A stretch of 63,968 nucleotides of DNA, counting the filler, from Thermoplasmatota archaeon (GTDB lineage Archaea; Thermoplasmatota; E2; JACPAO01; JAHFTW01), in the NCBI GenBank assembly GCA_041623215.1. It is 5 parts of 5 records of this genome, joined end to end, with 100 filler letters (N's around TTAATTAATTAA, not from the genome) between each part and the next. Parts side by side here need not be neighbours in the genome. Positions count along the whole stretch, not along the records: positions 31,548 to 46,597 come from JBFJXH010000035.1; 4 more parts are not named here. One strand, given 5' to 3'. Of the stretch, positions 1 through 63,968 are shown one piece after another. Position 1 is the stretch's first letter. The number at the start of each line of letters is the position of its first letter. The notes under the pieces are model-generated. The model was not told where the DNA came from and did not search any database. It saw only the letters and a list, made by a program, of their open reading frames with translations. The position numbers and the translations under genes are program-made.

Positions 1-1110
1 GGCGACATTCATCTCAAGTTGGAATGTTTCCAGCGTACCGGCTCCTTCAAGGTCCGGGGCGCTCTGTGGAAAGTCGCCAATCTGAGTGCCCAAGAACGAG
101 CGGCCGGCGTCGTAGCTGCATCAGCAGGAAACCACGCCCAAGGCGTCGCCTTCGCCGCCACAGCAGCAGGCGTAGCCAGCGATGTGTTCATGCCCGAGGG
201 GGCGACCCTGGCCAAAGCCAAGGCAACGGCCGCGTACGGCGCAACCATTCACCTGGTTGGCAGCGACTATCAAGAAGCCTACGAGGCCGCCGTTGCCTTC
301 CAGCAAGAGCACGGCAAGGCCTTCGTGCATGCGTTTGACGACCCATTCATCATGGCCGGGCAGGGAACCATGGGCCTCGAAATTCTTCGGGACTTGCCCG
401 AACTGGACACCCTCGTCATACCCGTTGGCGGCGGCGGCCTCATCGGTGGCGTGGCAACCGCCGCCAAGGCCCTCCGGCCCGAACTACGCGTCATTGCGGT
501 CCAAGCCGCCGGCGCGTCCACGGTGGCGCCGAGCCTGGAGAAAGGCGCCGTTGTGCCCCTCGATGCGGCCCATACCATGGCCGACGGCATCGCGTGCCGT
601 CACCTCGGAACCCACACGTTTGAAGCAATCCAGCAAAGCGTTGACGAGGTTGTTACCGTCGAGGAGAATGAAATCGCCGCCGCCATTCTCTACCTGCTGG
701 AGCGAACCAAGGTGGCCGCCGAGGGCGCTGGCGCGGTGACCTTAGCGGCGGCCCTGCACGGCAAGATTGACCTCACCGGCCAGCAGACCTGTCTGGTCGT
801 TTCGGGCGGCAACATCGACATGAGCCTCATGAGCCGCATCATTCAGCGCGGCCTCGTCGCCTCTGGCCGCACCGCCACCTTGGCGGTCAGCGTACCTGAC
901 AAGCCAGGAGAGATTGCTCGCCTGCTGCAACTATTGGCGGCCCACAAAGGCAACGTTTTGGATATTAGCCATGACCGTCTCGGCCACGGCGTGCCCCTGC
1001 ATCGGACCCACGTGGAAGTCCACCTGGAGACGCGGGGGCCGGAACATATTGACGAGTTGGTGGCCACGCTGGCCGCGGCAGGCTACGACGATGCGGCCAT
1101 TTGCGATTAA
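1..1110 (+). CDS. ilvA: Threonine ammonia-lyase with C-terminal ACT domain (5' truncated by window edge)
   Basis: Frame open from base 1 (GDIHLKLECFQRTGSFKVRG); PLP motif SFKxRG, SAGNHAQG, GGGGLI, SGGNID; ACT domain VPDKPGEI. Confidence 0.93.
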   Translation, partial: GDIHLKLECFQRTGSFKVRGALWKVANLSAQERAAGVVAASAGNHAQGVAFAATAAGVASDVFMPEGATLAKAKATAAYGATIHLVGSDYQEAYEAAVAFQQEHGKAFVHAFDDPFIMAGQGTMGLEILRDLPELDTLVIPVGGGGLIGGVATAAKALRPELRVIAVQAAGASTVAPSLEKGAVVPLDAAHTMADGIACRHLGTHTFEAIQQSVDEVVTVEENEIAAAILYLLERTKVAAEGAGAVTLAAALHGKIDLTGQQTCLVVSGGNIDMSLMSRIIQRGLVASGRTATLAVSVPDKPGEIARLLQLLAAHKGNVLDISHDRLGHGVPLHRTHVEVHLETRGPEHIDELVATLAAAGYDDAAICD

Positions 1111-1451
1111 CCTGGCGGGCCGTCTTTCCGCGCTTTCTCGAGCCAATGGGCCAAGTCCCATGCGGGCCGAAGGCGCACGAAGCGTCCACGTGCGGCGGCC
1201 ACGGCACCCCACGGAAGGGCGACCAGCAACCAGCCGAGCGGCACCAACGCCAAGGCACCGATGAACGCTCGGTAGCCAGCCGCCTCGCTGGCCATGCCAA
1301 GAAACCCCACCCCGAGTAGAAGCCCGAGGCCACCATAGAAGGCAATGCGTCCTTGGACAATGTGGTAACGCGTAGCGCGATTGTCAGGTTGGAGACGCCC
1401 TAACACCAGTCGGACAAAGGGAACGGGCAGGTAGGCAGCCCAAGGAGCCAT
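1107..1451 (-). CDS. Small membrane protein, hypothetical
   Basis: Hydrophobic ORF MAPWAAYLPVPF...; fills the gap between ilvA and fba; start uncertain. Confidence 0.5.
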   Translation of the reverse strand: MAPWAAYLPVPFVRLVLGRLQPDNRATRYHIVQGRIAFYGGLGLLLGVGFLGMASEAAGYRAFIGALALVPLGWLLVALPWGAVAAARGRFVRLRPAWDLAHWLEKARKDGPPG

Positions 1452-1548
1452 AGGAATCACGCTAACTCTTGCTATTTGGTCGGATTGGCGCAAGTCTGCA
1501 ACCGCCGCCTCAAGCGCTCTTTTCAAGGCCGAACCGGTGCGCGCCGCC

Positions 1549-2562
1549 ATGAGCCATCCCAACGCTGCCGAATTGGAAGCCACCGCCCAATACCTCGTGC
1601 GCGACGGCCGCGGCATCTTGGCCGCCGACGAATCGACTGGCACCTGCACGAAGCGCTTCACCGCGCTCGGCATCGAATCCACCCCCGAGAGCCGTATTGG
1701 CTACCGCGCCGGCTTGTTCAAGGCCCCAGGCCTGGGTGACTCCGTCGCCGGCGTCATCCTCTACGATGAAACCCTCCGGCAATCGGAGGACGGGCAAACC
1801 GTTCCGGAGATCCTCAAGGCCCAAGGCATCCACGCCGGCATCAAGGTTGACACGGGCGCCCACGACCTAGCGGGATTCCCCGGTGAGAAAATCACCGAGG
1901 GCCTGGACGGGCTGCGTGAACGCCTAGCCGAATACAAGCAACTGGGGGCCACCTTTGCCAAGTGGCGCGCCGTCATCACCATTGGCGACGACCGCCCAAG
2001 CGCCGCCTGCATCGCTGGCAACGCCCACGCGCTTGCCCGCTACGCAGCCTTGTGCCAAGAAGCGGGCATTGTGCCCATTGTAGAACCCGAAGTCCTGATG
2101 GACGGCGACCACGACATCGACACCTGCGAGATGGTGACGCGCGAAGCATGGGACGCGCTCTTTGCCGAATTGCGCCTACAAGACGTGCACCTTCCAGGCA
2201 TTCTTCTGAAGCCGGCGATGGTTATCAGCGGCAAAGACGCCACCGAGCGCGCGACGGCCGACGACGTGGCGGCCCGAACTTTTGCCACCCTGCTGGACCT
2301 AGTGCCGGCCAGCGTGCCAGGAGTTGTTTTCCTGTCCGGTGGTCAAAGCCCCGAGGACGCAACTGAGCACCTGCGCATCATGAACACCCTCGGCGACAAA
2401 CCGTGGGCCCTGAGCTTCAGCTACGGCCGCGCCCTACAGGAGCCCGCGTTGGCCGCCTGGGCCGGCGACAACGCCAACCGCGAAGCGCAGCAAGCCGCCT
2501 TGCTGGAGCGCTGCCAAGCCAACCGCGCCGCCGCTCTTGGCAAGTCGTACGTGGCGGCCTAG
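1549..2562 (+). CDS. fba: Fructose-bisphosphate aldolase, class I (eukaryote/bacterial glycolytic type)
   Basis: GILAADES, KVDTG, FAKWRAV, PIVEPEV, LLKP (Schiff-base Lys), FLSGGQS, SFSYGRALQ. Confidence 0.95.
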   Translation: MSHPNAAELEATAQYLVRDGRGILAADESTGTCTKRFTALGIESTPESRIGYRAGLFKAPGLGDSVAGVILYDETLRQSEDGQTVPEILKAQGIHAGIKVDTGAHDLAGFPGEKITEGLDGLRERLAEYKQLGATFAKWRAVITIGDDRPSAACIAGNAHALARYAALCQEAGIVPIVEPEVLMDGDHDIDTCEMVTREAWDALFAELRLQDVHLPGILLKPAMVISGKDATERATADDVAARTFATLLDLVPASVPGVVFLSGGQSPEDATEHLRIMNTLGDKPWALSFSYGRALQEPALAAWAGDNANREAQQAALLERCQANRAAALGKSYVAA

Positions 2563-2743
2563 CCAGACGAGTTGACGCAACCTTCGAGGCTCCAATCCGC
2601 CCTCGGGGCGGGCCTCGCTGGGGTTCCCTGCGGTTCGCGCGGGTAAATGGAGTTGTCAACCTGCGACCTGGTCGCCAGGCCACCGGCGCATAAGCGGTAA
2701 GGCCGCCCCTCACCCTTATCCCGGCACCGTCAGTCGCAGCGGC

Positions 2744-3883
2744 GTGCACATCGGGATTCTCTGCGGTGGCGGGCCAGCCCCCGGCTTCAACGGCGTGATT
2801 CAAGGCGTAACCGTCGCCGCGCATCGACTCGGCTGGAGTGTGACGGGCATCCCCGATGGGTACAAGCACCTGATGGCGGGCGATGCTTCCGCCTGCACGA
2901 AGCTAGCTTTGGGCGATGTGGCGGGCATTGCCACCAGGGGCGGCAGCATCCTTCGCACCGACCGCGCCAATCCCAAAAAATCGCCGGAGTCCATGGCCAA
3001 CGTTGTGGGTTCGATTCGAGATTTGGGGCTTGATGCGCTGGTGACCGTCGGCGGCGATGACACCGCCACATCTGCTGCCAACGTTGCCGATGCCTTAGCG
3101 GCCGAAGGCGTCGCCCTTCGAGTCGCCCATGTTCCCAAAACCATTGACAACGACCTGCCACTTCCTGGCATGGCACCCACATTCGGCTTCACGACCGCGG
3201 CTGAATTAGGGGCCACCCTCTGCCGGAACCTCCGCACGGATGCCCTCACGACCAAGCGTTGGTACCTGGTGACCGCCATGGGTCGTTCGGCAGGCCACTT
3301 GAGTCTCGCCATGGCCCAAGGCAGTGAAGCGGACCTGTGCCTCATCCGTGAGGAATTTGATGAGACGGTGCCGATTCGGTTAGACCAATTGGCGGCGCTT
3401 GTGGAGCGGGCAATCCGAATCCGGCGCGAGCAAGGGCAGCACGGTGGCCTCGTGGTACTCGCAGAGGGTCTCCTGGAGCGCTTGGATCCAGACGACTTGC
3501 GGGACATCGCCGATTTGGAGCTCGACGAGCACGGCAACCCGCGCATGTCCGAAATCGACCTTGGCAAGGCGGTGCGCGACGCGGCAACTGCGACCATGGG
3601 CGCGGGTGCGCCTGGATTTGTCACCAAAATTATCGGCTACGAGCTCCGGTGCGCTGACCCGGGGGCTTTCGACGCCGCCTACACCACGAGCCTAGGCGCG
3701 CAGGCCGTCGCGTTTCTCGACCAAGAGGAGGGGCATGGCATCATCGCGCAAGATGCTGGCTACGCCACGGTGCTCCGATTTGATGCGTTAAGGGACCCCG
3801 ACACGGGTCGCATTCCTGTGCGTCGCGTAGATCCGGACGGCGCCCAGTGGCAGGCGTCACTAGCCCTCCAGGCACGCGCCTAG
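2744..3883 (+). CDS. pfp: PfkA-family 6-phosphofructokinase, probably PPi-dependent
   Basis: GGGPAPGFN, GGSIL, GGDDT (Asp at the PPi-determining site), PKTIDND, MGR, GYELR. Confidence 0.88.
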   Translation: MHIGILCGGGPAPGFNGVIQGVTVAAHRLGWSVTGIPDGYKHLMAGDASACTKLALGDVAGIATRGGSILRTDRANPKKSPESMANVVGSIRDLGLDALVTVGGDDTATSAANVADALAAEGVALRVAHVPKTIDNDLPLPGMAPTFGFTTAAELGATLCRNLRTDALTTKRWYLVTAMGRSAGHLSLAMAQGSEADLCLIREEFDETVPIRLDQLAALVERAIRIRREQGQHGGLVVLAEGLLERLDPDDLRDIADLELDEHGNPRMSEIDLGKAVRDAATATMGAGAPGFVTKIIGYELRCADPGAFDAAYTTSLGAQAVAFLDQEEGHGIIAQDAGYATVLRFDALRDPDTGRIPVRRVDPDGAQWQASLALQARA

Positions 3884-3918
3884 GGGCCTAGGTTGGCGGG
3901 CGCGGCACTACAACCCGG

Positions 3919-5868
3919 TTACGCTCGTTGCCGGCGGGCGACAAGTCCCGCGAGGATGGCTAGCACGCCCAAGACCATCAACAACGCCGGCGCAGGAACC
4001 TCGTTGCCTGGTTGCGGTCCGCCAGGGGACACCACATCAATGAACTCGGAGTGGGTCGCAAAGCTGTCGGCACTGTTTGCCACCAGCAGTGTCACCTTGT
4101 AGCGGCCCGGTTCGCGGTAGATATGGGTTGGGTCCTGGAAGCTGCTGCGACCCCCATCTCCAAACGTCCAGGTCCACTTGTCAATGGTGCCTTGCTCGGT
4201 GCGCGACTGGTCGGTGAACGTCACTTCATCGTCCACGAAAATCTGCTCGGGTTGATAATCAAATGCCGCCACCGGTGCGACGGCCGGCAAGTCGTCGGTA
4301 GCGCCGGTGTTGTTGCTATCGGTCGCCGCGGTCGCGGCATCGACCGTGATGGAGCGCGTGACGAAGTCGTTCTGGCCCAAAGAATCGGTCACGGTCAAGC
4401 GAACGACGTAGACTCCTGGTACACCGTAGCGGTGCGTGGTTGAGGCGCCTTGTGCGGTGACGTTGTCTCCAAAGTCCCATTGCCGCGACGCAATGCCTTG
4501 GTCATCTCGACTTGTATCCGTGAAGGTGATGTCCTGGCCCACCTTGGCACGGGCCGGTTGCATGGAGAAACTCGCCGACGGTGGCGCGTCAATCGGCTCG
4601 CTGCCGGTTCCGCGCACCTGGAGCGTCAAGGTGTTGCTTGCCCGTCCGCCATCGTCATCGGCAATTTCGAGGCTGACGGTGAACACGCCCGCATTCTGGT
4701 AAACGTGGGCAGGTGCTGTTTCTAAACTGAAGTTGCTGCCATCGCCAAAGTTCCACTTGTAATCCGTGACTTCCCCGTCCGCGTCGAAGGCAACTTGCTG
4801 AAATTGCACCCGCTCGCCAACCACGGGCGACCGGGGACTCGCCTCCATGAACGTCACAACAGGCGGGGTATTGCGAACCACGACGGGTAGCGTTACCGCG
4901 GCACTCGCCCCGAGATGGTCTTCCACGACGAGCTCGACCGCGTACGTGCCGCGCTCCGAGTATCGGTGTAAGGGCCTTGCAGTCTCGGTGGCAACGTCGC
5001 CGTCGTCGAAGCGCCAAAGCCACTTGGTGATGCGGTCGCCGTCGGGGTCAACGCTGGTGTCGCTGAAGCGGATGTCGGTGCTGGTCGTTGGATCGAGCGG
5101 CGTGTAGGAGAAACTGACGGTTGGTGGGCGGTTCGGAAGGTCGCTTGATTCCATGAGGACCCCCGGTACAAGTTCGTAGAAGGCCGGGTCGCCGCCGGGG
5201 GGCGCATCGGGGCACAGGAACTTGTCGTGGTCCTGCCCCTGGTACTGTTGGCGCAAATGGTCCATGAATCCACCCGGCATGTAGTCGCCCAGAACGTATT
5301 CGCCATTGCGAACTTCATAGGACTCCATGCGGAAGTCGGTGATGCGCTCGCCGGTCCGCAGGCCGAGTGTACTGTAGAAGAAGCCGATGTCGTACGCCTT
5401 CCTGGCCAGACCGTCCGGGTCGCTCGGCAGGGACACGTTGGTGTTGATGTGGTCCCACTTTGTGCCGGACACGCGATTCCAAGTTTCGTCGTCTTCGGTT
5501 TCCATGATGACGTCGAAGACGCGGGTGGCATCCCCATCGATTTGGAAACGCAGCCTGTCACGGCGGAACGTGTCAAAGTTGTCCGATTGGCTGCCTGGAT
5601 TGAACGCGTGGGCGCTCTCCGTGATGCGGAAGACGACCATGGGGCGCGCGGTGCCGCCCGTGACCGGCTTGCGACCCGTTTCGGCGATGTCCAAGGCCAC
5701 TAGGTCGTGACCGGTTTGATCGACGCGGCTGTTGCTGGCACCATAGTCATCTTGGCAATCGTGAAGCGCCCGGACGAAGGGCGATTCGGGAGCCGGCGCC
5801 GGCCCACCTTGGGTGCTTGCAGCTAGGCCCAGCAACAGAAGGGCTGCCAGCAGAAACGCTTTGCGCAC
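3919..5868 (-). CDS. Secreted, membrane-anchored surface protein: uncharacterised N-domain plus 4 PKD domains
   Basis: GTG start giving signal peptide (M)RKAFLLAALLLLGLAA; four WxFGDG-type PKD repeats; C-terminal TM and basic tail. Confidence 0.85.
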   Translation of the reverse strand: MRKAFLLAALLLLGLAASTQGGPAPAPESPFVRALHDCQDDYGASNSRVDQTGHDLVALDIAETGRKPVTGGTARPMVVFRITESAHAFNPGSQSDNFDTFRRDRLRFQIDGDATRVFDVIMETEDDETWNRVSGTKWDHINTNVSLPSDPDGLARKAYDIGFFYSTLGLRTGERITDFRMESYEVRNGEYVLGDYMPGGFMDHLRQQYQGQDHDKFLCPDAPPGGDPAFYELVPGVLMESSDLPNRPPTVSFSYTPLDPTTSTDIRFSDTSVDPDGDRITKWLWRFDDGDVATETARPLHRYSERGTYAVELVVEDHLGASAAVTLPVVVRNTPPVVTFMEASPRSPVVGERVQFQQVAFDADGEVTDYKWNFGDGSNFSLETAPAHVYQNAGVFTVSLEIADDDGGRASNTLTLQVRGTGSEPIDAPPSASFSMQPARAKVGQDITFTDTSRDDQGIASRQWDFGDNVTAQGASTTHRYGVPGVYVVRLTVTDSLGQNDFVTRSITVDAATAATDSNNTGATDDLPAVAPVAAFDYQPEQIFVDDEVTFTDQSRTEQGTIDKWTWTFGDGGRSSFQDPTHIYREPGRYKVTLLVANSADSFATHSEFIDVVSPGGPQPGNEVPAPALLMVLGVLAILAGLVARRQRA

Positions 5869-6004
5869 GCGGTTCGACCAACGGCGTCGTATTAATCGCT
5901 TCTTCATCCAGCCTGTCTGAGGCACCCCATTGCGTGCCGGGGGCGACGACCACAGGCGCCTGGTGGAGGACCACGTCACCGTGGGGCGGTCGCTCGCCCC
6001 CTGG

Positions 6005-6892
6005 CTAGCGTTTTTCGTCGTCGCTGGACGCGCTGGCCGAAGGGGCGCCCGCGGGCGTCTGTTCCTTGTCGGCATCGGCGCCGCCTTTGTTCTTGCCTTT
6101 CCCCATAATACGTTCAATGGCCGTAAGGAGCACGTAGGTGCCGAGGGCTACAGCGGCAATGAATCCAGGAGTTTTCCACCACGGTGGATCGCCATCGATG
6201 GTGCGACCACTGCCGCGAGGGGCTTGTCGAAACGCATCAACGCTCGGCAGAAAGTTGTCTGTCGCGTCGATGCTCGCCGGCGCATCATCGCGAGGTGGCG
6301 CCATTGCCATCCCGCCGATGTCCCCGAGACTGACATTGCCTGGGAGCGGGAAGCGCACCTGTAGGTGGGGCCCCGGTTGATCCAGCCATGCACCCGGCAC
6401 ACCAGCACGTGTGAAGGTCTTGTCTTGCTGGCTCGTGCCGGCTCCCGTGATGATGCAATGCGTGGTCGCGTTGTGGTCGTGCGTGCAATTCACAAAGTGC
6501 GTCCACGAAGTCGCGGGAACGACGGTCCCATTGTCATCCACATCGTCCACTTGCAAAACCAACGTGTAGGTGATGGGTTTGTCCTCTGGCAAGCCACCCG
6601 GCCCCGGCGGAAGCTTGGCCAGGTGCATGAACAGCGTTACCTCCCCGTCATCCAGCAAGGCCTCGACAAATCGGATTTCTAGGTAGTCGGCGGAGTAATC
6701 GGTGGCAAGGTCGCCGGGTTTGTCATCGTAGCGGACGTGTACGAGGCGTTCCCCGGCGCCCTCCCCCCCGTCCTGGGCGGCAACCAAAGTCACCTGCCCC
6801 AACAACACGATGAGTACGGCGATGGCAGCCGCCGCCAGACCTGACCTTGCTCGCCCCAGGGGTCGCTGCCCGATACGTGCGGGCGCTTTCAT
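6005..6892 (-). CDS. Secreted hypothetical protein with TPGF motif and TM near the C-terminus
   Basis: ATGA overlap with the upstream gene stop; signal peptide; PPWWKTPGFIAAVALG followed by a TM. Confidence 0.7.
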   Translation of the reverse strand: MKAPARIGQRPLGRARSGLAAAAIAVLIVLLGQVTLVAAQDGGEGAGERLVHVRYDDKPGDLATDYSADYLEIRFVEALLDDGEVTLFMHLAKLPPGPGGLPEDKPITYTLVLQVDDVDDNGTVVPATSWTHFVNCTHDHNATTHCIITGAGTSQQDKTFTRAGVPGAWLDQPGPHLQVRFPLPGNVSLGDIGGMAMAPPRDDAPASIDATDNFLPSVDAFRQAPRGSGRTIDGDPPWWKTPGFIAAVALGTYVLLTAIERIMGKGKNKGGADADKEQTPAGAPSASASSDDEKR

Positions 6893-8055
6893 GCGCCGCC
6901 CTCGAGCGCTTGCTTGAGGTCGGCCCACAAATCCTGAACGTCCTCGACGCCCACGGAAAGGCGGATGAGGTCGTCGGCGAGGCCGGTGCCACGCCGCATT
7001 TCGGCCGGGATGCTGGCGTGCGTCATGGCGGCTGGGATCTGAATCAGGCTTTCCACTGCACCCAGGGACTCCGCCAGTTGCCAAAGCCGTGTCGCCTTGA
7101 CAATCCGAGTCGCAGCATCAAGGTCACCGCCGCACGTAAAGGACAGCATACTGCCACCACTGGATGCTTGCGCCGCGTGGGTGGCGTGGCCAGGATGGGT
7201 GGCTAGCCCAGGGTAGTACACCCGGTCGACAGCCGGGTGCGCCTCAAGCTTTGCCGCCAGCTGCGAAGCGGCGGCAGATTGGGCGGCCGTGCGTAGGTGC
7301 AGCGTCTTGAGCCCCCGCAGCAGCAAGTAACAGTCAAACGGCGACAGGACGGCGCCAGCGGCCAATTGGTGGAACCGCAGGCGTTCGCCCACCGCTTCAT
7401 CACTCGCTACCAGGATGCCCGCCAGCACGTCGCTGTGCCCGCCGATGAATTTGGTAGCCGAATGGAGAACGATGTCTGCACCGTGCTGTAGGGGGTGCTG
7501 CTGGGTGGGTCCCATGAAGGTCGAATCCACCGCCAACAACGCCCCGCCAGCGTGGGCTACCTTGGCCGTGGCCGCGATGTCGGAAATCCGAAGCAAGGGG
7601 TTGGTCGGGGTTTCCATCAGGACCAGTTTGGTTGCTGGAGTCAAGGCCGCTTGGGTGGCTTTCGCATCCCGGGTGTCCACGAACGTGGTCGTGAGGCCAC
7701 GCCGGTCAGCAATTTGCCGCAGCATCCGGATGGTTCCACCGTAGGCATCTTCGGCACAGACAATGTGGTCACCGGCTGAAAGCAGACTGAGGATACCATC
7801 CGTAGCAGCGAGACCAGATGCGAAGGCGTGGCCCGTGGCACCCCCCTCCAGGTCGGCCATCGCCGTTTCCAATGCTTCGCGCGTCGGATTGCCGGCGCGC
7901 GAGTAATCATAGGTGAGGGGCTTGGCCGGTTCCGGCTGCACGAACGTCGTGGACAACTGGATCGCCGGATTGACGGCGCCATGAATTGAGTCAGGGATGA
8001 CGCCGGCGTGCACGCACCGGGTGGCAGGTAGATCGTCTGGGTGTAGCCGCGCCAT
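6889..8055 (-). CDS. Cystathionine gamma-lyase/synthase (trans-sulfuration PLP enzyme)
   Basis: YSRAGNPTR, FASG, ETPTNP, HSATKFIGGHSD, AESLG, RLSVGVE. Confidence 0.92.
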   Translation of the reverse strand: MARLHPDDLPATRCVHAGVIPDSIHGAVNPAIQLSTTFVQPEPAKPLTYDYSRAGNPTREALETAMADLEGGATGHAFASGLAATDGILSLLSAGDHIVCAEDAYGGTIRMLRQIADRRGLTTTFVDTRDAKATQAALTPATKLVLMETPTNPLLRISDIAATAKVAHAGGALLAVDSTFMGPTQQHPLQHGADIVLHSATKFIGGHSDVLAGILVASDEAVGERLRFHQLAAGAVLSPFDCYLLLRGLKTLHLRTAAQSAAASQLAAKLEAHPAVDRVYYPGLATHPGHATHAAQASSGGSMLSFTCGGDLDAATRIVKATRLWQLAESLGAVESLIQIPAAMTHASIPAEMRRGTGLADDLIRLSVGVEDVQDLWADLKQALEGGA

Positions 8056-8056
8056 T

Positions 8057-9058
8057 TCAGGACCCCTGGAGGTAGTCGGCTGCCTTGGTCAACTGATGCT
8101 CCCGTAGCCAAGCCTCATTGAACTTACTGAGGTATCGTTCGCCAGTGTCAGGCAACAGTGTCACCACCAAGGCGTCGCTGGGAAGCGTGGCGGCGAGTTC
8201 GACGGCCGCGTGCACTGCGGCACCTGCGCTGCTGCCAGTGAAGATGGCCTCCTCGCGCGCTAGCCTTGCCATCATGAGGTAGGCGTCGTCGTCGCTGACG
8301 GTAACCATGTCGTCGATGGCATCCCACCACACGGTCTCAGGTAGGAAATCCTCGCCGATTCCGTCAATGAGGTATTGGTGGATTTGGTCGGCCGGCGGCA
8401 TTTGGTGGTCGTGCTTGTGATAGTATTCGTAGACGCTGCCGACTGTGTCAACGCCAACGACTTGGACGTCACCCTGTTCGTGCAGATAGCGGCCGGTGCC
8501 GCTGATGGTGCCGCCCGTGCCGACGCCGGCCACAAAATGCGTGACTTGCCCGTCTGTTTGCTGCCAAATCTCCGGCCCCGTTGACTTCGTGTGGGCCGTT
8601 GGATTGGCTTGATTGTAGTATTGGTACGGCAAATAGGCGCCGCGTTCATCGCGCACCTTCTCGGCCTGTTTGTAGTACGACCGCGGGTCGTCAGCTTCCA
8701 CATTCGTGGGGCACTCAATGACTTCGACCCCGTACGCCTTCAGGAGGTCCTGCTTTTCCTTGGGTACCTTGTCCGGTAGAGTGGCGACCATCTTGTAGCC
8801 AAGCAGCGTGGCTGCCATGGCAAGGCCAAGACCGGTGTTGCCGCTGGTGGGTTCCACGATGGTGCCGCCTGGCTTGAGGGCGCCCGATTCCTCCCCTGCC
8901 CGGATGAGTGCCATGCCGATGCGGTCCTTGACGCTGGAGCCAGGGTTGAACATCTCCATCTTTGCCGCAACGCGGGCGCCGCCGGGCTTCGTTACCTGAT
9001 TCAGGTAGACCAAAGGCGTGTTGCCGAGGCACTCCAGGATGTTGTTCTGGATGTCCAT
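8057..9058 (-). CDS. Cystathionine beta-synthase / cysteine synthase family
   Basis: GNTPLV, NPGSSVKDR, EPTSGNTG, GVGTGGT, DGIG, PDTGERYLSK; adjacent to the gamma-lyase. Confidence 0.9.
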   Translation of the reverse strand: MDIQNNILECLGNTPLVYLNQVTKPGGARVAAKMEMFNPGSSVKDRIGMALIRAGEESGALKPGGTIVEPTSGNTGLGLAMAATLLGYKMVATLPDKVPKEKQDLLKAYGVEVIECPTNVEADDPRSYYKQAEKVRDERGAYLPYQYYNQANPTAHTKSTGPEIWQQTDGQVTHFVAGVGTGGTISGTGRYLHEQGDVQVVGVDTVGSVYEYYHKHDHQMPPADQIHQYLIDGIGEDFLPETVWWDAIDDMVTVSDDDAYLMMARLAREEAIFTGSSAGAAVHAAVELAATLPSDALVVTLLPDTGERYLSKFNEAWLREHQLTKAADYLQGS

Positions 9059-9098
9059 GGCGGCGGGGACGGGGGCGTCGGGGTTTGAAGGCGGCGGG

Positions 9099-10439
9099 TC
9101 ACAACGGGGCGGCACCGCGAGCCAGCGCAGCGTGGATGATGGCCTGTTCGAAGTAGTTCGTCATGCAGCCCATGCGAATGTCGTCGAATACGACGGTCGG
9201 GATTTCTGGGCACCGCGTTGCGGGGCGATGGTGGTTGAACAAGTACACGTATTGCAGTGTGCCAGCGGCTCCCGCGCGATCGACCACGATGCCACTCTTG
9301 GTGCTGGTGCCATCTAGCAGGCCGCCGTGGGCACGCCGCTCCATTACTGGCTCGTTGAGACCATATTGGTTTACGTTGAAATCAGCGTGCGGTACCAGTT
9401 CTGGATACGCTTCGTATACCGCCGCCACCGCGGCTGCCGTCGCGATGAGTCCGCCGCCGCTGCTGACAAGTTCCATGCTGAAGCCGCCGTCGGCACCACA
9501 TACCTCCTTGTCCGGCTCGTAGGCGCTTGACCGGGTACCGGTGCAGGCGTAGTCAGGCTCGCGCGGATTGCGGTCCTCAGGCAAGGCACGACCCAGTTCG
9601 ATATCACCTTCTACGCCCAAGGGCCGGAACAGGTAGGCATCGTAGAGCGCTTGCAGGTTGGCGCCCGTGGCCGCTTCTGCAACCAGGCCTGCAAGCATGT
9701 AGCAACTGTTGCAATACCACAACTGGCTGCCAGGGTCGTCGGCCAGGGGTTCACCCATCAGGTACTGGGCGGCGCGCCAGGCCGGCAGCGGGAGGTCGAC
9801 GCCTAGGGCGGCAGCCATGCCAATCGTGCCCGGGTGGCCATCCTGAGGGCCGCGATACAGCCAGTCGGTGCTGCGGCCCCAACCACCTGTGTGGGTGACG
9901 AGCATTTCCACGGTCACATTGGCAAGGCGATCGTCCACAATCGGATGGGCATCATGGGGCGCAATGGGTAATCGGCAATCCGGGGCCGGTTCGGGCGGGA
10001 TGCAGAAAACCGGGTCATCCCAGTCGTAAAGGCCCTCCTCCACCTGGAGCGTGATGAGTGCCCTTGTCATGGGTTTCGTCACGCTGGCGAGGCGAAACAG
10101 GGCCGTCTCGTCGGCGTCGCCATAACCAGAGGTGTAGAGCAGGTTACCATCCTGCATGACTGCTAAGCTGCCCGCGGTGGTGTCGTGGACCTCCATGAAC
10201 GACTCCATGAGCGCGTCAAATGCCACCCAGTCGGCGCTGCCGGGTGGCGCCACGTCGGCAGTTCGGGCACCGGCGTCGCGAACCTCTGCGTGAGGTGGCG
10301 TGGGATACCAAGTCGCGAGGCCTTGCTGCCAGGGATTGGTGGCGTCCATGGGCGCAAACGAATTTACAGGAGATTCATTGTCACCGAGGCACCCGGCAAA
10401 AGCGGGGATGAGAAGGGCGGCGACCAGCCAGACGCGCAT
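9099..10439 (-). CDS. Lipoprotein serine hydrolase (beta-lactamase-related family)
   Basis: Lipobox FAGC; FRLASVTK (SxxK), YCN (YxN), HGG. Confidence 0.85.
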   Translation of the reverse strand: MRVWLVAALLIPAFAGCLGDNESPVNSFAPMDATNPWQQGLATWYPTPPHAEVRDAGARTADVAPPGSADWVAFDALMESFMEVHDTTAGSLAVMQDGNLLYTSGYGDADETALFRLASVTKPMTRALITLQVEEGLYDWDDPVFCIPPEPAPDCRLPIAPHDAHPIVDDRLANVTVEMLVTHTGGWGRSTDWLYRGPQDGHPGTIGMAAALGVDLPLPAWRAAQYLMGEPLADDPGSQLWYCNSCYMLAGLVAEAATGANLQALYDAYLFRPLGVEGDIELGRALPEDRNPREPDYACTGTRSSAYEPDKEVCGADGGFSMELVSSGGGLIATAAAVAAVYEAYPELVPHADFNVNQYGLNEPVMERRAHGGLLDGTSTKSGIVVDRAGAAGTLQYVYLFNHHRPATRCPEIPTVVFDDIRMGCMTNYFEQAIIHAALARGAAPL

Positions 10440-10549
10440 AGGCCACGCGAGGCGCCGTCAGCGAAAAGGGTGCCGGAGCCCCTAGTAAACAAGGGGCTCC
10501 GGCGGGTGGGTGGTGGTAGGTGGTTGAGGGGTTGGGGGAGGGGGTTCGC

Positions 10550-11218
10550 CTAGTTGCGGCGGAACTTGGCCTTGAGGCGGGTCAGGAGGCCTTCGTTCTG
10601 GGCCTTGACCTTCTCGACCTCGGTCTTGACGAAGGTTTCCGCTTCCTTGACGAGGGCAGTGGCCTTCTCTTGGCCGACCTTGACGCGCTCGGGGGCCTTA
10701 TCGGCGAGGTCCTTCGCCTTGGCGATGACCATTTCGCCTTCCTTTTGGGCAATGGCGATGGCGTCCTTGGCGGCCGCTTCCGCCTTCTTGGCAGTGGTGG
10801 TGGCGAAATCCTTGCCTTCGTTGGCCAGCTTTTGGCGACCTTCGGGCGTCTTGGCATCTTCGGCGACACGCTTGGCCAGCGTTTCTGCCTGGGCCTTCCA
10901 TTCCTTGGCTTTCTCCTGGGCGACGGCCGCTTCCTTGGCAATGAAGTCGCTGCTGGCGCTGGCGAGGTCCTTGAGGCTGCGGATGCCGGCTTCGGCAAGA
11001 GTCTGGATGGTCTTGGGGCCGATGCCCTTGACGTCTTCGATGAGGGTTAGGGCGACGGCTTGTTCCTTGTAGCCCTTGATGGTGCTGGCACTGATGCCGG
11101 TGGTTTCTGCCAGGCTTGCAACGTTGGCGTGGGCCAGGTCACCGACGGTCTTGATGCCGGCGTCGTTGAGTTTGGTTTGTTTGCTGGGGCCGATGCCCTT
11201 GATGGTGCTGAGTTCCAT
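10550..11218 (-). CDS. Protein with two helix-hairpin-helix repeats and an Ala/Lys/Glu-rich helical C-terminus
   Basis: IKGIGP...LNDAGI and VKGIGP...LAEAGI repeats; SD GGTGA upstream of ATG. Confidence 0.8.
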   Translation of the reverse strand: MELSTIKGIGPSKQTKLNDAGIKTVGDLAHANVASLAETTGISASTIKGYKEQAVALTLIEDVKGIGPKTIQTLAEAGIRSLKDLASASSDFIAKEAAVAQEKAKEWKAQAETLAKRVAEDAKTPEGRQKLANEGKDFATTTAKKAEAAAKDAIAIAQKEGEMVIAKAKDLADKAPERVKVGQEKATALVKEAETFVKTEVEKVKAQNEGLLTRLKAKFRRN

Positions 11219-11374
11219 TGTGGTCACCTTGGGATTGTATTGGCCTGTATATGCCACAGGCTGATTGTGGCTTACGTGCCATACAATATAAGCTAATCGC
11301 TGTCCAGGCACTAAAGACAGCCAAAGTTACGTAATTTTGGGGCCCTGTGCGGCTCGCAAACTTGGTGCGTCGCA

Positions 11375-11734
11375 CTAGCTAAACGACTTGCCGCAGCCGC
11401 ACGTCGATGACGCATTGGGATTCTCGACCTTGAAGCCGCCACCAACCAGTTGGTCCAGAAAGTCAATGTTGATGCCGTTCAGGAGCATGGCAAATTCAGA
11501 GGGCAGCCATACACGCACGCCATTAGCTACAACCTCCAGGTCGCCCTCCTCAGGCTGCTCGGCAAACTGTAAGTCATACTGGGCACCGCTGCACCCGCCT
11601 GGAAGAACGCCAACCCGCAGGCCCACCGCGTCCAAGGGACGGTCGCCCAAGAACTGAACAAGCTTCTCCTTTGCCAAGTCGGTCAATGTCGCCTTGAGCT
11701 CCAACTGAACCGTGGTACTGCCATCTTGTGCCAT
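11375..11734 (-). CDS. iscA: A-type Fe-S carrier (HesB/IscA/ErpA family)
   Basis: GGCSG and NPNASSTCGCGKSF motifs. Confidence 0.93.
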   Translation of the reverse strand: MAQDGSTTVQLELKATLTDLAKEKLVQFLGDRPLDAVGLRVGVLPGGCSGAQYDLQFAEQPEEGDLEVVANGVRVWLPSEFAMLLNGINIDFLDQLVGGGFKVENPNASSTCGCGKSFS

Positions 11735-11759
11735 GAAGGGGACTCGGTGCGCCGCAGCC

Positions 11760-12782
11760 TTAAGCGTTGTCGGGCGCACCGCCCAAAAGCCGCTCTGTGA
11801 TGGCCTGGAAGGCCTGCGCGCCTGCTAGGCCGGTCGAGGCATCCTGGACAATGGGCAAACCGGCGTCGCCGCTAGCCATGATGCGTGGGTCCAGCGGCAC
11901 GGCGCCCAGGAACGGCGCCCCCAAGGCTGCGGCCATATCCTTGCCGCCTCCTGACTTGAAGGGCGCAAGGATTGCTTCGAATCGACCGGCCTCGTCGGCG
12001 GTCGCTTCCACGACGCCGTTACCGGCATCCAGCGTTATGGCCGAGCCGGCCGGCGCAGTTCCCGCTACGTGCAGGCCACTCATGTTTTCCACCACGCCCA
12101 AGACTGGCAACTGGAGTTTCTCGACGAACTTGAGGCTCTTTCGCACGTCGCCCACGGCGACATCTTGCGGCGTCGTGACAAGAATGACGCCGGTTGCATC
12201 GGGAATATTCTGCGCGACCGACAGCGGCTCGTCACCCGTGCCCGGGGGCAGGTCGATGACCAAAGCATCGAGGTCGCCCCAAGCGACGTCCCCAAGGAAT
12301 TGGCCGATGATTCCCATCTTGATGGGTCCGCGCCAGATGATGGGGCTATCGGGGTCAGGAAGCAAGAACTGCATGCTTACGCACGCAAGATTGTCCGTCA
12401 CTTGGACCGGTTCTAGGTTGCCGTCCTTCTCGACCAGATCTCGATCCTCGATGCCCAACATCTTGGGAACGTTGGGGCCCGTCAGGTCCAAATCCAGCAA
12501 GCCGACCTTCTGGCCGGCGGCCGCCAGCGACCAAGCCAAGTTGACCGCCACCGTGGATTTGCCCACGCCGCCCTTGCCACTGGCGACAATGTACTTGCGG
12601 CGAATGCGTTTCATTTGGTTGATGATGCGAACCCTGCGCTGCAAACGCTCGGCCGCCCGCTGGTCCTGAGGGGTTTGTGCCTGGGGGAGACCCGCCGCAG
12701 GCGGGGCGTTCGGGCTGCTTCCGGGCGGGGCTGCCTCAGGTGCTTGGGCCTGGGGCAGATTCAAGGGGTTGTCGTGGCTCAT
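11760..12782 (-). CDS. mrp: Mrp/NBP35/ApbC family P-loop ATPase lacking the CxxC motif
   Basis: SGKGGVGKST, WRGP, DLPPGTGD, VTTPQ, VENMS. Confidence 0.9.
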   Translation of the reverse strand: MSHDNPLNLPQAQAPEAAPPGSSPNAPPAAGLPQAQTPQDQRAAERLQRRVRIINQMKRIRRKYIVASGKGGVGKSTVAVNLAWSLAAAGQKVGLLDLDLTGPNVPKMLGIEDRDLVEKDGNLEPVQVTDNLACVSMQFLLPDPDSPIIWRGPIKMGIIGQFLGDVAWGDLDALVIDLPPGTGDEPLSVAQNIPDATGVILVTTPQDVAVGDVRKSLKFVEKLQLPVLGVVENMSGLHVAGTAPAGSAITLDAGNGVVEATADEAGRFEAILAPFKSGGGKDMAAALGAPFLGAVPLDPRIMASGDAGLPIVQDASTGLAGAQAFQAITERLLGGAPDNA

Positions 12783-12848
12783 GAAGCGGCCGACCCGGGC
12801 GGCCTTGAAAAGCCCGGTGTCACTGGCAGAGTCGTGGTGTTTGCGGAC

Positions 12849-13550
12849 GTGTCTGACGATTTACCCTCCGCGGGTTTCTATCTGCGGCAATTGCTCAGCG
12901 GCCCTCACGAGAATTTTCACTACCTCGCCGGGGCGGCAGACGCCGAGGAGGCGTTTTGCGTGGACCCCGCGTTCGAACTCGACCGCCTCTTCTCACTGGC
13001 CAGTACGGAGGGCAGGCGCGTCACGACCGCCCTGTTTACCCACGGCCACTGGGACCACATTGGTGGCATTCCAGCCATTGCCCAGCACGGCATCGACACC
13101 GTGGTCCTGCACGAGGCCGCCGCCACCCACCCCAAGGTGGCGGAAGCGGAAGCCGCCGGCATGCGGGTGCGGCTGGTGCACGATGGAGATGTCTTGGAAG
13201 TTGCCGGACTTGCCGTAAAAGTGCTTCACACGCCCGGCCACCAAGCCGAGTCCACCTGCTACCTGGCGGCGCAGCCGGAGCAGCGCCGCCCGGCGGCTTT
13301 GTTTGGCGGCGACACCCTCTTCATCGACAGTTGTGGCCGCACCGATTTTCCCGGCGGCGACACGGACGCGATGTTTGCATCCATGGCACGACTAAGGGAG
13401 CTGCCGGAGCCCGCCGCCGTCATTGTCCTGCCCGGCCACCACTATGCGGCCAAGGCTTGGCAAAGCCTCGCCGACCAATGTGCGGCAAACCCTGCGTTGT
13501 CGGTGACGGACCGCGCCGCATTTGAGAAATTGGCGTTCCTTCGCGGCTAG
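12849..13550 (+). CDS. Metallo-beta-lactamase fold hydrolase (glyoxalase II / persulfide dioxygenase-like)
   Basis: THGHWDH, HTPGH, GDTLF..SCGRTD, PGHHY; start approximate. Confidence 0.85.
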   Translation: MSDDLPSAGFYLRQLLSGPHENFHYLAGAADAEEAFCVDPAFELDRLFSLASTEGRRVTTALFTHGHWDHIGGIPAIAQHGIDTVVLHEAAATHPKVAEAEAAGMRVRLVHDGDVLEVAGLAVKVLHTPGHQAESTCYLAAQPEQRRPAALFGGDTLFIDSCGRTDFPGGDTDAMFASMARLRELPEPAAVIVLPGHHYAAKAWQSLADQCAANPALSVTDRAAFEKLAFLRG

Positions 13551-14614
13551 AGGTCGCGGTCCGCGAGTCCAGCGCCCGGCTGGAACGGTTCGCCATCCAG
13601 AATGGCCCACAGGGCGGCAAACGCTTCCTGCATGACCGGGTGGCCCCGGTCCGCTTCCGAGCCGTGGCCGGCCAAGTCGGCCGTCTGGTCCAGTTCATTG
13701 TTTTGCCCGAGTCCGTGACTGGAGGGCGTGGTGCCCGTGTTACTGCCCTCATCGCCCCGTAGAACGGTGACGAACCGGGTTGGAATCCCGTTGGCTTCGA
13801 GGCCAGCCACAAGTTGCACGCCTTGGTCGTACGGGACCAGGCCATCGTTGACCGCGTGCACGACCGTCGTCGTGGCAAGGTGGGTCATTTCGTGCGTGCG
13901 ATGAGCCGGGCTGCGCCTAAGGTAGGCGTCCGGGCACTCCTGGAAGCCACACGCCGCTACGCCCTGGTCGCGCCCCGCATCCCGCTCAATGTCCGCGGCA
14001 GCCTGGGCGGCAAACGGAATGCCCGGGGCCAGGAGACTTGCCGCGGCCCACGTTTCATACAGGGCCGTCACTGGCTCAATGGCCAGCCAGTGGTCAAAGT
14101 AATCGGGATTTTCCGCAATAGCGGTTCCCGCTACGGCACCGCCGAGGCTCACACCCATGATGGTCCGAGGGCCAATGGCATGGTCATAGGCCCATGTGTG
14201 TTCCCAACATTGGGCGCCGACGACGGTATCTTGAGCCCCCGGAACGATGGGGAAGCCGAAGTTATCACGGTAATCCATGGCAATTGCCAAGGCACCGCGC
14301 GCGGCGGTTTCGTTGACGTTGGACCACCATGACTTGAACACAGTGTGGCCATACCCGTGCGCGAACACAACCAACGGAATGGATTCAATGTCGCTGGTGG
14401 GCGTCAGCCACGCCGGGTAGGCCGCAACGCCGCTGACCGTGGTACCATCGTGGTGTGTAATCTCGATGACACCGGAAACGTAGCCTGTGGCCGGGTCAAA
14501 ATCGACCGCGCCCCAACTGCAATCTGCCCAAGGCTTGGTTTCTTCTCCTGCCATGACCGGCGCTGCGAGCGCCACCATCATCGCGGCCATGGCCGTTGCT
14601 ACCACACGCTTCAT
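13547..14614 (-). CDS. Secreted alpha/beta hydrolase (S9 peptidase/esterase-like)
   Basis: Signal peptide; AHGYG, GVSLGG nucleophile elbow, DGLVP, late His. Confidence 0.8.
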   Translation of the reverse strand: MKRVVATAMAAMMVALAAPVMAGEETKPWADCSWGAVDFDPATGYVSGVIEITHHDGTTVSGVAAYPAWLTPTSDIESIPLVVFAHGYGHTVFKSWWSNVNETAARGALAIAMDYRDNFGFPIVPGAQDTVVGAQCWEHTWAYDHAIGPRTIMGVSLGGAVAGTAIAENPDYFDHWLAIEPVTALYETWAAASLLAPGIPFAAQAAADIERDAGRDQGVAACGFQECPDAYLRRSPAHRTHEMTHLATTTVVHAVNDGLVPYDQGVQLVAGLEANGIPTRFVTVLRGDEGSNTGTTPSSHGLGQNNELDQTADLAGHGSEADRGHPVMQEAFAALWAILDGEPFQPGAGLADRDL

Positions 14615-14712
14615 GCGGCTTCATGGCACGGTGTCTTCTAAATACCACCCTAGGGGCGAAGCGCGCACCCGAAGCGCGGCCCACCACGTGGGAAGGCCGG
14701 CCCAGCGGGCCA

Positions 14713-15849
14713 TCAAGCAGGGGGTGCGGTCGCCTGCCAACCGTGCATGCCACCATGCAAATTGACGGCGTCGAGGCCTTGTTGGCGCAGAAAGGCCGTC
14801 GCTTGCGCCGAGCGTCCACCAACCGCACAATAGACCACGATACGGCGAGACTTTGGCAGCTCGGACATCCGATCCGGCACCTGCATGAGCGGAATATGTG
14901 CATGATCGCCTTCAATGTGGATGCGTGCGCGCTCATCATTCTCGCGCACATCGAGTACAAACAGCGCTTCGTCGCCTTGCTGCAACGCCGCCCGCAGGTC
15001 ATGAGGGGTCGTTTCCGGAATCACGCTTGGCGCATCTTGACTGGGGCTTTGAGGATTAGCGACGTCAAGCCGTCCACGTGGCGGAATCCCGGCGTTTGGC
15101 GCCGCCGCCGCGCGCGTCGCGCCGCCGTCTTGGCACTTGCAAGAGGGTCGCACCTGAACGGGAACCAGCCCCATACTTCCTTCGTGCCCATCTTGAATCC
15201 ACAGCGCCGGCTCTGCGGCCCTTGATCCGGCCAGGTACTGCAAGGCAACCTGGGCCATCCAATGGCCGACGAGACCGGTCTGCGTCGGCACAATGCCTGC
15301 TTCCGCGCAATTGGGGGCATTGCCGGGCTCAGGCCAAAGGCAACGATAGCATCCCTGGCCAGGCAACAGGAAGGCCACTTGTCCGTGCCATCGCTCGACC
15401 GCGCCGGTGACGAGTGGGATTCCCGCCTCTTGGCAAGCGTCGCTAGCGGCGTAGCGTGCCTCGGCGGTATCGGTACCCTCGATGACGAGGTCATGGGCAC
15501 GTACCAGCGTGGCCGCGTTGGCAGGCTCAAACAGTTCCTGAACGGCGTCTACATGGCAATCTGGAAACCAAGCCTCGAGGCGCCGCTTGGCTAGGCGCGC
15601 CTTGGGTTGTCCAAGGTCCTTGGGCCCATACAGGAGTTGGCGGTGGCGATTGGATTCCTCTACCACGTCGGGGTCCATGACCGTGAGTCGCCGAATGCCT
15701 GCGGCGGCGAGGGCCGACGCAACCGGACACCCAAGGCCCCCCGCGCCGATGACCAAGACTCGTGCTGCCGCCAGGTCCGCCTGCCCGTTGAGGCCTAAGA
15801 GGGGCACCTGGCGCGCATGGTCCACAAAGGGCGCTTGGCTTACCGGCAC
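14713..15849 (-). CDS. moeB: E1-like ThiF/MoeB adenylyltransferase fused to rhodanese (MoeZ/MOCS3-like)
   Basis: IGAGGLG, SNRHRQ, CYRC, NCAEAG; C-terminal LDVRE...VVYCAVGGRS rhodanese domain. Confidence 0.9.
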   Translation of the reverse strand: MPVSQAPFVDHARQVPLLGLNGQADLAAARVLVIGAGGLGCPVASALAAAGIRRLTVMDPDVVEESNRHRQLLYGPKDLGQPKARLAKRRLEAWFPDCHVDAVQELFEPANAATLVRAHDLVIEGTDTAEARYAASDACQEAGIPLVTGAVERWHGQVAFLLPGQGCYRCLWPEPGNAPNCAEAGIVPTQTGLVGHWMAQVALQYLAGSRAAEPALWIQDGHEGSMGLVPVQVRPSCKCQDGGATRAAAAPNAGIPPRGRLDVANPQSPSQDAPSVIPETTPHDLRAALQQGDEALFVLDVRENDERARIHIEGDHAHIPLMQVPDRMSELPKSRRIVVYCAVGGRSAQATAFLRQQGLDAVNLHGGMHGWQATAPPA

Positions 15850-15876
15850 TTAGGCATTGAGCCGCTGGTTCGGTCA

Positions 15877-15976
15877 NNNNNNNNNNNNNNNNNNNNNNNN
15901 NNNNNNNNNNNNNNNNNNNNTTAATTAATTAANNNNNNNNNNNNNNNNNNNNNNNNNNNNNNNNNNNNNNNNNNNN
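15877..15976. other. Artificial contig linker
   Basis: N run flanking TTAATTAATTAA. Confidence 0.99.
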
Positions 15977-16334
15977 CCTCGACAAAAAATCCGGCCCGAA
16001 CCTGATGCGCTGGCCCGTCTGGCGTGTCGCATTGCGTCGCTGTGACATGGGCAAAGGTCTGGCCGTAGAAGAGTGGTGAGTGGATGAGAAATTGACTCGT
16101 GTCTCGGGCGTGAAACCCAGGAGGGAGCCAGGGGTCTGTGTGCGCCTTGTCCACAAAGAGGAGCCCCATCACCGTCTCACAGTTTAGCAAGTCTGCGACG
16201 ACGATTTTTGCAGGTGGCAAGGATTGCCTGGCCTCCATGGGGTCGGAGGCATCAGCGCTCGTAGGCACCTCCGCGGCCCCCAGGCAACCAGAAATTATTG
16301 CTGCCATGGCCGCCATGGAAATGACCCCCTTCAT
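15977..16334 (-). CDS. Lipoprotein, paralog of 16376-17311 (truncated by contig end)
   Basis: Lipobox ISGC; ADLLNC...WLPPGF...YGQT. Confidence 0.75.
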
Positions 16335-16375
16335 CGCTTCTTGGAGGGACCTTGGCGTAAAGGGGGTAGGCAGTC

Positions 16376-17311
16376 TCAGCCGAGAGAGACGGGCCGGCTG
16401 GCGTCACGTCCTGGAAGGCTGGCAAAGGTCACGTCGCGTAAATCGTGGCGCGGAAAGACCAAGCCAAAGGAGTCGAACGGATCGCCGGTCGCAGGCCCAC
16501 AGTCGACCTCTCCTACCACCGCATGCAGGGGTGAACCGGGGGTGACATCACACCGATAGAGTGGGCCGGCCGCAACCGTCCGCATGGGAAGCGGGAACTC
16601 GCTGTAGGCCAAGCCCGCGTCCAATTGATGCCAGAAACGAAGCAGTGGCGGCTCGTCGAAACCCTGCGGATACACCGCCATCGCGGCAAGGTCAAACATG
16701 CCTTGGCCCGAACTTTCCCCCTGGAATCCGCCAGCGCGGTCCGGGGAGGGCGCACCGGGAACAACCGGCAGCGGCGTGTCGCCGGTTGCCTCGGTCATCA
16801 ATTGCAGGGCCAGGGGCTGCACCGGCCAACCCAATTCGTCCTCCAACGTCCCGGAGAGCGCCGGGGCATCCGAGAATTGTAAAGCATTGAAAAAATGGAA
16901 TTCGGCGTCGCCAGCCTCGGGGATGTCTGGCGCGTGGACAAAGAAGCCCACCATGCCGACGCGCACCGGGCCCCACGGGCTCTCTTCACACTCAAGGACG
17001 GCAACGTGTGCTAGCGTTTGGCCATAAATGACGGGGGTGAAGAAGAGGAACCCGGCCAGGTCACGCGGCGTAAAACCGGGCGGCAACCACGCGTCCGTTT
17101 GGTCATAATCAACGATGAAGAACGTGTTGAAGGTTTTGCAGCCCAAGAGATCGGCCTCGAGCCGTGGCCACGCGGCGGCCGAGGAACCCACATCCAAAGC
17201 AGGCATGGCAAAGGAACTGGGGGCGCCGTTGGCGTCGTCTGGCTCGCTGGCGCCTAGGCATCCTGCTGCGACGATGGCGATTGCCAGCAAAGCGCCCAAG
17301 GCTGCTCGCAT
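16376..17311 (-). CDS. Lipoprotein, hypothetical
   Basis: Lipobox AAGC; ADLLGC...WLPPGF...YGQT shared with its neighbour. Confidence 0.78.
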   Translation of the reverse strand: MRAALGALLAIAIVAAGCLGASEPDDANGAPSSFAMPALDVGSSAAAWPRLEADLLGCKTFNTFFIVDYDQTDAWLPPGFTPRDLAGFLFFTPVIYGQTLAHVAVLECEESPWGPVRVGMVGFFVHAPDIPEAGDAEFHFFNALQFSDAPALSGTLEDELGWPVQPLALQLMTEATGDTPLPVVPGAPSPDRAGGFQGESSGQGMFDLAAMAVYPQGFDEPPLLRFWHQLDAGLAYSEFPLPMRTVAAGPLYRCDVTPGSPLHAVVGEVDCGPATGDPFDSFGLVFPRHDLRDVTFASLPGRDASRPVSLG

Positions 17312-17453
17312 GAAGCACGCTAATGGCCAGCGCTCAAGATGGTATCGCACGGGGCCGGCCCCCCTTGCGGCTCTGCCGCGCCGCCATGTGTCGCACATCT
17401 TCTCGCCAAACTAGGTCCTGCAACCCTAAATCGGCGTGCGGATTCGCCGCGTC

Positions 17454-18035
17454 ATGCGCATCTGGGTCATCGACAATGGCGGCCAATGGACCCACCGTGA
17501 GTGGCGCGTCCTGCGGTATCTCAAGCAGGACACCAAGATGGTGGACAACCAAACGCCGCTGGCCGAGCTGCAAGATGCCCAACTGGATGGCCTGCTTCTA
17601 TCTGGCGGTGCGCCCCGCGTCGGCGTCGATGGCGAATTGGGGCTTTGCGGCGAGTATCTGGACGGTCTGGATGTGCCCATCATGGGAATCTGCGCCGGTC
17701 TCCAATTCATGGCTCGCCACTTTGGCGGAGAAGCAGCCCCTGGAGATCCGCCCGAATTTGGTGCCGTGGAAATGGTCGTGACGGACCCAGGCGACATCCT
17801 AGAAGGCGTGCCGGAGCGAAGCACCGTCTGGGCGAGTCACCATGACGAAGTATCTCGGGTGCCGGATGATTTTCGGGTGCTTGCCCACTCGGAAACCTGT
17901 CCGGTACAAGTGATGCGACACAACGAGCGTCCCTTGTTCGGCCTACAATTCCACCCCGAGGTGGAGCACACGCAGGCGGGCGTGACCATGTTCGAAAACT
18001 TCGTGCGCATCTGTGAAGCGCACAGCAAGGCCTAG
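17454..18035 (+). CDS. guaAA: GMP synthase glutamine amidotransferase subunit A (archaeal split type)
   Basis: IDNGGQWTHREWR, GICAG, SHHDEV, QFHPEV. Confidence 0.93.
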   Translation: MRIWVIDNGGQWTHREWRVLRYLKQDTKMVDNQTPLAELQDAQLDGLLLSGGAPRVGVDGELGLCGEYLDGLDVPIMGICAGLQFMARHFGGEAAPGDPPEFGAVEMVVTDPGDILEGVPERSTVWASHHDEVSRVPDDFRVLAHSETCPVQVMRHNERPLFGLQFHPEVEHTQAGVTMFENFVRICEAHSKA

Positions 18036-18128
18036 CCGTAACGGGTGCAGCGTTGATAGCAAACGCGGCGCCCCGTACCCGGTCTCCTAGCGCTTGCGTT
18101 GGACCTGCGTCGTCGCCGACTGGCTTTA

Positions 18129-19286
18129 GTGCATCCCGCCACTTCCCGTCTTGTGCAGCGGCTCCCTGAGCGCCCCAATCGCCAAAGCCAGGCGTTCTTC
18201 TTGCTGTTGCTGGCGGGCATTGCCTACCTGACGTATACGGTCTTCAAGCCGTTTCTCATCTACATGATGGTCGGCCTGTTCGTGGCCGTTCTTGCCCTTC
18301 CCATCGACAAGTTCTGGGAGCGCCTTTTGCCCAATCGCGTGGCGGCCTTTGCCACCATGGGTACGCTGTTTCTGATTGTCACGGTGCCCCTCGTGGCGCT
18401 CGGATTTGCGCTTGCAAGCGATGTGCAAGAGATATCGCAGACGGTACGAAGTGGCGAAGCCGAAGCGTCCCTCGAATCCGCCCTGGAGGTGTTGCTCCCC
18501 GGCCAAACGGCCGAGCAGCGCAATGCCACCATGGACCAGATTTGGGGCGAGATTGAGCCGGTCTTGAACGATGCCTTGCGGAAGGTGGGTAGAGCCTTGG
18601 TAGGATTCGTGGGCGACATTGCCATCGCCTTCACGGTCATCCTGTTCGTCCTTTACTACGTCCTCGTGGATGGCCAACGTCTGGCCGCCTACCTGCGCCG
18701 CGCGGCACCCATGCCTGCCACGCACGTAGATTTTCTCCTGCACGAGGCAAAAAATGGCCTCAATGCGGTCTTCGTCGGCCAAATCATGACCAGCCTCATC
18801 CAGGGCGCCCTGGGGGGCATTGGGTTTCTGATTGCGGGTCTTGAAGGAGCTGTGCTATGGGCGGCTGTGATGGCCATTCTCAGCCTCCTGCCTGTCATCG
18901 GAGCTTTCCTCGTTTGGCTGCCGGCCGCCATCTTCTTGCTGTCGCAAGGCGACACTTGGCAAGGCGTATTCCTCATCATTTGGGGCGTTGTCGTGGTGAG
19001 CCAAGTGGACAACCTCATTCGCCCGCGCCTCATTGGCGACCGAGCAGACATTCACCCGCTCTTCGTCCTCATTGGCGTACTGGGCGGCGTGGCCGCCTTC
19101 GGCTTTGTCGGGCTCTTCCTTGGCCCGCTGCTGGTAGGTGTTCTCCTGTCGGTCCTCAAGGTGTGGGAAGCAGACTACCTCGACCCCATGGTGGGTGCCC
19201 TCGATGCCACCGCCGCCCCGCCCGCCGCCGTCAAAGACCCCCCGCCGGCCGCGACGAAATCCCGCGCCGGCAAGAAGGATGCTTGA
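18129..19286 (+). CDS. AI-2E family transporter
   Basis: Multi-TM; LLPVIGA, DNLIRPRLIG, GFVGLFLGP; start approximate. Confidence 0.88.
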   Translation: MHPATSRLVQRLPERPNRQSQAFFLLLLAGIAYLTYTVFKPFLIYMMVGLFVAVLALPIDKFWERLLPNRVAAFATMGTLFLIVTVPLVALGFALASDVQEISQTVRSGEAEASLESALEVLLPGQTAEQRNATMDQIWGEIEPVLNDALRKVGRALVGFVGDIAIAFTVILFVLYYVLVDGQRLAAYLRRAAPMPATHVDFLLHEAKNGLNAVFVGQIMTSLIQGALGGIGFLIAGLEGAVLWAAVMAILSLLPVIGAFLVWLPAAIFLLSQGDTWQGVFLIIWGVVVVSQVDNLIRPRLIGDRADIHPLFVLIGVLGGVAAFGFVGLFLGPLLVGVLLSVLKVWEADYLDPMVGALDATAAPPAAVKDPPPAATKSRAGKKDA

Positions 19287-19950
19287 ACGCTTACCTCGCT
19301 CCGGCGAACGCCTGGGCATTCTCATCGGCGCCGCACTGCTGGCCATTGAACTTGCGGGGCTTGTCATCTGGACGATCCTGTTTCCGGCATGGGGGCGCGC
19401 GGCATGGGCGGGTGCCGCGGCTGAAATTACGGCTGGCCGTGAATCGGGCATCGCCGTAGCATTGGAAGCGGGGTTGCCTTGGTGGCAGACATGGCCGCTT
19501 CTTGCGTGGCAGGACTTAGCGGCGGCCAGTCTCACGTACCCAATCTTCCTTTGGGCGCTGCACAAGCACCGCGACGCGGACAACTTCGTCATGACGAAGC
19601 TTCGCAGCTGGCAGGCGGCGGCTGAGCGCCACGAAGGCTGGGTTGGTCAATGGGGCCCCCTGGGCATCTACGTGTTTCTGCTTGTGCCGTTCCTACTCAA
19701 TGGCCCGCTCATTGCCGCCGTCGTGGGTCGCCTCGCCGGAATCCGCACGAGGGCCCTCATCGCTCCTGTTGTTGCGGGCGTCGTCATTGGCACCGGCATG
19801 TGGGTCATCGGCTTCGACACGCTTCTTGCGGCGTCGCGGGCTGTCCACCCGTTTGCGGGCACTGCGATTACGGTCGCGGTCGTGGTTGCATTCGTCCTTG
19901 GCGGCGTCATTGCCGACCGCTGGCAGGCGCGTCGCCAGGGCACCCCGTGA
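19279..19950 (+). CDS. Membrane protein, small multidrug export-like
   Basis: Overlaps the AI-2E stop; several TMs; GIYVFLLVPFLLNGP. Confidence 0.65.
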   Translation: MLERLPRSGERLGILIGAALLAIELAGLVIWTILFPAWGRAAWAGAAAEITAGRESGIAVALEAGLPWWQTWPLLAWQDLAAASLTYPIFLWALHKHRDADNFVMTKLRSWQAAAERHEGWVGQWGPLGIYVFLLVPFLLNGPLIAAVVGRLAGIRTRALIAPVVAGVVIGTGMWVIGFDTLLAASRAVHPFAGTAITVAVVVAFVLGGVIADRWQARRQGTP

Positions 19951-20055
19951 GGTAGCCGACCGCCTCACCGGCGCCGGTTGGATGCCTCAATCAGCGCCGC
20001 CACGGCATCCGCGTCGCCGTTGGTCCCGAGCAGCGACGAGCCTGGTCTGGGCCGG

Positions 20056-22281
20056 TCAAGCGTCCTCGTCAAACCATGCCTCAATGCGGCTGGCTACGAG
20101 GCGCTTCTGCGCCGCCGTCAGCAAGTCGTCACTGGCTAGCGCTTCCATGAACGTTGCTCGTTCCCACTTGGTAACGCGGCCATCGTCTAGAATGCGGTGC
20201 AGTGTGGCGGCCAAGCTCATAGGCAAGAACGGGAAATCCTGTTCCAGCGATTCCAACCGACCGCCGGCAGCGCGTTGGTCAATGTGGCGCTCCAATACCG
20301 CGAATTGGCTTTCATCCAAACGCCCGGCAACCAGCAGCGTCTTGGCGTATTCGCGGCGGTCCGCCATGGCCCGGTGGAGGGACAAGGGATTGCCGCCGTG
20401 TTGGCTGGCGATGGTATCCACGTGCTGGAGTTCGCGCCGCAGCCTAGCACGCCGCCGACCCAGACGGATGGTGGCGAAGCCCGCTGCAGTCAGCGTAATC
20501 AAGAGACCTAGGACGAAGAAGGTGGATTCCTGGTGCTCCGGGGAGAAGCGGGCTTCCAGGAACGTTGGGTTGTTTGGGGCCGGTTGGCCTGGGTGAAGCA
20601 CGATGGTTTGCGTCGCTTGCTGCCCTTGTGCGTTGCGGGCGTGCACCGTGACGGTGAAGTCCTGCGCCGTGTCGTACGCGTGCTCCAATACCTTGGCCGC
20701 CGTCCAGTACGTCACCAACCCGTCGCCCCAATCGACGCGAAATTCAATGTCTGATCCCATGGATCCCGGCTGGCTTCCCGAAAGGTCCAGGGATACGGGT
20801 GTGTCCAAGGGGCCGTAGTCCCCGTTGATGGCGACGTCAATGGCGATGGTCGCGGGGATGTCGCCGTAGATGCTCACCGTCCCTTCGCCATCGGCTACGA
20901 CGAGCATGCGCTCACCGACACCGGCCAGGACGGTTGGGCCGCGTATGGCCGGGTTGGCTTGCATGGGCACCGGGTCTTCCGGCGTGAAGTCGTCGAGTCG
21001 TAGCGGCATGATGGTGTCGCGGTCTCCGCTGAAGATGTAGGATCGTCCACCAGCTGTCAGCATGGACCCGCTTCCACCGTCGTCCAGGTCGCTGGGCATG
21101 TCGGCCGCGCGCATCCACCTTTGCTGCTCCAGGCTGTAGCCGTGCACAAAGCCATAGAATGGCGTGATAACTTCGCCGCCAGCCACAATTCCGATTGGGC
21201 CATCTTGGCAGCAAAGGCCATTGCTCCCTTCCTGCGAAGGGCTGGCTTGCCCGGGAATGAAGCGGTGCGATGGATTCTGGAACGCGCCGTCAACAAACCG
21301 AGATGTGGAGAGCTGAAAACCGCGAACCGCTACCCATTCGCCGAGCACGGCGAGGGACGACTCACGCCATTGGTTGTAGACCATGGCCAATGGCGATTGC
21401 GGCGGGTCGGCCAAACTCAAAGCCCCAGCAACCGGCAGGGGGACCCAAGTGGCAACCAAGTCTCCTGTCTCTAGACTGAAGGCGTAAACCATCAGCCGGT
21501 CGTCGCCCCACCCGTGGGCGGGCCGGTCTAACACATAGACCGTATCCGCGGATACGGCCAGTCCGCCGGGCGCGCCACCGGTCCCCATATGTTCTCGATC
21601 GTCCGGATTGGTTGCATCCGGCGCGCGCTCCCAGACAAGCTCTCCGCTCACGGTGTCAAGCACATGCAGGGAATAGTGGGGGCCGACGCTTGATGTGAGT
21701 AAGGTCTGCGCAGGCTCATCCCGCCAACAAAGCACCACCAACCGGTGCTGGGTCACTTCCACCGCCGGGGGGCGGCACCACAGTTCGAGTGCATCGGAGT
21801 CCACCACCCCGGCAAACACGTCCGTGGCCCAAACCACTTGCGCCGTCGCCACATCCACGGCAACGATGCGGTTGGGGCCCACGACGAAAATGCGCTCGCC
21901 ATCAGAGGCCCAACTGTACGCGCCTTGCAGTTCATCCAGTTCGTGCCAGCGTTGCACGGCTCCGGTGGTGGGGTCAAGGCGTTCAATCCGTGGCTCAGTT
22001 GGCAGCCCCGCCCCCATGTCAGTGGCAGCATCCGCCGGATCACCTGCGGGGAACACGTAGTCTACCTGCAAGGCGTAAACGCCGGATTCCAAAATCAACG
22101 GAATGCCCCACGGTGCCCGGTCGCCGAGCAGGTCCGCACGCAATCCGAGGTCCATTGTGCTGGGTCCGGGGTCTGATGAATTACCGGTCCGCCCTGCATC
22201 CACTTGGTGTTGCAGGTAAGGCGCTGCTGCTGCCGATGGCACTAGTAGGGCCGTGACCACCAGCACGAACAAGGCTCGCAT
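20056..22281 (-). CDS. Surface protein: PQQ-like beta-propeller, PKD, TM and cytoplasmic tail
   Basis: Signal peptide; AVDVATAQVVW and LDTVSGELVWE blades; VDWGDG PKD; TM then about 125 aa tail. Confidence 0.75.
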   Translation of the reverse strand: MRALFVLVVTALLVPSAAAAPYLQHQVDAGRTGNSSDPGPSTMDLGLRADLLGDRAPWGIPLILESGVYALQVDYVFPAGDPADAATDMGAGLPTEPRIERLDPTTGAVQRWHELDELQGAYSWASDGERIFVVGPNRIVAVDVATAQVVWATDVFAGVVDSDALELWCRPPAVEVTQHRLVVLCWRDEPAQTLLTSSVGPHYSLHVLDTVSGELVWERAPDATNPDDREHMGTGGAPGGLAVSADTVYVLDRPAHGWGDDRLMVYAFSLETGDLVATWVPLPVAGALSLADPPQSPLAMVYNQWRESSLAVLGEWVAVRGFQLSTSRFVDGAFQNPSHRFIPGQASPSQEGSNGLCCQDGPIGIVAGGEVITPFYGFVHGYSLEQQRWMRAADMPSDLDDGGSGSMLTAGGRSYIFSGDRDTIMPLRLDDFTPEDPVPMQANPAIRGPTVLAGVGERMLVVADGEGTVSIYGDIPATIAIDVAINGDYGPLDTPVSLDLSGSQPGSMGSDIEFRVDWGDGLVTYWTAAKVLEHAYDTAQDFTVTVHARNAQGQQATQTIVLHPGQPAPNNPTFLEARFSPEHQESTFFVLGLLITLTAAGFATIRLGRRRARLRRELQHVDTIASQHGGNPLSLHRAMADRREYAKTLLVAGRLDESQFAVLERHIDQRAAGGRLESLEQDFPFLPMSLAATLHRILDDGRVTKWERATFMEALASDDLLTAAQKRLVASRIEAWFDEDA

Positions 22282-22413
22282 CGAACGTCCACGATGCACG
22301 GTGGTTATGGGGTTTACCGCCGGGGCCGGCGGGGCAAAAATTAGGAGAATGAGATGGAGTGGGAAAAGATGCCCGAAGGCGGTTTGTGAAGTCGCGTTGC
22401 CACGCTGCGGTGA

Positions 22414-22638
22414 TTAGCCGAACAGGGCGCCGAGGCCGGCAGCGGCAGTCGCCAGCCGTGCAAGCACGGCTCGCTTCCGCCCCTCCCGGCGCGGCTCCTC
22501 ATTCAGTGCTTAACCGAACAGGGCGCCGAGGCCGGCAGCGGCAGTCGCCAGCCGTGCAAGCACGGCTCGCTTCCGCCCCTCCCGGTGCGGCTCCTCATTC
22601 AGTGCTTAACCGAACAGGGCGCCGAGGCCGGCAGCGGC
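22414..22638 (-). repeat. 96-bp tandem repeat: three copies of the last 33 nt of rpl12 separated by two 63-nt hairpin-containing spacers
   Basis: Copies begin at 22414, 22510 and 22606; single differences at 22417 (G vs A) and 22490/22586 (C vs T). Confidence 0.95.
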
Positions 22639-22923
22639 CTCTTCTTCACTGACGCCGTCGTCCTCTTCCTCTTCGGGAGCGGCTTCGGCGGCAGGGGCGT
22701 CGCCAGCGGCGGCAGCGGGTGCAGCGGCCACAGCGGCCACAGGGGCAGCGGTGGCGGCCTCGATGGCAGCCTCGAAGTCGACGCCATCGAGGGCGGCGAC
22801 GAGGGCCTTCACGCGGCCACCGTCAACCTCAACACCAGCGGCGGTGAGGGTGGCGGTAACGGTCTCTTCACTGACTTCCTTGCCAGCGCTGTGCAGGAGC
22901 AGGGCGCTGTAGACGTATTCCAT
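22606..22923 (-). CDS. rpl12: 50S ribosomal stalk protein P1 (aL12)
   Basis: [11 protein letters not shown]; acidic linker; C-terminal [10 protein letters not shown]. Confidence 0.97.
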
Positions 22924-22941
22924 GGTTGTTTCCTCCTTGGG

Positions 22942-24045
22942 TTATCCGAACAGCGCACCCAGTCCGGCGGCTGCTTCATCTTCGGTCACTTCTTCTTCCT
23001 CCTCTTCCTCTTCAGCGGGCGCTTCGGCAGCCGCGTCACCCGAAGGTGCTGCAGCAGCCGCAGCGGCACCGCTGAGGATGCCGAGGTGGTTGGACAGGCG
23101 TTCTTTGGCGCCATCGCTGAGGTCGCCTTCGGTCTTGCCAATGCTGGCAAGCACGCGGGCATAGGCCTCGGCGGTGGCGTCTTGGTTGTCTCCCATGTCG
23201 ACGCCGTACTCGATGGCGGCGGCGACCGCCGTCTTGTAGGCGCGGGCGACGAGTTCTTCGGCCGTGTCGGCCGTGACCCACGTTGCATCCAAGGCAACGC
23301 TGTGGGTGGCGCGGTAGGCGCGACCCATCAGTTCGCGGATGGTTTGCTTGGTGGGCCAAGCGGCTGCCAAGCCAAGCTCGTAGGCCGTGCGGGCCGCGAG
23401 GACCACTTGGCCGAGCGTAGCTTCTTCGTCGATGTCCAGCACGTCGGGCGTGAACAGGGTGCCATCGTCGAAGGCCGCTTGTAGGTTGATCTTCAGCTGG
23501 ACCGGTTTGATTTCCAGCTTGGCTAGCATGGTGGCAAGGTCGTTGCTGATGACGTCGCCCGCCTTGACGGGGGTGACGGTCTTCTGAATGACGACTTTGC
23601 CAGCGTCAATCTTGGCCGGGATGCCGACCTTCTGGAATTCACCAACGATGGGGCCAGGGCCGAAGGCCGTAGGTCCCTTCTCGACGGTGATGTCGCTGGG
23701 TGAGACGGAGCCGCCCTTGGCGGGAGCCATCGTCGCGCCAGCTTCCAGTTGCTTGAACAGCTTGAAGGGGTTCATGCCGGTGGCCAAGAGAGCCACTTGG
23801 CCGTCCACTTTGTCCGTCAGTTCTTCCAGGCCAGGTCGCTCTTTGGCGGCCTCGGCAATGGCGAGACGGACGAGTCGGTTCTTGACGCCGACAATGTGGA
23901 CATCCTGGCGAAGGCTTGCACGCATCTCGGCCATTTGGGGGCCGGGAATGCCGCTGATGGTGGCCACGCCGACGACGGGGTTCTCCTTGAGGAGCTTCGC
24001 CAGTTTGGCCACTTCATCCTTCTTCCAGGGGGCGACGTGCGCCAT
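22942..24045 (-). CDS. rpl10: 50S ribosomal protein uL10 (P0)
   Basis: MAHVAPWKKDEV, GPTAFGPGP, C-terminal [10 protein letters not shown]. Confidence 0.97.
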   Translation of the reverse strand: MAHVAPWKKDEVAKLAKLLKENPVVGVATISGIPGPQMAEMRASLRQDVHIVGVKNRLVRLAIAEAAKERPGLEELTDKVDGQVALLATGMNPFKLFKQLEAGATMAPAKGGSVSPSDITVEKGPTAFGPGPIVGEFQKVGIPAKIDAGKVVIQKTVTPVKAGDVISNDLATMLAKLEIKPVQLKINLQAAFDDGTLFTPDVLDIDEEATLGQVVLAARTAYELGLAAAWPTKQTIRELMGRAYRATHSVALDATWVTADTAEELVARAYKTAVAAAIEYGVDMGDNQDATAEAYARVLASIGKTEGDLSDGAKERLSNHLGILSGAAAAAAAPSGDAAAEAPAEEEEEEEEVTEDEAAAGLGALFG

Positions 24046-24689
24046 TAGATGCACCTCACACTGGGGCCCATACTGGTCTTGACGTACACAGCGGCCACGT
24101 TCATGCGGCCGTGCTCCAGCCGACCTTCAATGCGGCCCATGATGGCCTCAAGGTTGTCGGCCAGGTCCTCGGGGCTCATGTCTTCGGAGCCAATGAAGGC
24201 GTGGAAGCAGAGCTTGTCCTTGGAGCGAACCTTCACGGTGTTGCGAAGGTTCTCAATCATGCCGGACGGGTCAGCACCAGGGGGCATAGGGCGCGGCATC
24301 TTGCCGCGGGGACCGAGTACGATACCCAGGCTCTTACCAATCTGGGCCATGAGGGGGGCCTCGGCCAAGAAGTAGTGCATGTTGTTGGCCGTCTTCTTGA
24401 ACGCGCGGGAGTCCTTTTGCAAGTCTTCGAATTGGTCCGGCTGAATGACCACGTCGGCCACATTCTTTGCCAAACTGGCACCTTCACCCTGAGCAAAGAC
24501 GCCGACTTTTGCCTGCTTGCCTCGACCCTTCGGGAGGATGACATCCTCGTCGATGCGGTTCTTAGGCAGGTTCATGTCGACATTTTTCAGGGTGATTGCC
24601 ACATCGACGGACTGCGTGAACTTGCGCTCAAGCGCCTTACCCTCTTCGAGGGCTTTGGCGACGGCTGTCACGAATTGTTCATCTGCGAT
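24045..24689 (-). CDS. rpl1: 50S ribosomal protein uL1; start inferred at ATC 24689 (first canonical in-frame start GTG 24671)
   Basis: RKFTQSVD, LGPRGKMP, VKTSMGP; SD GGAGGTGA 4 nt before ATC GCA GAT GAA. Confidence 0.95.
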   Translation of the reverse strand: MADEQFVTAVAKALEEGKALERKFTQSVDVAITLKNVDMNLPKNRIDEDVILPKGRGKQAKVGVFAQGEGASLAKNVADVVIQPDQFEDLQKDSRAFKKTANNMHYFLAEAPLMAQIGKSLGIVLGPRGKMPRPMPPGADPSGMIENLRNTVKVRSKDKLCFHAFIGSEDMSPEDLADNLEAIMGRIEGRLEHGRMNVAAVYVKTSMGPSVRCI

Positions 24690-24693
24690 GGTT

Positions 24694-24736
24694 TCACCTC
24701 CGTAGTGCGGGCGGGACGGGGGTGTCCCTCCTACGG
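24694..24736 (-). promoter_or_regulatory. Putative L1-binding autoregulatory leader overlapping the SD
   Basis: CCGUAG-GA-GGGAC-loop-GUCCC-GCCCGCA-CUACGG-AGGUGA: two stems with an asymmetric internal loop, resembling haloarchaeal rpl1 leaders. Confidence 0.75.
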
Positions 24737-24759
24737 CGGGGCGGCCGACAAAGGGCCTC

Positions 24760-24766
24760 TATAAAA
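24760..24766 (-). promoter_or_regulatory. TATA box of the rpl1-rpl10-rpl12 operon
   Basis: TTTTATA about 25 nt upstream of the leader in GC-rich context. Confidence 0.7.
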
Positions 24767-24814
24767 CGTTGAGTGTACTCGGCAGAGGTGGTGGTCAAGA
24801 ACCGTGGTCGAGCG

Positions 24815-26266
24815 CTAGGCGACACTGATGTCGCCGGCGGGGTCTCGCGCTGACGGACTTGGTGGCTCCTGGGGAGGCCCGACTAGTCGGTGCAACCAGG
24901 GGTCTGACTCGGCGCCGCCTAGGAAATGGGGGCCCAGGGTCAAGGCTCTGTCCAGGTACACGCGCGCACCGGCGGCGTCCCCGCGACGAGCCAAGATACT
25001 GGCCATCAGAAATTCTTGCGTGGCGCGAGCTACGCCCGGCCACGTACCGCCCCGGGCCAGCACCGTTTCTGCGTGTTCAAGCTGCCCGTCTCGGAGGGCT
25101 GCCGTAGCTTCCATGGTCCAAGCATCAATTTCGTGCGGGCCCGGTCGACGCAGGCGGAGCGCTTCGCCTAGCACGGCGCGGTGGTCGCCCATGCGAAGAG
25201 CGGCAGTCATAGCGCGCAGCCTGCGTTGGCGACTCGCTCGCGTGAGGACTAGCACCAGAAGCACGGCCGCCAAGGCAATGCCGGCCGCGGACAATGAGCC
25301 CGTCAGCGTGGCAATCGGTGCCTCACCGCCCAGCGGCGAAGCCGCGGCCTGGGTCTCCTCCGCCATCGGCCGAATGGACAATTGTTGCCCCGCCCGTTGG
25401 ACGTCGTACCGGCCACCGCGGGTGCTCTGATGCTCGGCGCTCCAGATGGTTTCGGGCTCCAGGCCCTGCGGCGTGGCATGGCCCGCGACCATCCCATCGA
25501 CCGCCAGTTGCGCCTCTTCGAGAAACCACTGGCCATGCTCGGCCGTGCCGGTAAACACCAAAGTAGCGTTGTGGAGGAGCAGCCAAGTTTCGACGTGGTC
25601 AGTTGACTGCAACGGAGCGCCATGGACGTACGGCTTGTCGCGCTGCCCAGACCAATAGTAGCTTTGTCCCTCCGCGTCCGAAATCGCCGTGGTGGTTTCA
25701 TGGAGTCGCAGGCGAAGCGATCCGGTCACAATCCACGTGGTCTGGAGTGAACTGACCTGAATGGCTTGGTTGCCGGGCGGACTCGTTCGGTCCCGGCCGG
25801 CAAATGTGTCCGATTCCGGCACGTCCGCGATGCCGAGCCGGAGGCGAGCGTCTTGCGATGCCACATGGGGCCAGGATGCGCCTGCCACGGGAATGCCATA
25901 CACATGCACGAGGCCCGCGTTACTGGCAATGGTGATGTTGGCGTTTTCATGCAGGATAGAGGTGGTGCTCCATTGGTCTGGTGGCGTAGGTGAGCCAACG
26001 CCCTGGATGCTGGTCGCCGCCGTCGCCCCGTCCTGTTGCACTTCGATCAGCTTGGCCGAACCGCGCACCGAGATTCCCTCGGGTCCGCCTGAATGGCGGC
26101 TGGTAAAGTGGAATGTGTGCAGGGGGCCAGCGACCGTGGCATCCGTGGCGGTGATACGGTCAAAGGGCTCGCCGTCGTGCGAATCGGCCCAGTCGGATGA
26201 CGCGCTAACAGCTCCCGATGCGCCGAGCAGGGCGACAAGTGCAAGCGCACGGAGCTGGAACCGCAC
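24815..26266 (-). CDS. Single-pass membrane protein with ectodomain and C-terminal TPR-like helices
   Basis: GTG start after GGGGAGG; signal peptide; TM; A..L..G...A...L..A helical pattern. Confidence 0.65.
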   Translation of the reverse strand: MRFQLRALALVALLGASGAVSASSDWADSHDGEPFDRITATDATVAGPLHTFHFTSRHSGGPEGISVRGSAKLIEVQQDGATAATSIQGVGSPTPPDQWSTTSILHENANITIASNAGLVHVYGIPVAGASWPHVASQDARLRLGIADVPESDTFAGRDRTSPPGNQAIQVSSLQTTWIVTGSLRLRLHETTTAISDAEGQSYYWSGQRDKPYVHGAPLQSTDHVETWLLLHNATLVFTGTAEHGQWFLEEAQLAVDGMVAGHATPQGLEPETIWSAEHQSTRGGRYDVQRAGQQLSIRPMAEETQAAASPLGGEAPIATLTGSLSAAGIALAAVLLVLVLTRASRQRRLRAMTAALRMGDHRAVLGEALRLRRPGPHEIDAWTMEATAALRDGQLEHAETVLARGGTWPGVARATQEFLMASILARRGDAAGARVYLDRALTLGPHFLGGAESDPWLHRLVGPPQEPPSPSARDPAGDISVA

Positions 26267-26336
26267 GCCTCCCCGAGCCACCCCTCGTTTATCAAATGGT
26301 TCCAGGAGCCAGCAAGCGGACGGAGTGAGCGTGGGC

Positions 26337-26825
26337 CTATACTTCCCAAATGCCGCCGGACGACGGGCGCGGGTCTGCGCCGGCGGGCTCGAGGCGGGGT
26401 GGTGCAGGCGCGGCCAGCTCGGCAGCATCGGGCCGATTGTCCACGAGTGAAATTTCCCCTTGGAACTGGAAATTCACCGCCTCCTTGGCAAGTCGGCCCA
26501 AGTACAATTCTGCATCGGACACAACCTTTTGCGCCTCGAGCCGGCGTTGGCTTTCAGGCACATCCGACGGGTAGCCGCCGAAATACACGGTCAGAAATGC
26601 CTTGGCTAGCCGGCGGACCACAATCAGGGTTGCATGGACGCGGCCGGCCGCCGTGGTGGACCCGGCATGGTGCATCACGAAGCCCGTTTCGCCGCCGTCT
26701 TGGACCGTCCAATCGTCAAGTCCCATCTCTTTCGTCTGCAACGGCCCCCACAGCACCGGCCGCAGGCCTTTGGGCGTCGTGGCCTCGAACTTGGCTACAA
26801 AGACGCCGGCGTCGAGTACATCCAT
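26337..26825 (-). CDS. Hypothetical protein
   Basis: 162-aa ORF with coding-like composition, co-oriented with neighbours. Confidence 0.6.
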   Translation of the reverse strand: MDVLDAGVFVAKFEATTPKGLRPVLWGPLQTKEMGLDDWTVQDGGETGFVMHHAGSTTAAGRVHATLIVVRRLAKAFLTVYFGGYPSDVPESQRRLEAQKVVSDAELYLGRLAKEAVNFQFQGEISLVDNRPDAAELAAPAPPRLEPAGADPRPSSGGIWEV

Positions 26826-26850
26826 GGCTGGTCATGGCGGTGGCCGGGAC

Positions 26851-27009
26851 TTAGGGGTTGGCAAATGACGCCGTGGCAATCTGGATCGCGAGGCTTGCTT
26901 GGTCCACAAACCCGGCCAAGAAACCTAGGCCCAGGAGCAAGGCGGCGAAGGGCAACTCAGGCAGAACCCACTAGTGTGTCCAGTGAATGCCGGGTTTGCC
27001 GGCCGTCAT
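26851..27009 (-). pseudogene. Possible relic of a TauE/SafE-like N-terminus with an in-frame TAG
   Basis: MTAGKPGIHWTH*WVLPELPFAALLLGLGFLAGFVDQ...*. Confidence 0.3.
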
Positions 27010-27047
27010 CGGGTTGCCGTAGAAGGCATCGTTGTCGATGCGGCGGC

Positions 27048-27632
27048 CTACAGCCACGCCAACACTGCATCCACGGCGGCGCGAAGGTCATCCACCACGA
27101 GGACGCGGTCGCCTTGTGTGGCAGCCCATGCCTCCACCTTTGGTACATCGCTGCTCGTGCGAAGCAAGATGGCGCGAACGCCGTACGCCAAGGCGGCTTC
27201 GCCGTCGCGGACCTTGTCCCCAATCATCACGGCCCGCTCTTTGTCAACTGGGCTGCCCCCCTCGGCAAACCACGTCGCCGCATCCTCGAGCAGGCCGGGG
27301 CCGGGCTTGCGCCGGCGGTGTGGGAAGGGTGCCCGTGCGACTTCGATACGGTCCAAGCGGCCGCCGTGGAGGGCCACCTCATTCTCCAGATGGTCGAGGA
27401 CGCGCTTCAGCCCCACTAGCATGGTCAACGCGAAGGGCTGATTGGTCACCAGCGCTGTCTGGACATCGGGGCGGTTCAGGTCGGCGAAGGCCTCGAGGGC
27501 CCCAGGCAGGAAGTGCAAATGCCGCGGATGCCGGATGTGGAAGGGAAAGCGACCCGCTTGGTGCGGGTCTTCGTTGAAGACGCCGTCGCGGTCCAAGAAC
27601 ACGGTGAAGCGGCCATGGGGCCTCTTGGTCAT
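27048..27632 (-). CDS. HAD-IIIA phosphatase (GmhB/HisB-N-like)
   Basis: FLDRDGV, VTNQ, RKPGPGL, MIGD; ATGA overlap with mptA. Confidence 0.85.
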   Translation of the reverse strand: MTKRPHGRFTVFLDRDGVFNEDPHQAGRFPFHIRHPRHLHFLPGALEAFADLNRPDVQTALVTNQPFALTMLVGLKRVLDHLENEVALHGGRLDRIEVARAPFPHRRRKPGPGLLEDAATWFAEGGSPVDKERAVMIGDKVRDGEAALAYGVRAILLRTSSDVPKVEAWAATQGDRVLVVDDLRAAVDAVLAWL

Positions 27633-28525
27633 GCTTCCAATTCTCCGATGGTCGTCCACCGCTCCGCGTAGGCGTTGTGCTTGTGGATGGATTCTTCGGC
27701 TTCGCTGCTGGCAAACAGGCACGCCTCAGCGGGCAAGTCCAGCCGTTCGAGTACCAAGTGGATGGCTTCACGAACCACATCCTCGACGAACTTGGGGTCG
27801 TGGTGGCTTTGGATTACCAGGTCCCCCTCGTCGCCGCGCTTCAGAAGGCCATGCGTGGGCGCCGACAGGGCGTCCTCGGCCAAATCAACGAGCGTTGCCG
27901 CCTCGATGTCGCGGCCTTCCGGCACGTCCACCTGCAACTTGACAATGTTGCGTTGATTGTGCGTAATGAAGGGAATGTCGTCGGGGACGGTGAACCCCCT
28001 TTGAGCAAACGTGGCCCGGGCGGTCTCCATGGCGCAAGGGCAGGCAGATGCGCCCACCACTTCGACACCGATGCGGCGCGCCGGCGGTGCAGTGTTGCCC
28101 GCAGCGTCACGAGCCCCATGGGCCTTCGCCATGAGCCCGTAGCCTTCCACCGTGGGTTTTCCTCCGGGGTTTGTGCGGGTCAAGAAGAAGGTGGTGCGCG
28201 CCGCCACGTGGGCTTGCGTTGCGTAGTCGTGTTTTTCCAACAGGGCCGAGGCGATGCGGGCGCACAGGTTCTCCAGGCTACTTGCTTCGCGGTCCACAAT
28301 CTGCGCGTCTAGCACATCCGCCAGAGCTTCCAGGTTGCGGCTCATGTGCGTGCCCTTCTGAGTGGCCGGGAGGTCCACGGTCATGTCGAAAGTCACTGTG
28401 GCATCATGGGGCGCCTGGTCGGGCCGATGAATTCGCACCGGCTTGACGACGCCCTTCACACCTACACGGGTCAAGCGAAACGGCCGGTTGGCATCGAAAT
28501 TCTGCACATCGGGTGCCGCAGTCAC
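27629..28525 (-). CDS. mptA: GTP cyclohydrolase FolE2/MptA
   Basis: KGTHMSRN, ACPCA, THNQR, KFVEDVVR, ESIHKHNA. Confidence 0.93.
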   Translation of the reverse strand: MTAAPDVQNFDANRPFRLTRVGVKGVVKPVRIHRPDQAPHDATVTFDMTVDLPATQKGTHMSRNLEALADVLDAQIVDREASSLENLCARIASALLEKHDYATQAHVAARTTFFLTRTNPGGKPTVEGYGLMAKAHGARDAAGNTAPPARRIGVEVVGASACPCAMETARATFAQRGFTVPDDIPFITHNQRNIVKLQVDVPEGRDIEAATLVDLAEDALSAPTHGLLKRGDEGDLVIQSHHDPKFVEDVVREAIHLVLERLDLPAEACLFASSEAEESIHKHNAYAERWTTIGELEA

Positions 28526-28547
28526 GCCCCGGCCACCCCGGCGGCGC

Positions 28548-28859
28548 TTATAGCGACCAACAGCCGACGACGGCGAACCACCCAACCCACGCCACCGTGC
28601 CGAGGATGCTCATGGCCCAAAACCGCACAAGAAAGCGGACCTTGCGGGTCTTATGCCGCCACACGGCCATGCCAATCGCTTGCCCTACCCACCCACCTAC
28701 GCCGGCAAGCAACAGAAGGCCGGTTTCGGGGATGCGGTCGTGGCCGTCGTTACGCTTGCGATGAAGCGACGCCATGCGCTTGTCATAGCGAATCACGATG
28801 AGGCCGCCCAAGTTGAAAGCCACAAGCACCGTCCAGAGGATGCCGCACGCCGGGTCCAC
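28548..28859 (-). CDS. DUF1294-like small membrane protein
   Basis: DKR...RIPETGLLLLAGVGGWVG...RHKTRK. Confidence 0.8.
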   Translation of the reverse strand: MDPACGILWTVLVAFNLGGLIVIRYDKRMASLHRKRNDGHDRIPETGLLLLAGVGGWVGQAIGMAVWRHKTRKVRFLVRFWAMSILGTVAWVGWFAVVGCWSL

Positions 28860-28910
28860 GGGGCGGCCAGGAAGGCCCCGTTTTTACGGCCGCCGGGCCT
28901 CGACGGCCCA

Positions 28911-29438
28911 ATGATGGAGCTTCGCATCGACGGCTGGCGCAAGGGCATTCGCTTCAGCTCGGCCCACATTACGCCGGAGCACAAGAAGTGCGGCCGCTTG
29001 CACGGCCACACCTACGCCATCCACCTTCGGATGCGCGGCGACCAAGACGAATGGGGCATCGTGCTTGACTTCGGCGTCATCGCGGAGGTCCTGAAGGCCA
29101 TCAGCGACGACATTGACCACCTGGTGCTGGTGCCGACGCAAAGCAATCACTACAGCGACCTCCGGGTGGGTGACGAAGAAGTTGCCTTCCGGGTCACGGA
29201 CCCCTACACTGGAGAGCCCAAACGCTTCACGTTCCCCCGCCAAGACTGCGCCATGCTGGACATTCCCAGCACCACGGCCGAGGACCTGGCGAAGTGGATT
29301 TACAAAGAATTCATGCGCCGAACTCACTTCAAAACGGACACTGCCTTCGTAGAGATTGGTGTGGACGAAGGATACGGCAAGGGCGCCTGGTACAGCGATG
29401 AAGCGGGTGTCCGCGTTACCGAGTCGGGCGAATCCTAG
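28911..29438 (+). CDS. queD: 6-carboxytetrahydropterin synthase
   Basis: FSSAH, CGRLHGHTY, LDFG, DH, TTAE. Confidence 0.92.
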   Translation: MMELRIDGWRKGIRFSSAHITPEHKKCGRLHGHTYAIHLRMRGDQDEWGIVLDFGVIAEVLKAISDDIDHLVLVPTQSNHYSDLRVGDEEVAFRVTDPYTGEPKRFTFPRQDCAMLDIPSTTAEDLAKWIYKEFMRRTHFKTDTAFVEIGVDEGYGKGAWYSDEAGVRVTESGES

Positions 29439-29554
29439 CTGCCGACGGGGGCGTGGTTGGCCGCGCGGGAAGGGGGCGTCCATGACTTCTGCAACGAGGG
29501 AACCAATCTCCGGCGGCCCCCAGCCGTTATGACCGTTGGCGGATTCCCGCGCCC

Positions 29555-30256
29555 GTGCAGAAGAAAGCGGTCGTCCTCCTATCCGGGGGCCTCGATTCGT
29601 GTGTCGCCGCCACCATCGCTCGCTGCGACGGCTTTCGGGTCTTTGCTTTGAGCTTCGATTATGGGCAACGCCACAGCTACGAGCTCGAGTACGCCAAGCG
29701 CGTTGCCAATGCCGTGCGCGTCGAAGAGCACAAGATTTTGCAAGTCCCGTTGGCCGACCTGGGCGGGTCGGCACTAACGGACAGCGAGATTGATGTGCCC
29801 GATGCCCCCGACGACGATGCCACCATCGGCGATGACATCCCGGTCACGTATGTCCCGGCACGAAACACCGTCTTCCTGTCACTAGCCTTGGCTTACGCGG
29901 AAGTGGTAGAGGCGCAGGCCATCTTCATTGGCGCGAACGCGTTGGATTACTCTGGCTATCCCGACTGTCGCCCCGAATACATCGATGCCTTCCAGGCCAT
30001 GGCACGCCTTGCTACCAAACACAACGTCGAATCCGGCGGGCGCTTCTGGATTAATGCCCCCTTGCTGGAAATGACCAAGCAGAAGATTGTGGAAACGGGT
30101 CGTGACCTCAACGCACCCATGCAACACACCTGGAGCTGCTACCGTGGCCCCGACGACACCGGCGCTGCCTGCGGCACGTGTGAGTCGTGTGTGCTACGCC
30201 AGCGTGGGTTTGAAGCAGCCGGCGTCAAAGACGCTGTACCCTACCAAACCGCTTAG
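29555..30256 (+). CDS. queC: 7-cyano-7-deazaguanine synthase
   Basis: SGGLDS, YGQRH, YVPARN, YPDCR, TWSCY...CGTCESC. Confidence 0.96.
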   Translation: MQKKAVVLLSGGLDSCVAATIARCDGFRVFALSFDYGQRHSYELEYAKRVANAVRVEEHKILQVPLADLGGSALTDSEIDVPDAPDDDATIGDDIPVTYVPARNTVFLSLALAYAEVVEAQAIFIGANALDYSGYPDCRPEYIDAFQAMARLATKHNVESGGRFWINAPLLEMTKQKIVETGRDLNAPMQHTWSCYRGPDDTGAACGTCESCVLRQRGFEAAGVKDAVPYQTA

Positions 30257-30293
30257 GAACCACGAGCCTTAGCGCGCAGAGAAGGAGACCACC

Positions 30294-31052
30294 GTGACGT
30301 TCGTTGAGAGCATGGCCATCATTCTCACGCTGCTCCTTCTGGAGGCTGTGCTCTCCTTTGACAACGCGGCCATCTTGGCGGCGATGGTACGGCGCTTGCC
30401 GGTCAGCCAGCGACGCAAGGCCCTGACGTATGGTCTCGTTGGGGCCTACGCATTGCGGTTTTCGGCGATTGCTTTAGCGGCGTGGCTGATCAAGAATCCG
30501 TGGCTCAAGCTTGCCGGCGGAGGTTACCTGGTCTACATTGGTGTCAAGCACTTCATCCACTTGGCACGGGGCACGGATGACCACCAGACCGTTTCGGCGG
30601 ATCGCTCCATTTGGGCCCGCATGGGCGTACCTGTCTTTTGGGCCACCATCATCCAAATCGAGTTGTTGGACCTAGCGTTCGCCATTGACCAAGTGGTAGT
30701 CGCGGTCGCCTTCACTCCCAACATCTGGCTCATCATCGTGGCCAGCGGCCTGGGAATTCTGTTCCTGCGGCTGGCGGCCGTTTACCTGGCGCGCGTGATG
30801 GATTGGCTGCCGGTCCTTGAGCACATGGCGTACATCGCCGTAGGTTACGTCGGAGTCAAGCTCATCGTGCAATACGAATGGTTCAACGATGGCCATGGCT
30901 ACCATATCCCGACGCCGCTAAGCCTGGCCATTACCTTGGCCCTGTTTGGCGTCCCGGTAATCCTCCGGCTCTTTGGCATCTTGAAACCCAGCGATCGAAA
31001 TGGCCATGCCAGCATGTTGGCCGACCCGACGACGCCCCGGACCAAGACATGA
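30294..31052 (+). CDS. TerC family integral membrane protein
   Basis: LEAVLSFDNA, DLAFAIDQV. Confidence 0.88.
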   Translation: MTFVESMAIILTLLLLEAVLSFDNAAILAAMVRRLPVSQRRKALTYGLVGAYALRFSAIALAAWLIKNPWLKLAGGGYLVYIGVKHFIHLARGTDDHQTVSADRSIWARMGVPVFWATIIQIELLDLAFAIDQVVVAVAFTPNIWLIIVASGLGILFLRLAAVYLARVMDWLPVLEHMAYIAVGYVGVKLIVQYEWFNDGHGYHIPTPLSLAITLALFGVPVILRLFGILKPSDRNGHASMLADPTTPRTKT

Positions 31053-31066
31053 CGGGGAGGGTCTGA

Positions 31067-31447
31067 GTGAGGGTCACGGAGACGTTTTTCTCCATTCAAG
31101 GGGAAGGTCGAAAGGCCGGCCTGCCGACGGCGTTCATTCGCTCCACGGGATGCCATTTGCGCTGCTCGTGGTGCGACGCCACCTACACGTTCACGGGGGG
31201 AGAAACGCGCGGGTTGGACGATTTAATGGCGTGGCTCGGGGAGCAACCGACGAAACAAGTTTGCTTTACCGGCGGTGAACCATTGCTGCAAAAAGACGCC
31301 TGGGACTTGGTCAACCGGTTATTGGACGACGGCTATGAGATTGTCCTTGAAACGGCGGGCAATCTAGATTTCACCGGCGCCGATGGCCACGCTCGCCGTG
31401 AGGCGCTGTGCGTGAGCATGGACATCAAGTGCCCGTCAAGTGGCGAG
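31067..31447 (+). CDS. queE: 7-carboxy-7-deazaguanine synthase, radical SAM (truncated by contig end)
   Basis: FFSIQGEG, GCHLRCSWCD, TGGEPLLQ. Confidence 0.93.
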
Positions 31448-31547
31448 NNNNNNNNNNNNNNNNNNNNNNNNNNNNNNNNNNNNNNNNNNNNTTAATTAAT
31501 TAANNNNNNNNNNNNNNNNNNNNNNNNNNNNNNNNNNNNNNNNNNNN
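31448..31547. other. Artificial contig linker
   Basis: N run flanking TTAATTAATTAA. Confidence 0.99.
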
Positions 31548-31548
31548 A

Positions 31549-32085
31549 GCCGCCACCCTTGCTTTCCCATTTATCCGGCCGTCACTGCTGAAACTCCTGT
31601 TTGCCATCGTACTCGGCCTCGCAGCCTGGAACCTGGTTCGGCCGGTGCCCGCGTCAGCACGACAAAACGACTCGGGGGACCAAACCAATCTCAAGGGCCA
31701 GCCCGCGACACCACCAGGCCGCCTTCCGCGCCGAACCCTGACCGGCCTCACCGCAGGGCTCGCCGCCGGCATGGTGAGTCGCTTCGCCGGCGTCGGCGGC
31801 GGCATCGTCACCGTGCCTGCCTTGGCCTTCGCTGGAACAGCGATTCACGTAGCGGTCGGCACCAGCTTGGTGGCGGTTTGGACGAACGCAGCATGGGCAT
31901 CCATGCTCAATTGGCCTGACGCAGAGCGCTTCACCCAGGGAATCCTGCTGGCGCTGGTCGCCATGGCGGGTTCCACCGCCGGCGTAGCGGTGGCCCATCG
32001 CCTCAACCCAACGGGCCTGTCACGCGTCGTCGCCGCCGGCATGGTGGCGGGCGCCATCGCCATGGCCGTGGAAGCACTCACCTGA
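31549..32085 (+). CDS. TauE/SafE family transporter (5' truncated)
   Basis: GVGGGIVTVPAL, AVGTSL; frame open to the contig edge. Confidence 0.82.
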   Translation, partial: AATLAFPFIRPSLLKLLFAIVLGLAAWNLVRPVPASARQNDSGDQTNLKGQPATPPGRLPRRTLTGLTAGLAAGMVSRFAGVGGGIVTVPALAFAGTAIHVAVGTSLVAVWTNAAWASMLNWPDAERFTQGILLALVAMAGSTAGVAVAHRLNPTGLSRVVAAGMVAGAIAMAVEALT

Positions 32086-32147
32086 CACGAACCGCCCGGC
32101 TGCTTTGACAACGGCTTTCACAACCGTCCGACGTGGCGGCCTTGGCC

Positions 32148-33650
32148 ATGAGCCTCCTGGAGAATGACGTCATTCGCAACATCGTCTCTCGGTTCGGCTT
32201 CGAGGCCCTGTTCAACACCTATGCGTTTCTGCTGTTGTTTCTGCCAGTCGTGCTGGCCCTCTACTGGCTCATCAAGCCCGGTCGCCCGAGACTAGCCTTC
32301 ATCACCGCCGCGAGCTTGGTCTTCTACAGCTTCTGGGATTGGCGGTTCATCTTCCTTCTGTTGGCAAGCGTCGTGGTTGATTATGTCGCGGCTCGGCGGA
32401 TGGCCGCCGCAGGCCCTGCGCCTGGCCAGGAGCCACTTCATCCGGATGGCCCTGCCGCCGATGACCCGACCGTCCTTCGCGCACGCAAACTGTGGCTCCA
32501 AGTGAGCCTCGTCTTCAATCTCGGGATGCTGGCCGTGTGGAAATACACCGGTTTCCTGGTTGACAACGCGCGCACGCTTCTCAACCTCATGGGAGCCGAC
32601 GTGGCCCCCCCGCACCTGAATATTCTCTTGCCAGTGGGCATCAGCTTCTACACATTTCAGACGCTCAGCTACTCCATCGATGTCTATCGCGGCCGCGTGG
32701 AAGCCAGCCGCGACCCACTGAAGGTAGCGGCATTCGTGACCCTGTTTCCACAATTGGTCGCCGGCCCCATTGTTCGCTACAGCACGGTGGACAAGCAGCT
32801 TGACTCCTTGCCTCGCCGCCCGGATGCATCCTTGTGGAACCACGGCGCCATCCTGTTTGTCATTGGTTTGTCCAAGAAGGTCCTCGTGGCGGACGCCATC
32901 GCCCGCCACATTGACCCTATGTGGCTCGAGGTGGCCCGGGGCGGCGCCCTAAACACCCTTCAGGCCTGGCAAGCGGCGCTTGGTTACACCTTGCAATTGT
33001 ACTTCGACTTCAGCGGCTACAGCGACATGGCCCTGGGGCTGGGCGCGCTATTGGGCCTGCGCTTTCCCGCCAACTTTAACGCCCCCTACCAGGCGCATGA
33101 CCCCAGCGATTTCTGGCGTCGGTGGCACATTAGTTTAGGGTCGTTCCTGCGCGATTACCTGTTCATTCCGCTGGGCGGCAGCCGCTCGGGCACCGCCTCA
33201 ACGCTTCGTAATCTCAGCATCGTGATGCTGCTTGGCGGCCTGTGGCACGGCGCGGCGTGGACCTTCGTGTTGTGGGGGGCCTATCACGGCGTCCTGCTGA
33301 TTGTCCATGCTTTGACCCGGCCGGCCTGGGACCGCCTGCCAGCAGTAGCGGCACGCGCAGCCACCTTCCTATTGGTCACACTGGGCTGGGTACTGTTTCG
33401 TGCGCCCGATGTGCCAAGCGCATTTCGGGTCCTCGCAGCCATGTTGATTCCGCGTGCCAGCCAGATTGCTTGGACTCCGCTTTGGCTGTGGCTGGCAGGC
33501 GGCCTGGCCTTTGTGGCCGTTGTCCGGCCCACGGCCCACCGCGTCTTCACGGCGTCCCGTCGAACCTCCTTCCTGACTGCCCTGCTGCTCATCGCCTGCC
33601 TGGTCGCCATGGGCCGCGGCGGCTCACCGTTCCTGTACTACCAATTCTAG
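32148..33650 (+). CDS. MBOAT O-acyltransferase, AlgI/PatA/DltB type (copy 1)
   Basis: LPVGISFYTFQ, FPQLVAGPIVR, YFDFSGYSDMA, FWRRWH, GLWHGA, FLYYQF. Confidence 0.94.
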   Translation: MSLLENDVIRNIVSRFGFEALFNTYAFLLLFLPVVLALYWLIKPGRPRLAFITAASLVFYSFWDWRFIFLLLASVVVDYVAARRMAAAGPAPGQEPLHPDGPAADDPTVLRARKLWLQVSLVFNLGMLAVWKYTGFLVDNARTLLNLMGADVAPPHLNILLPVGISFYTFQTLSYSIDVYRGRVEASRDPLKVAAFVTLFPQLVAGPIVRYSTVDKQLDSLPRRPDASLWNHGAILFVIGLSKKVLVADAIARHIDPMWLEVARGGALNTLQAWQAALGYTLQLYFDFSGYSDMALGLGALLGLRFPANFNAPYQAHDPSDFWRRWHISLGSFLRDYLFIPLGGSRSGTASTLRNLSIVMLLGGLWHGAAWTFVLWGAYHGVLLIVHALTRPAWDRLPAVAARAATFLLVTLGWVLFRAPDVPSAFRVLAAMLIPRASQIAWTPLWLWLAGGLAFVAVVRPTAHRVFTASRRTSFLTALLLIACLVAMGRGGSPFLYYQF

Positions 33651-33651
33651 C

Positions 33652-34758
33652 ATGATGTCAACCCCCGAACCCAGACACAGCGGCGACCAAGCGGCCCTCC
33701 CTAGTCCTGACTGGACCGTTGCCAAATTCACGGCCAGCACATTGGCCCTTGCCCTCGTACTCGGAAGCGGCTGGGTGGGCGCGGTCGTTGCCATCAATCC
33801 ATGGAGCGAATTTCCAGGCCAGGCACTGGAACCCTTGGTGCCGAACCAGTACGAAACCAAAACAACGCTGTGGCAGGCGCGCGACCCGCTGCCCCAGACG
33901 CTTCTGTTGGGCTCAAGCCGGGGTCAGGGGTACCATCCAGTCATGATGGCGGCGGCCGGCTTTCCCAACGGCTTCAATTATGCCGTCGGCGGCGCCGAGC
34001 TCGACGACGAACTGGCGATTCTGCGCTACACCCTGGACTCGGCGCAAGGCGCCAACTTGTCGCACCTCATCCTTGCCCTGGACCTCTTCCAGTTGCGGCT
34101 TGGACCAAGCAGTAGCCTGCGCTTACACAACGTGCCCGAGCTGGACGCTCGCCATGACGAGCCAGCCCAATTCACGGACTACCTGAGCGTGGCTCTATAC
34201 GACGCCGTAACACCCACGTATCACCGAGACATGCTGCGAAGCGTCGTCTTGACCGTGAAGGGCCACCCGGAATCCGGCATCGCCTTCGACCCCGACGGCG
34301 GGCCGGTGGCGGAACGCATCGCCTGGGACGAGGGTACCTTCCAAACCGGTAATCCTCGCAAGGTGTCTGACTTGCTCCCCAGCCACGTCGAATACTTCCG
34401 CTACTTCCGCAACTTGGACCCCGATGGGCGGGCGCGCCTCGCAGACATCCTTGATACGGCGACGGGCGCCAACCTGTCGGTTACGGTGCTGCTGACGCCC
34501 ATGCACCCCGACCTGCTGACCCGCCTGCATCAAGTAACGCCACGCGAGCGCCTGCACGCCGAAACCATCGGGCTGCTGGACCAGGCGTGCACCCGATACC
34601 CTGGTCTCCGCGTCGTGGATGCCACCGACGTCGTCGCACTTGGTGGCGCCCCCGAGGACTTCGACGACTCCGTCCATGTTGTAGGCAAAACCAATTTGCT
34701 CCTGCTCCAGGCTGCCGCCGACCCCGCCATGGACCGCTGCGCCAGCCAGGGCCCATAG
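33652..34758 (+). CDS. Membrane-anchored SGNH-like partner (AlgJ/DltD-like), copy 1
   Basis: N-terminal TM; LLGSSR; C-terminal DSVH (DxxH); starts 1 nt after the MBOAT stop. Confidence 0.7.
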   Translation: MMSTPEPRHSGDQAALPSPDWTVAKFTASTLALALVLGSGWVGAVVAINPWSEFPGQALEPLVPNQYETKTTLWQARDPLPQTLLLGSSRGQGYHPVMMAAAGFPNGFNYAVGGAELDDELAILRYTLDSAQGANLSHLILALDLFQLRLGPSSSLRLHNVPELDARHDEPAQFTDYLSVALYDAVTPTYHRDMLRSVVLTVKGHPESGIAFDPDGGPVAERIAWDEGTFQTGNPRKVSDLLPSHVEYFRYFRNLDPDGRARLADILDTATGANLSVTVLLTPMHPDLLTRLHQVTPRERLHAETIGLLDQACTRYPGLRVVDATDVVALGGAPEDFDDSVHVVGKTNLLLLQAAADPAMDRCASQGP

Positions 34759-34808
34759 GGCCCACCAGCCACCGGCACGCCGATAACCCCCCGCGAACGT
34801 CCGTTGGT

Positions 34809-35624
34809 GTGTTCAAGCGCGTCCTGGTCCCCATCGACCCGGCCAAGCCCTTTGCAGCGGCCAACGACTACGCCGTGGCTCTAGCACAACGGTTCTCATC
34901 CGAGGTCATCGCCACCTACGTCTTGGACGAGAACTTGCTGGGCCCGTCGGCGCAGCAAACCACCGGTGCCATGGATGAAGCGCTGGAATGGGTCGGGCGC
35001 GATGCCATGGACGACTTTGCCGCGCACCACCCGGAACTGCAGATTTCCAAGCGCATCGCCTACGGCAGCGTTCACACATCGCTCTTCCAGGCAGTGCTCC
35101 AATCAGGCGCCGACGTGCTGGTCCTGGGCGGATTTCACACCGGGTCCCTCGGCCTGTGGGGAAGCATCGCCGGAGACATCGTCCACCACTGCGAGCGCAG
35201 CTGCTTCGTCGTGCGTCGCGTGGCGGAATTGCCCGGCCCCAACAAGCCCATCATTGTGCCCTACGACGGCACAAGCCATCCGCGGGCGACATTGGCCCGG
35301 ATAGCCCGGCTGGCGCGGGAACTCGACGCACCCATTGACCTCGTGTACGCCGCGCGCGCCGGGCGGGCCGACAACGCCGCCGCGTTCCTCAAAGAGGGCG
35401 CCGCAATCCTGATGGAGGAGGGGGTTGCGAGCGTTGACTATCACGTCCTAGCACGTGGCCGCCTAGCATCCAAGGCGCGCATGCTGCATCGGTATGCTTG
35501 CGACAACGGGGCTTTGCTTGCCCTCAGCCGCATTGGCAAGGCCAGCATGCACACGGGCCGAAGCCGCACGGTCGGTTGGCTTGTTGGCCATTCCAGCGTT
35601 CCCGTCTGGGTGGTACGCAAGTGA
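34809..35624 (+). CDS. Universal stress protein, tandem USP domains
   Basis: FKRVLVPID..., GSIAGDIVHH, second domain IIVPYDG...VPVWVVR. Confidence 0.85.
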   Translation: MFKRVLVPIDPAKPFAAANDYAVALAQRFSSEVIATYVLDENLLGPSAQQTTGAMDEALEWVGRDAMDDFAAHHPELQISKRIAYGSVHTSLFQAVLQSGADVLVLGGFHTGSLGLWGSIAGDIVHHCERSCFVVRRVAELPGPNKPIIVPYDGTSHPRATLARIARLARELDAPIDLVYAARAGRADNAAAFLKEGAAILMEEGVASVDYHVLARGRLASKARMLHRYACDNGALLALSRIGKASMHTGRSRTVGWLVGHSSVPVWVVRK

Positions 35625-37009
35625 GCGCCCCCGTGCTACAACCCAAGGGAATCGACCTGCGAAACCTGCGCAAGCTTGCCATTGGCATCCTGTTGGGTGC
35701 AATCCTGTTTCTCCTGCCAACGCCTGAGGGGCTCAGTGATGCCGGCCATCAAACGCTGGCGCTCTTTGCCGTCATCGTCTTCCTGTGGGCGACGGAAGCC
35801 CTGCCCTTGCCCGTCACGGCCTTGCTAGCCGGCGTCGGTCTGGTCGTGCTGGGGATTGCGGACAATCCGAACCAGGCCTGGGGGCCGTATGCGCAGGATA
35901 CCATCTTCTTCCTACTCGGGTCGCTGATTCTAGCTGACGCCGTAACCAAGACTGACACCGACCGGCTCCTGGCGGCCCGCTTCCTGAAACGGGTCGGCGG
36001 CCGCACGGACACCCTGCTGCTGGGCATTGTGACCGCCAGTACGGCTGCGGCCGCCATCATCAGTAGCCACGCTGTCGCCGCCGTGATGGTTCCCTTGGTG
36101 CTTTCCATCTTGCGGGCAACCGGCCTTGTCAAGCGACGCAACATTGCGGCGTCCTACATGCTGGCCATCGCCTTCGGCACCGGCATCGCCGGCCTCGCGA
36201 CTCCTAGTGCAGGCAGCCGCAACGCCATCGTGCTCGGGTACCTTGACCAAGATTACGGCATCAAGATTAGTTACCTCGACTGGATGCTCCACGCCACCCC
36301 CATTACCATCGCGCTCATCCCCGTTACCTACCTGATTCTCAAGGTAGTTTTCAAGGTCCCCCGAGACCCCATCGAAGCCCGCCTGCCCGGGGCCGAGGAC
36401 AAGCTCAACGTGTTCCAGCAGCGCACGCTCCTCATCATTGCCGCCACGGTCGCCATGTGGATTTTCCTCGGCGACACCTTGGGGCTTGGTACCGTGGCCA
36501 TCATCGGCAGCGTGCTGCTGTTCGTCTTCGGCATCTTGGACTGGGTGGACACCCGCCGGCGGATTGCATGGGGTGTGCCCCTGATCTACGGTGCGGCGCT
36601 CACCATGGGCGCAGCCATGCAGGCAACGGGTGCGGCCCAATGGCTGGCCCAAACGCTGCTTGGCCTCGGATTTGCCGAGCACGAAAGTTGGCTGTTGCTT
36701 GGCGTACTCGCCTTGACCGTAGTCCTCACCAACATCATGAGTGACGGCGGAACTGCTGCTGCTGTTGCTCCTGTCACGCTGAGTCTGGCTGCCCTAGGCG
36801 GCTTCGACGTGGCTGCCATGGGCTTGGTGACGGCGCTTGGCAGTGCCTTCAGCTTCATGCTCGTGGTGGGTACGCCACCCAACGTCATCACGCACTCGAG
36901 CGGTTTGTTTACCGCGCGGGACTTGGCGCGGGCTGGCTTCCTGCTGACCGTCGCATCACTGATTGTCACAGCCCTGGCGGTGCAGTTCTATTGGCCGCTC
37001 CTGCCGTAA
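35621..37009 (+). CDS. DASS/SLC13 anion:Na+ symporter
   Basis: TEALPLPVTAL, ATPSAGSRNAI, VGTPPNVI; GTGA overlap with the USP gene. Confidence 0.9.
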   Translation: MSAPVLQPKGIDLRNLRKLAIGILLGAILFLLPTPEGLSDAGHQTLALFAVIVFLWATEALPLPVTALLAGVGLVVLGIADNPNQAWGPYAQDTIFFLLGSLILADAVTKTDTDRLLAARFLKRVGGRTDTLLLGIVTASTAAAAIISSHAVAAVMVPLVLSILRATGLVKRRNIAASYMLAIAFGTGIAGLATPSAGSRNAIVLGYLDQDYGIKISYLDWMLHATPITIALIPVTYLILKVVFKVPRDPIEARLPGAEDKLNVFQQRTLLIIAATVAMWIFLGDTLGLGTVAIIGSVLLFVFGILDWVDTRRRIAWGVPLIYGAALTMGAAMQATGAAQWLAQTLLGLGFAEHESWLLLGVLALTVVLTNIMSDGGTAAAVAPVTLSLAALGGFDVAAMGLVTALGSAFSFMLVVGTPPNVITHSSGLFTARDLARAGFLLTVASLIVTALAVQFYWPLLP

Positions 37010-37142
37010 GCCAACAGGGCGGGCGGCAGCGCGCACGAGCCACGATGGGGCGGCTAGCCCATGCGCAGGCGTACCACGGGCTGACACGATTGTCGCAACG
37101 GAGCCATCACAAGGGATAGCCAGTCCAGATTGCCAAGCCCAC

Positions 37143-37343
37143 TTAGGCGTCGGCGGTCTGAGCGCGGACCAACAAGAGGCCGAAGACGCCAAACAGCAGG
37201 AAAACAAGCACCGTGGACACGAGACCGATGTCTCCTGGCGGCGTCGCTGCTTCGTAGGCCACACCGGTGACGCTTACGAGGTATAGGATTGCCCCGAACG
37301 CAAGGCTGGCGAAGCTGAGTGTCTTAGTGACGGCGGTGTTCAT
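37143..37343 (-). CDS. Small two-TM membrane protein
   Basis: 66-aa hydrophobic ORF. Confidence 0.55.
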   Translation of the reverse strand: MNTAVTKTLSFASLAFGAILYLVSVTGVAYEAATPPGDIGLVSTVLVFLLFGVFGLLLVRAQTADA

Positions 37344-37387
37344 AGGATGACTCCGGCGTGGGTGGCCAGCATAAAGGGCTTGGCCAA

Positions 37388-37547
37388 TGGGGACACTGGG
37401 ATTCGAACCCAGATCGGGTGGTCACTCCGATGGATCAGCGCTCCAGTGAATCGTCACTGCCCAGGAGCTACCCGGGTTTCTGCTGACCCTCTTCTCATCA
37501 TATCCATCACTGGAGCCACCAATGATGCCTGGTTACACCATATCCCC
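37388..37547 (-). tRNA. tRNA-Trp(CCA) with an 87-nt intron at 37/38 (intron 37423-37509)
   Basis: Acceptor GGGGATA/TGTCCCC+A; anticodon stem GGTGG/CCACC with CTCCAG; T-arm GGGTTCGAATCCC; BHB CUCC-AG^U / GGAG-UG^A. Confidence 0.96.
37423..37509 (-). ncRNA. Intron-encoded box C/D guide sRNA
   Basis: C box AUGAUGA (37501-37495), D' CAGA, C' GUGACGA, D CUGA (37438-37435); D guide UCACUGGAGC pairs with the pre-tRNA and N+5 gives C34. Confidence 0.92.
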
Positions 37548-37676
37548 GGGGGGTGGTGGTCACGGGCGCGCCTGGCGCCGGTGATCCGGTAGAGGGTGCG
37601 ATTGCGAGGGGTTCAGGTGGAAAAGGTGACGACCCCCGGAGACCCACGGTGGATCCAAGGCGGCACGTCAAGAGAC

Positions 37677-37784
37677 TCAGTTCTTTCGCATGAGCTGGGC
37701 GCGTTTTCGGCGGCGCATCTTCTTTTTGCGCCACTTCCAGCGTTGCTTGCCCGGCTTTTTCCATGCACGACTACCGCGCTTCAT
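37677..37784 (-). CDS. rpl41e: Ribosomal protein eL41 (eS32), 35 aa, absent from the ORF track
   Basis: MKRGSRAWKKPGKQRWKWRKKKMRRRKRAQLMRKN; upstream GGAGG and CTTTTATC. Confidence 0.9.
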   Translation of the reverse strand: MKRGSRAWKKPGKQRWKWRKKKMRRRKRAQLMRKN

Positions 37785-37889
37785 AGGGGAATCCTCCCCC
37801 CAAACCGGGGGGTGCAGGCGCGGCGACTTGGGGGCCTGATAAAAGGGTTGCTTGGAGGACCTGCGGCGCGGACCGGCCTCACCGGGCCC

Positions 37890-38768
37890 TTAGATGGCAA
37901 TGCGCGGGGCGAGGGCAGCCGCAATGGCGGGCGCCGCACTTACCACATCGCACCCTGTTGGCTCCAGCGAATCGGTTGCCAGAACCCGGTCAATGCCACC
38001 GGCCAAGAGCTTGGGAACGGCGCCGCCCGTGAACAAACCGTGGGTGCAGGCTGCGTAGACGGCTGTGGCACCCTGCGCTTTGAGTTGGCGGGCCGCCGTA
38101 ATCATGGTACCTCCGCTGGCAATCATGTCATCTACGATGGCCACGCGCTTTCCAGCCACGTCGAGGTCCTTGGCTTTCATCACGACTTCTTCGGGCCCAA
38201 GGCGCGTTTTTTCGAGGTAATCGGAGGGTATCCCCAGGGCGTCGGCAGCCCTTGCTGCCCGGTCCCGTGCGCCAGCATCCGGGGCCAGGATGACCTCCAC
38301 ACCCCATTCGCCCAGTTGCTTGGCCAAGGCAGACACGGCACTCACCGCCGCCCGATCACATGCATAGAAGTCCAAGATGGATTCCTTGTGCGGATCCACG
38401 GCTAACACCGTGTCCGCCAGCGCGGCCACGCCCCGCGCAACGGCGCGGCTTGCCACCGCTTCACCGGACTGGAAGGCGCGGTCTTGCCGTGCGTACCCCA
38501 TGTAAGGGATGACCGCGGTCACTTGGGATGCCCCCGCTTCTCGAGCCGCATCCAGAAGCAACAGCAATTCGACGTAGTTCTCGTCGGGGTACGATGATTG
38601 GACAACCACCGCCTGCTGCCCGGCCAGGTCCGCTGCAATACGGACAAAGCATTCGCCATCGGGGAACCGAGAGGCCGCGTCTGCGATGAGGGCGGCAGAG
38701 GGCAGTTGAGCAGCCAACTCACTTGCAAGGAGGCGATTGGCAGAACCTGCGATGACGGCAACGGCCAC
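37890..38768 (-). CDS. prs: Ribose-phosphate pyrophosphokinase
   Basis: RFPDGE, PYMGYARQD, APDAGA, VDDMIASGGT, THG. Confidence 0.95.
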   Translation of the reverse strand: MAVAVIAGSANRLLASELAAQLPSAALIADAASRFPDGECFVRIAADLAGQQAVVVQSSYPDENYVELLLLLDAAREAGASQVTAVIPYMGYARQDRAFQSGEAVASRAVARGVAALADTVLAVDPHKESILDFYACDRAAVSAVSALAKQLGEWGVEVILAPDAGARDRAARAADALGIPSDYLEKTRLGPEEVVMKAKDLDVAGKRVAIVDDMIASGGTMITAARQLKAQGATAVYAACTHGLFTGGAVPKLLAGGIDRVLATDSLEPTGCDVVSAAPAIAAALAPRIAI

Positions 38769-38813
38769 GGCGCGCGGACCCCGCCATGGCAGAAAAAGGG
38801 GGCGTTGCCACGC

Positions 38814-39464
38814 TTAGGCGCGGCCAACGATGACAAGGTTGTCCGGGCCGTCGCGGCTCACGACCGCCACCGCGTCTTGGGCCACGACCTCGAACCCGGC
38901 CGCTTCCACAGCCCGACGTAGCGCAGGGGGCGAATACAGGTGATAGGTGCGCGGCGCATCATGGCCACCCGAACGCCAGGGAATGACGACGTCCACCGGC
39001 TCGCCGGGCTCGCCTTGGTCCCGAAACCGAGGTGCATCCCGGCTCCAAACCGTGATTTGGGCCAAGGCTCCGCGCCGCAAGACGCGGCGAAGTTCTAGCA
39101 AGCTCTCCAGCCGACCCTCTGCCGTTGGGATGCCATGCAGCCCGGCGACGTAGATGCACGCGTCGAACTGTTCATCGCCAAATGGCAGCGCCGTGGCATC
39201 GCCGGCAATCACGGATGCTTCTGGCCGGCGGACTGCATTGCCCGCACAGAGGGGGCGACTCCAGTCAAGGGCCACCATGTCGTGCCCTGCGGCCAGGCCG
39301 ACGCCGGTGTGTCTGCCGTTGCCGGCCATGAGGTCCAGAACGCGACCACCATTGGGAATGTCCTTCGTAAGGAAGGCTGCAACGTGCGGCCACGTCCGCG
39401 TGCGACTGGCGCTGAAGGAATCGGCAATTTCCTCCCAAACACGGTGCTGGTGAGCGGCGTCCAC
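38814..39464 (-). CDS. Class I SAM methyltransferase, Trm9/ALKBH8-like
   Basis: VWEEIADSFSASR..WPHV..FL; LDLMAGNGR; R.YHLY. Confidence 0.75.
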   Translation of the reverse strand: MDAAHQHRVWEEIADSFSASRTRTWPHVAAFLTKDIPNGGRVLDLMAGNGRHTGVGLAAGHDMVALDWSRPLCAGNAVRRPEASVIAGDATALPFGDEQFDACIYVAGLHGIPTAEGRLESLLELRRVLRRGALAQITVWSRDAPRFRDQGEPGEPVDVVIPWRSGGHDAPRTYHLYSPPALRRAVEAAGFEVVAQDAVAVVSRDGPDNLVIVGRA

Positions 39465-39553
39465 GCCGGGCCGACGATGCCATCCTGTAAGGCATTGGCG
39501 CATGCGATGAAGCCCCGCGAACCCTCTTCACCTGACGCCGCCTTGCGGGCATT

Positions 39554-40660
39554 GTGCAGGATTTGGCCAAACGGAACCTCATCATCGTGGCGGGCAAAGG
39601 CGGCGTCGGCAAGACCACAACGTCCAGCGCCATTGCCTTGGGGTTGGCCGCGGCCGGGCGGCAGACGCTATTGGTCACCGTGGACCCGGCCAAGCGACTG
39701 AAGGACGCGCTCGGCATGGACGTTGGGCACACGGAGACGCCCATCCAACCGAACCTGCACGCTATGATGCTGGACCCGGAACTTGTCATTCGAGACCACT
39801 TGTCACGCTATGTGACTGAAACGGACGTGGCATCCCACCCCCTGTTTCGCTATGTGACGAATTACTTGCCTGGCCTGAACGAACTCATGGCCATTGGCAA
39901 GCTCAATGACCTCCGCGATGAGGGTCGCTTCGAGTGCATTGTCATCGATACGGCCCCCACAGGCCACGCTTTGTCGTTTCTTTGGGCCCCCAAAGCGATT
40001 CAGGAACTGATGGGCGAACGGTCGCTCCTCAAGTGGGCGATTCGGGGCTACACGGTGTGGCAAAAGGTGTCCGCCACGGCCAAGGGGATGGGGAATCTTC
40101 TCAAGAAGAAGGATGACCGCGAGGCGCCGCCGCCGGACATTGACTTTGAGCGCATCTTCGACGGGATGCGGGAGGAGGCAACCAAGATTCGTGCGTTCTT
40201 GACCGACCCGGAGGCGGCCTGCATGGTGTTGGTAACGTTGCCCGAGAAGCTTCCGGTGCAAGAAACCAAGGAACTCTACGACAAGGTGACCGAGGAACTT
40301 GACATGAGCGTGAGTCACATTGTGGTCAACAAGATGCAACCCGATACGCTGGGCCCGCACGCTGACGCCTTTGATGCCATCGAGGATGACGCCGCGCAGC
40401 GGCAGCGCTTCGTGGCGACCACGGCCAAGGCGGGCAAGGTTGCGCCAGGCTTGGTTGAAGCAATGCTGGAGGCGGCGCGCTTTGGCGAAGTTCGCCGCGC
40501 CATGAATATGGAGCACCTGGCGTTGTTGCATGAGGTGCTTCCCGGTGTGCCGACGGTCCAGGTCCCCCTGTTCCGTCGCGATGTGAATGGCATCAAGCAC
40601 CTCAAGCGATTCCAAGAAGCGCTCGTGCAAGAGCCCCCGAGCCTACAAGCTAGCGCTTAG
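39554..40660 (+). CDS. ArsA/GET3 family ATPase (single domain)
   Basis: GKGGVGKTT, DPA, PGLNE, DTAPTGH, VVNK. Confidence 0.9.
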   Translation: MQDLAKRNLIIVAGKGGVGKTTTSSAIALGLAAAGRQTLLVTVDPAKRLKDALGMDVGHTETPIQPNLHAMMLDPELVIRDHLSRYVTETDVASHPLFRYVTNYLPGLNELMAIGKLNDLRDEGRFECIVIDTAPTGHALSFLWAPKAIQELMGERSLLKWAIRGYTVWQKVSATAKGMGNLLKKKDDREAPPPDIDFERIFDGMREEATKIRAFLTDPEAACMVLVTLPEKLPVQETKELYDKVTEELDMSVSHIVVNKMQPDTLGPHADAFDAIEDDAAQRQRFVATTAKAGKVAPGLVEAMLEAARFGEVRRAMNMEHLALLHEVLPGVPTVQVPLFRRDVNGIKHLKRFQEALVQEPPSLQASA

Positions 40661-40703
40661 CGAGGCAAACGTAACGCCGAGCGGCCAGGTGCGCTTGGCT
40701 TGC

Positions 40704-40934
40704 TCAATGTTGAGCGACGTTGCTAGCGGCGTGGACGCGCTCGTCGAGGTCGGGCATGGTGATGCGAATCGGTACCTGATCCCACTTGTAGTTACAGTAG
40801 GTACAGGTCACCAATACGGATGCCCGAATCCGGTCGAGAGGCAGGGGCCGGCTGACCTCAAGGGTCTTGCCGCCATGGGTTTGAAGCATGAAGCCCGAGT
40901 CGGAACCGCATTTGGAACAGCGAAGGGTGGACAT
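40704..40934 (-). CDS. Small zinc-ribbon protein
   Basis: CSKCG...CTYCNYKW. Confidence 0.65.
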   Translation of the reverse strand: MSTLRCSKCGSDSGFMLQTHGGKTLEVSRPLPLDRIRASVLVTCTYCNYKWDQVPIRITMPDLDERVHAASNVAQH

Positions 40935-41084
40935 GTGTGCTTGTCCAATGAGTTGGACACGTTATTAAGCCCCATCGGCGCAACTGTTGCGAATTGTCCG
41001 GCAAGGCCGCAAATATTCGCGCCAACACGACAGGTGGCTGCGGCGCATCAACCACCTAGTTCCTTGTGTATCGCCCCTTTAGCG

Positions 41085-41388
41085 GGCGGGGACACTCCGC
41101 CAAGACGCACCAGAACCCACCAGGCTACACCCCTCGTGGTCCTCCACCCCGCACTCCCTCAAACGTCGCGCGTTCGCGGTGAGGCTGCTCCCTTCCGGGC
41201 CTGACCCGGTTCCCGCGTCGAAGGACTTCGACCTTCCCTCCGGAAGGCATCCATCCACCGGCCACCTCAAGGGACGAGGCTTCATCGTAAAGCGAGGGCA
41301 CCTGGCGAATCCTAGCTGCCTGGACGGGATTCGGCCGCGCTATAGACTACGCGAAACGGGGGCGCCTAATCCCCACCTAGTCCCCGCC
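41085..41388 (-). ncRNA. ffs: Archaeal SRP (7S) RNA, about 304 nt
   Basis: Helix 8 GGGAACCGGGUCAGGCCCGGAAGGGAGCAGCC; terminal helix GGCGGGGAC/GUCCCCGCC. Confidence 0.95.
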
Positions 41389-41600
41389 AAACGCCGGGGC
41401 GACACACAAGGTGGCGCAAGGCCCGCGACTTGGATGGGGTTCATCAACGTTGGGGGGTCAAACCCCCTGCGCACCAGGCCGCCCGACCGGGGGAGCTGAC
41501 ACGGTTAGACATTGGCTACGACGCGCCCGCGTACGCCACATGCCCCCCACGGGCGATTCGCTACTCCTATCACCGCGAGTGGCACCTCCGGCCCGTGAGC

Positions 41601-43115
41601 ATGAGTCCAGCAGGCGACACCATCCGCCGCATGCTGGCCTACTTCCCGTTTGACGCCCTGTTCAACACCTACACGTTTCTGTTTCTGTTCTTGCCCATCA
41701 CGCTCGCCGGCTACTGGCTACTGCCCAGGGGCCAGGCGCGCTGGCTGTGGATTGGTGGGGCGAGCCTCGTGTTCTACAGCTTCTGGGACTGGCGGTTCAC
41801 GGCCCTATTGGTGGCGAGCAGCGTCGTTGACTTCGTCGTCGCTAAGCGCATCGTGCAAGCTCGCTCGGTCGCGGCTGCAGCCGACCAACCCCAGGACGGC
41901 CCGGGCAGCCGCGCACGTCGCTGGCTACTTGCCAGCATCGTGTTCAACCTCGGCGTGCTGGCCTTCTTCAAGTACGCCATGTGGGGAACGGAGAACCTGC
42001 AATCCGTACTCTCCTTGCTGGGCAGCAACGTGGTCCTGCCCATCCCACACATCGTCTTGCCGGTTGGGATTTCTTTCTACACCTTCCAGACGTTGAGCTA
42101 CACCGTCGATGTGTATCGGGGCCATGTCACGCCCACGTCCGCCTGGCCTCGCTATCTTGCCTATGTGACGCTGTTTCCTCAATTGGTGGCCGGCCCCATC
42201 GTTCGCTACGCCCAGGTTACAAACGACTTTGACGACCTGCCCGCGCGCCTGCCAGCCGAGCGATGGAGTCGCGGCATCTTCCTGCTGGCCGTTGGGCTTT
42301 GCAAAAAGGTGGTGATTGCAGACACCTTGGCAACCGGCGTGGACCCGCTGTGGGCGCGAGCCGCAGCGGAAACCACTGCCACGGCGACCGCCGCGAGCAG
42401 CGTCGGCTTGGACACGCTCTCGGCATGGCTGGCAGTCCTTGGCTACAGCTTGCAACTCTACTTCGACTTCAGCGGTTACAGCGACATGGCCCTGGGGCTT
42501 GGCTGCCTTCTGGGCTTCACGTACCCAATCAACTTCGATGCGCCCTACCAAGCGCGGGACCCGGCCGACTTCTGGCGCCGGTGGCACATGACGCTGGGGG
42601 CCTTCCTGCGCGATTACCTGTACAAGCCGCTTGGTGGAAACCGCCTAGGGCCAAGCCGTACATTGGTCAACTTGTCAATCGTGATGCTGCTTGGCGGCTT
42701 GTGGCACGGCGCCGCCTGGACATTCGTGGCATGGGGAGGCTATCACGGCATTCTTCTGGTCGTGCACCGGTTGCTTCGTGAGCCGTGGGGCGCCCTGCCC
42801 GTTGCGGGTCAGCGGGCCCTGACCCTGTTTCTGGTGATCCTTGGATGGGTGCCATTTCGCGCCCCGGACTTTGCCACCGCCGCCCACGTCCTGCAAGCCA
42901 TGTTCGTACCCAACGGGGCCGATTGGTCGCTTCTTGCACACCCCGTCACCGCCATGCTGCTGGCGGCCCTCGCCATCACCCAATTGGCCCGCCCCGCCAT
43001 CCGCGTAGCAAGCCACCCAACGTGGCGTCACGCAGTTTGGACTTCGCTTTGCTTGGTGGCAGCCATCCTGCTGATGGGCGCCGCCGAATCACCCTTCCTC
43101 TACTACCAATTCTAA
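41601..43115 (+). CDS. MBOAT O-acyltransferase, AlgI/PatA/DltB type (copy 2)
   Basis: Same motifs as 32148-33650; ends SPFLYYQF. Confidence 0.94.
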   Translation: MSPAGDTIRRMLAYFPFDALFNTYTFLFLFLPITLAGYWLLPRGQARWLWIGGASLVFYSFWDWRFTALLVASSVVDFVVAKRIVQARSVAAAADQPQDGPGSRARRWLLASIVFNLGVLAFFKYAMWGTENLQSVLSLLGSNVVLPIPHIVLPVGISFYTFQTLSYTVDVYRGHVTPTSAWPRYLAYVTLFPQLVAGPIVRYAQVTNDFDDLPARLPAERWSRGIFLLAVGLCKKVVIADTLATGVDPLWARAAAETTATATAASSVGLDTLSAWLAVLGYSLQLYFDFSGYSDMALGLGCLLGFTYPINFDAPYQARDPADFWRRWHMTLGAFLRDYLYKPLGGNRLGPSRTLVNLSIVMLLGGLWHGAAWTFVAWGGYHGILLVVHRLLREPWGALPVAGQRALTLFLVILGWVPFRAPDFATAAHVLQAMFVPNGADWSLLAHPVTAMLLAALAITQLARPAIRVASHPTWRHAVWTSLCLVAAILLMGAAESPFLYYQF

Positions 43116-43117
43116 CC

Positions 43118-44176
43118 ATGTCCCGATTAACGACCCCCGCAATGTCTCCGGATTACCCGGCCCCTGCATGGCGGCGACAGCTGGTTCGGGTGGCCCTACT
43201 GACGATTGCCCTGTTGGTCGCCCAAGTGGCCTTGACGGCGGCCGTCGACGCACGGGGTGAATTGGGCACCGGCTTGGTTCGGCCCCTCGTGGCCGACGAC
43301 CGCGAAGCGAAACTGAACCACCTGGATGGATTGCCTTCGCCCCCGGCCACCCTCATCCTGGGCAGTAGTCGCATGGTGTTTCTTGATCCGCACGAGGCAC
43401 TCGACCACGGCTTTCCCAACCCAACCTTCAACGGGGCGATGCGCGGCGGTCGGCTTGATGATGCGCTAGCCATGTTTCGCTACGCGGTGGCCACGCAGGG
43501 CGCACCGGAGGCGGTCGTGATTGGTATCGATCCGCACCAACTGTCGGCCAGCCTCGTCGAAAACCTGCGGCTGCACCGGGACGACCGCCTGGGCCCCCAT
43601 GCGCCTGGGCAGCTCTCGAGCCTCGCCATGCCCCAATGGGCCGCGCTCTCCATCATCGACCCCTCGGCGACCAAAGATACGTACCGAGCCCTTGTCCACA
43701 ACGCCGCCGGGTTTGATTCACCGTCGGACCCCTTCAACCCCCTCGGTGGCTGGGCTACGGCTGAGCCAGCTCCCCTGGAGCCGCTTGCGTTGCAGCGTTG
43801 GGTTGACAACCGCGTCCAGGATTACCAATTCTTTGAAGCCCCCGCTAGCACGCGGCTTGAACAGGTAACGGCCCTAGTCAAGGAGGCGTCGGCGGCGGGT
43901 TCTGACGTCCACCTCTGGGTGACGCCAGAGGCCCCGGCCTTCGTGGCTGCCCTCGAGGCGCGCACCCCCTACGCAACCGCGCGTTCAGCCGTCCTTGCTG
44001 CCTTGGTAGAAGGCTGCGCGCTGGAGCGTGTTTCCGTGCACGATGCGGCCATGAACGACCAAGCGGTAATCGAGGCATCCTGGTTCACGGATGGCGAGCA
44101 TTTGCTAGCCGCAGCATCACCGTTCGTGTGGGAGACACTTGCCTCCGGCGCCGTCGACCTCTGCTCCGCGGCCTAG
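43118..44176 (+). CDS. Membrane-anchored SGNH-like partner, copy 2
   Basis: N-terminal TM; ILGSSR; DGEH; starts 2 nt after the MBOAT stop. Confidence 0.7.
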   Translation: MSRLTTPAMSPDYPAPAWRRQLVRVALLTIALLVAQVALTAAVDARGELGTGLVRPLVADDREAKLNHLDGLPSPPATLILGSSRMVFLDPHEALDHGFPNPTFNGAMRGGRLDDALAMFRYAVATQGAPEAVVIGIDPHQLSASLVENLRLHRDDRLGPHAPGQLSSLAMPQWAALSIIDPSATKDTYRALVHNAAGFDSPSDPFNPLGGWATAEPAPLEPLALQRWVDNRVQDYQFFEAPASTRLEQVTALVKEASAAGSDVHLWVTPEAPAFVAALEARTPYATARSAVLAALVEGCALERVSVHDAAMNDQAVIEASWFTDGEHLLAAASPFVWETLASGAVDLCSAA

Positions 44177-44272
44177 GCGCAGGGCACGCAAAGGTGCCGC
44201 GTCCGGGACCCAGGCAACAGCCCAACAAGGCCCGCTACTCACGGGCCGCCGGAGGGTCGCGGCAGGGGTGTC

Positions 44273-44695
44273 TCAGAATCGCCGCGTCAGCACGATGTAT
44301 TGGTTCTTGAAGAACCGGTAGAACACCCAGCCGAGGCTGCCCACGAGGAACACCGCGTCACCGACGACGAGCCACAAGGCGCGTGTGCTGGAACTGAATT
44401 CGCCGCGGTCATACAGGAGTCCTGCAAGGAAGGTGTGCCGAACCAGGAGGATGAGGCTCACGCAGAAGATTGCAATGACGGCGAGGTCCATGTAGAAGAG
44501 GTACTTCTGCCAGGTCCGACGCTCAATCTGCTGCAGTTCGGAAAAGTCCACGAGGCGGCGGACGCCAGTGCGCTTTGAAGGTGTTGCGAGAAGTTCACCG
44601 GCAAGGCGGGCTTGGTCAGGGGTCGTTGGCGCACACAACCTGCATCGGTCGCAGTTGATGCAAAGGCTCCATCCCCCTGTTTTAGGCGGTTGCAT
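44273..44695 (-). CDS. Hypothetical membrane protein with N-terminal CxxCxxCxxC
   Basis: CINCDRCRLC followed by two TMs. Confidence 0.6.
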   Translation of the reverse strand: MQPPKTGGWSLCINCDRCRLCAPTTPDQARLAGELLATPSKRTGVRRLVDFSELQQIERRTWQKYLFYMDLAVIAIFCVSLILLVRHTFLAGLLYDRGEFSSSTRALWLVVGDAVFLVGSLGWVFYRFFKNQYIVLTRRF

Positions 44696-44734
44696 CGAAA
44701 CCCCTTTTTCCTTATTCCGAGGGTCTCGGGTCCC

Positions 44735-45340
44735 GTGGATGCATTCAGGCCGGACCAGGCCAAGCTTCGCAGCATCGCGAAGCAGGTACGGTCCTGCACT
44801 CGGTGCCCCCTCCACGAGGGGCGCACCAACGCCGTTCCGGGCGAAGGTAGCGGTGCATCAGGATTGCTTTTGGTGGGCGAGGCGCCGGGCCGGAATGAGG
44901 ATGAAACAGGGCGCCCGTTTTGTGGCGCAGCCGGCCGGAACTTGGACCAGGGTCTTGACGCCGGCGGCATCGCCCGCGACGAGGTTTTTGTGACCAGCAT
45001 CGTCAAGTGCCGTCCGCCAGACAATCGCGATCCCACGCCCGATGAGAAAGCCGCGTGCAAGGTCCACCTTGACGCCCAAATCGCCGCCTTGCGCCCACGG
45101 GCGCTCGTGGCACTGGGCCGCCACGGCTTGTCGGCGCTGGTTGACAAGTCGCCCAAGCGGTTTACGGACGTGGCCGGTTCGTTTGTGACCGGCAACACAG
45201 GTTTGCCGGTGTTTGTCAGCCTGCACCCGGCCGCCGTGATTTACCGCCAGGCATGGAAGGAGAAGTATCTCGATGACTGGCGCCGCTTGGGACAGTGGGT
45301 GCGCGACAGCGATGCAACCAAGGCCGAGGTGACTGCGTGA
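44735..45340 (+). CDS. udg: Uracil-DNA glycosylase family 4
   Basis: CTRCPL, VGEAPG, GRPF, KCRPPDNR, HPAA. Confidence 0.93.
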   Translation: MDAFRPDQAKLRSIAKQVRSCTRCPLHEGRTNAVPGEGSGASGLLLVGEAPGRNEDETGRPFCGAAGRNLDQGLDAGGIARDEVFVTSIVKCRPPDNRDPTPDEKAACKVHLDAQIAALRPRALVALGRHGLSALVDKSPKRFTDVAGSFVTGNTGLPVFVSLHPAAVIYRQAWKEKYLDDWRRLGQWVRDSDATKAEVTA

Positions 45341-45374
45341 GCGTCTTGGCAGCATCTCGGATGGCCCCCCGCGA

Positions 45375-45609
45375 GTGTCGGACACCCCTGCTTCCGATGG
45401 AGACGGCGTCTGTCAGACCCAGTTTCCACCTGCAATGGGGGTCTAAGCCCACCCAGCAACAGGAGAAGCCTCCTGGAGCCAGCCTTTCCCTTACGATTCA
45501 CTTATATATGGCACGCCGAATGGACGTGTCAGACAAAGTCAGACGAAATGACACAAACGGACAACCATGTTGTCGGTTCGGTGTCACGGATGTCCGACGA
45601 TTGTCTGCC
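45375..45609 (+). promoter_or_regulatory. cdrS-ftsZ promoter: TATA box plus repeated GTCNGAC palindromes
   Basis: CTTATATAT at 45501-45509; GTCNGAC at 45377, 45412, 45528, 45538 and 45592. Confidence 0.65.
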
Positions 45610-45625
45610 ACCCCCGGTGGACGCC

Positions 45626-45865
45626 ATGAGCACCGAACGCATCACCATCCGACTCCCATCCGCGCAAACCGCGAAGATGGACGCCCTGGTCGCCCTGGGC
45701 CAATACGCCACGCGCACCGAGGTGGTCCGCCATGCCCTGCGGACCTTCTTCGAGCAGCAAGGCGAGAAGGCCCCGCAGACCATGCAAGCGGAGGAACAGA
45801 TGCAGAAACTGGTCAAACTGGCCGCCTTGGTAAAGGAAAACAAGGACCTCTTCGAGGCCCTATGA
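45626..45865 (+). CDS. cdrS: Ribbon-helix-helix regulator, CdrS-like
   Basis: ERITIRLP...LV..GQY.TRTEVVR.ALR, directly upstream of ftsZ. Confidence 0.82.
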
Positions 45866-45977
45866 ACCACGACCCAAACGGCGGGGACGGGATGCACTCA
45901 ACGAAGACAGCTCGGCGATCGGCTGACTTCTGCCCGACACACAAGATCGCCACCAACCCAACGGAGGGAAACCCAAC

Positions 45978-46597
45978 ATGCAGGACCTGATCGGCGCGGC
46001 AATCGGCCACGCACAAGAACACAAGACAACCGAGTACGAGAACTTCGGTGAGCCCAAAATCGTCATTGTCGGCTGCGGCGGCGCTGGTGGCAACACCATC
46101 AATCGCCTGCACAAGATTGGCGTGAAGGGCGCCGAGACCATTGCCATCAATACGGACAAGCAGGCCCTGGACCTCGTCGAAGCCGACAAGAAGCTCCTGG
46201 TCGGCAAGTCCATCACCCGCGGCCTTGGCGCCGGCGGCTACCCAGAAATGGCCGAGCGCTGCGCTGAACAAGCCCGCGGCAAGCTCGAAGAGATGCTGCG
46301 CGGCGCTGACCTCGTTTTCATCACCGCAGGCATGGGTGGCGGCACCGGTACCGGCACCGCCCCCGTGATTGCTGACATCGCCAAGAAGAACGGCGCCATC
46401 GTAGTCGGCATGGTGTCGACCCCGTTCAACGTTGAACGCGCTCGCATCATCAAGGGTGACGAAGGCCTCCAGAAGCTCCGCTCCAAGGCTGACTCCGTCA
46501 TCGTCCTGGACAACAACCGCCTCCTGAAGATGTGCCCCAACCTGCCCATCGACCAAGCGTTCAGCGTCATGGACCAACTCATCGCCGAGACCGTCAA
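45978..46597 (+). CDS. ftsZ: Cell division protein FtsZ, FtsZ2-type context (truncated)
   Basis: [26 protein letters not shown]. Confidence 0.96.
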
Positions 46598-46697
46598 NNN
46601 NNNNNNNNNNNNNNNNNNNNNNNNNNNNNNNNNNNNNNNNNTTAATTAATTAANNNNNNNNNNNNNNNNNNNNNNNNNNNNNNNNNNNNNNNNNNNN
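46598..46697. other. Artificial contig linker
   Basis: N run flanking TTAATTAATTAA. Confidence 0.99.
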
Positions 46698-47233
46698 CCC
46701 AAATAGAACGCCCACACCATCGGCGCCGGCCCATTGATGGTCATGCTTACGGATACATCGGATAGTGGAATGCCGTCAAACAGGCGCTCCATGTCCTTCT
46801 GCGTGTCAATGGCAACACCGACCTTGCCCACTTCGCCAAGGGCGTACTCATGGTCGGAGTCAAAACCCTGCAACGTCGGAAAATCGAAGGCGGTTGACAG
46901 CCCCGTGGTGCCTTGCGACAGCAGGAACTTGAAGCGCTCATTGGTCTCCGCCGCAGTCCCGAAGCCCGCGAATTGCCGCATCGTCCACAAGCGGCCGCGG
47001 TACATGGTCGGCTGGCAGCCGCGCGTGTAGGGGAACTCGCCAGGATATCCGAGATCGCGCTCGGCGTCAAAGCCCAACTCCGCCAAACCGCCGGCGTCCA
47101 TCAAGCGCGGCACCTCTTCGTTGCTGATGGTGGCAAAGCGCTCACGCCGTTCCGGGAAACGCTCCAATGCCTGCGCCAGCGTGGTCTCTTCCCACTTGTG
47201 GCGGCGCGAGGCGGTGGTGGTCTCGGGGGGCAT
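46698..47233 (-). CDS. Methylmalonyl-CoA mutase, N-terminal (substrate-binding) subunit, truncated
   Basis: [36 protein letters not shown]. Confidence 0.92.
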
Positions 47234-47264
47234 ATCCGTCGCCAACGGTGATGGTTGGATAAGC

Positions 47265-47957
47265 CTACAGGAGCGCGGCGAGCACGTCGCCGGAATCCGT
47301 AATGATGGCATCAACGCGTGCCTGAACGAGCTCGACGGCGCGCTCCTCGTCATTCACGGTCCATGCCCCCACCAGCAGGCCAGCGCCATGCAGGCGCTCG
47401 ATGAGACGAGCGTCCAAGAAATCGTGGTCGACGTTCATCCAGGCGCAGCCAAGTTCCGCCGCGTGCTCCAAATCATCCACGTCGGGTGGTCCCAAGGTGA
47501 TGAGGCCCCGCTGAATCTCGGGCGCTCGCTCCAAGGCGCTACGCAATGCCTTTGGGTCCATGGCCGTGAACACGGTGCGTCGTTCAATGCCGGCTTCGCG
47601 GATGGCTCGAACGGCCGCCGGTAGCGCGGAACGGTCTTTGATTTCAAGATTCCAATGGCCCTGCCAATCTGCTAATTCGGCCAGCAGGTGGTCGAGTCGA
47701 GGTGGGCCTCGGCCATCACCTGCATCGAGCGTTTCGATGTCGGGCCAATCTAGGTCATGCAATTGGCCATGTCCATTGGTCGTCCGCTCGAGCCCGGCGT
47801 CATGGTGCACCACGGCGTAGTGGTCATGGCTGGCTCTAAGGTCGAGTTCGATGCCGCCGAAGCCGGTATCGGCGGCGGCTCGAAAGGCGGCATAGGAATT
47901 CTCCGGGTGCTCGGCGGAAAGGCCTCGGTGTGCTTGGACGAGAACCGCCTGGGTCAC
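47265..47957 (-). CDS. Glycerophosphodiester phosphodiesterase
   Basis: AHRG, PENS, ELD, HHD..L.RTT, EIK, WTVN, IITD. Confidence 0.93.
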
Positions 47958-48895
47958 GCCGTGTAGACCTCCAGTGGCCTTCCCTTTGCGTCGCGGTGGA
48001 TTTCCACTTGGTGCGGGTAGGGAATCTCTATGCCTGCTTCTGCGAACGCTTCCTGGACCGCTTGCACCAAATCGGTTCGGACCTTAATCACGGAGTTTCG
48101 GATGGGTTCGACCCAGAAGCGCAGGTCAAGGTCCACGCTGCTAGCGCCAAAGCCAGTGCTAATCGCCATGGGCTCCGGGTCATCCATCACGTCTGGGTGG
48201 GCGCGGGCGCAATTCTCCAATGCCTGGATGGCGTCTCGAATGTCGGTGCCGTAGGCAACGCCAACCAAGAGGTGGGCACGTAGCTTACGTGCATGACTGA
48301 AATTCTTGACTTTCTGGCCTTCTACGATGCGATTCGGAATGGTGATTTTTTCGTTGTCGAAAGTGACGATGGTGGTCGCGGAGAGTGCCACGTCTTCCAC
48401 AATTCCCTGGACGCCGTCGATTTCAACCCAGTCGCCAATGTCAAAGGGATGGGAGTAGAAGATGAGGAAGCCGGCGATAATATCGCCAATCGTGTCGGCG
48501 GCGGCCAACCCAATGACGATGCCTGCGAATCCGGCCCCGGCCAGCAAACCGGTGAACGCTGTCGATAGGCCCCATACGCCCAGAATCGCGATAATGCCGA
48601 GCACACCGGCTGTCAAGCCGATGAGCAGTCGGGCCGGCCGGGTCCGGCCCATGATGACCTTGATTTGGTAGTCGTCGGCCGACCGCCGCTTGGCCACTTT
48701 GCGCGCGGCCCGCGTCAACGCCCGGTCTGACAAGATGCGCGTGGCCCACCATAGCGCCACAACGAGCAGCGTGCCCACCAAGCGGGCGATGAAGACGTTG
48801 GTGGGGTCATCTAGCCAATGGGCGGCTGCTTCGAAACCCGAGTAGCCGGGGGGGCCATCGGGCGAGGTCGTTCCATTGGCTGTGTGGTTCGCCAC
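47954..48895 (-). CDS. mscS: MscS mechanosensitive channel
   Basis: PFDIGDWVEI, IPN, GVAYGTD, GIEIPYP. Confidence 0.92.
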   Translation of the reverse strand: MANHTANGTTSPDGPPGYSGFEAAAHWLDDPTNVFIARLVGTLLVVALWWATRILSDRALTRAARKVAKRRSADDYQIKVIMGRTRPARLLIGLTAGVLGIIAILGVWGLSTAFTGLLAGAGFAGIVIGLAAADTIGDIIAGFLIFYSHPFDIGDWVEIDGVQGIVEDVALSATTIVTFDNEKITIPNRIVEGQKVKNFSHARKLRAHLLVGVAYGTDIRDAIQALENCARAHPDVMDDPEPMAISTGFGASSVDLDLRFWVEPIRNSVIKVRTDLVQAVQEAFAEAGIEIPYPHQVEIHRDAKGRPLEVYTA

Positions 48896-49070
48896 GTTGG
48901 GCCACCCATGGACGTGGGTTTGAGGCTGACGGCAGGCCGCCGCGGCCGCGAGGCACGGCGTCAGGATGCTGCCATCCGTCGGTCACGCTCAAATGGCATG
49001 CCCTCTTGTTGCCCGCCTAACCTACCCGCGTCGGCGTGACGCGCGGCGAACTTACCCAGGAGAATCCAAC

Positions 49071-50213
49071 ATGTCAACGGCAAAAGGTCTCGAAGGCGTA
49101 ACGGCAGCTGACACAAGCATCTGCTTCATCGACGGAGCCAAGGGAATCCTCAGCTACCGTGGCTACGACATCAACGAACTGGCCCCCCACGCCACGTTCG
49201 AGGAAGTGGTCCACCTCCTATGGAATGGCGAACTGCCCACCGAGAAACAACTCGAACGAATCAAGCACCAACTGGCGGAGGCGCGGGAGTTAACCCCGAC
49301 GGCGCTGGCGGTTCTCAAGAGCGTTGCCACCAGCATGGGTCCCATGGACGCCTTGCGAACGACGGTTAGCGCCCTCGCGGCTGGCCGCCGGGATGCCGAT
49401 GAATACGACGTGGCCGGCGACCGCCAGAAAGCCATTGAGCTGACGGCACAAGTAGCGACCATCGTGGCCTACTACCACCGCTTGCGACGGGGCCTGGACA
49501 TTGTCCACCCCGATGCGAGCTTGAGCCACGCGGGAAACTTCCTCTGGATGCTCAACGGAGAAAAGCCAACGCCTGCCGCCGAGCGCGCCATGGACGTCGC
49601 CCTCATTCTCCATGCTGACCACGACCTGAATGCGTCCACCTTCGCAGCTCGGGTCACGGCTGCTACGCTGGCTGACATGCACGGCGCCGTAACGAGCGGC
49701 GTCGGTTGCCTGAAGGGGCCACTGCACGGCGGGGCCAACATTGGCGTCATGAAGATGCTCCTCGACATCGACGCCAGTGGCAAGGACACGACAACTTGGG
49801 TCAAAGAAGCGCTGGCCAACAAGCAGCGCATCATGGGCTTCGGGCACCGCGTCTACAAGACGCTCGATCCCCGCGCCGTTCACTTGGAAGGCTTGAGCAA
49901 AGACCTAGCCGAACAGGCGGGCGAGCTGAAGTGGTACGACATGAGCTTGGCCATTCAGAAGACCGTGAAGGAGGAAAAGGGCCTCGACGCCAACGTGGAT
50001 TTCTTCTCCGCCAGCAGTTACTACACGATGGGCATTCCCCTCGACCTGTACACGCCCATTTTCGCCATTGCCCGCGTGGCTGGGTGGACGGCCCATGTGC
50101 TTGAGCAGCACGAAGACAATCGGCTCATCCGCCCGCTGTCCAACTACACAGGGGAATTGGGCAAGGCGTGGGTCGCCATCGAGGACCGGGTGAAGCCGAC
50201 GGTGACCGCTTAA
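49071..50213 (+). CDS. gltA: Citrate synthase
   Basis: KGLEGV, LSYRGY, HADH, GPLHGGA, MGFGHRVY, NVDF. Confidence 0.96.
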   Translation: MSTAKGLEGVTAADTSICFIDGAKGILSYRGYDINELAPHATFEEVVHLLWNGELPTEKQLERIKHQLAEARELTPTALAVLKSVATSMGPMDALRTTVSALAAGRRDADEYDVAGDRQKAIELTAQVATIVAYYHRLRRGLDIVHPDASLSHAGNFLWMLNGEKPTPAAERAMDVALILHADHDLNASTFAARVTAATLADMHGAVTSGVGCLKGPLHGGANIGVMKMLLDIDASGKDTTTWVKEALANKQRIMGFGHRVYKTLDPRAVHLEGLSKDLAEQAGELKWYDMSLAIQKTVKEEKGLDANVDFFSASSYYTMGIPLDLYTPIFAIARVAGWTAHVLEQHEDNRLIRPLSNYTGELGKAWVAIEDRVKPTVTA

Positions 50214-50236
50214 GCGGCGTCGCCTTTGCGCCCGCT

Positions 50237-51283
50237 GTGAAGGCAGCTTTCTTCCACGAACACGGCGGCTTGGACCAGCTTGAAGTCGGCGAGTTGCCGA
50301 CACCTGAGCCGGGGCCAGGCGAGGTGTTGCTACGCGTCCAAGCGTGTGCTCTCAATCATCTCGACCTCTTTGTCCGCGAAGGATGGCCCGGACTGCGGCT
50401 GCCCATGCCCCACATCGGCGGCACGGATGTAGCAGGCACGGTGGCCAAAGTCGGCGATGGCGTGGAGGAGGGCCTTGTGGGGCGCGACATGCTCGTCAAT
50501 GCCGGCCTCAACTTTGTCGACGACCCTGACCGGCCGGGCGATATGCTGTTGCCCGATGCCCCCAGCATTCTTGGCGAAACTTGCGCCGGCGCCCTAGCCG
50601 AATTCGTGCTCGTTCCGGCCAGTCAATTGGTTCCCAAACCGGCGCAGATGTCTTGGGAAGAAGCGGCGGCGTTTCCCCTGACGGCGCTTACTGCCACGCG
50701 GATGCTCAAGAAAGCGGGGCTGTGGCCACAGGCCGACGGCACGCGTCCCGGCGAAGGCGCCCGGGTGCTTGTTCCGGGTGGCGCGGGCGGTGTGTCGGTG
50801 ATGGCCATCCAATTGGCGAAGGCGTGCGGGGCCTGGGTGTGCGCGACGACCAGCGCCGAGAAAATGGACCGTGTACGCGACTTAGGTGCGGATTTGGTCC
50901 TTGACCGTCGTGCGCCTGACTGGGCGAAGGAAGCGTTTCTTGCAACGGACAAGGAAGGCTTCGATGTGGTGCTAGAGTCAGTGGGTCAAGCGACGTGGCG
51001 GGACTCCGTGCGCGCGCTTCGAAACGGCGGCCGGCTTGTGACCTGCGGTGCGACGACTGGGCCGGTTGGCGAAACCGACATCCGCCTCGTTTTCTGGAAG
51101 CAGTTGCACATCATAGGTTCAACGATGGGCACCGCGACCGACTTGGCGGACGCTCTGGCGCTGTGGCAGGCGGGCCAAGTGCGGCCCTTTGTGGATTCGG
51201 TTTGGTCACTGCAAGACGCCAAGGCGGCGCAGGGCCATCTGGCGGCCGGCGGTCACTTTGGCAAAGTCGTCATCAAGCCGTAA
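50237..51283 (+). CDS. Medium-chain dehydrogenase/reductase (quinone oxidoreductase-like)
   Basis: ALNHLD, GGAGGV, CGATTG, GSTMG, FGKVVI. Confidence 0.88.
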   Translation: MKAAFFHEHGGLDQLEVGELPTPEPGPGEVLLRVQACALNHLDLFVREGWPGLRLPMPHIGGTDVAGTVAKVGDGVEEGLVGRDMLVNAGLNFVDDPDRPGDMLLPDAPSILGETCAGALAEFVLVPASQLVPKPAQMSWEEAAAFPLTALTATRMLKKAGLWPQADGTRPGEGARVLVPGGAGGVSVMAIQLAKACGAWVCATTSAEKMDRVRDLGADLVLDRRAPDWAKEAFLATDKEGFDVVLESVGQATWRDSVRALRNGGRLVTCGATTGPVGETDIRLVFWKQLHIIGSTMGTATDLADALALWQAGQVRPFVDSVWSLQDAKAAQGHLAAGGHFGKVVIKP

Positions 51284-51348
51284 GGAACAGGGTTGTGCGT
51301 CGTCCACGTTCAGCAAGCCCCAAAAGGGGCGACACGCACTTGCCGCGC

Positions 51349-53346
51349 ATGCGTCGGCGGGGGCTCCTGCTCATTGTGGCCATAGCCTTGGCAATCGCAG
51401 CTTGGTCACAAGCCGCCGTACCAGAATACGAAGGCGATGGGTTCACGCGGCTCGCTCATGATTGTGAGAATGATTGGGGAACGGACCGCGGCTTTGGCCC
51501 CAATCCCCAAGCGGGCCACAACTTGCAGGCTCTCGACATCCGTGAGATTAGCAAGGATGGGCACGACGGCATCCAATTCCGACTCACCATGAACCGAGGT
51601 TGGCCCGGCAGCCCAGGGGCAGAGTTGGGGCCGCTACAACTCAACCTCAGCATGGATTCGACAAATGGTGCCCGGTGGACGCGCCTGTCGACCGTTGACC
51701 TCGTGGATGCGACCAAACTCGCGCATGACGATTCCTATTCGGCGGCGGGCAGCAGCATCCCCTTCCGCGTCGGTGACGGCGTCATGGACCCGACTGGCAA
51801 TTCGACGGCCTTCTACCTCAACGTGACGTATCGCCACGAAACGCTGGATTTGTTCAAGGGCGACCAAGTTTTCGACGTAGCTCTTCGCAGTCTGCACAAC
51901 GAAAGCAACGGCGGTGACCTCCTGCCCGGCGGCCATGCTGACCCGGTCACGGGAGTGCCGGTGCCCCAGTCGTGCCTCGCACAGAGCAGCAACAAGACTG
52001 CAGGCGGCTACCTTGACGCGCGCCCCTTCAACCTTACCCTGGGCCCCGACAGGCCTGTGCCCGCCAACGAACTGCCTGTGGTCCGGTGGAGCTTCTTGCC
52101 CGAGGCGCCCCGTGCCGGCGACACCGTTAGTTTCGTCGATGAGTCGGTGGATCCGGATGGATCGGTGGTTGGCTGGGCGTGGACGTTTGGCGATGGTGGC
52201 ACCAGTGGCATCGAAACGCCCACGCACGTATTCCAGTCGGCTGGTGATTACCAGGTGACTCTCAATGTCACCGACGACGGCGGTGGCTGGAACGAAACGA
52301 GCAAAACCATCACCGTCCACGCGCCGGCGGGGGGAGGAAACGGTGGCGGCGGCGGCTCGACCGGCACGGGCACCGGGGGCAGTACCGGCAACAATGCGCC
52401 CCCTGTGGCGTCCTTTTCGTACGCGCCAGCGGCACCGCGTGTCGGTGATCCGGTGGCGTTTCAAGATACGTCGAGCGACAGCGATGGAACCGTCGTAGCC
52501 TGGGTATGGACCTTCGGCGATGGCGAAGCAACCAGCAATCGCAACACAACGCATGTGTATCGGGCCAGTGGCAATTACGCGGTCAAATTGACGGTCACGG
52601 ACGATGATGGCAGCATGAGCTTGCACATCATTACGCTCAGGGTTGCGCCCGCCGTCGTGGGCCCCACCAACCCCGCCCCGCAGACCGATTTCTCGTGGGA
52701 CCCCATTCTGCCCCTGCGCTTGGAAACCATCCAATTCCGCGACCACTCAACCGATGACGGCGAGGTTGTGGCCTGGCACTGGGACTTTGGCAACGGTGCC
52801 AGCAGCACCCAGCAGCACCCCCGTTACGCCTACCCGGATGCGGGCGACTTCACGGTCAGTCTGCGAACCACCGACGACCAGGGCGCGTCGCACGTGCTTC
52901 AGCAAGCGATTCCCATCATGGACCCCTACGCCGACCGACGCGGGGTGGACGATGCGCCGCGGGCGGAATTCACATTTGCACCGACGCGGGCGCAGACCGG
53001 GCAGCCGGTTCGTTTCCAGGATCTGTCCGTTGACGATGAAGGCATCGTCGCCTGGGCATGGGAATTCGGTGATGGTGCCCGAAGCAGTGTGCCGTCCCCG
53101 ACGCACCGTTACGCATCCGAAGGGCTGTACACCGTTGCCTTGACGGTAAGTGATTCGGCGGACCAAACGCATCGGGCGTCGGCGTCCATCGTTGTGGATG
53201 CGCCGGTGTTTCGACCGGCGCCGGCAGATGAGGCGTCGGGTGCACGGCTGCTGCCCGGGCCGTCCGTGGGTTTGCTCGCCGGGGCTCTTGGCCTTGGATT
53301 GGTGATTGTGTTGGCGCGGCGGGGACCTGATTCTGGTCGGCCGTAA
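51349..53346 (+). CDS. Secreted, membrane-anchored surface protein: N-domain plus 4 PKD domains (paralog of 3919-5868)
   Basis: Signal peptide; HDCENDWG; four WxFGDG/FGNG repeats; C-terminal TM and RR. Confidence 0.85.
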   Translation: MRRRGLLLIVAIALAIAAWSQAAVPEYEGDGFTRLAHDCENDWGTDRGFGPNPQAGHNLQALDIREISKDGHDGIQFRLTMNRGWPGSPGAELGPLQLNLSMDSTNGARWTRLSTVDLVDATKLAHDDSYSAAGSSIPFRVGDGVMDPTGNSTAFYLNVTYRHETLDLFKGDQVFDVALRSLHNESNGGDLLPGGHADPVTGVPVPQSCLAQSSNKTAGGYLDARPFNLTLGPDRPVPANELPVVRWSFLPEAPRAGDTVSFVDESVDPDGSVVGWAWTFGDGGTSGIETPTHVFQSAGDYQVTLNVTDDGGGWNETSKTITVHAPAGGGNGGGGGSTGTGTGGSTGNNAPPVASFSYAPAAPRVGDPVAFQDTSSDSDGTVVAWVWTFGDGEATSNRNTTHVYRASGNYAVKLTVTDDDGSMSLHIITLRVAPAVVGPTNPAPQTDFSWDPILPLRLETIQFRDHSTDDGEVVAWHWDFGNGASSTQQHPRYAYPDAGDFTVSLRTTDDQGASHVLQQAIPIMDPYADRRGVDDAPRAEFTFAPTRAQTGQPVRFQDLSVDDEGIVAWAWEFGDGARSSVPSPTHRYASEGLYTVALTVSDSADQTHRASASIVVDAPVFRPAPADEASGARLLPGPSVGLLAGALGLGLVIVLARRGPDSGRP

Positions 53347-53387
53347 TTCCTTGCAACTCTCAAATGGTGGGTGTCAATGGGCACCCG

Positions 53388-55049
53388 ATGGCCCAGGCGA
53401 GGCGGCGTGCCAATAAGCGGAATGCGGACGAGCCCGCCGCGACTTCTCCGGTCGATGACGACTCAGGTCCGCGTGACGACGATGTGTTGGCTAGGTGGCT
53501 GGCCGAGAAGCTTCCGCCCGTGCTTTGGCAAAACCGCGCTTGGTTTTCCGTCGGTGCCGTCCTGGTGTTCGCTGCGGCCCTACGTTGGTACCGCCTGGGT
53601 GTCGAGAGCATCTGGCTCGACGAAGCGTTCACGCTCTACAATACGGAGACGCTGAAGGACGCGTGGGCCTTCAGCAAGAAGGATGTGCACCCGCCTGGCT
53701 ACTATTTCCTGTTCGCCATCTGGCGGGGATTGGCGGGCACTTCTGAGGCGGCGATTCGGGCGTTGTCGGCCCTATGGGGGGTCGTTGCGGTGGCGGCCAC
53801 GTATGGGGTCGGGCGCCGGTTAGGCGGGCATCGGGTCGGGCTGTATGCGGCCGCCCTCCTGGCACTATCCCATTTTGCCATTTTGCAGTCGCAAAATGCG
53901 CGCAGCTACGCCATGCTGGCGGCTACCGCGGCCTTGTCCATGCATGCCTACCTGCTGCTGGACGAGAAGCGCACCTGGCGAAACGCCGTGTACTACGTTG
54001 CCTTCACCTTGCTCCTGCTGCATGTCCACTTCACCGCCGTCTTCGTGGTCATGGTGCAGGGCGCGCACCGGGTTGTGGTGCTGTGGCCCCAACGGGACCG
54101 TTCGTCGTGGCAATGGTGGGGCGGTAGCCTGGGTGCGGTGGGCTTGCTTTTCTTACCGTGGGCTTTGGTGCTATGGCAACAGACGCGGCGCGTGGCCCAG
54201 GACGGTTTCTGGGTGCCGGAGCCAGCGTGGAATCACGTCATGGATACGTTGCATGTCTTTGCTGGCTCCAAGACCTACGTGGTTGCCCTGGCCGTGATTC
54301 AAGATACGCATGGCGTGATATTTCCGCTAGCCATCCTGCTCATTGTCAATGCCATGGTGGCGTCACGCCTTGGTGGCATCAACGCTGCGGTCAACCCGAA
54401 TCACACGGCGGGCGACCACCCCTACCCGTTGGGGCGGGTCCTTCTGATGGTGGGCTGGGCGCTGGTGCCGGTTCTTGCTGTTTACCTCCTTTCCAAGTGG
54501 ATGACGCCCATCTATCTGCACCGTATCCTCATCGTGAGTTTACCAGCGTTCCTGGTCCTGGTGGGTTGGGGCTTGGCGCGCATCTCGCTTCGCTGGGCGC
54601 GTTGGGCGTTGTTGCTGCTTCTGGTGGTCCCAACGGTGTCGCCGCTGCAAGCCTACTACGCGGACGACCAACGGGAACAGTGGCGTGAAGCGGTCGCCCT
54701 AGTGGAGGAACGGGCCGCGCCGGGGGCGCTTGTGGTCATGCACGGGGGGTCGGGATGGATGATGTACGACTACTACGGCTCCCGCCATGACGTGGATGTC
54801 CATCGCGCCTGGGTGCTTGATGAGGCTGGCCTGGAGCTCTTGCGGGGCAAGCTTGCCAATGCCGACGATGTTTGGTTTGTGCTCAATCGGCAAAAACCGG
54901 AGATTTTCTCCTTCATGGCTGAAGAGGTGGCGCAAACGCATCGGTTTGAGCCTCTTGGGGCGAACCAGGACCCTGGCGAGGACTTGTTTGGTTACGCTGC
55001 CCGGTTCATCGAAATCTCCGTCTTTCAGGCCCAACGACCCCAATCTTAG
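53388..55049 (+). CDS. GT-C fold (GT39/PMT-like) membrane glycosyltransferase
   Basis: SIWLDE, HPPGYY, R..SAL.G, ARSYA; multi-TM. Confidence 0.85.
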   Translation: MAQARRRANKRNADEPAATSPVDDDSGPRDDDVLARWLAEKLPPVLWQNRAWFSVGAVLVFAAALRWYRLGVESIWLDEAFTLYNTETLKDAWAFSKKDVHPPGYYFLFAIWRGLAGTSEAAIRALSALWGVVAVAATYGVGRRLGGHRVGLYAAALLALSHFAILQSQNARSYAMLAATAALSMHAYLLLDEKRTWRNAVYYVAFTLLLLHVHFTAVFVVMVQGAHRVVVLWPQRDRSSWQWWGGSLGAVGLLFLPWALVLWQQTRRVAQDGFWVPEPAWNHVMDTLHVFAGSKTYVVALAVIQDTHGVIFPLAILLIVNAMVASRLGGINAAVNPNHTAGDHPYPLGRVLLMVGWALVPVLAVYLLSKWMTPIYLHRILIVSLPAFLVLVGWGLARISLRWARWALLLLLVVPTVSPLQAYYADDQREQWREAVALVEERAAPGALVVMHGGSGWMMYDYYGSRHDVDVHRAWVLDEAGLELLRGKLANADDVWFVLNRQKPEIFSFMAEEVAQTHRFEPLGANQDPGEDLFGYAARFIEISVFQAQRPQS

Positions 55050-55121
55050 GAATACCTAAACCTCTTGCCGTCGCCCCAGGTCGCTTATATGGTGGCCAAT
55101 ACAGCGACAACAGGCACCAGT

Positions 55122-56651
55122 ATGGAGAATGCGGCGGTCCACGAAGCCCTCGACAAAGGCTACCGGTACGGGTTCACAACGGACCTAGAGAGTGACTCAG
55201 CTCCGCCTGGCCTGGATGAGGGCATCATTCGCTTCATCAGCGCCAAGAAGAAGGAGCCATCATGGCTCACAGAATGGCGCCTGGCTGCCTTTGCGCACTG
55301 GCAAAAAATGGTGGAGCCGACCTGGGCCCGTGTCTCCTACGAGCCCATCGACTACCAGGCTATCACCTACTACTCCGCGCCAAAATCAGCATCGGATGGC
55401 CCGAAATCGCTCGACGAAGTGGATCCGGAAATTCTCGCCATGTACGAGAAACTGGGCATTTCGCTGGCCGAGCAAAAGCGCCTCCAGGGCATCGCCGATG
55501 CGGATGCGGTGGACCTAGCAGCAGCCGGCCCCTTTCCAGGCATGCCCGGCGCGTCCGGCGACGGCGCCAGGCCTCAAATTGCCGTTGACGCCGTCATTGA
55601 CAGTGTCTCCGTGGCAACCACGTTCAAGGATCAATTGGCCGAGATGGGCATCATCTTCTGCTCGTTCGGAGAAGCCGTTCACGAGCACCCAGAGTTGGTG
55701 CGCAAATACCTCGGCACGGTGGTGCCGCCGACGGACAATTTCTTCGCCGCCCTGAATTCGGCTGTGTTTACGGACGGCAGTTTCTGCTACATTCCTCCTG
55801 GAGTAAAGTGCCCCATGGAATTGTCCACGTACTTTCGCATCAACGCGGCGGGAACGGGCCAATTCGAGCGCACGTTACTGATTGCAGACAAGGACGCGAC
55901 GGTATCCTACCTGGAAGGCTGCACCGCCCCGCAACGCGACGAAAACCAGTTGCATGCAGCGGTTGTGGAACTCGTCGCCCATGAAGATGCAGAAATCAAG
56001 TACAGCACCGTGCAGAATTGGTACCCTGGCGATGAGAATGGTGTCGGAGGCATCTACAACTTTGTCACGAAGCGCGGTCTTTGTGCCGGCGATCGGTCAA
56101 AGATTTCCTGGACGCAAGTTGAAACTGGCTCGGCAATCACCTGGAAATATCCAAGTTGCATTCTGAAGGGCGACCATTCAGTGGGCGAGTTCTACTCGGT
56201 CGCCTTGACCACCAATCGTCAACAGGCCGATACCGGCACGAAGATGATTCACATTGGCAAGAACACTCGCAGCACCATCGTCAGCAAGGGCATTAGTGCC
56301 GGCCGCAGCGTGTCCACGTACCGGGGTCAGGTGAAGGTAATGCCCGGGGCCGAAGGCGCGCGCAACTACTCGCAATGCGACAGCCTGCTCATTGGCAGCG
56401 ACTGCGAGGCGCACACGTTCCCGTACATTGACGTGCAAAATCCCACCGCCATCATGGAGCACGAAGCAACCACCAGCAAGGTAGGCGACGATCAGATGTT
56501 CTACTGCCGACAGCGTGGCCTGAGCGAACAGGATGCGGTCAATCTAATCGTGAACGGCTTTTGCAAGTCGGTCTTCCGCGAACTTCCCATGGAGTTTGCC
56601 GTGGAGGCTCAAAACCTTCTCAACATGAAGCTCGAGGGCAGCATCGGTTAG
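55122..56651 (+). CDS. sufB: Fe-S cluster assembly protein SufB (bacterial type)
   Basis: [31 protein letters not shown]; alternative start 55089. Confidence 0.96.
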
Positions 56652-56700
56652 GGCCGTTGTTCCCGTCAACAAGCACCCAACAACTCACTGGACAAGGACC

Positions 56701-57441
56701 ATGCTCGAAATCAATGACCTACACGTCAGCGTCAATGGAAAGCCCATTCTCAAGGGCCTGACGCTCCACGTTGCTGCCGGCGAAGTCCATGCAATCATGG
56801 GCCCCAATGGCGCTGGAAAATCCACGTTGGCCAATATCATCGCTGGACGCGACGGCTACGAAGTCACCCAAGGCAGCGTCACGTACGATGGCGAGGATTT
56901 GTTGCAAATGGACCCCGAGGAGCGTGCCCACAAGGGGGTCTTCTTGGCGTTCCAATACCCGGTTGAAATTCCGGGCGTCAATAACCAATATTTCCTCCGC
57001 GAAGCGTTGAATGCGGGCCGCAAAGCGCGTGGCGAGGAGCCTGTGGATGCCTTTGACTTCCTCCAGCTAGTCAAGGAGAAGGCCGCCTGGCTAGGCATGG
57101 ATGACCGCTTGCTGTCTCGGGCCGTCAATGAAGGCTTTTCCGGCGGCGAAAAGAAGCGCAACGAGGTATTCCAAATGGCCATGCTGGAGCCTCGTCTCAA
57201 GGTGCTCGACGAAACCGACTCGGGCCTAGATATTGACGCGCTTCGCACAGTCGCCGAGGGCGTCAACCGGCTCCGTTCATCGGAGTCGGCCAGCGTGGTC
57301 ATTACGCATTATCAACGACTTCTCGACCACATCGTGCCGGACCGCGTTCACGTCCTTGCCGATGGCCGTATCGTCAAGAGCGGCGACAAGCAACTCGCCC
57401 TCGAATTGGAGCAAGAAGGCTACGCTGACGTGACTGCATGA
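56701..57441 (+). CDS. sufC: SufC ATPase
   Basis: GPNGAGKST, FQYPVEIPG, FSGGEKKR, DETDSGLD. Confidence 0.97.
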   Translation: MLEINDLHVSVNGKPILKGLTLHVAAGEVHAIMGPNGAGKSTLANIIAGRDGYEVTQGSVTYDGEDLLQMDPEERAHKGVFLAFQYPVEIPGVNNQYFLREALNAGRKARGEEPVDAFDFLQLVKEKAAWLGMDDRLLSRAVNEGFSGGEKKRNEVFQMAMLEPRLKVLDETDSGLDIDALRTVAEGVNRLRSSESASVVITHYQRLLDHIVPDRVHVLADGRIVKSGDKQLALELEQEGYADVTA

Positions 57442-58604
57442 TGGCATCTCCAAGTTCGACTGCATCCGCTGCCATTGACTGGCCCATCAAGGGACACGCC
57501 GACTGGCAAAGTGCTCGCGTGCCCGAGCTGGCGCGGATTGGCCATGTTGGAATCACGACGCCTGGGCGGCCAGGGGACTGGCCTGCACCCACCTGGGGCA
57601 GCACCATCCAATGTGTTGACGGCCATTTCCACCATGCCGAGACGTTGCCCGCCGGAGTCACGCTGACCAAAGGCGTCGACGGCACTGACGCTGAACTCGG
57701 CCTAACAGCCGGCGCGACAAAGGACCCTTTTGCTGCTGCAGCCCAACAAGCTGGCAACGGCTTCACGCTGACCATCGCAGAGGGCACCAAAACCGCCCTC
57801 CACGTTGCCTGGCTTCAATCCGGCCAAGCGGGGGCTATGGGGCACGGGCACGTGGCGGTGCGGGTCGGTGCAGGGGCCACGGTGACGCTCATTGAAGCGT
57901 TCCACGGCAACCACGATGCCAATCAGGCGTCGAACAACTTGACGACGCTGGCCGTCGCATCGGGGGCCATTGTGCACCACGTTCGCCTGCAGGATGAATC
58001 GCGTTCTGCCTACCATGTGCACACGGTGTTTGCGACGCAGGAGCGCGACAGTCGCCTCACCACCCACAGCCTCGACTTGGGGGCCACGTGGAGTCGTTTT
58101 ACGCTTCGAACCCGCCTGGCAGCCGAGGGTGCGCATACCACCATCCGCGGTTTGCAGGTAGCCGGTCGAAACCAACATCATGACGCCTGGACCCGGGTTG
58201 ACCACGCCGCTGCGCATACGACCAGCCTGGAGCTAGTGAAGGGGGTCTTGGCGGCCAACGGGCACACCGGTTTCACGGGCAATCTTGTGGTCCGCCCGGG
58301 GTCCTCCGGCGTCAGCAGCGACCAGCAGAATCGCAACCTGTTGTTGTCTCGCGAAGCCCGGGTGGATACCACGCCGCAACTGGAGATTCACAACGACGAT
58401 GTGCAATGCGCACACGGCAGCACGGTCGGCCAACTGGATGATGACGCCCTGTTCTTCCTTCGTGCCCGAGGGATTCCAATCGACGCGGCCCGGGTCATGT
58501 TGACTCGCGCCTTTGCAGACGAAGCCTTGGCGGGTCTGCCAAATGACATCCGTGATCATGTCCGGGAGCGGCTCATGGTTTGGTTCGCGAGGCGAGACCT
58601 ATGA
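57438..58604 (+). CDS. sufD: SufD
   Basis: PQLEIHNDDVQCAHGSTVG, FFLRARGI. Confidence 0.92.
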   Translation: MMASPSSTASAAIDWPIKGHADWQSARVPELARIGHVGITTPGRPGDWPAPTWGSTIQCVDGHFHHAETLPAGVTLTKGVDGTDAELGLTAGATKDPFAAAAQQAGNGFTLTIAEGTKTALHVAWLQSGQAGAMGHGHVAVRVGAGATVTLIEAFHGNHDANQASNNLTTLAVASGAIVHHVRLQDESRSAYHVHTVFATQERDSRLTTHSLDLGATWSRFTLRTRLAAEGAHTTIRGLQVAGRNQHHDAWTRVDHAAAHTTSLELVKGVLAANGHTGFTGNLVVRPGSSGVSSDQQNRNLLLSREARVDTTPQLEIHNDDVQCAHGSTVGQLDDDALFFLRARGIPIDAARVMLTRAFADEALAGLPNDIRDHVRERLMVWFARRDL

Positions 58605-59827
58605 GCTTGCCCTTGGATGTGGAGGCCATTCGCAGCCAGTTTCCGGCCTTGCACCAAGAAATTCACGGCAAGAAGCTGGCCTACCTGGACAATGCTGCGA
58701 CGACGCAGAAGCCCCAGGTGGTCATCGATGCGATGCGCCATTACTACGAGCACGACAACAGCAACGTGCATCGCGGCGTCCACGCGTTGTCGGAACGCGC
58801 AACGCGCGACTACGAAGCCGCGCGCGAAGCGGTGCGAAGCTTCGTCGGCGCTCCCTCCACTCGGGGCGTAGTCTTTACTCGCGGAACAACCGAGGCCATC
58901 AACCTCGTTGCACAGGCCTGGGGTCGCGCAAACATTGGTCCAGGAGACGACGTGGTCGTCACAGGACTGGAGCATCACAGCAACATCGTGCCGTGGCAGT
59001 TGCTTGCCCAGGAGACGGGGGCCAACTTGCGCGTCGTTCCGGTGCTGGACGATGGCAGTCTCGACCAGGATGCCTACGCCGACTTGCTGGGGCCAACGAC
59101 CAAGTTGGTGGCCGTGGGGCATGTTAGTAATGCGCTGGGGACGCTCAATCCAGTTCAGGCCATGACGAAACAGGCCCACGATGTTGGCGCGGTCGTACTG
59201 GTTGATGGGGCCCAAGCTGTGCCTCATGTGCCTGTAGATTTCCAGGCGATTGGCTGCGATTTCTATGCTATGTCGGCTCACAAAATGTATGGGCCGACTG
59301 GAATCGGCGCCCTCATCGGACGCGAAGAGGTCCTAGAACGGATGCCCCCCTGGCAGGGTGGCGGGGACATGATTACGCGCGTCACCTTCGAGGGAACGAC
59401 CTACAACGAGTTGCCATTCAAGTTCGAAGCCGGAACGCCCAATATCAGCGGCGCCATTGGCTTTGGTGCGGCCTGCAAGTGGCTGGCCGACATCGGCGTA
59501 GACAACGTTGCCCGCCATGAACACGAATTGCTCCAGCAAGCAACCGACGCGCTGGAGGCGCTGCCGGGGGTTCGCATTCTTGGTACGGCTCCAGGTAAAG
59601 CGGCCGTCGTGAGCTTCACCATGGGCGAGATTCACCCGCACGACATTGGCACACTGCTGGACCACGAAGGCATCGCGATTCGGGCCGGGCACCACTGCGC
59701 GCAGCCAGTCATGGATCGCTTTGGCGTTCCCGCCACCGCACGCGCCTCCTTCGGCGTCTACAACACGCCTGAGGAAGTGGAGCGGCTGGCGGCGGCGGTC
59801 CAAATGGTTCAGGGGGTGTTTGCGTAA
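58601..59827 (+). CDS. sufS: Cysteine desulfurase SufS
   Basis: YLDNAATTQKP, SAHKMYGP, RAGHHCAQP. Confidence 0.96.
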   Translation: MSLPLDVEAIRSQFPALHQEIHGKKLAYLDNAATTQKPQVVIDAMRHYYEHDNSNVHRGVHALSERATRDYEAAREAVRSFVGAPSTRGVVFTRGTTEAINLVAQAWGRANIGPGDDVVVTGLEHHSNIVPWQLLAQETGANLRVVPVLDDGSLDQDAYADLLGPTTKLVAVGHVSNALGTLNPVQAMTKQAHDVGAVVLVDGAQAVPHVPVDFQAIGCDFYAMSAHKMYGPTGIGALIGREEVLERMPPWQGGGDMITRVTFEGTTYNELPFKFEAGTPNISGAIGFGAACKWLADIGVDNVARHEHELLQQATDALEALPGVRILGTAPGKAAVVSFTMGEIHPHDIGTLLDHEGIAIRAGHHCAQPVMDRFGVPATARASFGVYNTPEEVERLAAAVQMVQGVFA

Positions 59828-60267
59828 TGCAAGCGCTGTACCAAGAACTCATCATGGACCACAACAAGTCGCCGCGCAACAAGGGTGATCTGCCCGGCCA
59901 CAATCACGCTGCGGATGGCTTCAATCCACTGTGCGGAGATGCGGTGCGCCTCGAACTGCTTGTCACGGACGGCGTGATTGAGGATGTGCGCTTCTCAGGC
60001 CACGGCTGTGCGATTGACACGGCGAGTGCAAGCATGCTGACGCAAGCCATCAAGGGCAAGCATGTGGACGACGTACGCGTTCTTCGGGAGGCATTCTTGC
60101 ACCTAGTCCTTCGGGACAGCGACGAGGCCCCGGCCGAGGACGAGCTTGGCAAGCTCATGGTATTCGAAGGCGTAGGTGCCTTTCCCGCGCGGGTCAAGTG
60201 TGCCACGTTGCCATGGCGCACGTTGGAGGCAGCCCTGTCCGGTGGCGGCGAGGTGAGCACGGAATGA
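59827..60267 (+). CDS. sufU: SufU
   Basis: NPLCGD, GCAI, RVKCATL. Confidence 0.94.
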   Translation: MQALYQELIMDHNKSPRNKGDLPGHNHAADGFNPLCGDAVRLELLVTDGVIEDVRFSGHGCAIDTASASMLTQAIKGKHVDDVRVLREAFLHLVLRDSDEAPAEDELGKLMVFEGVGAFPARVKCATLPWRTLEAALSGGGEVSTE

Positions 60268-60875
60268 AGCCTAGCCAAGCTCCGGTGCATTTGTCGCGTG
60301 CGGTGAATGCCATTTTGATTCCCGATGGGACCACCTTCACCCTAGACGAAGGAACTGAGGTGCGCATTACGCAAGCGTTGGGTGGGAGCATCACTGTGGC
60401 TGTTGCCTCCGGCACCAAGTTTCGCATCGCAGGCGACGACGCCGATGCGCTTGGCATGGTGCGTGTGGCGGGCACCGATGGCCCCCATGATGAGGCCAAC
60501 TTGGCGCTCGACGAGGCCAGCGTGAAGGCTCGTTGCTGGGACGCCTTGCGCACGGTCCATGACCCGGAAATTCCCATTGATGTCGTTGAACTGGGCCTGG
60601 TCTATGAGGTGGCGCTGACAGCCCGTCCGGGCGGTGGCGGCCCGGCCAAGGCTGGCACGACGGCCGCCGCCGATGCCCTCTTCGACGTGCACGTCCGCAT
60701 GACGCTAACGGCGCCTGGCTGCGGCATGGGTGACGTGCTCCTGGCGGACGCGCGGCGCGCCATTGGCAAGGTTGTCGGGGTTGGCGACGTGGTCGCTGAA
60801 ATCACATTCAACCCTGTGTGGAACCCCAACACCATGATGAGTGAAGCAGCGCGGCTGCAACTGGGATTGCTGTAA
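60264..60875 (+). CDS. sufT: SufT (DUF59/PaaD-like)
   Basis: ITQALGGS, DPEIP, MTLTAPGCGMG, EAARLQLG. Confidence 0.92.
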   Translation: MKPSQAPVHLSRAVNAILIPDGTTFTLDEGTEVRITQALGGSITVAVASGTKFRIAGDDADALGMVRVAGTDGPHDEANLALDEASVKARCWDALRTVHDPEIPIDVVELGLVYEVALTARPGGGGPAKAGTTAAADALFDVHVRMTLTAPGCGMGDVLLADARRAIGKVVGVGDVVAEITFNPVWNPNTMMSEAARLQLGLL

Positions 60876-60953
60876 CGCGGCACGGCGTCGATGGCAACCC
60901 GTGGCCTTGCTGCGGGAAGCCCGTGCTAGGCGCCTTGCCTGTCGCAGCCCCTG

Positions 60954-61655
60954 TTGAGCACCACCCGGAACGGCACAGCCAAATCGGCGCGGGCACCTCG
61001 GCTCTCAGTGACTGCCAACTCGACCCCGTCGGTCTACCAGCGCGCGTTGGCGGCCTACGATCGCATCCCACTCGGATGGAGCATTGGGTTAGCAGTTCTA
61101 CTGGCGGCTGGGCTTCGATTCTGGAACCTGGGGGCGGCCAGTCTCTGGGTCGACGAAATGCACACGCTGCACGTGGCGGACCGACCGGCGCTGGATGTGC
61201 TCAGGTTCCCCGACGAGTCGCCACCACTGAACTACCTCGTCATTCACTTCGCCATCGCAGTTTTTGGCACCACGGAGTGGGGACTTCGCGTCGTGCCGGC
61301 CCTCTTGTCCACGGCCAGCGTTGCTTTGATGGCCCCCATCGCACGCAGGGTGGCCGGCTCGCGAGCGGTCTTGCCGGCCATGCTCATGCTGGCCGTTGCG
61401 CCACTCCATATCCACCTGGGTCGGGAGGCGCGTACCTATCCGCTTGCCGTCCTCTTGGTGCTCGCATCCACCTGGGCTTTGCTTCGCTGGCAGGACGCCC
61501 CCACGCCCCGACGCAGCGTGCTGCACGTGGTGCTACTGTTCCTGCTCATTCATACGCACGTGTTTGGCCTCTTCATCGCCCTGGCGCACGTGTTGACTGC
61601 CGCCTGGTGGGCCTGGCATGACGGCCTTGACCCGCCGCCGACAGCCACCTTGGCG
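60954..61655 (+). CDS. GT-C fold (GT39-like) glycosyltransferase, truncated
   Basis: SLWVDE, PPLNY, EARTY. Confidence 0.8.
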
Positions 61656-61755
61656 NNNNNNNNNNNNNNNNNNNNNNNNNNNNNNNNNNNNNNNNNNNNT
61701 TAATTAATTAANNNNNNNNNNNNNNNNNNNNNNNNNNNNNNNNNNNNNNNNNNNN
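61656..61755. other. Artificial contig linker
   Basis: N run flanking TTAATTAATTAA. Confidence 0.99.
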
Positions 61756-62052
61756 GGGCATCTGGGCCGCAACCCGGCCCGCTACATCCTTGAGACGGCG
61801 CGAGCCCTCCGGCTGCTGCGCAGGCGCCGCCCGATTGCCGTCTTCTCAACCGGCGCCGAAATTGCCATTCCCTATTTTTTGGCAGCTAGAATTCTGGGCA
61901 TACCGCGCATTTACGTCGAATCGGTGGCAAGGATTACCGCCCCCTCCGGGACCACGAAGGCGTTGCAGCGCATCGGCGCCACCATCTTCGTGCCGTGGCC
62001 GGAGCTCGTGGACCAAATACCGGGATCGCGCTACGAAGGAGGATTACTGTGA
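61756..62052 (+). CDS. Alg14/PssD-like protein (5' truncated; absent from the ORF track)
   Basis: STGAEIAIP...IYVESVARI..PS...VPWPEL...YEGGLL*. Confidence 0.85.
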   Translation, partial: GHLGRNPARYILETARALRLLRRRRPIAVFSTGAEIAIPYFLAARILGIPRIYVESVARITAPSGTTKALQRIGATIFVPWPELVDQIPGSRYEGGLL

Positions 62053-62537
62053 TTTTCGTTGCCACCGGGAGCAGCACGTACTTCCCCGGATTTCCACGTC
62101 TGCGAGCCTGGATGGACGCGTGGGCCAAGGACCACCCGGAACCTGTCACCATGCAATTTGGTGCCGACCCCTCGCCCCCCGTGCACGCGACGGGTTTCGA
62201 CTTTGCCACGCTTGAGCAGATGGACGAGCTTACCAAAGAGGCACGCGTCGTCGTCACACACGTTGGCGCGGGCACGCTGCTTCGATGCAAGGCGCTCGGC
62301 ACTCCGGTGATTGTGGTGCCGCGGGACCCCGAGCATGGGGAGGCATTGGACGACCATCAGGAACAACTAGCCAACCGCCTCGACGGGCAAGCATGGATTC
62401 GCGTAGCGCGCGACGAGGCCAGCCTCCACCACGCGTTGGACGATGCAGTGCATGGTCGGCTGGCCAAGCCGCCGAAGCCCGATACGGCCCAACTTGCGGC
62501 GGCCATCGGCGCCGAACTGGACCGGGTGGACCCATGA
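62049..62537 (+). CDS. Alg13/PssE-like glycosyltransferase
   Basis: IFVATG, F.RL, THVGAGT, VVPR....GE..DDHQ. Confidence 0.88.
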   Translation: MIFVATGSSTYFPGFPRLRAWMDAWAKDHPEPVTMQFGADPSPPVHATGFDFATLEQMDELTKEARVVVTHVGAGTLLRCKALGTPVIVVPRDPEHGEALDDHQEQLANRLDGQAWIRVARDEASLHHALDDAVHGRLAKPPKPDTAQLAAAIGAELDRVDP

Positions 62538-63556
62538 CCCAGCGTGACCCGCGGGACACCGGAAGCACGCCCCGGCCACGCGCGGCCATTATCATCGTTA
62601 CGCACAATAGTGAAGCGCACATTGCGGCCTGCTTGGAAGCGGTGCAGCAGGAACTGCTGCCAAGTGACGTGGTGGTGGTCGTTGACAACGGCTCGACGGA
62701 TGGCACCCGTAGCGTGCTGTCGGCGTGGACAGGAATCCACGTTTTGGAACAAGAAAACAAAGGCTTCGGGGCCGGGTGCAATGCAGGGGCCCGACACCCG
62801 ATGGCGGCGGCCTGCGAACTATTGGTGTTCGTGAACCCGGACACCCGTGTGCGACCCGGTTGGTTGCAGGGCCTTGCCACGGAAACGCGGCCCGGAGTTC
62901 TAACCACATCCAAAGTGCTGCTGTCCAGCGACCCCTCCCAAGTCAACGTGTTTGGCCTCGACCTTCATTGGACAGGGATTGGCTACGTTCGGCACTACGG
63001 GACAAACGGCGAAAGCCTCGCCGAGAATGAGCCGGTCACAGGTCTTAGCGGCTCATCGTTTGCCGTTCATCGACAGGACTGGCACCGGCTTGGTGGGTTT
63101 GCACCGTGCTTCTTCCTCTATCACGAAGATACGGACCTTGCATGGCGGGCAGCCCGCATGGGAATGGACCTCGTAGCCGTTGCCGCATCTGAGGTGGACC
63201 ACGCCTACCACGTCACCCTCCACCCGTCCAAACTGCGGCACTTCGTGGCCGGTCGCATCATGTTGCTTCGCCGGCACTACCGGTGGTTTCATTGGGCCAC
63301 CTTGTGGCCGAGCCTCCTTGTGACCGATGTGCTGTTGCTAGCTGCGGCGCTTGGCCAAGGCCGGACGGGCGTTCGTGCCTTTGCCGCCGGCCTCCGGGAC
63401 GGTTGGCGGGCGCGCGTTGCTCCGCCTCGACATTTGGCGGCCTGGCGACTGGTCCATGCTTGCCCTAAGGCCAATTTAGTGGCAGTTGTCCCCACATGGG
63501 CGCGCGGGCCGGCACGCGTCGTGCAAGCGCTCTACCGCATCAATGCCCTTCGGTAG
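62534..63556 (+). CDS. GT2 family glycosyltransferase
   Basis: IIVTHN, VDNGSTDGT, GFGAGCN, NPD, YHEDTD. Confidence 0.9.
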   Translation: MTQRDPRDTGSTPRPRAAIIIVTHNSEAHIAACLEAVQQELLPSDVVVVVDNGSTDGTRSVLSAWTGIHVLEQENKGFGAGCNAGARHPMAAACELLVFVNPDTRVRPGWLQGLATETRPGVLTTSKVLLSSDPSQVNVFGLDLHWTGIGYVRHYGTNGESLAENEPVTGLSGSSFAVHRQDWHRLGGFAPCFFLYHEDTDLAWRAARMGMDLVAVAASEVDHAYHVTLHPSKLRHFVAGRIMLLRRHYRWFHWATLWPSLLVTDVLLLAAALGQGRTGVRAFAAGLRDGWRARVAPPRHLAAWRLVHACPKANLVAVVPTWARGPARVVQALYRINALR

Positions 63557-63968
63557 ACGTCGTCAAGCTGCCGGGCAATCTGGCGCCACGTACGTGTCTC
63601 TAGCACTACCTTGCGCGCCAGCTTGGCCTGGTTGGTTAGTCCCGCATCACTGCGGGCAACCGCCTGCAGGGCGGCACTCAGCCCAGGGACATCGTCGGGC
63701 TCCACCACGGTGCCGAGGCGACCTCCTTCGACCATTTCGACCACGCCGGGCAGGCGGGTGACGACCACAGGCGTGCCGGATGCCATGGCCTCGACAAGCA
63801 CCAGCGGACCATTCTCGGGGCCACGCCGACTCGGCAAAACGAAGGCTTGGGCCGCCCGGTAGTAGGTGGGTAGCGCCTCGTCCGAGACACCTTGGTGAAA
63901 GGTCACCCGCCCCGCTACGTCCAGTTGGTCTGCCAGGCGGGTTAGCTCAGGAATCAGGTCACCTCGAC
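63532..63968 (-). CDS. GT4 family glycosyltransferase (5' end outside window)
   Basis: FVLPS...E..PLVLVEAMASGTPVV. Confidence 0.88.
   Translation of the reverse strand, partial: RGDLIPELTRLADQLDVAGRVTFHQGVSDEALPTYYRAAQAFVLPSRRGPENGPLVLVEAMASGTPVVVTRLPGVVEMVEGGRLGTVVEPDDVPGLSAALQAVARSDAGLTNQAKLARKVVLETRTWRQIARQLDDVYRRALMR

Follow-up and report, generated by a model that had tools for sequence, protein, structure and literature searches.

The event closest to the one described here is the bacterial insertion with long target duplication, which has been described for kilobase-sized restriction-modification units (Nobusato et al. 2000, cited in Furuta, Abe & Kobayashi 2010, PMC2853133). In the sections of that article drawn on here, the repeats are longer than 30 bp and reach hundreds of base pairs, may overlap the 3' end of a gene and exist as a single copy at the empty site; the insert lacks a transposase or integrase, amplification through the repeats is proposed by the authors, and no archaeal case survived their screen. 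As far as those sections go, the element found behind the gene for the archaeal stalk protein P1 resembles these insertions in its direct repeats of variable length, which are single at the empty site of a relative, and in its insert (59 nt, non-coding), which contains neither transposase nor integrase. The duplication is 37 nt long in the present case and 34 nt long at another site of the same genome (contig C170), and some events in the family fall below the 30 bp of PMC2853133. The cargo, however, is a non-coding hairpin of 45–65 nt and not a restriction-modification unit, and the element is multi-copy, tied to stop codons and often accompanied by an inverted copy of the target. Judged by its sequence anatomy, it appears to be a non-coding, multi-copy counterpart of insertion with long target duplication, and this is the closest event that has been described.

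REPs, BIMEs and REPINs are mobilised by RAYT (Y1) transposases and are thought to stabilise mRNA (PMC3733652 and PMC3184786, in the parts considered). As described in those parts, they resemble the present elements in being short, GC-rich, imperfect palindromes that occur in many extragenic copies, downstream of genes and inside transcripts. However, REPs are not described there as producing long target duplications, and a Y1 transposase was found in none of the 32 genomes of the family studied here. By eye, the GTAG tag of REPs is missing from the cores, and CGTC exists on the reverse strand of only a few copies. Liang and colleagues (2015) reportedly found that REPs near stop codons affect translation.

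The MITEs, PATEs and small mobile repeats (SMRs) of the haloarchaeon Haloquadratum walsbyi (PMC3119063) are also protein-less, and for some of them the mode of mobilisation is given as unknown in the parts of that source considered; PATEs and SMRs cause no target duplication according to the same parts. MITEs have terminal inverted repeats and short duplications set by a transposase, and none is described there as tied to stop codons. In contrast, the ends of our element, GCGAAGCGA... and ...GGCGAC, are by inspection not mutual inverted repeats, no parent insertion sequence was found in searches for Y1 and DDE transposases, and the duplication measures 10–56 nt and is not fixed. Long direct repeats of variable length also accompany the insertion sequences IS1634 and IS1549 (PMC2266710), which in the part of that source considered are kilobase-sized and encode a DDE transposase, whereas the present element is about 60 nt long and no DDE_Tnp_1 match was found in the genomes richest in copies.

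Template-switch mutations are described, in the parts of PMC8794818, PMC13100816 and PMC13334657 considered, as creating or extending hairpins and as producing small inverted triplications. Such events share with the present element the origin of a stem arm from neighbouring sequence in one step, and the direct-inverted-direct order of copies. They draw on local sequence only, however, whereas here the junction between the inverted copy and the following direct copy consists of a conserved sequence common to many loci; template switching can thus explain the inverted copy but not how the core arrived. Where integrative elements and casposons use gene 3' ends as targets (PMC5137440), they keep the gene end by means of a duplicated target and form tandem arrays with common repeats, as is seen here. 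Unlike our element, they are described in the part of that source considered as duplicating a fixed length at a specific site and as encoding Cas1 or a tyrosine recombinase as their integrase. At least 15 host genes are used by the element, which is too small to encode anything, and in both respects it differs from a site-specific att element. A casposon is known at the end of the aEF-2 gene in a Thermoplasmatota archaeon.

Anatomy of the array behind the P1 gene

The window, that is, the whole stretch of 63,968 nucleotides analysed, is a chain of separate contigs of a metagenome-assembled genome (MAG) divided by runs of filler N at 15877–15976, 31448–31547, 46598–46697 and 61656–61755, and neighbourhood across these runs is therefore meaningless. 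The array is located on the second of the joined contigs, where the genes lie on the minus strand. The genes for L1 (24671..24045) and P0/L10 (24054..22942), both confirmed by Pfam, are followed by that for the P1 acidic stalk protein (22606..22923; taken from the ORF list, Pfam Ribosomal_60s, E = 3.4e-14), which is the last gene of the L1-P0-P1 row. From the P1 stop onwards, the minus strand contains a stretch X of 63 nt, a P1 tail of 33 nt, a second X of 63 nt and a second tail of 33 nt; the tail after the first X ends in GGT TAA, and the distal variant in GGC TAA. The TRF program reported a period of 96 with 2.4 copies, 97% matches and a score of 437. X consists of 21 stop-free codons in the P1 frame, both of its copies contain the hairpin AGCCGTGC-N2-GCACGGCT (22454–22471 and 22550–22567, plus strand), and a single base separates the two (C at 22490, T at 22586). 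All details of the original prediction, an in-frame 96-bp array of tail, X, tail, X and variant tail behind P1, agree with the sequence, TRF and the repeat search, except that the 33-nt tail given there as the repeat is present as part of a slightly longer repeated stretch of 37 nt.

This stretch, comprising the tail with its stop and four further nucleotides, was found three times on the minus strand by the repeat search. T1 (22602..22638) is the real gene end and is made up of the last 10 codons, TAA and 4 nt; T2 (22506..22542) is identical to it; and T3 (22410..22446), the distal copy with GGC TAA TCAC, differs from the other two at two bases. Between these copies, each of the two units contains T', an imperfect inverted copy of the tail, and a core hairpin with the stem AGCCGTGC/GCACGGCT, a CUUG loop and GAGCGA...GGCGAC flanks. 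In unit 1, T' (22573..22601, minus strand) pairs with T1 or T2 in predicted RNA folds, and the core (22538..22578, minus strand) was recognized by the covariance model R1 (51.8 bits, E = 3.7e-7) and by covariation. In unit 2, T' (22477..22505, minus strand; from sequence, repeats and folds) is one base off that of unit 1 (22490 against 22586), and the core (22442..22482, minus strand) likewise matched R1 with 51.8 bits. T3 is likely to be the original P1 end, as GGC is found in G001, a relative from the same genus, too. Since empty sites in relatives indicate that the insert corresponds to X plus a tail copy, we read the array as two tandem units of a dispersed hairpin element, with the three P1 tails as the flanks of these units.

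The P0 gene ends (22942–22974, minus strand) with the same 10-residue peptide as P1, written in other codons and located outside the repeat. The array thus copies the DNA of the P1 end and not a peptide motif.

The triplicated tail had also been proposed to yield tail-mimic peptides, or a P1 read through into a second factor-binding tail. X is indeed stop-free and in frame here, and reading through the P1 stop would give a product with a second tail at its end. However, the tail copy is in the P1 frame in only one of the six genomes with an element at P1, namely that of the window, which is about the chance level and leaves a protein-level role without support. In-frame stops interrupt read-through in G005 and G022, the copy in G019 has lost its stop, and the gene ends copied at other loci encode unrelated peptides. 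This proposal thus gained no support from the comparison, and we give it hardly any credence. A stop-free X in frame is what is expected of one in three insertions in a genome of 63% GC, and the triplicated P1 tail is, as far as these sequence comparisons go, a matter of DNA and RNA anatomy and not of protein biology.

The array was also compared with contigs (k = 31) from two DNA runs of one study; both runs are possibly the assembly's own source and thus give no independent support. The 31-mer that closes the repeat loop (22513–22543) is contained in both runs, so that a GGT-TAA tail followed by X exists in the reads. In the same two runs, the depth of the unit is only about 1.2–1.5 times that of the flanks, which suggests an average below two units, and the base specific to the first X (T at 22586; k-mers over 22554–22591) is absent from the contigs of both. 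Rarity of the variant, an origin in another sample or a mistake of the assembly could each account for this absence. From the depth together with the missing base, the unit number may vary within the population. The same two observations, and the fragmented MAG from which the sequence comes, could also indicate an artefact in which the assembler walked the repeat loop once too often. Against this stand the loop-closing 31-mer in both runs, the differences between the copies (one base in X and two in T) and the single and tandem units in independently assembled relatives, and we regard such an artefact as highly improbable.

A dispersed core hairpin between duplicated gene ends

In a search with the P1 3' region, 41 related genomes mostly matched up to the P1 stop, and the hairpin part of X was found also on other contigs of these relatives. 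The layout common to these sites is a gene stop, a short spacer, the hairpin GAGCGAGCCGYG-CTTG-CRCGGCTGGCGAC and a repeat of the last bases of the gene including its stop. A 27-nt pattern with up to three mismatches gave 16 matches in five of the 32 family genomes, whereas the reversed control gave none. In an alignment of 18 core sequences, 93% of the cells are paired and eight of the 10 pairs are changed on both sides; none of 500 shuffles showed covariation as high. With E ≤ 0.01, R1 recognized at least 40 places in at least 10 of the 38 genomes of the order searched, and all of the matches listed lie in the window's own family (f1). Among these listed matches, there are at least 14 in G019, nine in G017, six in G013, three in G021, two each in G000 and G005, and one in each of four more genomes; all of these counts are lower bounds because only the best 150 candidates per genome were scored.

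Within the window's own genome, X exists as its two local copies, accompanied elsewhere by short chance matches only, and the R1 core was found at this site alone among the best 150 candidates. No general motif was found after the stop codons of this genome. Neither an X-specific 30-mer nor the strict core had a match in the metagenome contigs scanned, and Rfam models at E ≤ 10 on 22200–23000 gave only noise (the best being microRNA models, with 24 bits against a cut-off of 197 bits). The exact core pattern, searched in one genome per species, was found at 13 loci in MAGs named 'Thermoplasmatota archaeon' and as 37 single matches in unrelated bacteria. A flank repeat surrounds none of the 37 bacterial matches, compared with 11 of 16 exact-core matches in Thermoplasmatota MAGs, and the bacterial matches are thus treated as chance.

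Most copies follow a housekeeping gene, at 0–50 nt from its stop, and share its orientation. A sense ORF with a coding-like composition (GC3 test) ends no more than 120 nt upstream of 23 of the 40 R1 matches, and six further host gene ends, missed by the filter or by short flanks, raise this to 29 of 40 by our own tally; about three matches have only an antisense ORF end near the core. At least 15 distinct host genes are involved. They include the genes for P1, L15e, S7, a class II tRNA synthetase, the small chain of ribonucleotide reductase (RNR), NuoC, GMP synthase (in G019), a glutaredoxin, an RraA-like protein, a resolvase-like endonuclease and DUF6015, and an FtsY-like gene.

A direct repeat of the upstream flank follows the core in 24 of the 40 R1 matches (p ≤ 0.005 against shuffles), several of which are units of the same arrays and hence not independent, and in 22 of these 24 the copy begins within a few nucleotides of the 3' end of the core. 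A significant flank copy is absent from the other 16. The duplicated gene end, stop included, is about 10–56 nt long and in most clear cases extends, by eye, 0–4 nt past the stop. In many copies, an inverted copy of the gene end (T') lies between the stop and the core, and the hairpin formed by T and T' terminates exactly at the start of the core. The motif GAGCG[A/C/T]AGCGA often forms the loop of this hairpin, using the GA of a TGA stop, and has GAGCGA...GCGA in common with the flanks of the core.

The expectation that X would recur in relatives between duplicated gene ends was therefore borne out. As to the proposed small element that uses the rpl12 3' end and restores it, a small element between duplicated gene ends is what we found, but its specificity for the rpl12/P1 end did not stand: the same core occurs behind at least 15 different genes, and a duplicated length that ranges over 10–56 nt differs from a fixed att site. 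A gene 3' end present in two copies is a usual mark of insertion by an integrase, and conserved sequence adjoins both copies of the repeat, so the units could in principle be the attL and attR remnants of a site-specific integrative element after internal deletion. Yet the insert of 59 nt has no integrase nearby, at least 15 unrelated targets with one common core and a variable duplication (10–56 nt) are unlike such an element, and none of the 40 R1 matches showed a long form; we hold this origin to be very unlikely.

The same comparison bears on neutral slippage, the reading under which X would be unique and the array a tandem duplication of the P1 3' end with a native hairpin, without any mobile part. 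The array is head-to-tail, and slippage best accounts for how one unit became two. As the source of the first unit it is contradicted: X recurs in the genomes of relatives, a core identical over 27 of 27 nt lies behind a different gene in another genus (G013:C41), a duplication of tail plus X would end in X and not in a third tail, and the empty sites contain no X at all. Slippage as the whole explanation is, accordingly, scarcely probable. What the distribution favours is a dispersed element.

Tandem arrays are not confined to the window. Two units each exist at G019:C152, G013:C41, G019:C189 and G019:C216, and in G017 the FtsY-like gene is followed by three (both G017:C10 and G017:C82 carry arrays). 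The largest array seen, on contig C10 of G017 (L035 / L135), is located behind the DUF6015 gene and comprises three complete 101-nt units and a partial one, a unit being made up of the gene end, a GAGCGNAGCGA loop, a 29-nt inverted copy and the core.

A scan of about 2,345 ORF ends in the window's own genome revealed one other gene-end duplication, 34 nt long. It is on contig C170, outside the window (L165:1069-1192), where the last 30 nt, the stop and 4 nt of a Tpt1-type gene (for an RNA 2'-phosphotransferase) recur 57 nt downstream. The hairpin at this site is a different one, CCCAGGG-CCCC-GCCCTGGG, and a C/T-rich tract comes after it. With the R1 core at one site and the other duplication carrying a different hairpin, movement within this genome is without support.

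Several other kinds of repeat were considered and rejected. The spacers are identical, unlike those of CRISPR arrays; a diversity-generating retroelement (DGR) or group II intron is at odds with an insert of 59 nt without reverse transcriptase (all of these from anatomy); the predicted folds, by eye, lack the two 3-nt bulges separated by 4 bp of a bulge-helix-bulge intron; and a small inverted triplication cannot supply the conserved core.

Filled sites, empty sites and the mode of insertion

The 3' flank of the P1 gene could be compared in 19 genomes, of which six are filled (G000 with two units, G001, G016, G019, G005 and G022) and 13 are empty. At the filled sites, the native C/T-rich downstream sequence restarts right after the tail copy, and the filled sites behind the DUF6015 gene likewise return to native sequence after the copy. 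The DUF6015 gene, present in 29 of the 32 genomes and encoding proteins that are 85–100% identical, has R1-type cores behind it in G017 and G019, the same architecture built around other hairpins in G007, G015, G044, G024 and G042, and an empty site in, for example, G021 and G004. Across three genera, at least seven genomes have differently built hairpin modules at this gene end. At the empty sites of P1, of DUF6015 and of G021:C94 (empty in G013 and G017), the flank repeats correspond to one copy. At the RNR gene, the flanks of the filled and empty sites are too diverged for defining borders.

At G021:C94 (L061, compared with L169 and L170), the element separates two neighbouring genes whose overlap in G013 and G017, of the same genus, is ATGA. 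The 17-nt duplication at this site keeps the stop of the first gene as well as the ribosome-binding site and ATG of the second. Both genes are thereby left intact, so that the duplication makes the insertion harmless.

The cores at P1 are more like cores behind other genes than like the P1-site cores of other genera. In G005, the P1 core agrees with the S7 core of the same genome at 32 of 35 positions, and with the other P1-site cores at only 18–23 of 35. The window core matches G019:C287 at 33 of 35 positions and, as noted above, G013:C41 over 27 identical nucleotides. This closeness of P1-site cores to cores behind other genes of the same genome indicates turnover rather than simple descent; either the P1 site has been hit repeatedly or the copies have been homogenised within genomes, as far as the core sequences can tell. 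Direct repeats permit precise loss, which fits the patchy presence.

At the P1 site of G019 (L011), it is the real tail that has unusual synonymous codons (GGT GCT CTC) and matches T' perfectly, while the displaced downstream copy keeps the codons typical of the family and has lost its stop. Such a match between T and T' would fit co-evolution or templated correction.

No mobilising partner was found among Y1/RAYT transposases, reverse transcriptases and DDE transposases. PF01797 (Y1/RAYT) gave no match in the 32 family genomes and did match in control genomes; PF00078 (reverse transcriptase) matched in only one of the 32, G006; and PF01609 (DDE_Tnp_1) matched in 15 of the 32, none of which is among the copy-rich G019, G017, G013, G021 and G000. 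The genomes searched are incomplete MAGs (65–94% complete), and these absences are thus not proof. The variable length of the duplication, together with overlaps of a few ambiguous bases seen by eye at some junctions, favours copy-choice, template-switch or staggered-break repair over a ruler-like integrase, although this is an inference from sequence.

Taken as a whole, the data are best explained, in our judgement with somewhat better than even confidence, by a non-coding hairpin element of about 59 nt that entered at P1 by target-duplicating insertion, was later doubled and now forms a 3'-UTR hairpin. The element would have been inserted directly behind the P1 stop, probably duplicating 37 nt of the target, in a transposase-free copy-choice or staggered-break event of the type of insertion with long target duplication. 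Template switching at the hairpin may later have added T' or made it longer, and unequal recombination or slippage between the tail copies is the likely route from one unit to two. The array would then be transcribed within the 3' UTR of the operon, where the long T'-core-T hairpin could protect the 3' end of the mRNA; the tail copies would have no role at the protein level.

A broader proposal is that these elements represent an undescribed class of protein-less archaeal mobile hairpins, which enter behind stop codons without a transposase, duplicate 10–56 nt, grow an arm complementary to the target and perhaps use the resulting T/T'/T RNA structure for the control of termination or decay. 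In open-access full text we found no description of small hairpin repeats that duplicate gene ends. We put this proposal forward only tentatively, and consider it rather less probable than the narrower account above.

Predicted RNA structure and mRNA 3' ends

Pyrimidine and oligo-T tracts, TCTTTTCCC and TAATTTTTGCCCC, are located behind the array (22331..22370, minus strand), and C/T-rich tracts of a similar kind are found after P1 in relatives, whether or not these carry the element. Archaeal transcription terminates at oligo-T tracts. By analogy, the tracts at 22331–22370 are likely to be the terminator region of the operon, and the array, lying between the P1 stop and these tracts, would then be part of the operon 3' UTR.

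The whole array is predicted to fold more stably than its shuffles on both strands, with z-scores of -5.9 in the sense and -4.0 in the antisense direction. In one predicted fold, T' pairs with T1 (-36.2 kcal/mol) and the stop codon lies in the apical loop; in another, T', core and T2 form one structure (-55.7 kcal/mol). Of 37 non-redundant copies in the family, 29 fold better in the sense than in the antisense direction (mean -8.5 kcal/mol, Wilcoxon 5.6e-5), whereas coding control segments nearby show the opposite preference. Mismatches of the G·U type in the T:T' hairpins are also more frequent in the sense than in the antisense direction (42 versus 18, p = 0.003; control, 158 versus 254). 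This bias points to a constraint at the level of mRNA, as judged from the sequences, and base composition or transcription-linked mutation could also lie behind it. Together, the preference for sense-strand folding and the G·U bias suggest that the element acts as RNA, and by analogy with what is thought of bacterial REPs, it is likely to be a 3'-UTR hairpin that would shield the mRNA 3' end.

Another possibility is that the structure is a selected RNA device, and not mainly a selfish insert, in which T' switches between the decoy copy and the real gene end, a pairing that leaves the stop codon within a hairpin loop, and thereby tunes termination, recycling or 3' decay in highly expressed operons. 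The two alternative folds predicted in the window, the T:T' hairpins that end exactly at the core in many copies and the G·U bias of the sense strand all fit such a device, as do the modules carried by P1, DUF6015 and the FtsY-like gene in several genera and a small hairpin at the P1 stop, with a 7-nt loop, that is seen even without the core. The covariation of this last hairpin is weak, however, T' is slight or absent in many copies, decay is seen in stops that have been lost and in T sequences that have diverged, and the distribution is patchy, as in the six of 19 genomes filled at P1. On balance we think a dedicated device of this kind unlikely, though by no means negligible, and prefer the reading of a protective hairpin.

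The P1-stop hairpin itself places the stop in its 7-nt loop as CTGTT-CGGYTAG-AACAG (CTCTT...AAGAG in G019), and was observed at L012, L016, L019, L022 and L011 in alignment A2. Its covariation score is 0.22, compared with 0.15 in shuffles, and was reached by seven of 500 shuffles.

For annotation, these elements may give rise to spurious small ORFs, to pseudo 'tail' peptides and to false calls of CRISPR-like or tandem repeats. They also show how long hairpins at mRNA 3' ends, carrying copies of coding sequence, can arise in one or two steps. If the account given here is true, archaea carry very small mobile or self-propagating hairpins that land harmlessly at gene ends, without a known enzyme, and the family would provide a non-coding, multi-copy case of the unexplained insertion with long target duplication of bacterial restriction-modification genes. 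Because a multi-copy element offers many independent events, the mechanism would be easier to study here, and the finding bears on the understanding of archaeal mRNA 3' ends.

Follow-up and report, generated by a model that had tools for sequence, protein, structure and literature searches.

The D′ guide of the box C/D RNA that forms the tRNA-Trp intron of this Thermoplasmatota archaeon appears to be directed at the ribosome. From comparison of sequences, we consider it probable that the main target of this guide is C1920 in helix 69 of the 23S rRNA, that the intron, once spliced, directs methylation of this base in trans, and that its role at tRNA position C39 has largely been given up. The guide is found across the class and is not particular to this genome. 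Archaeal sRNAs that target C1920 are already known; a place of such a guide in the Trp intron is what our literature search did not find. The window, that is, the whole stretch of 63,968 nucleotides that was analysed, comes from the genome under study (G000) and consists of five joined contigs, C33, C34, C35, C36 and C204, with N-flanked spacers at 15877-15976, 31448-31547, 46598-46697 and 61656-61755. Gene order across the spacers is therefore meaningless. The intron lies on contig C35.

The tRNA-Trp(CCA) gene is located on the minus strand at 37388-37547, with its intron at position 37/38 (cmscan RF00005, 37.8 bits, and sequence reading); ARAGORN run without intron search missed it. The 5′ exon (37510-37547, positions 1-37) carries C34 at 37513, the predicted target of the D guide. 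The 3′ exon (37388-37422) carries A38 at 37422 and C39 at 37421, and its A41 and C42 interrupt the pairing of the D′ guide. The 87-nt intron (37423-37509) is bounded by a bulge-helix-bulge, as read from the sequence, with helix CUCC/GGAG and bulges AGU and UGA. Its terminal stem has 6 bp, GATGGA (37508-37503) with TCCATC (37434-37429). Inside this stem, and on the same strand, come box C (ATGATGA, 37495-37501), the 12-base D′ guide GAAGAGGGTCAG (37483-37494), box D′ (CAGA, one change from CUGA, 37479-37482), a hairpin that separates D′ from C′ (37458-37478, 6 bp, −10.4 kcal/mol), box C′ (GTGACGA, 37451-37457), the 12-base D guide TTCACTGGAGCG (37439-37450) and box D (CTGA, 37435-37438). Box C, the D′ guide and box D′ together make up exactly 37501-37479. 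Hence, the RNA has what is expected of an archaeal box C/D RNA, namely boxes C, D′, C′ and D in order, guides of 10-12 nt and a terminal stem.

Rfam sR3 (RF01133) is the best C/D-family match of the intron in cmscan, with 34.8 bits, below the gathering score of 41. The intron has a 16-nt insertion in the spacer as compared to this model, and its D′-C′ spacer is longer than in most of the class. Besides the CAGA of this genome, the D′ box reads CCGA, CCAA or CTGT in the family. The bulge-helix-bulge is absent from the predicted fold of the naked RNA, to which we give little weight because the prediction ignores bound proteins. Genes for fibrillarin, Nop5, an L7Ae-family protein and the splicing endonuclease are present in the genome, which is 88% complete. 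One strict C/D candidate other than the Trp intron was seen in it (contig C51, minus strand, near 1459); both of its guides form 9 bp with the 16S rRNA of the family.

The D guide makes 10 bp with the pre-tRNA across the 5′ exon-intron junction (−19.9 kcal/mol), and its N+5 base is C34. The D′ guide pairs with its own tRNA over only 5 bp, UGACC, around C39 (−8.2 kcal/mol) and stops there because A41 and C42 come next. Both pairings are as described in the first-pass annotation of this DNA. With helix 69 of the 23S rRNA of a family member, the D′ guide forms 10 bp (−17.6 kcal/mol) with N+5 on C1920. A published criterion asks for at least nine continuous Watson-Crick pairs over the N+5 base (PMC6009581). 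Ten are found for C34, and ten for C1920 in the family 23S. The further claim of the annotation, that the guide fits helix 69 rather than its own tRNA, is likely, although a weak activity on C39 may persist.

The 23S rRNA of this organism had been reported missing from the window; motif search and an Rfam model also failed to find it in the assembly. The helix 69 target was therefore taken from the 23S rRNAs of relatives. With a search pattern that left the target letters free, helix 69 reads TGACCCTCTT in 37 of 37 matches, obtained from 34 of the 197 class genomes, and six of these matches belong to the same family. The proposed 10-nt complementarity with N+5 on C1920 thus holds against relatives. 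The numbering follows from the supplement of PMC4644070, where this C is alignment position 2186, eight past A2178, the equivalent of E. coli A1912. The perfect guide and its target occur together in one genome in two cases, G014 and G019. Family-like contigs from four DNA runs, compared with part of a family 23S, do not differ from it in helix 69; this region is conserved, however, and the contigs are not assignable to this organism. The concern that a better target might exist elsewhere found no support: no other site exceeds 7 bp in a scan of eight 23S and four 16S loci, and none exceeds 6 bp among 41 short tRNA genes of this genome. Finally, the GGTCA core, the part of the D′ guide that tRNA pairing would force, was held fixed, and the chance that a random 5-nt extension of it gives a perfect site in 5,165 bases of 16S and 23S loci is p = 0.003. 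The loop of helix 69 shows some variation. It reads AACCAUG in most of L031-L048 and L057-L060 (families f4 and f9), where C replaces U at position 1915, the usual pseudouridine site, and AACUCUG in f5.

Trp-intron loci were collected by patterns or BLAST without fixing the D′ guide, and 147 class genomes were scored; five class genomes and one other, recovered only by a guide pattern, were left out. Helix 69 of G019 served as reference for all scoring, and for non-class genomes this sequence is assumed. As counts of related genomes and not of independent events, the class results are as follows. The D′ guide makes 10 bp with helix 69 in 102 of the 147 genomes and at least nine in a row in 105. 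At least eight of ten pairs are Watson-Crick in 145, and the N+5 pair is Watson-Crick in all 147. The longest run with the own tRNA is at most 5 bp in 129 of 145 genomes, 6 bp in 15 and 7 bp in one. There are 565 cells in which the two targets differ. The guide letter agrees with helix 69 in 540 of them, with the tRNA in 3 and with neither in 22. Guide position 2 might pair with the D box; without it, the tally becomes 420 for helix 69, 2 for the tRNA and 19 for neither. The annotation had suggested looking for covariation of guide and helix 69. The rRNA side could not be scored in the class, its target being invariant, while the guide side does follow helix 69.

Runs of at least 9 bp with helix 69 are distributed over the families as 9/14 in f1, 4/4 in f2, 1/1 in f3, 53/89 in f4, 19/19 in f5, 0/1 in f6, 6/6 in f8, 11/11 in f9 and 1/1 in both f10 and f11. 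The exact guide 10-mer is found in nine of the ten scored class families, in GC-rich and AT-rich genomes alike. About 30% of the class guides are mismatched: the helix-69 run is only 5-8 bp in 42 of the 147 genomes, 36 of them in f4, and the tRNA and helix-69 duplexes are tied in 16. The discriminating letters, at guide positions 8, 10 and 11, are all A, and A at position 10 is also frequent in tRNA-type guides (10/19). Among 23 genomes of other classes, the stronger duplex is with the tRNA in 18 and with helix 69 in 3, with a tie in 2. Of 13 named records of Archaeoglobi, Thermococci and Halobacteria-like archaea, ten could be parsed, and in these the guide forms 8-9 of 10 pairs with position 39 of its own tRNA. 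As far as sequence comparison can tell, the helix-69-type guide of the class probably has one origin and has been conserved for long, and G325/L330 and G418 are perhaps one or two further origins.

Several other variations were noted in these introns. The loci L016-L030 and most of f4, f5, f8 and f9 combine an ATGATTA-like box C with an ATGA box D, a combination that suggests compensation within the k-turn stem, and guide position 1 changes from G to T in these lineages. Long additional segments lie outside the C/D core in the Trp introns of f2 and f3 (L025, L143-L145 and L142); those of f2 follow box D, and that of G033 precedes box C. The tRNA-Trp of f35 (L128, L129, L131 and L133) has an extra insertion of about 30 bases in its T-loop, probably a second intron. 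In Methanobacteriales (L220, L222-L225, L230, L269 and others), the D′ guides of the Trp introns fit neither their own position 39 nor helix 69 and are often near-palindromic with a GCGC core. When six of them were compared with one Methanobrevibacter rRNA locus, in a scan that covered less than a full 16S, the best match was 7 bp with wobbles, and one reached 9 with three G-U pairs. A second retargeting is possible, as is decay.

Genomes that have lost the intron retain the D′ guide in two cases. Genus g5 belongs to the same family and is represented by 13 genomes. Its tRNA-Trp is intron-less with G39 in eight, still has the intron in two and was not recovered in three. In G031, a C/D RNA starts 13 bases downstream of the intron-less G39 tRNA-Trp; this RNA keeps the D′ guide unchanged, while its D guide has diverged and lost the fit to C34. 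G027 is similar, with the C/D RNA 2.7 kb from tRNA-Trp. The D′ guide has therefore been kept where its tRNA target is gone, with neither intron nor C39. An exact pattern found no copy of the guide in the other six of the eight genomes with intron-less tRNA-Trp; in those six, the guide is dispensable or has drifted. Together with the indifference of the guide to changes in its own tRNA, the two survivals favour the retargeting to the ribosome that the annotation had proposed, which remains a reading of the comparison.

The same guide also occurs on stand-alone RNAs. A box-guide-box scan of the 197 class genomes gave 122 hits in 112 genomes, namely 111 Trp introns, the two RNAs of G027 and G031, and nine hits without a second box pair (control hits: 8). 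One pattern hit, in G025, was rejected as a C/D RNA for the missing second box pair. Another isolated copy, L379 (G084:C18:1699-1722), consists of a perfect guide followed by CTGA, again with no second box pair; the intron guide of that genome is mismatched, and the isolated copy is probably due to chance. Outside the class, the same C box-guide-D′ half was seen on 22 clear stand-alone C/D RNAs in the 229 non-class genomes that the phylum sample contains. Their partner guide forms 10 bp, with at most one G-U, over C34 of the intron-bearing pre-tRNA-Met of the same genome in 16 of the 17 checked, and they match the Rfam families sR41, sR3 and sR-tMet. Only 4 of the 22 non-class genomes with a tRNA-type Trp intron have the stand-alone guide, so many such lineages may simply lack the C1920 mark.

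Family f36 shows both arrangements. G244 and G306 have a tRNA-leaning intron guide together with a stand-alone RNA. G325 combines a helix-69 intron guide with an sR-tMet-like RNA; the D′ guide of the latter is shorter by one base and is now in register with C1921. Strict mutual exclusion of the two RNAs is contradicted by this genome. No sR-tMet-like RNA was found in the genome under study. Its elongator tRNA-Met (C82:3115-3131) is intron-less, unlike that of many other Thermoplasmatota, and so are all 20 clear hits in f1 and f2; the remaining class families escaped the pattern. A move of the guide does not require that the tRNA-Met intron be lost, as G033, G035 and G325 keep that intron, in G033 and G325 alongside a helix-69-type Trp guide.

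Work on Haloferax and Pyrococcus suggests how such an RNA could act. Excision at the bulge-helix-bulge would release a stable, probably circular, intron RNP. The D guide would act on C34 of its own pre-tRNA and the D′ guide on helix 69 of the 23S rRNA, where fibrillarin would 2′-O-methylate C1920 in trans. The comparison with other Thermoplasmatota further suggests that the Trp intron took over a role held there by stand-alone sRNAs, and that methylation of tRNA C39 was largely given up. The letters GACC(C) are common to the tRNA junction and helix 69 and bring C39 and C1920 into register, which would make such a switch of target easy. It may have required two to four point changes, or copying of the 5′ half of a stand-alone sRNA. 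A single letter separates the intron guide of G306 from the helix-69 type, so a point change suffices, and copying from a stand-alone RNA is equally possible. A fuller scenario seems to us evenly balanced between right and wrong. In it, the C1920 guide left the tRNA-Met wobble guide and settled in the Trp intron throughout the class, the intron became the sole source of Cm1920, which ties methylation of the intersubunit bridge to tRNA splicing, and some lineages, after intron loss, kept the guide as a free RNA next to the tRNA gene or in its vicinity.

Other explanations of the D′ guide have to be weighed. The guide could serve both targets, methylating C1920 in the 23S rRNA as well as C39 in the pre-tRNA, with the D guide on the same molecule helping the short tRNA duplex. 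Guide positions 3-6 indeed suit both targets in nearly all class genomes, and in G306, G244 and L248 the guide forms 7 bp with the tRNA while 8-9 of its 10 positions pair with helix 69. Some guides have changed in the direction of their own tRNA: that of G006 has shifted towards it (7 bp), and in G001, of the same genus, a T pairs with A41 and interrupts the helix-69 run. The 9-bp rule is also relaxed in PMC6009581 for a second guide close to a strong one, with a maximum of one mismatch. However, the tRNA duplex here has 5 bp followed by two mismatches, whereas the tRNA-type guides of the named outgroups have 8-9 pairs. In addition, the guide almost never compensates changes at the intron end (1 of 124) or at position 41 (1 of 8). 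This double function is therefore unlikely.

The match to helix 69 could also be what is left of a decayed tRNA guide, made of the shared GACC core, an unpaired A-rich tail and base pairing between the D box and the end of the guide. In the predicted fold of the naked RNA, GGGUCAGC is paired to the D-box region. Moreover, the letter at guide position 1 switches between G and T in step with CTGA and ATGA at the D box across the class, and many f4 variants are richer in A. Simple decay is nevertheless very improbable in view of the 10-mer kept through nine of ten families of differing GC content, its identity with the guides of stand-alone sRNAs, its persistence without the tRNA target and the low probability of a chance extension. 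We find it hardly credible that the guide, while methylating little or not at all, serves as a chaperone for the folding of helix 69 when the large subunit is assembled. In favour of this, most of the family has a non-canonical D′ box (CAGA, CCAA, CCGA, CTGT and CGTG), and conserved pairings in helix 68-69 that are incapable of methylating are described in PMC6009581. But D′ is CTGA or CCGA in f4, f5, f8 and f9, none of the 147 class genomes departs from the Watson-Crick N+5 pair, and Cm1920 is reported in another archaeon (PMC5389701). Direction of C1920 methylation by the intron thus remains our preferred reading.

The closest known systems differ from this one in the second target or in the host of the guide. 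In Haloferax volcanii and Pyrococcus (sR50; Rfam sR3, RF01133), the intron has the same host gene, the same position, the same four boxes and the same D guide for C34 (PMC7994747). The second guide marks tRNA position 39 there, as the annotation had stated (PMC7994747, PMC2584109). The intron is a stable circle in Haloferax, and in vitro work favours action in trans (PMC7994747, PMC2584109, PMC3326292, PMC4033218). Trans action of the excised intron in vivo is called open in PMC2584109, where the guide for 34 and 39 is stated to be always intronic. The present RNA shares with the sR3/sR50 type the 37/38 intron of tRNA-Trp(CCA), the bulge-helix-bulge ends, an endonuclease gene in the genome and the D guide on C34. 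It departs from it in the RF01133 gathering score and in the fit of the D′ guide to position 39.

The target C is shared with several other guides. C2186, equivalent to C1920, is the predicted target of four sRNAs in four of seven species (PMC4644070). The D′ guides of Mma sR104, Sac sR20 and Mka sR47, which are near-identical to this one, are assigned to it in the supplements of that paper, and Iho sR201 is a further guide. Cm1920 is reported as confirmed in N. equitans, with Neq sR20 as guide, the data being not shown there (PMC5389701). In these two sources, the C1920 guides appear as sRNAs of their own, combined with other rRNA guides or with orphan guides, whereas the present one sits in a tRNA intron with a tRNA guide as partner. 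The sR-tMet-like sRNA of other Thermoplasmatota (Rfam RF02163, RF01126) has an identical C box-guide-D′ half; it is a free gene with its D guide on C34 of pre-tRNA-Met, unlike this intronic RNA with its D guide on tRNA-Trp. Composite and transposed C/D sRNAs are described in Pyrobaculum (PMC6009581), the composite ones likewise sharing one guide with each of two sRNA families; as presented there, these are single-species cases and free sRNAs, whereas the RNA described here is intronic and is fixed in a whole class. Our literature search, with subscription papers largely outside its coverage, found no published Trp-intron guide directed at rRNA.

In bacteria, Cm1920 in helix 69 is made by TlyA (PMC12805891), at the same site as predicted here. 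TlyA is a guide-free protein enzyme, in contrast to the guide RNA of the present case. The check for tlyA that the annotation had called for gave no TlyA above the family cut-off in the 197 class genomes, with one weak partial match. By our own reading, a single FtsJ-family gene resembles RlmE, and no S4 domain was seen in it.

The Trp intron is the standard case of self-modification, in which an intron acts on the RNA that hosts it. If such an intron is truly directed at rRNA, this would be direct natural evidence for trans action of an excised intron, and a job outside the tRNA may explain why a tRNA intron is retained. The comparison places one guide in three homes, namely a free tRNA-Met guide, the Trp intron and a free RNA beside a tRNA that lacks the intron, and living genomes contain intermediates. 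The predicted mark lies at the subunit interface, on the helix where bacteria use TlyA. The surprise is limited by the fact that chemistry and site were already known.

Some unrelated features of the window were also noted. An archaeal SRP RNA is found at 41086-41387 on the minus strand, near a gene for a Get3/ArsA-family ATPase at 39554-40660 on the plus strand. The genes at 32133-33650 and 41430-43115, both on the plus strand, encode two similar membrane proteins that, from reading of their translations, we take to resemble MBOAT-family acyltransferases. A near-perfect repeat with a period of 96 bases and a self-match of 97.7% extends over 22410-22638.

Follow-up and report, generated by a model that had tools for sequence, protein, structure and literature searches.

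The window analysed here, a stretch of 63,968 nucleotides (filler included) in which contigs of one Thermoplasmatota archaeon (genome G000) are joined in a chain, holds a single Rfam family match. This is the archaeal SRP (7S) RNA, Archaea_SRP RF01857, on the minus strand at 41387–41086, with 138.8 bits against a gathering cut-off of 96.5 bits and an E value of 1.3e-31. The match spans model positions 1–317 in canonical order with helix 1 retained, which defines the gene as non-permuted. The genome has one SRP RNA match in all, and the locus sits inside contig C35 at more than 5 kb from both contig ends. The helix 6 loop, GGAG, fits GNAR, the SRP54-binding motif of helix 8 (CAGGCCCGGAAGGGAGCAG), with its GGAA loop, is present, and helix 1 counts 9 bp in the RF01857 alignment, formed by GGCGGGGAC at 41388–41380 with GUCCCCGCC at 41093–41085. 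Directly behind the SRP RNA gene, also on the minus strand, lies an ORF of 76 aa (40704–40934) with two CxxC motifs, likely a zinc ribbon, which has no Pfam match and carries its own TATA-like box at 40968–40962. In 41430–44176, on the plus strand and divergent from the SRP gene, is an MBOAT-family acyltransferase gene (PF03062; probable start near 41600), and a second ORF of unknown family follows it. Together the two presumably resemble an AlgI/DltB-type pair. Elsewhere in the window, on contig C34, a 133-bp segment is repeated at a 96-bp shift with 97.7% identity (22410–22638), a short tandem repeat.

The SRP RNA is enclosed by a canonical bulge-helix-bulge (BHB), and the elements claimed by the first-pass annotation all lie where it had placed them. 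Helix 1 provides the inner helix. Beyond it, GGCG at 41395–41392 and CGCU at 41084–41081 form the 4-bp central helix; two 3-nt bulges, UUU at 41391–41389 and AAA at 41080–41078, each follow a central strand on its 3' side; and the outer stem joins 41411–41396 to 41077–41062 through 16 pairs, all of them Watson-Crick. In the predicted precursor fold the central pairs have probabilities of 0.96–0.98, and all six bulge bases are unpaired at 0.995 or above. A slipped register that pairs UUUGGCGGG with CCCGCUAAA is possible at this site, and was rejected as the BHB register takes at least 0.957 of the ensemble. Cleavage of each bulge behind its second base, between 41390 and 41389 and between 41079 and 41078, would release 41389–41079, a piece of 311 nt that starts with UGGCGG and ends with CGCUAA, which reproduces the length and the junction proposed at the outset. 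When this piece is folded as a circle, the predicted ring keeps every helix and helix 1 is capped by a 7-nt junction loop. A 9-bp hairpin just past the trailer, at 41057–41032 on the same strand, may serve as an end signal for the precursor.

The geometry is the same as that of the BHB in the tRNA-Trp(CCA) gene of the window (37547–37388, minus strand), as had been claimed. This reference BHB, outside the SRP locus, pairs CUCC with GGAG at 37515/37428 around an 87-nt intron at 37509–37423. The intron bears C- and D-box-like motifs. ARAGORN misses this tRNA without its intron mode and, with it, calls Arg. Bare BHB patterns are abundant: a loose pattern (G-U allowed, six inner and four outer pairs) matches 111 times in the window, which is the chance level, and the counting of such patterns was dropped as evidence. 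A strict pattern (Watson-Crick flanks, seven and five pairs) leaves three matches, namely the SRP RNA, the tRNA-Trp and one other. It is the register on helix 1, together with conservation, that places the SRP BHB above chance. No BHB was found at the ends of the RNase P RNA and the 5S rRNA of this genome, so that among the RNAs checked the enclosure is specific to the SRP RNA.

In family f1, to which this genome belongs, a TATA-like box lies 49–69 nt upstream of the central helix, mostly at 50–58, in 19 of the 21 loci searched by regular expression, and in the two that the expression missed a TTAAG box is visible by eye. The candidate box of the present gene, at 41447–41440 on the minus strand, is degenerate (TTGATGAA) and aligns with the TTAAG/TTATG boxes of the family. 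Archaeal TATA boxes stand at a usual spacing from the transcription start, and this spacing, applied here, would place the start near 41417, some 25 nt ahead of the motif. A start at that point falls upstream of 41396 and of the whole motif, so the precursor would contain the entire BHB. Nearly all f1 members have a leader that forms a hairpin of 6–11 bp directly before the BHB. In this genome the bases of the predicted leader (41417–41396) can pair with the trailer instead, within the 16-bp stem, and the same is seen at locus L015 with a stem of 14 bp.

Comparison with related genomes argues that the motif is maintained. An SRP RNA was detected in 36 of 41 relatives and in 147 of 151 genomes of the phylum, and the set for the class comprised 51 loci from nine families (f1–f9), 49 of them with both flanks. 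At each locus helix 1 was placed first, blind to the flanks, and a 4-bp helix was then sought at several offsets. With a 5' bulge of 3 nt, all four central pairs form at 46 of the 49 loci, while offsets of 1, 2, 4, 5 and 6 give 0, 0, 1, 0 and 2 loci and the mirror geometry gives 0–1. Of the three misses, L015 has a single mismatch, and L046 and L049 have a bulge in helix 1, yet are paired in the alignment of the 49 sequences (A1). In that alignment 195 of the 196 central-helix cells (99.5%) form pairs. Three of its four pairs show double-sided changes (G-C/A-U, G-U/U-A and G-C/C-G), and the GACG/CGUC form needs three to four separate changes on the tree. The eight flank pairs score 89.8%, compared with 32–55% when slid by one to three columns, and none of 500 shuffles, in which kinship is ignored, scores as high. 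The first two bases of the 3' bulge (columns A326 and A327) are an invariant A in 49/49 sequences of this unselected alignment; the AA count among motif-bearing loci, 64/64, is true by definition and was set aside as evidence. On these alignments, the BHB around the SRP RNA of the class is under selection.

The flank pairing, whose covariation in related genomes had been named as a check, is both conserved and covarying, but the outer stem is not conserved at its full length. The 16 pairs are peculiar to this genome, the longest stem among the class loci examined; relatives have mostly 1–8 pairs, and conservation is limited to the first two to four, the first four positions being paired in 45, 39, 40 and 33 of the 49 sequences. 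In families f5 and f9 the outer stem is reduced to 0–1 pair in 11 of the 12 loci listed. Loci of these two families (for example L003, L005, L043, L044 and L048) also have a central helix that is self-complementary-like, GGCY/GGCY, and many of them have an ATG directly after the 3' bulge, so that the trailer may run into the next gene. The UUU of the 5' bulge in this genome is atypical, as the third base is A in 58 of the 64 motif-bearing loci. Both bulges share their third base in 43 of these 64 loci, which leaves a short repeat at the junction. The last bases differ between the two bulges in this genome (UUU/AAA), in G019 (ACA/AAG) and in G040 (AAU/AAA), and in such species no cut other than that of the BHB would yield the observed junction.

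Evidence at the level of RNA comes from relatives. None of the RNA runs contains the organism itself, the only large shares (0.85 and 0.76) being those of DNA runs, and we used four RNA runs from two studies, on soil and mangrove communities, that contain family-level relatives (runs X3–X15 and X20 have small word shares and were unused, except X12; the DNA runs X1 and X2 were left aside). At 80% likeness to the window, one contig in each of the four RNA runs reaches 41388 and then passes into the SRP 3' end, not into the 5' flank. Exactly three bases separate helix 1 from the central strand in these contigs in 4/4 runs, the number that a BHB cut predicts, with two bases from the 3' bulge and one from the 5' bulge. 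Two contigs run round the whole RNA: record 6 of X17 (336 nt, depth 19.8) and record 15 of X19 (339 nt, depth 8.5). Less their repeated ends they come, by our estimate, to about 311 and about 315 nt, both within the 309–319 nt predicted for the family.

The genome that best fits the short contig motifs is G019, whose locus L036 gives three of four exactly. In a second comparison, X17, X18, X19 and the DNA run X12 were set against L036 at 85% likeness. A joint from place 619 to place 305, going back 315 with 0 ambiguous letters, is present in X18 (short side of 36 letters, depth 3.1) and in X19 (short side of 20 letters, depth 7.9). Place 619 is the second base of the 3' bulge AAG and place 305 the third base of the 5' bulge ACA, the equivalents of the cuts predicted at 41079/41078 and 41390/41389, and the ring size of 315 nt had been predicted for L036 before the joint was mapped. 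Loose ends of the joined form occur as well, with a 5' end behind 619 in X17 and a 3' end before 305 in X19. Every one of the four listed contigs that reach an RNA end is joined, and none enters the genomic flank. Per 120–150 letters, the sequences from the RNA runs depart from L036 at 4–7, and the letters of the bulges are those of L036 alone. Other joints map to helix 8, where the sequence is conserved, and have the look of mixed organisms. Being assembled contigs with depths of 3–20, these data are silent on level and on strand, and they lose rare linear forms. The junction reads that the first-pass annotation had named as a check have their counterpart in contigs from relatives, where the 3' end is joined to the 5' end at the predicted cut.

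The genome encodes the proteins that such processing would use. Its EndA, of 375 aa, has two N-terminal PF02778 stretches and one catalytic PF01974 domain, and its best matches among solved structures are archaeal tRNA-splicing endonucleases. Candidates for the catalytic Tyr, His and Lys can be made out in the EndA alignment. RtcB, SRP19 and SRP54 are encoded as well. The early suggestion that this RNA matures like an intron gains support from the covarying flanks, the predicted start upstream of the motif, the joined ends in the RNA contigs of relatives and the presence of EndA and RtcB genes. Of the three outcomes that were to refute it (a start inside 41396, a lack of junction reads, flank pairing that is not conserved), none was encountered.

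A maturation pathway can now be proposed, starting from the gene, its conserved and covarying motif, the enzyme genes and the head-to-tail junction observed in RNA of family-level relatives. A transcript begun at the TATA-like box upstream would form a precursor with a leader of about 25 nt and a short trailer, and the flanks would pair into a BHB stacked on helix 1. The cutter of both bulges would be EndA, judging from the geometry, in which the RNA retains a single 5'-bulge base and two 3'-bulge bases. RtcB would join these ends into the 311-nt ring, in the same event in this organism as in its relatives, and the ring would assemble with SRP19 and SRP54. The whole SRP RNA would so take the part of the intron and, being closed, would offer exonucleases no free ends. 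That a ring is made at all appears highly probable to us. The whole account, in which EndA cuts the BHB, RtcB closes the product and the 311-nt ring is the mature SRP RNA, we consider likely.

The ring might be made and be only passing or minor, reopened to a permuted linear RNA or standing beside a linear SRP RNA that does the work. Circular pre-rRNAs are known to be re-linearised, and in P. furiosus the junction of 23S rRNA is reported to persist in a molecule that is linear and permuted (PMC7758197); in assembly graphs, moreover, a ring and a set of overlapping linear permuted molecules are indistinguishable. A minor ring would agree poorly with the contigs themselves, since those that run round the whole RNA are unbranched at the junction and no listed contig ends cleanly at helix 1 or enters the flank, which suggests that the joined form dominates. 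As for reopening, an unsystematic look at alignment A1 revealed no second processing signal. We regard a passing or minor ring as unlikely. Less probable again is that EndA merely trims the precursor to a linear SRP RNA, with joints that arise by template switching of the reverse transcriptase or by ligation during library preparation. Such an artefact would be helped by the position of both ends side by side in helix 1, and by the repeat (A-G-G or longer) lying across the junction wherever both bulges have A as their last base, as in 43 of 64 loci; the contig depths are low, and the library type of X18 and X19 is recorded as 'other'. Against it, the identical base-exact joint is found in two studies whose library records differ, and it is free of ambiguous letters on L036, where the bulges read ACA and AAG. 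An artefact should also be a minority beside linear ends, whereas all four listed contigs that reach an end are joined, and circularisation in vivo is reported for tRNA introns, which the same enzyme cuts (PMC4731332; PMC12558985). These points make an artefact very improbable.

The joined form would have another origin if it were present in DNA, as a tandem or permuted SRP gene, and the flank pairing would lose its meaning if it were a plain extension of helix 1 with no role in processing. The DNA run X12 covers only 466–567 of L036, short of both RNA ends, and the RNA evidence is read against L036, not against the genomes of the RNA-run organisms themselves, which leaves room for a joint in their DNA. 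The junction pattern, however, is found in the DNA of none of 151 class genomes, and all 20 full-length matches in family f1 besides the present one cover model positions 1–317 in canonical order. A wider junction pattern gave 35 matches in JGI metagenome contigs, 0/35 with an SRP core nearby; all of them are on contigs longer than 1 kb, so that rings of 310 nt may be missing from such data. A plain stem extension, for its part, would not preserve two 3-nt bulges with an invariant AA. Either variant is, in our judgement, extremely improbable, and excision and closure by way of the BHB is the reading carried forward here.

Comparison with known systems places this SRP RNA beside two of them. 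Thermoproteus tenax and T. uzoniensis have a permuted circular SRP RNA of 309 nt with a 23-nt leader (Plagens et al. 2015, PMC4731332), and EndA cuts its BHB in vitro in that study, in line with the precedent to which the first-pass annotation appealed. The likeness is close: a whole SRP RNA is flanked by a leader and a trailer, both short, that pair into a BHB, the tRNA-splicing endonuclease is the enzyme of excision, and a single exact junction closes a ring, the enzyme's part and the ring being predicted here. The Thermoproteus gene, however, is permuted and lacks helix 1, whereas the gene here is canonical and keeps it. The junction in Thermoproteus restores the helix 8 loop and is needed for SRP19/54 binding, whereas here it would cap helix 1, and the SRP RNA would fold without ligation, unlike its Thermoproteus counterpart. 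Thermoproteus is also a hyperthermophile with a relaxed heterotetrameric enzyme, while the present EndA is a fused two-unit enzyme and soil and mangrove communities are the source of the RNA data. The second system is rRNA, for which BHB-excised rings of pre-16S rRNA and of pre-23S rRNA and circular mature 23S rRNA are described (PMC12918454; bioRxiv 10.64898/2026.03.23.713588; PMC7758197), with circular 23S rRNA reported in Thermoplasmatota. There too a structural RNA that is not permuted, and around which a BHB stem closes, is excised and circularised whole, although, as far as these sources go, rRNA processing stems are longer and rRNA rings are often reopened. In its way of working the SRP RNA here is akin to the Thermoproteus ring and to the excision of pre-rRNA, without being a member of the permuted type. 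Archaeal tRNA introns, such as that of tRNA-Trp at 37509–37423, share the BHB geometry and the cut positions, and the excised piece is circularised; their main product is the ligated exons, whereas in the SRP RNA the excised piece is the essential one and the 'exons' are a short leader and trailer.

Other circular SRP RNAs derive from canonical genes, as here, and appear in the accessible accounts as fragments or minor forms with no BHB named. They comprise a circular 47-nt segment in S. solfataricus (PMC3326292), pieces of 92 and 111 nt in H. volcanii and of 39 nt in S. acidocaldarius (PMC12558985), a minor SRP RNA junction in T. barophilus (bioRxiv 10.64898/2026.03.23.713588) and a minor circular form in Bacillus (PMC10504365). 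The T. barophilus junction may represent a ring of whole length, which would bear on novelty. Term searches found no mention of SRP in the main text of the H. volcanii EndA substrate survey (PMC7714728) or in the accessible text of the circular 23S rRNA survey (PMC12918454), and a review of archaeal SRP describes helix 1 as paired termini, its available text giving no match to 'circular' (PMC2905702). Within the full-text literature searched, outside which most subscription papers lie, there is no report of a BHB-made ring from a non-permuted SRP gene; the permuted Thermoproteus gene is the one case.

The survey of range took in Thermoplasmatota and the Thermoproteota side, with Halobacteriota, Methanobacteriota, Asgard and DPANN outside it. 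From other families of the phylum we took 68 loci (8 best matches and 60 picked for family spread), 67 of them with flanks, and 16 of the 67 pass at offset 3, compared with 1–5 at other offsets. By eye, the motif is clear in f11, f14, f16, f17, f22, f26, f29, f30, f33, f34, f38 and f39, and f12, f24 and f27 show variants, in which the central pairs number three or helix 1 is short. It is missing by eye in f10 (0/7), f13 (0/7), f20 (0/6), f23 (0/3), f32 (0/3), f35 (0/4) and several single-genome families, and f28 has one doubtful motif in five loci. Offset-3 passes in f20 (L082, L085), f36 (L112), f28 (L099) and L288 were rejected as chance, since the AA of the bulge or the outer pairs are missing. 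In f13 and f28 (for example L069–L075 and L099–L103), where there is no BHB, the helix 1 finder often failed, which suggests a short helix 1, or its loss, in these lineages. On a tree of SRP RNAs (98 rows, with subsampling in the class and the outgroup and with labels assigned by eye) the motif is clustered, with 6 changes compared with 33 when shuffled, a signal too weak for an order of gain and loss. The f32 SRP RNAs are 79–84% identical to a DHVE2 group record and 74–82% identical to an Aciduliprofundum record, and cluster with both on this tree, a kinship that gives indirect support to the placing of the window in Thermoplasmatota. The BHB motif is missing in both the DHVE2 group and the Aciduliprofundum record. 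Should the cultured members of the phylum sit in families without the motif, as the record suggests in the case of Aciduliprofundum, this would account for its having been overlooked. When named genomes were searched for the helix 8 motif in order to cover all archaea, 120 loci came up, three of them archaeal by title.

SRP RNA is universal, and to our knowledge there are few accounts of how its ends are made in archaea. SRP rings produced through a BHB were known from one hot-spring genus, in which ligation repairs a rearranged gene and heat stability is given as the reason. Here the gene is intact, and the same machinery would serve it in nine or more families of a single class and in roughly a dozen further families of the phylum; with the gene intact and the RNA evidence coming from soil and mangrove, neither repair nor heat explains the ring. 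Were the account true, an essential RNA would join the substrates of EndA and RtcB, and the arrangement would be a plausible stepping stone toward permuted SRP genes. Lineages with and without the motif form a natural comparison panel. One may go further and suppose that covalently closed rings are the default form of mature SRP RNA in a large branch of Thermoplasmatota, mostly uncultured and with non-thermophilic habitats included, and in some Thermoproteota, and that splicing-based maturation of a canonical SRP RNA is an old archaeal pathway, lost in the usual cultured models, and the missing intermediate toward the permuted Thermoproteus gene. We offer this broader proposal tentatively, at somewhat less than even chances.

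On the Thermoproteota side, 30 genomes gave 22 loci, three of which pass the offset test. Two of these, L300 (G271:C32:667-984) and L302 (G272:C9:347676-347991), belong to one family and carry a BHB on SRP helix 1 with bulges AGA and AAA; the family is represented by two genomes and its class by three in the collection. Their central helices differ by a compensatory change, GUGG/CUAU in one and GGAG/CUCC in the other. By this pairing evidence, the BHB pathway may reach beyond Thermoplasmatota. Eight of the 30 genomes (G276–G280, G282, G298 and G299) have no canonical SRP RNA match, and some of them may carry permuted genes like that of Thermoproteus. At L297 (G295:C44:48745-49128) the SRP RNA match extends over 384 nt, about 70 nt more than in its relatives, a possible insertion or intron.
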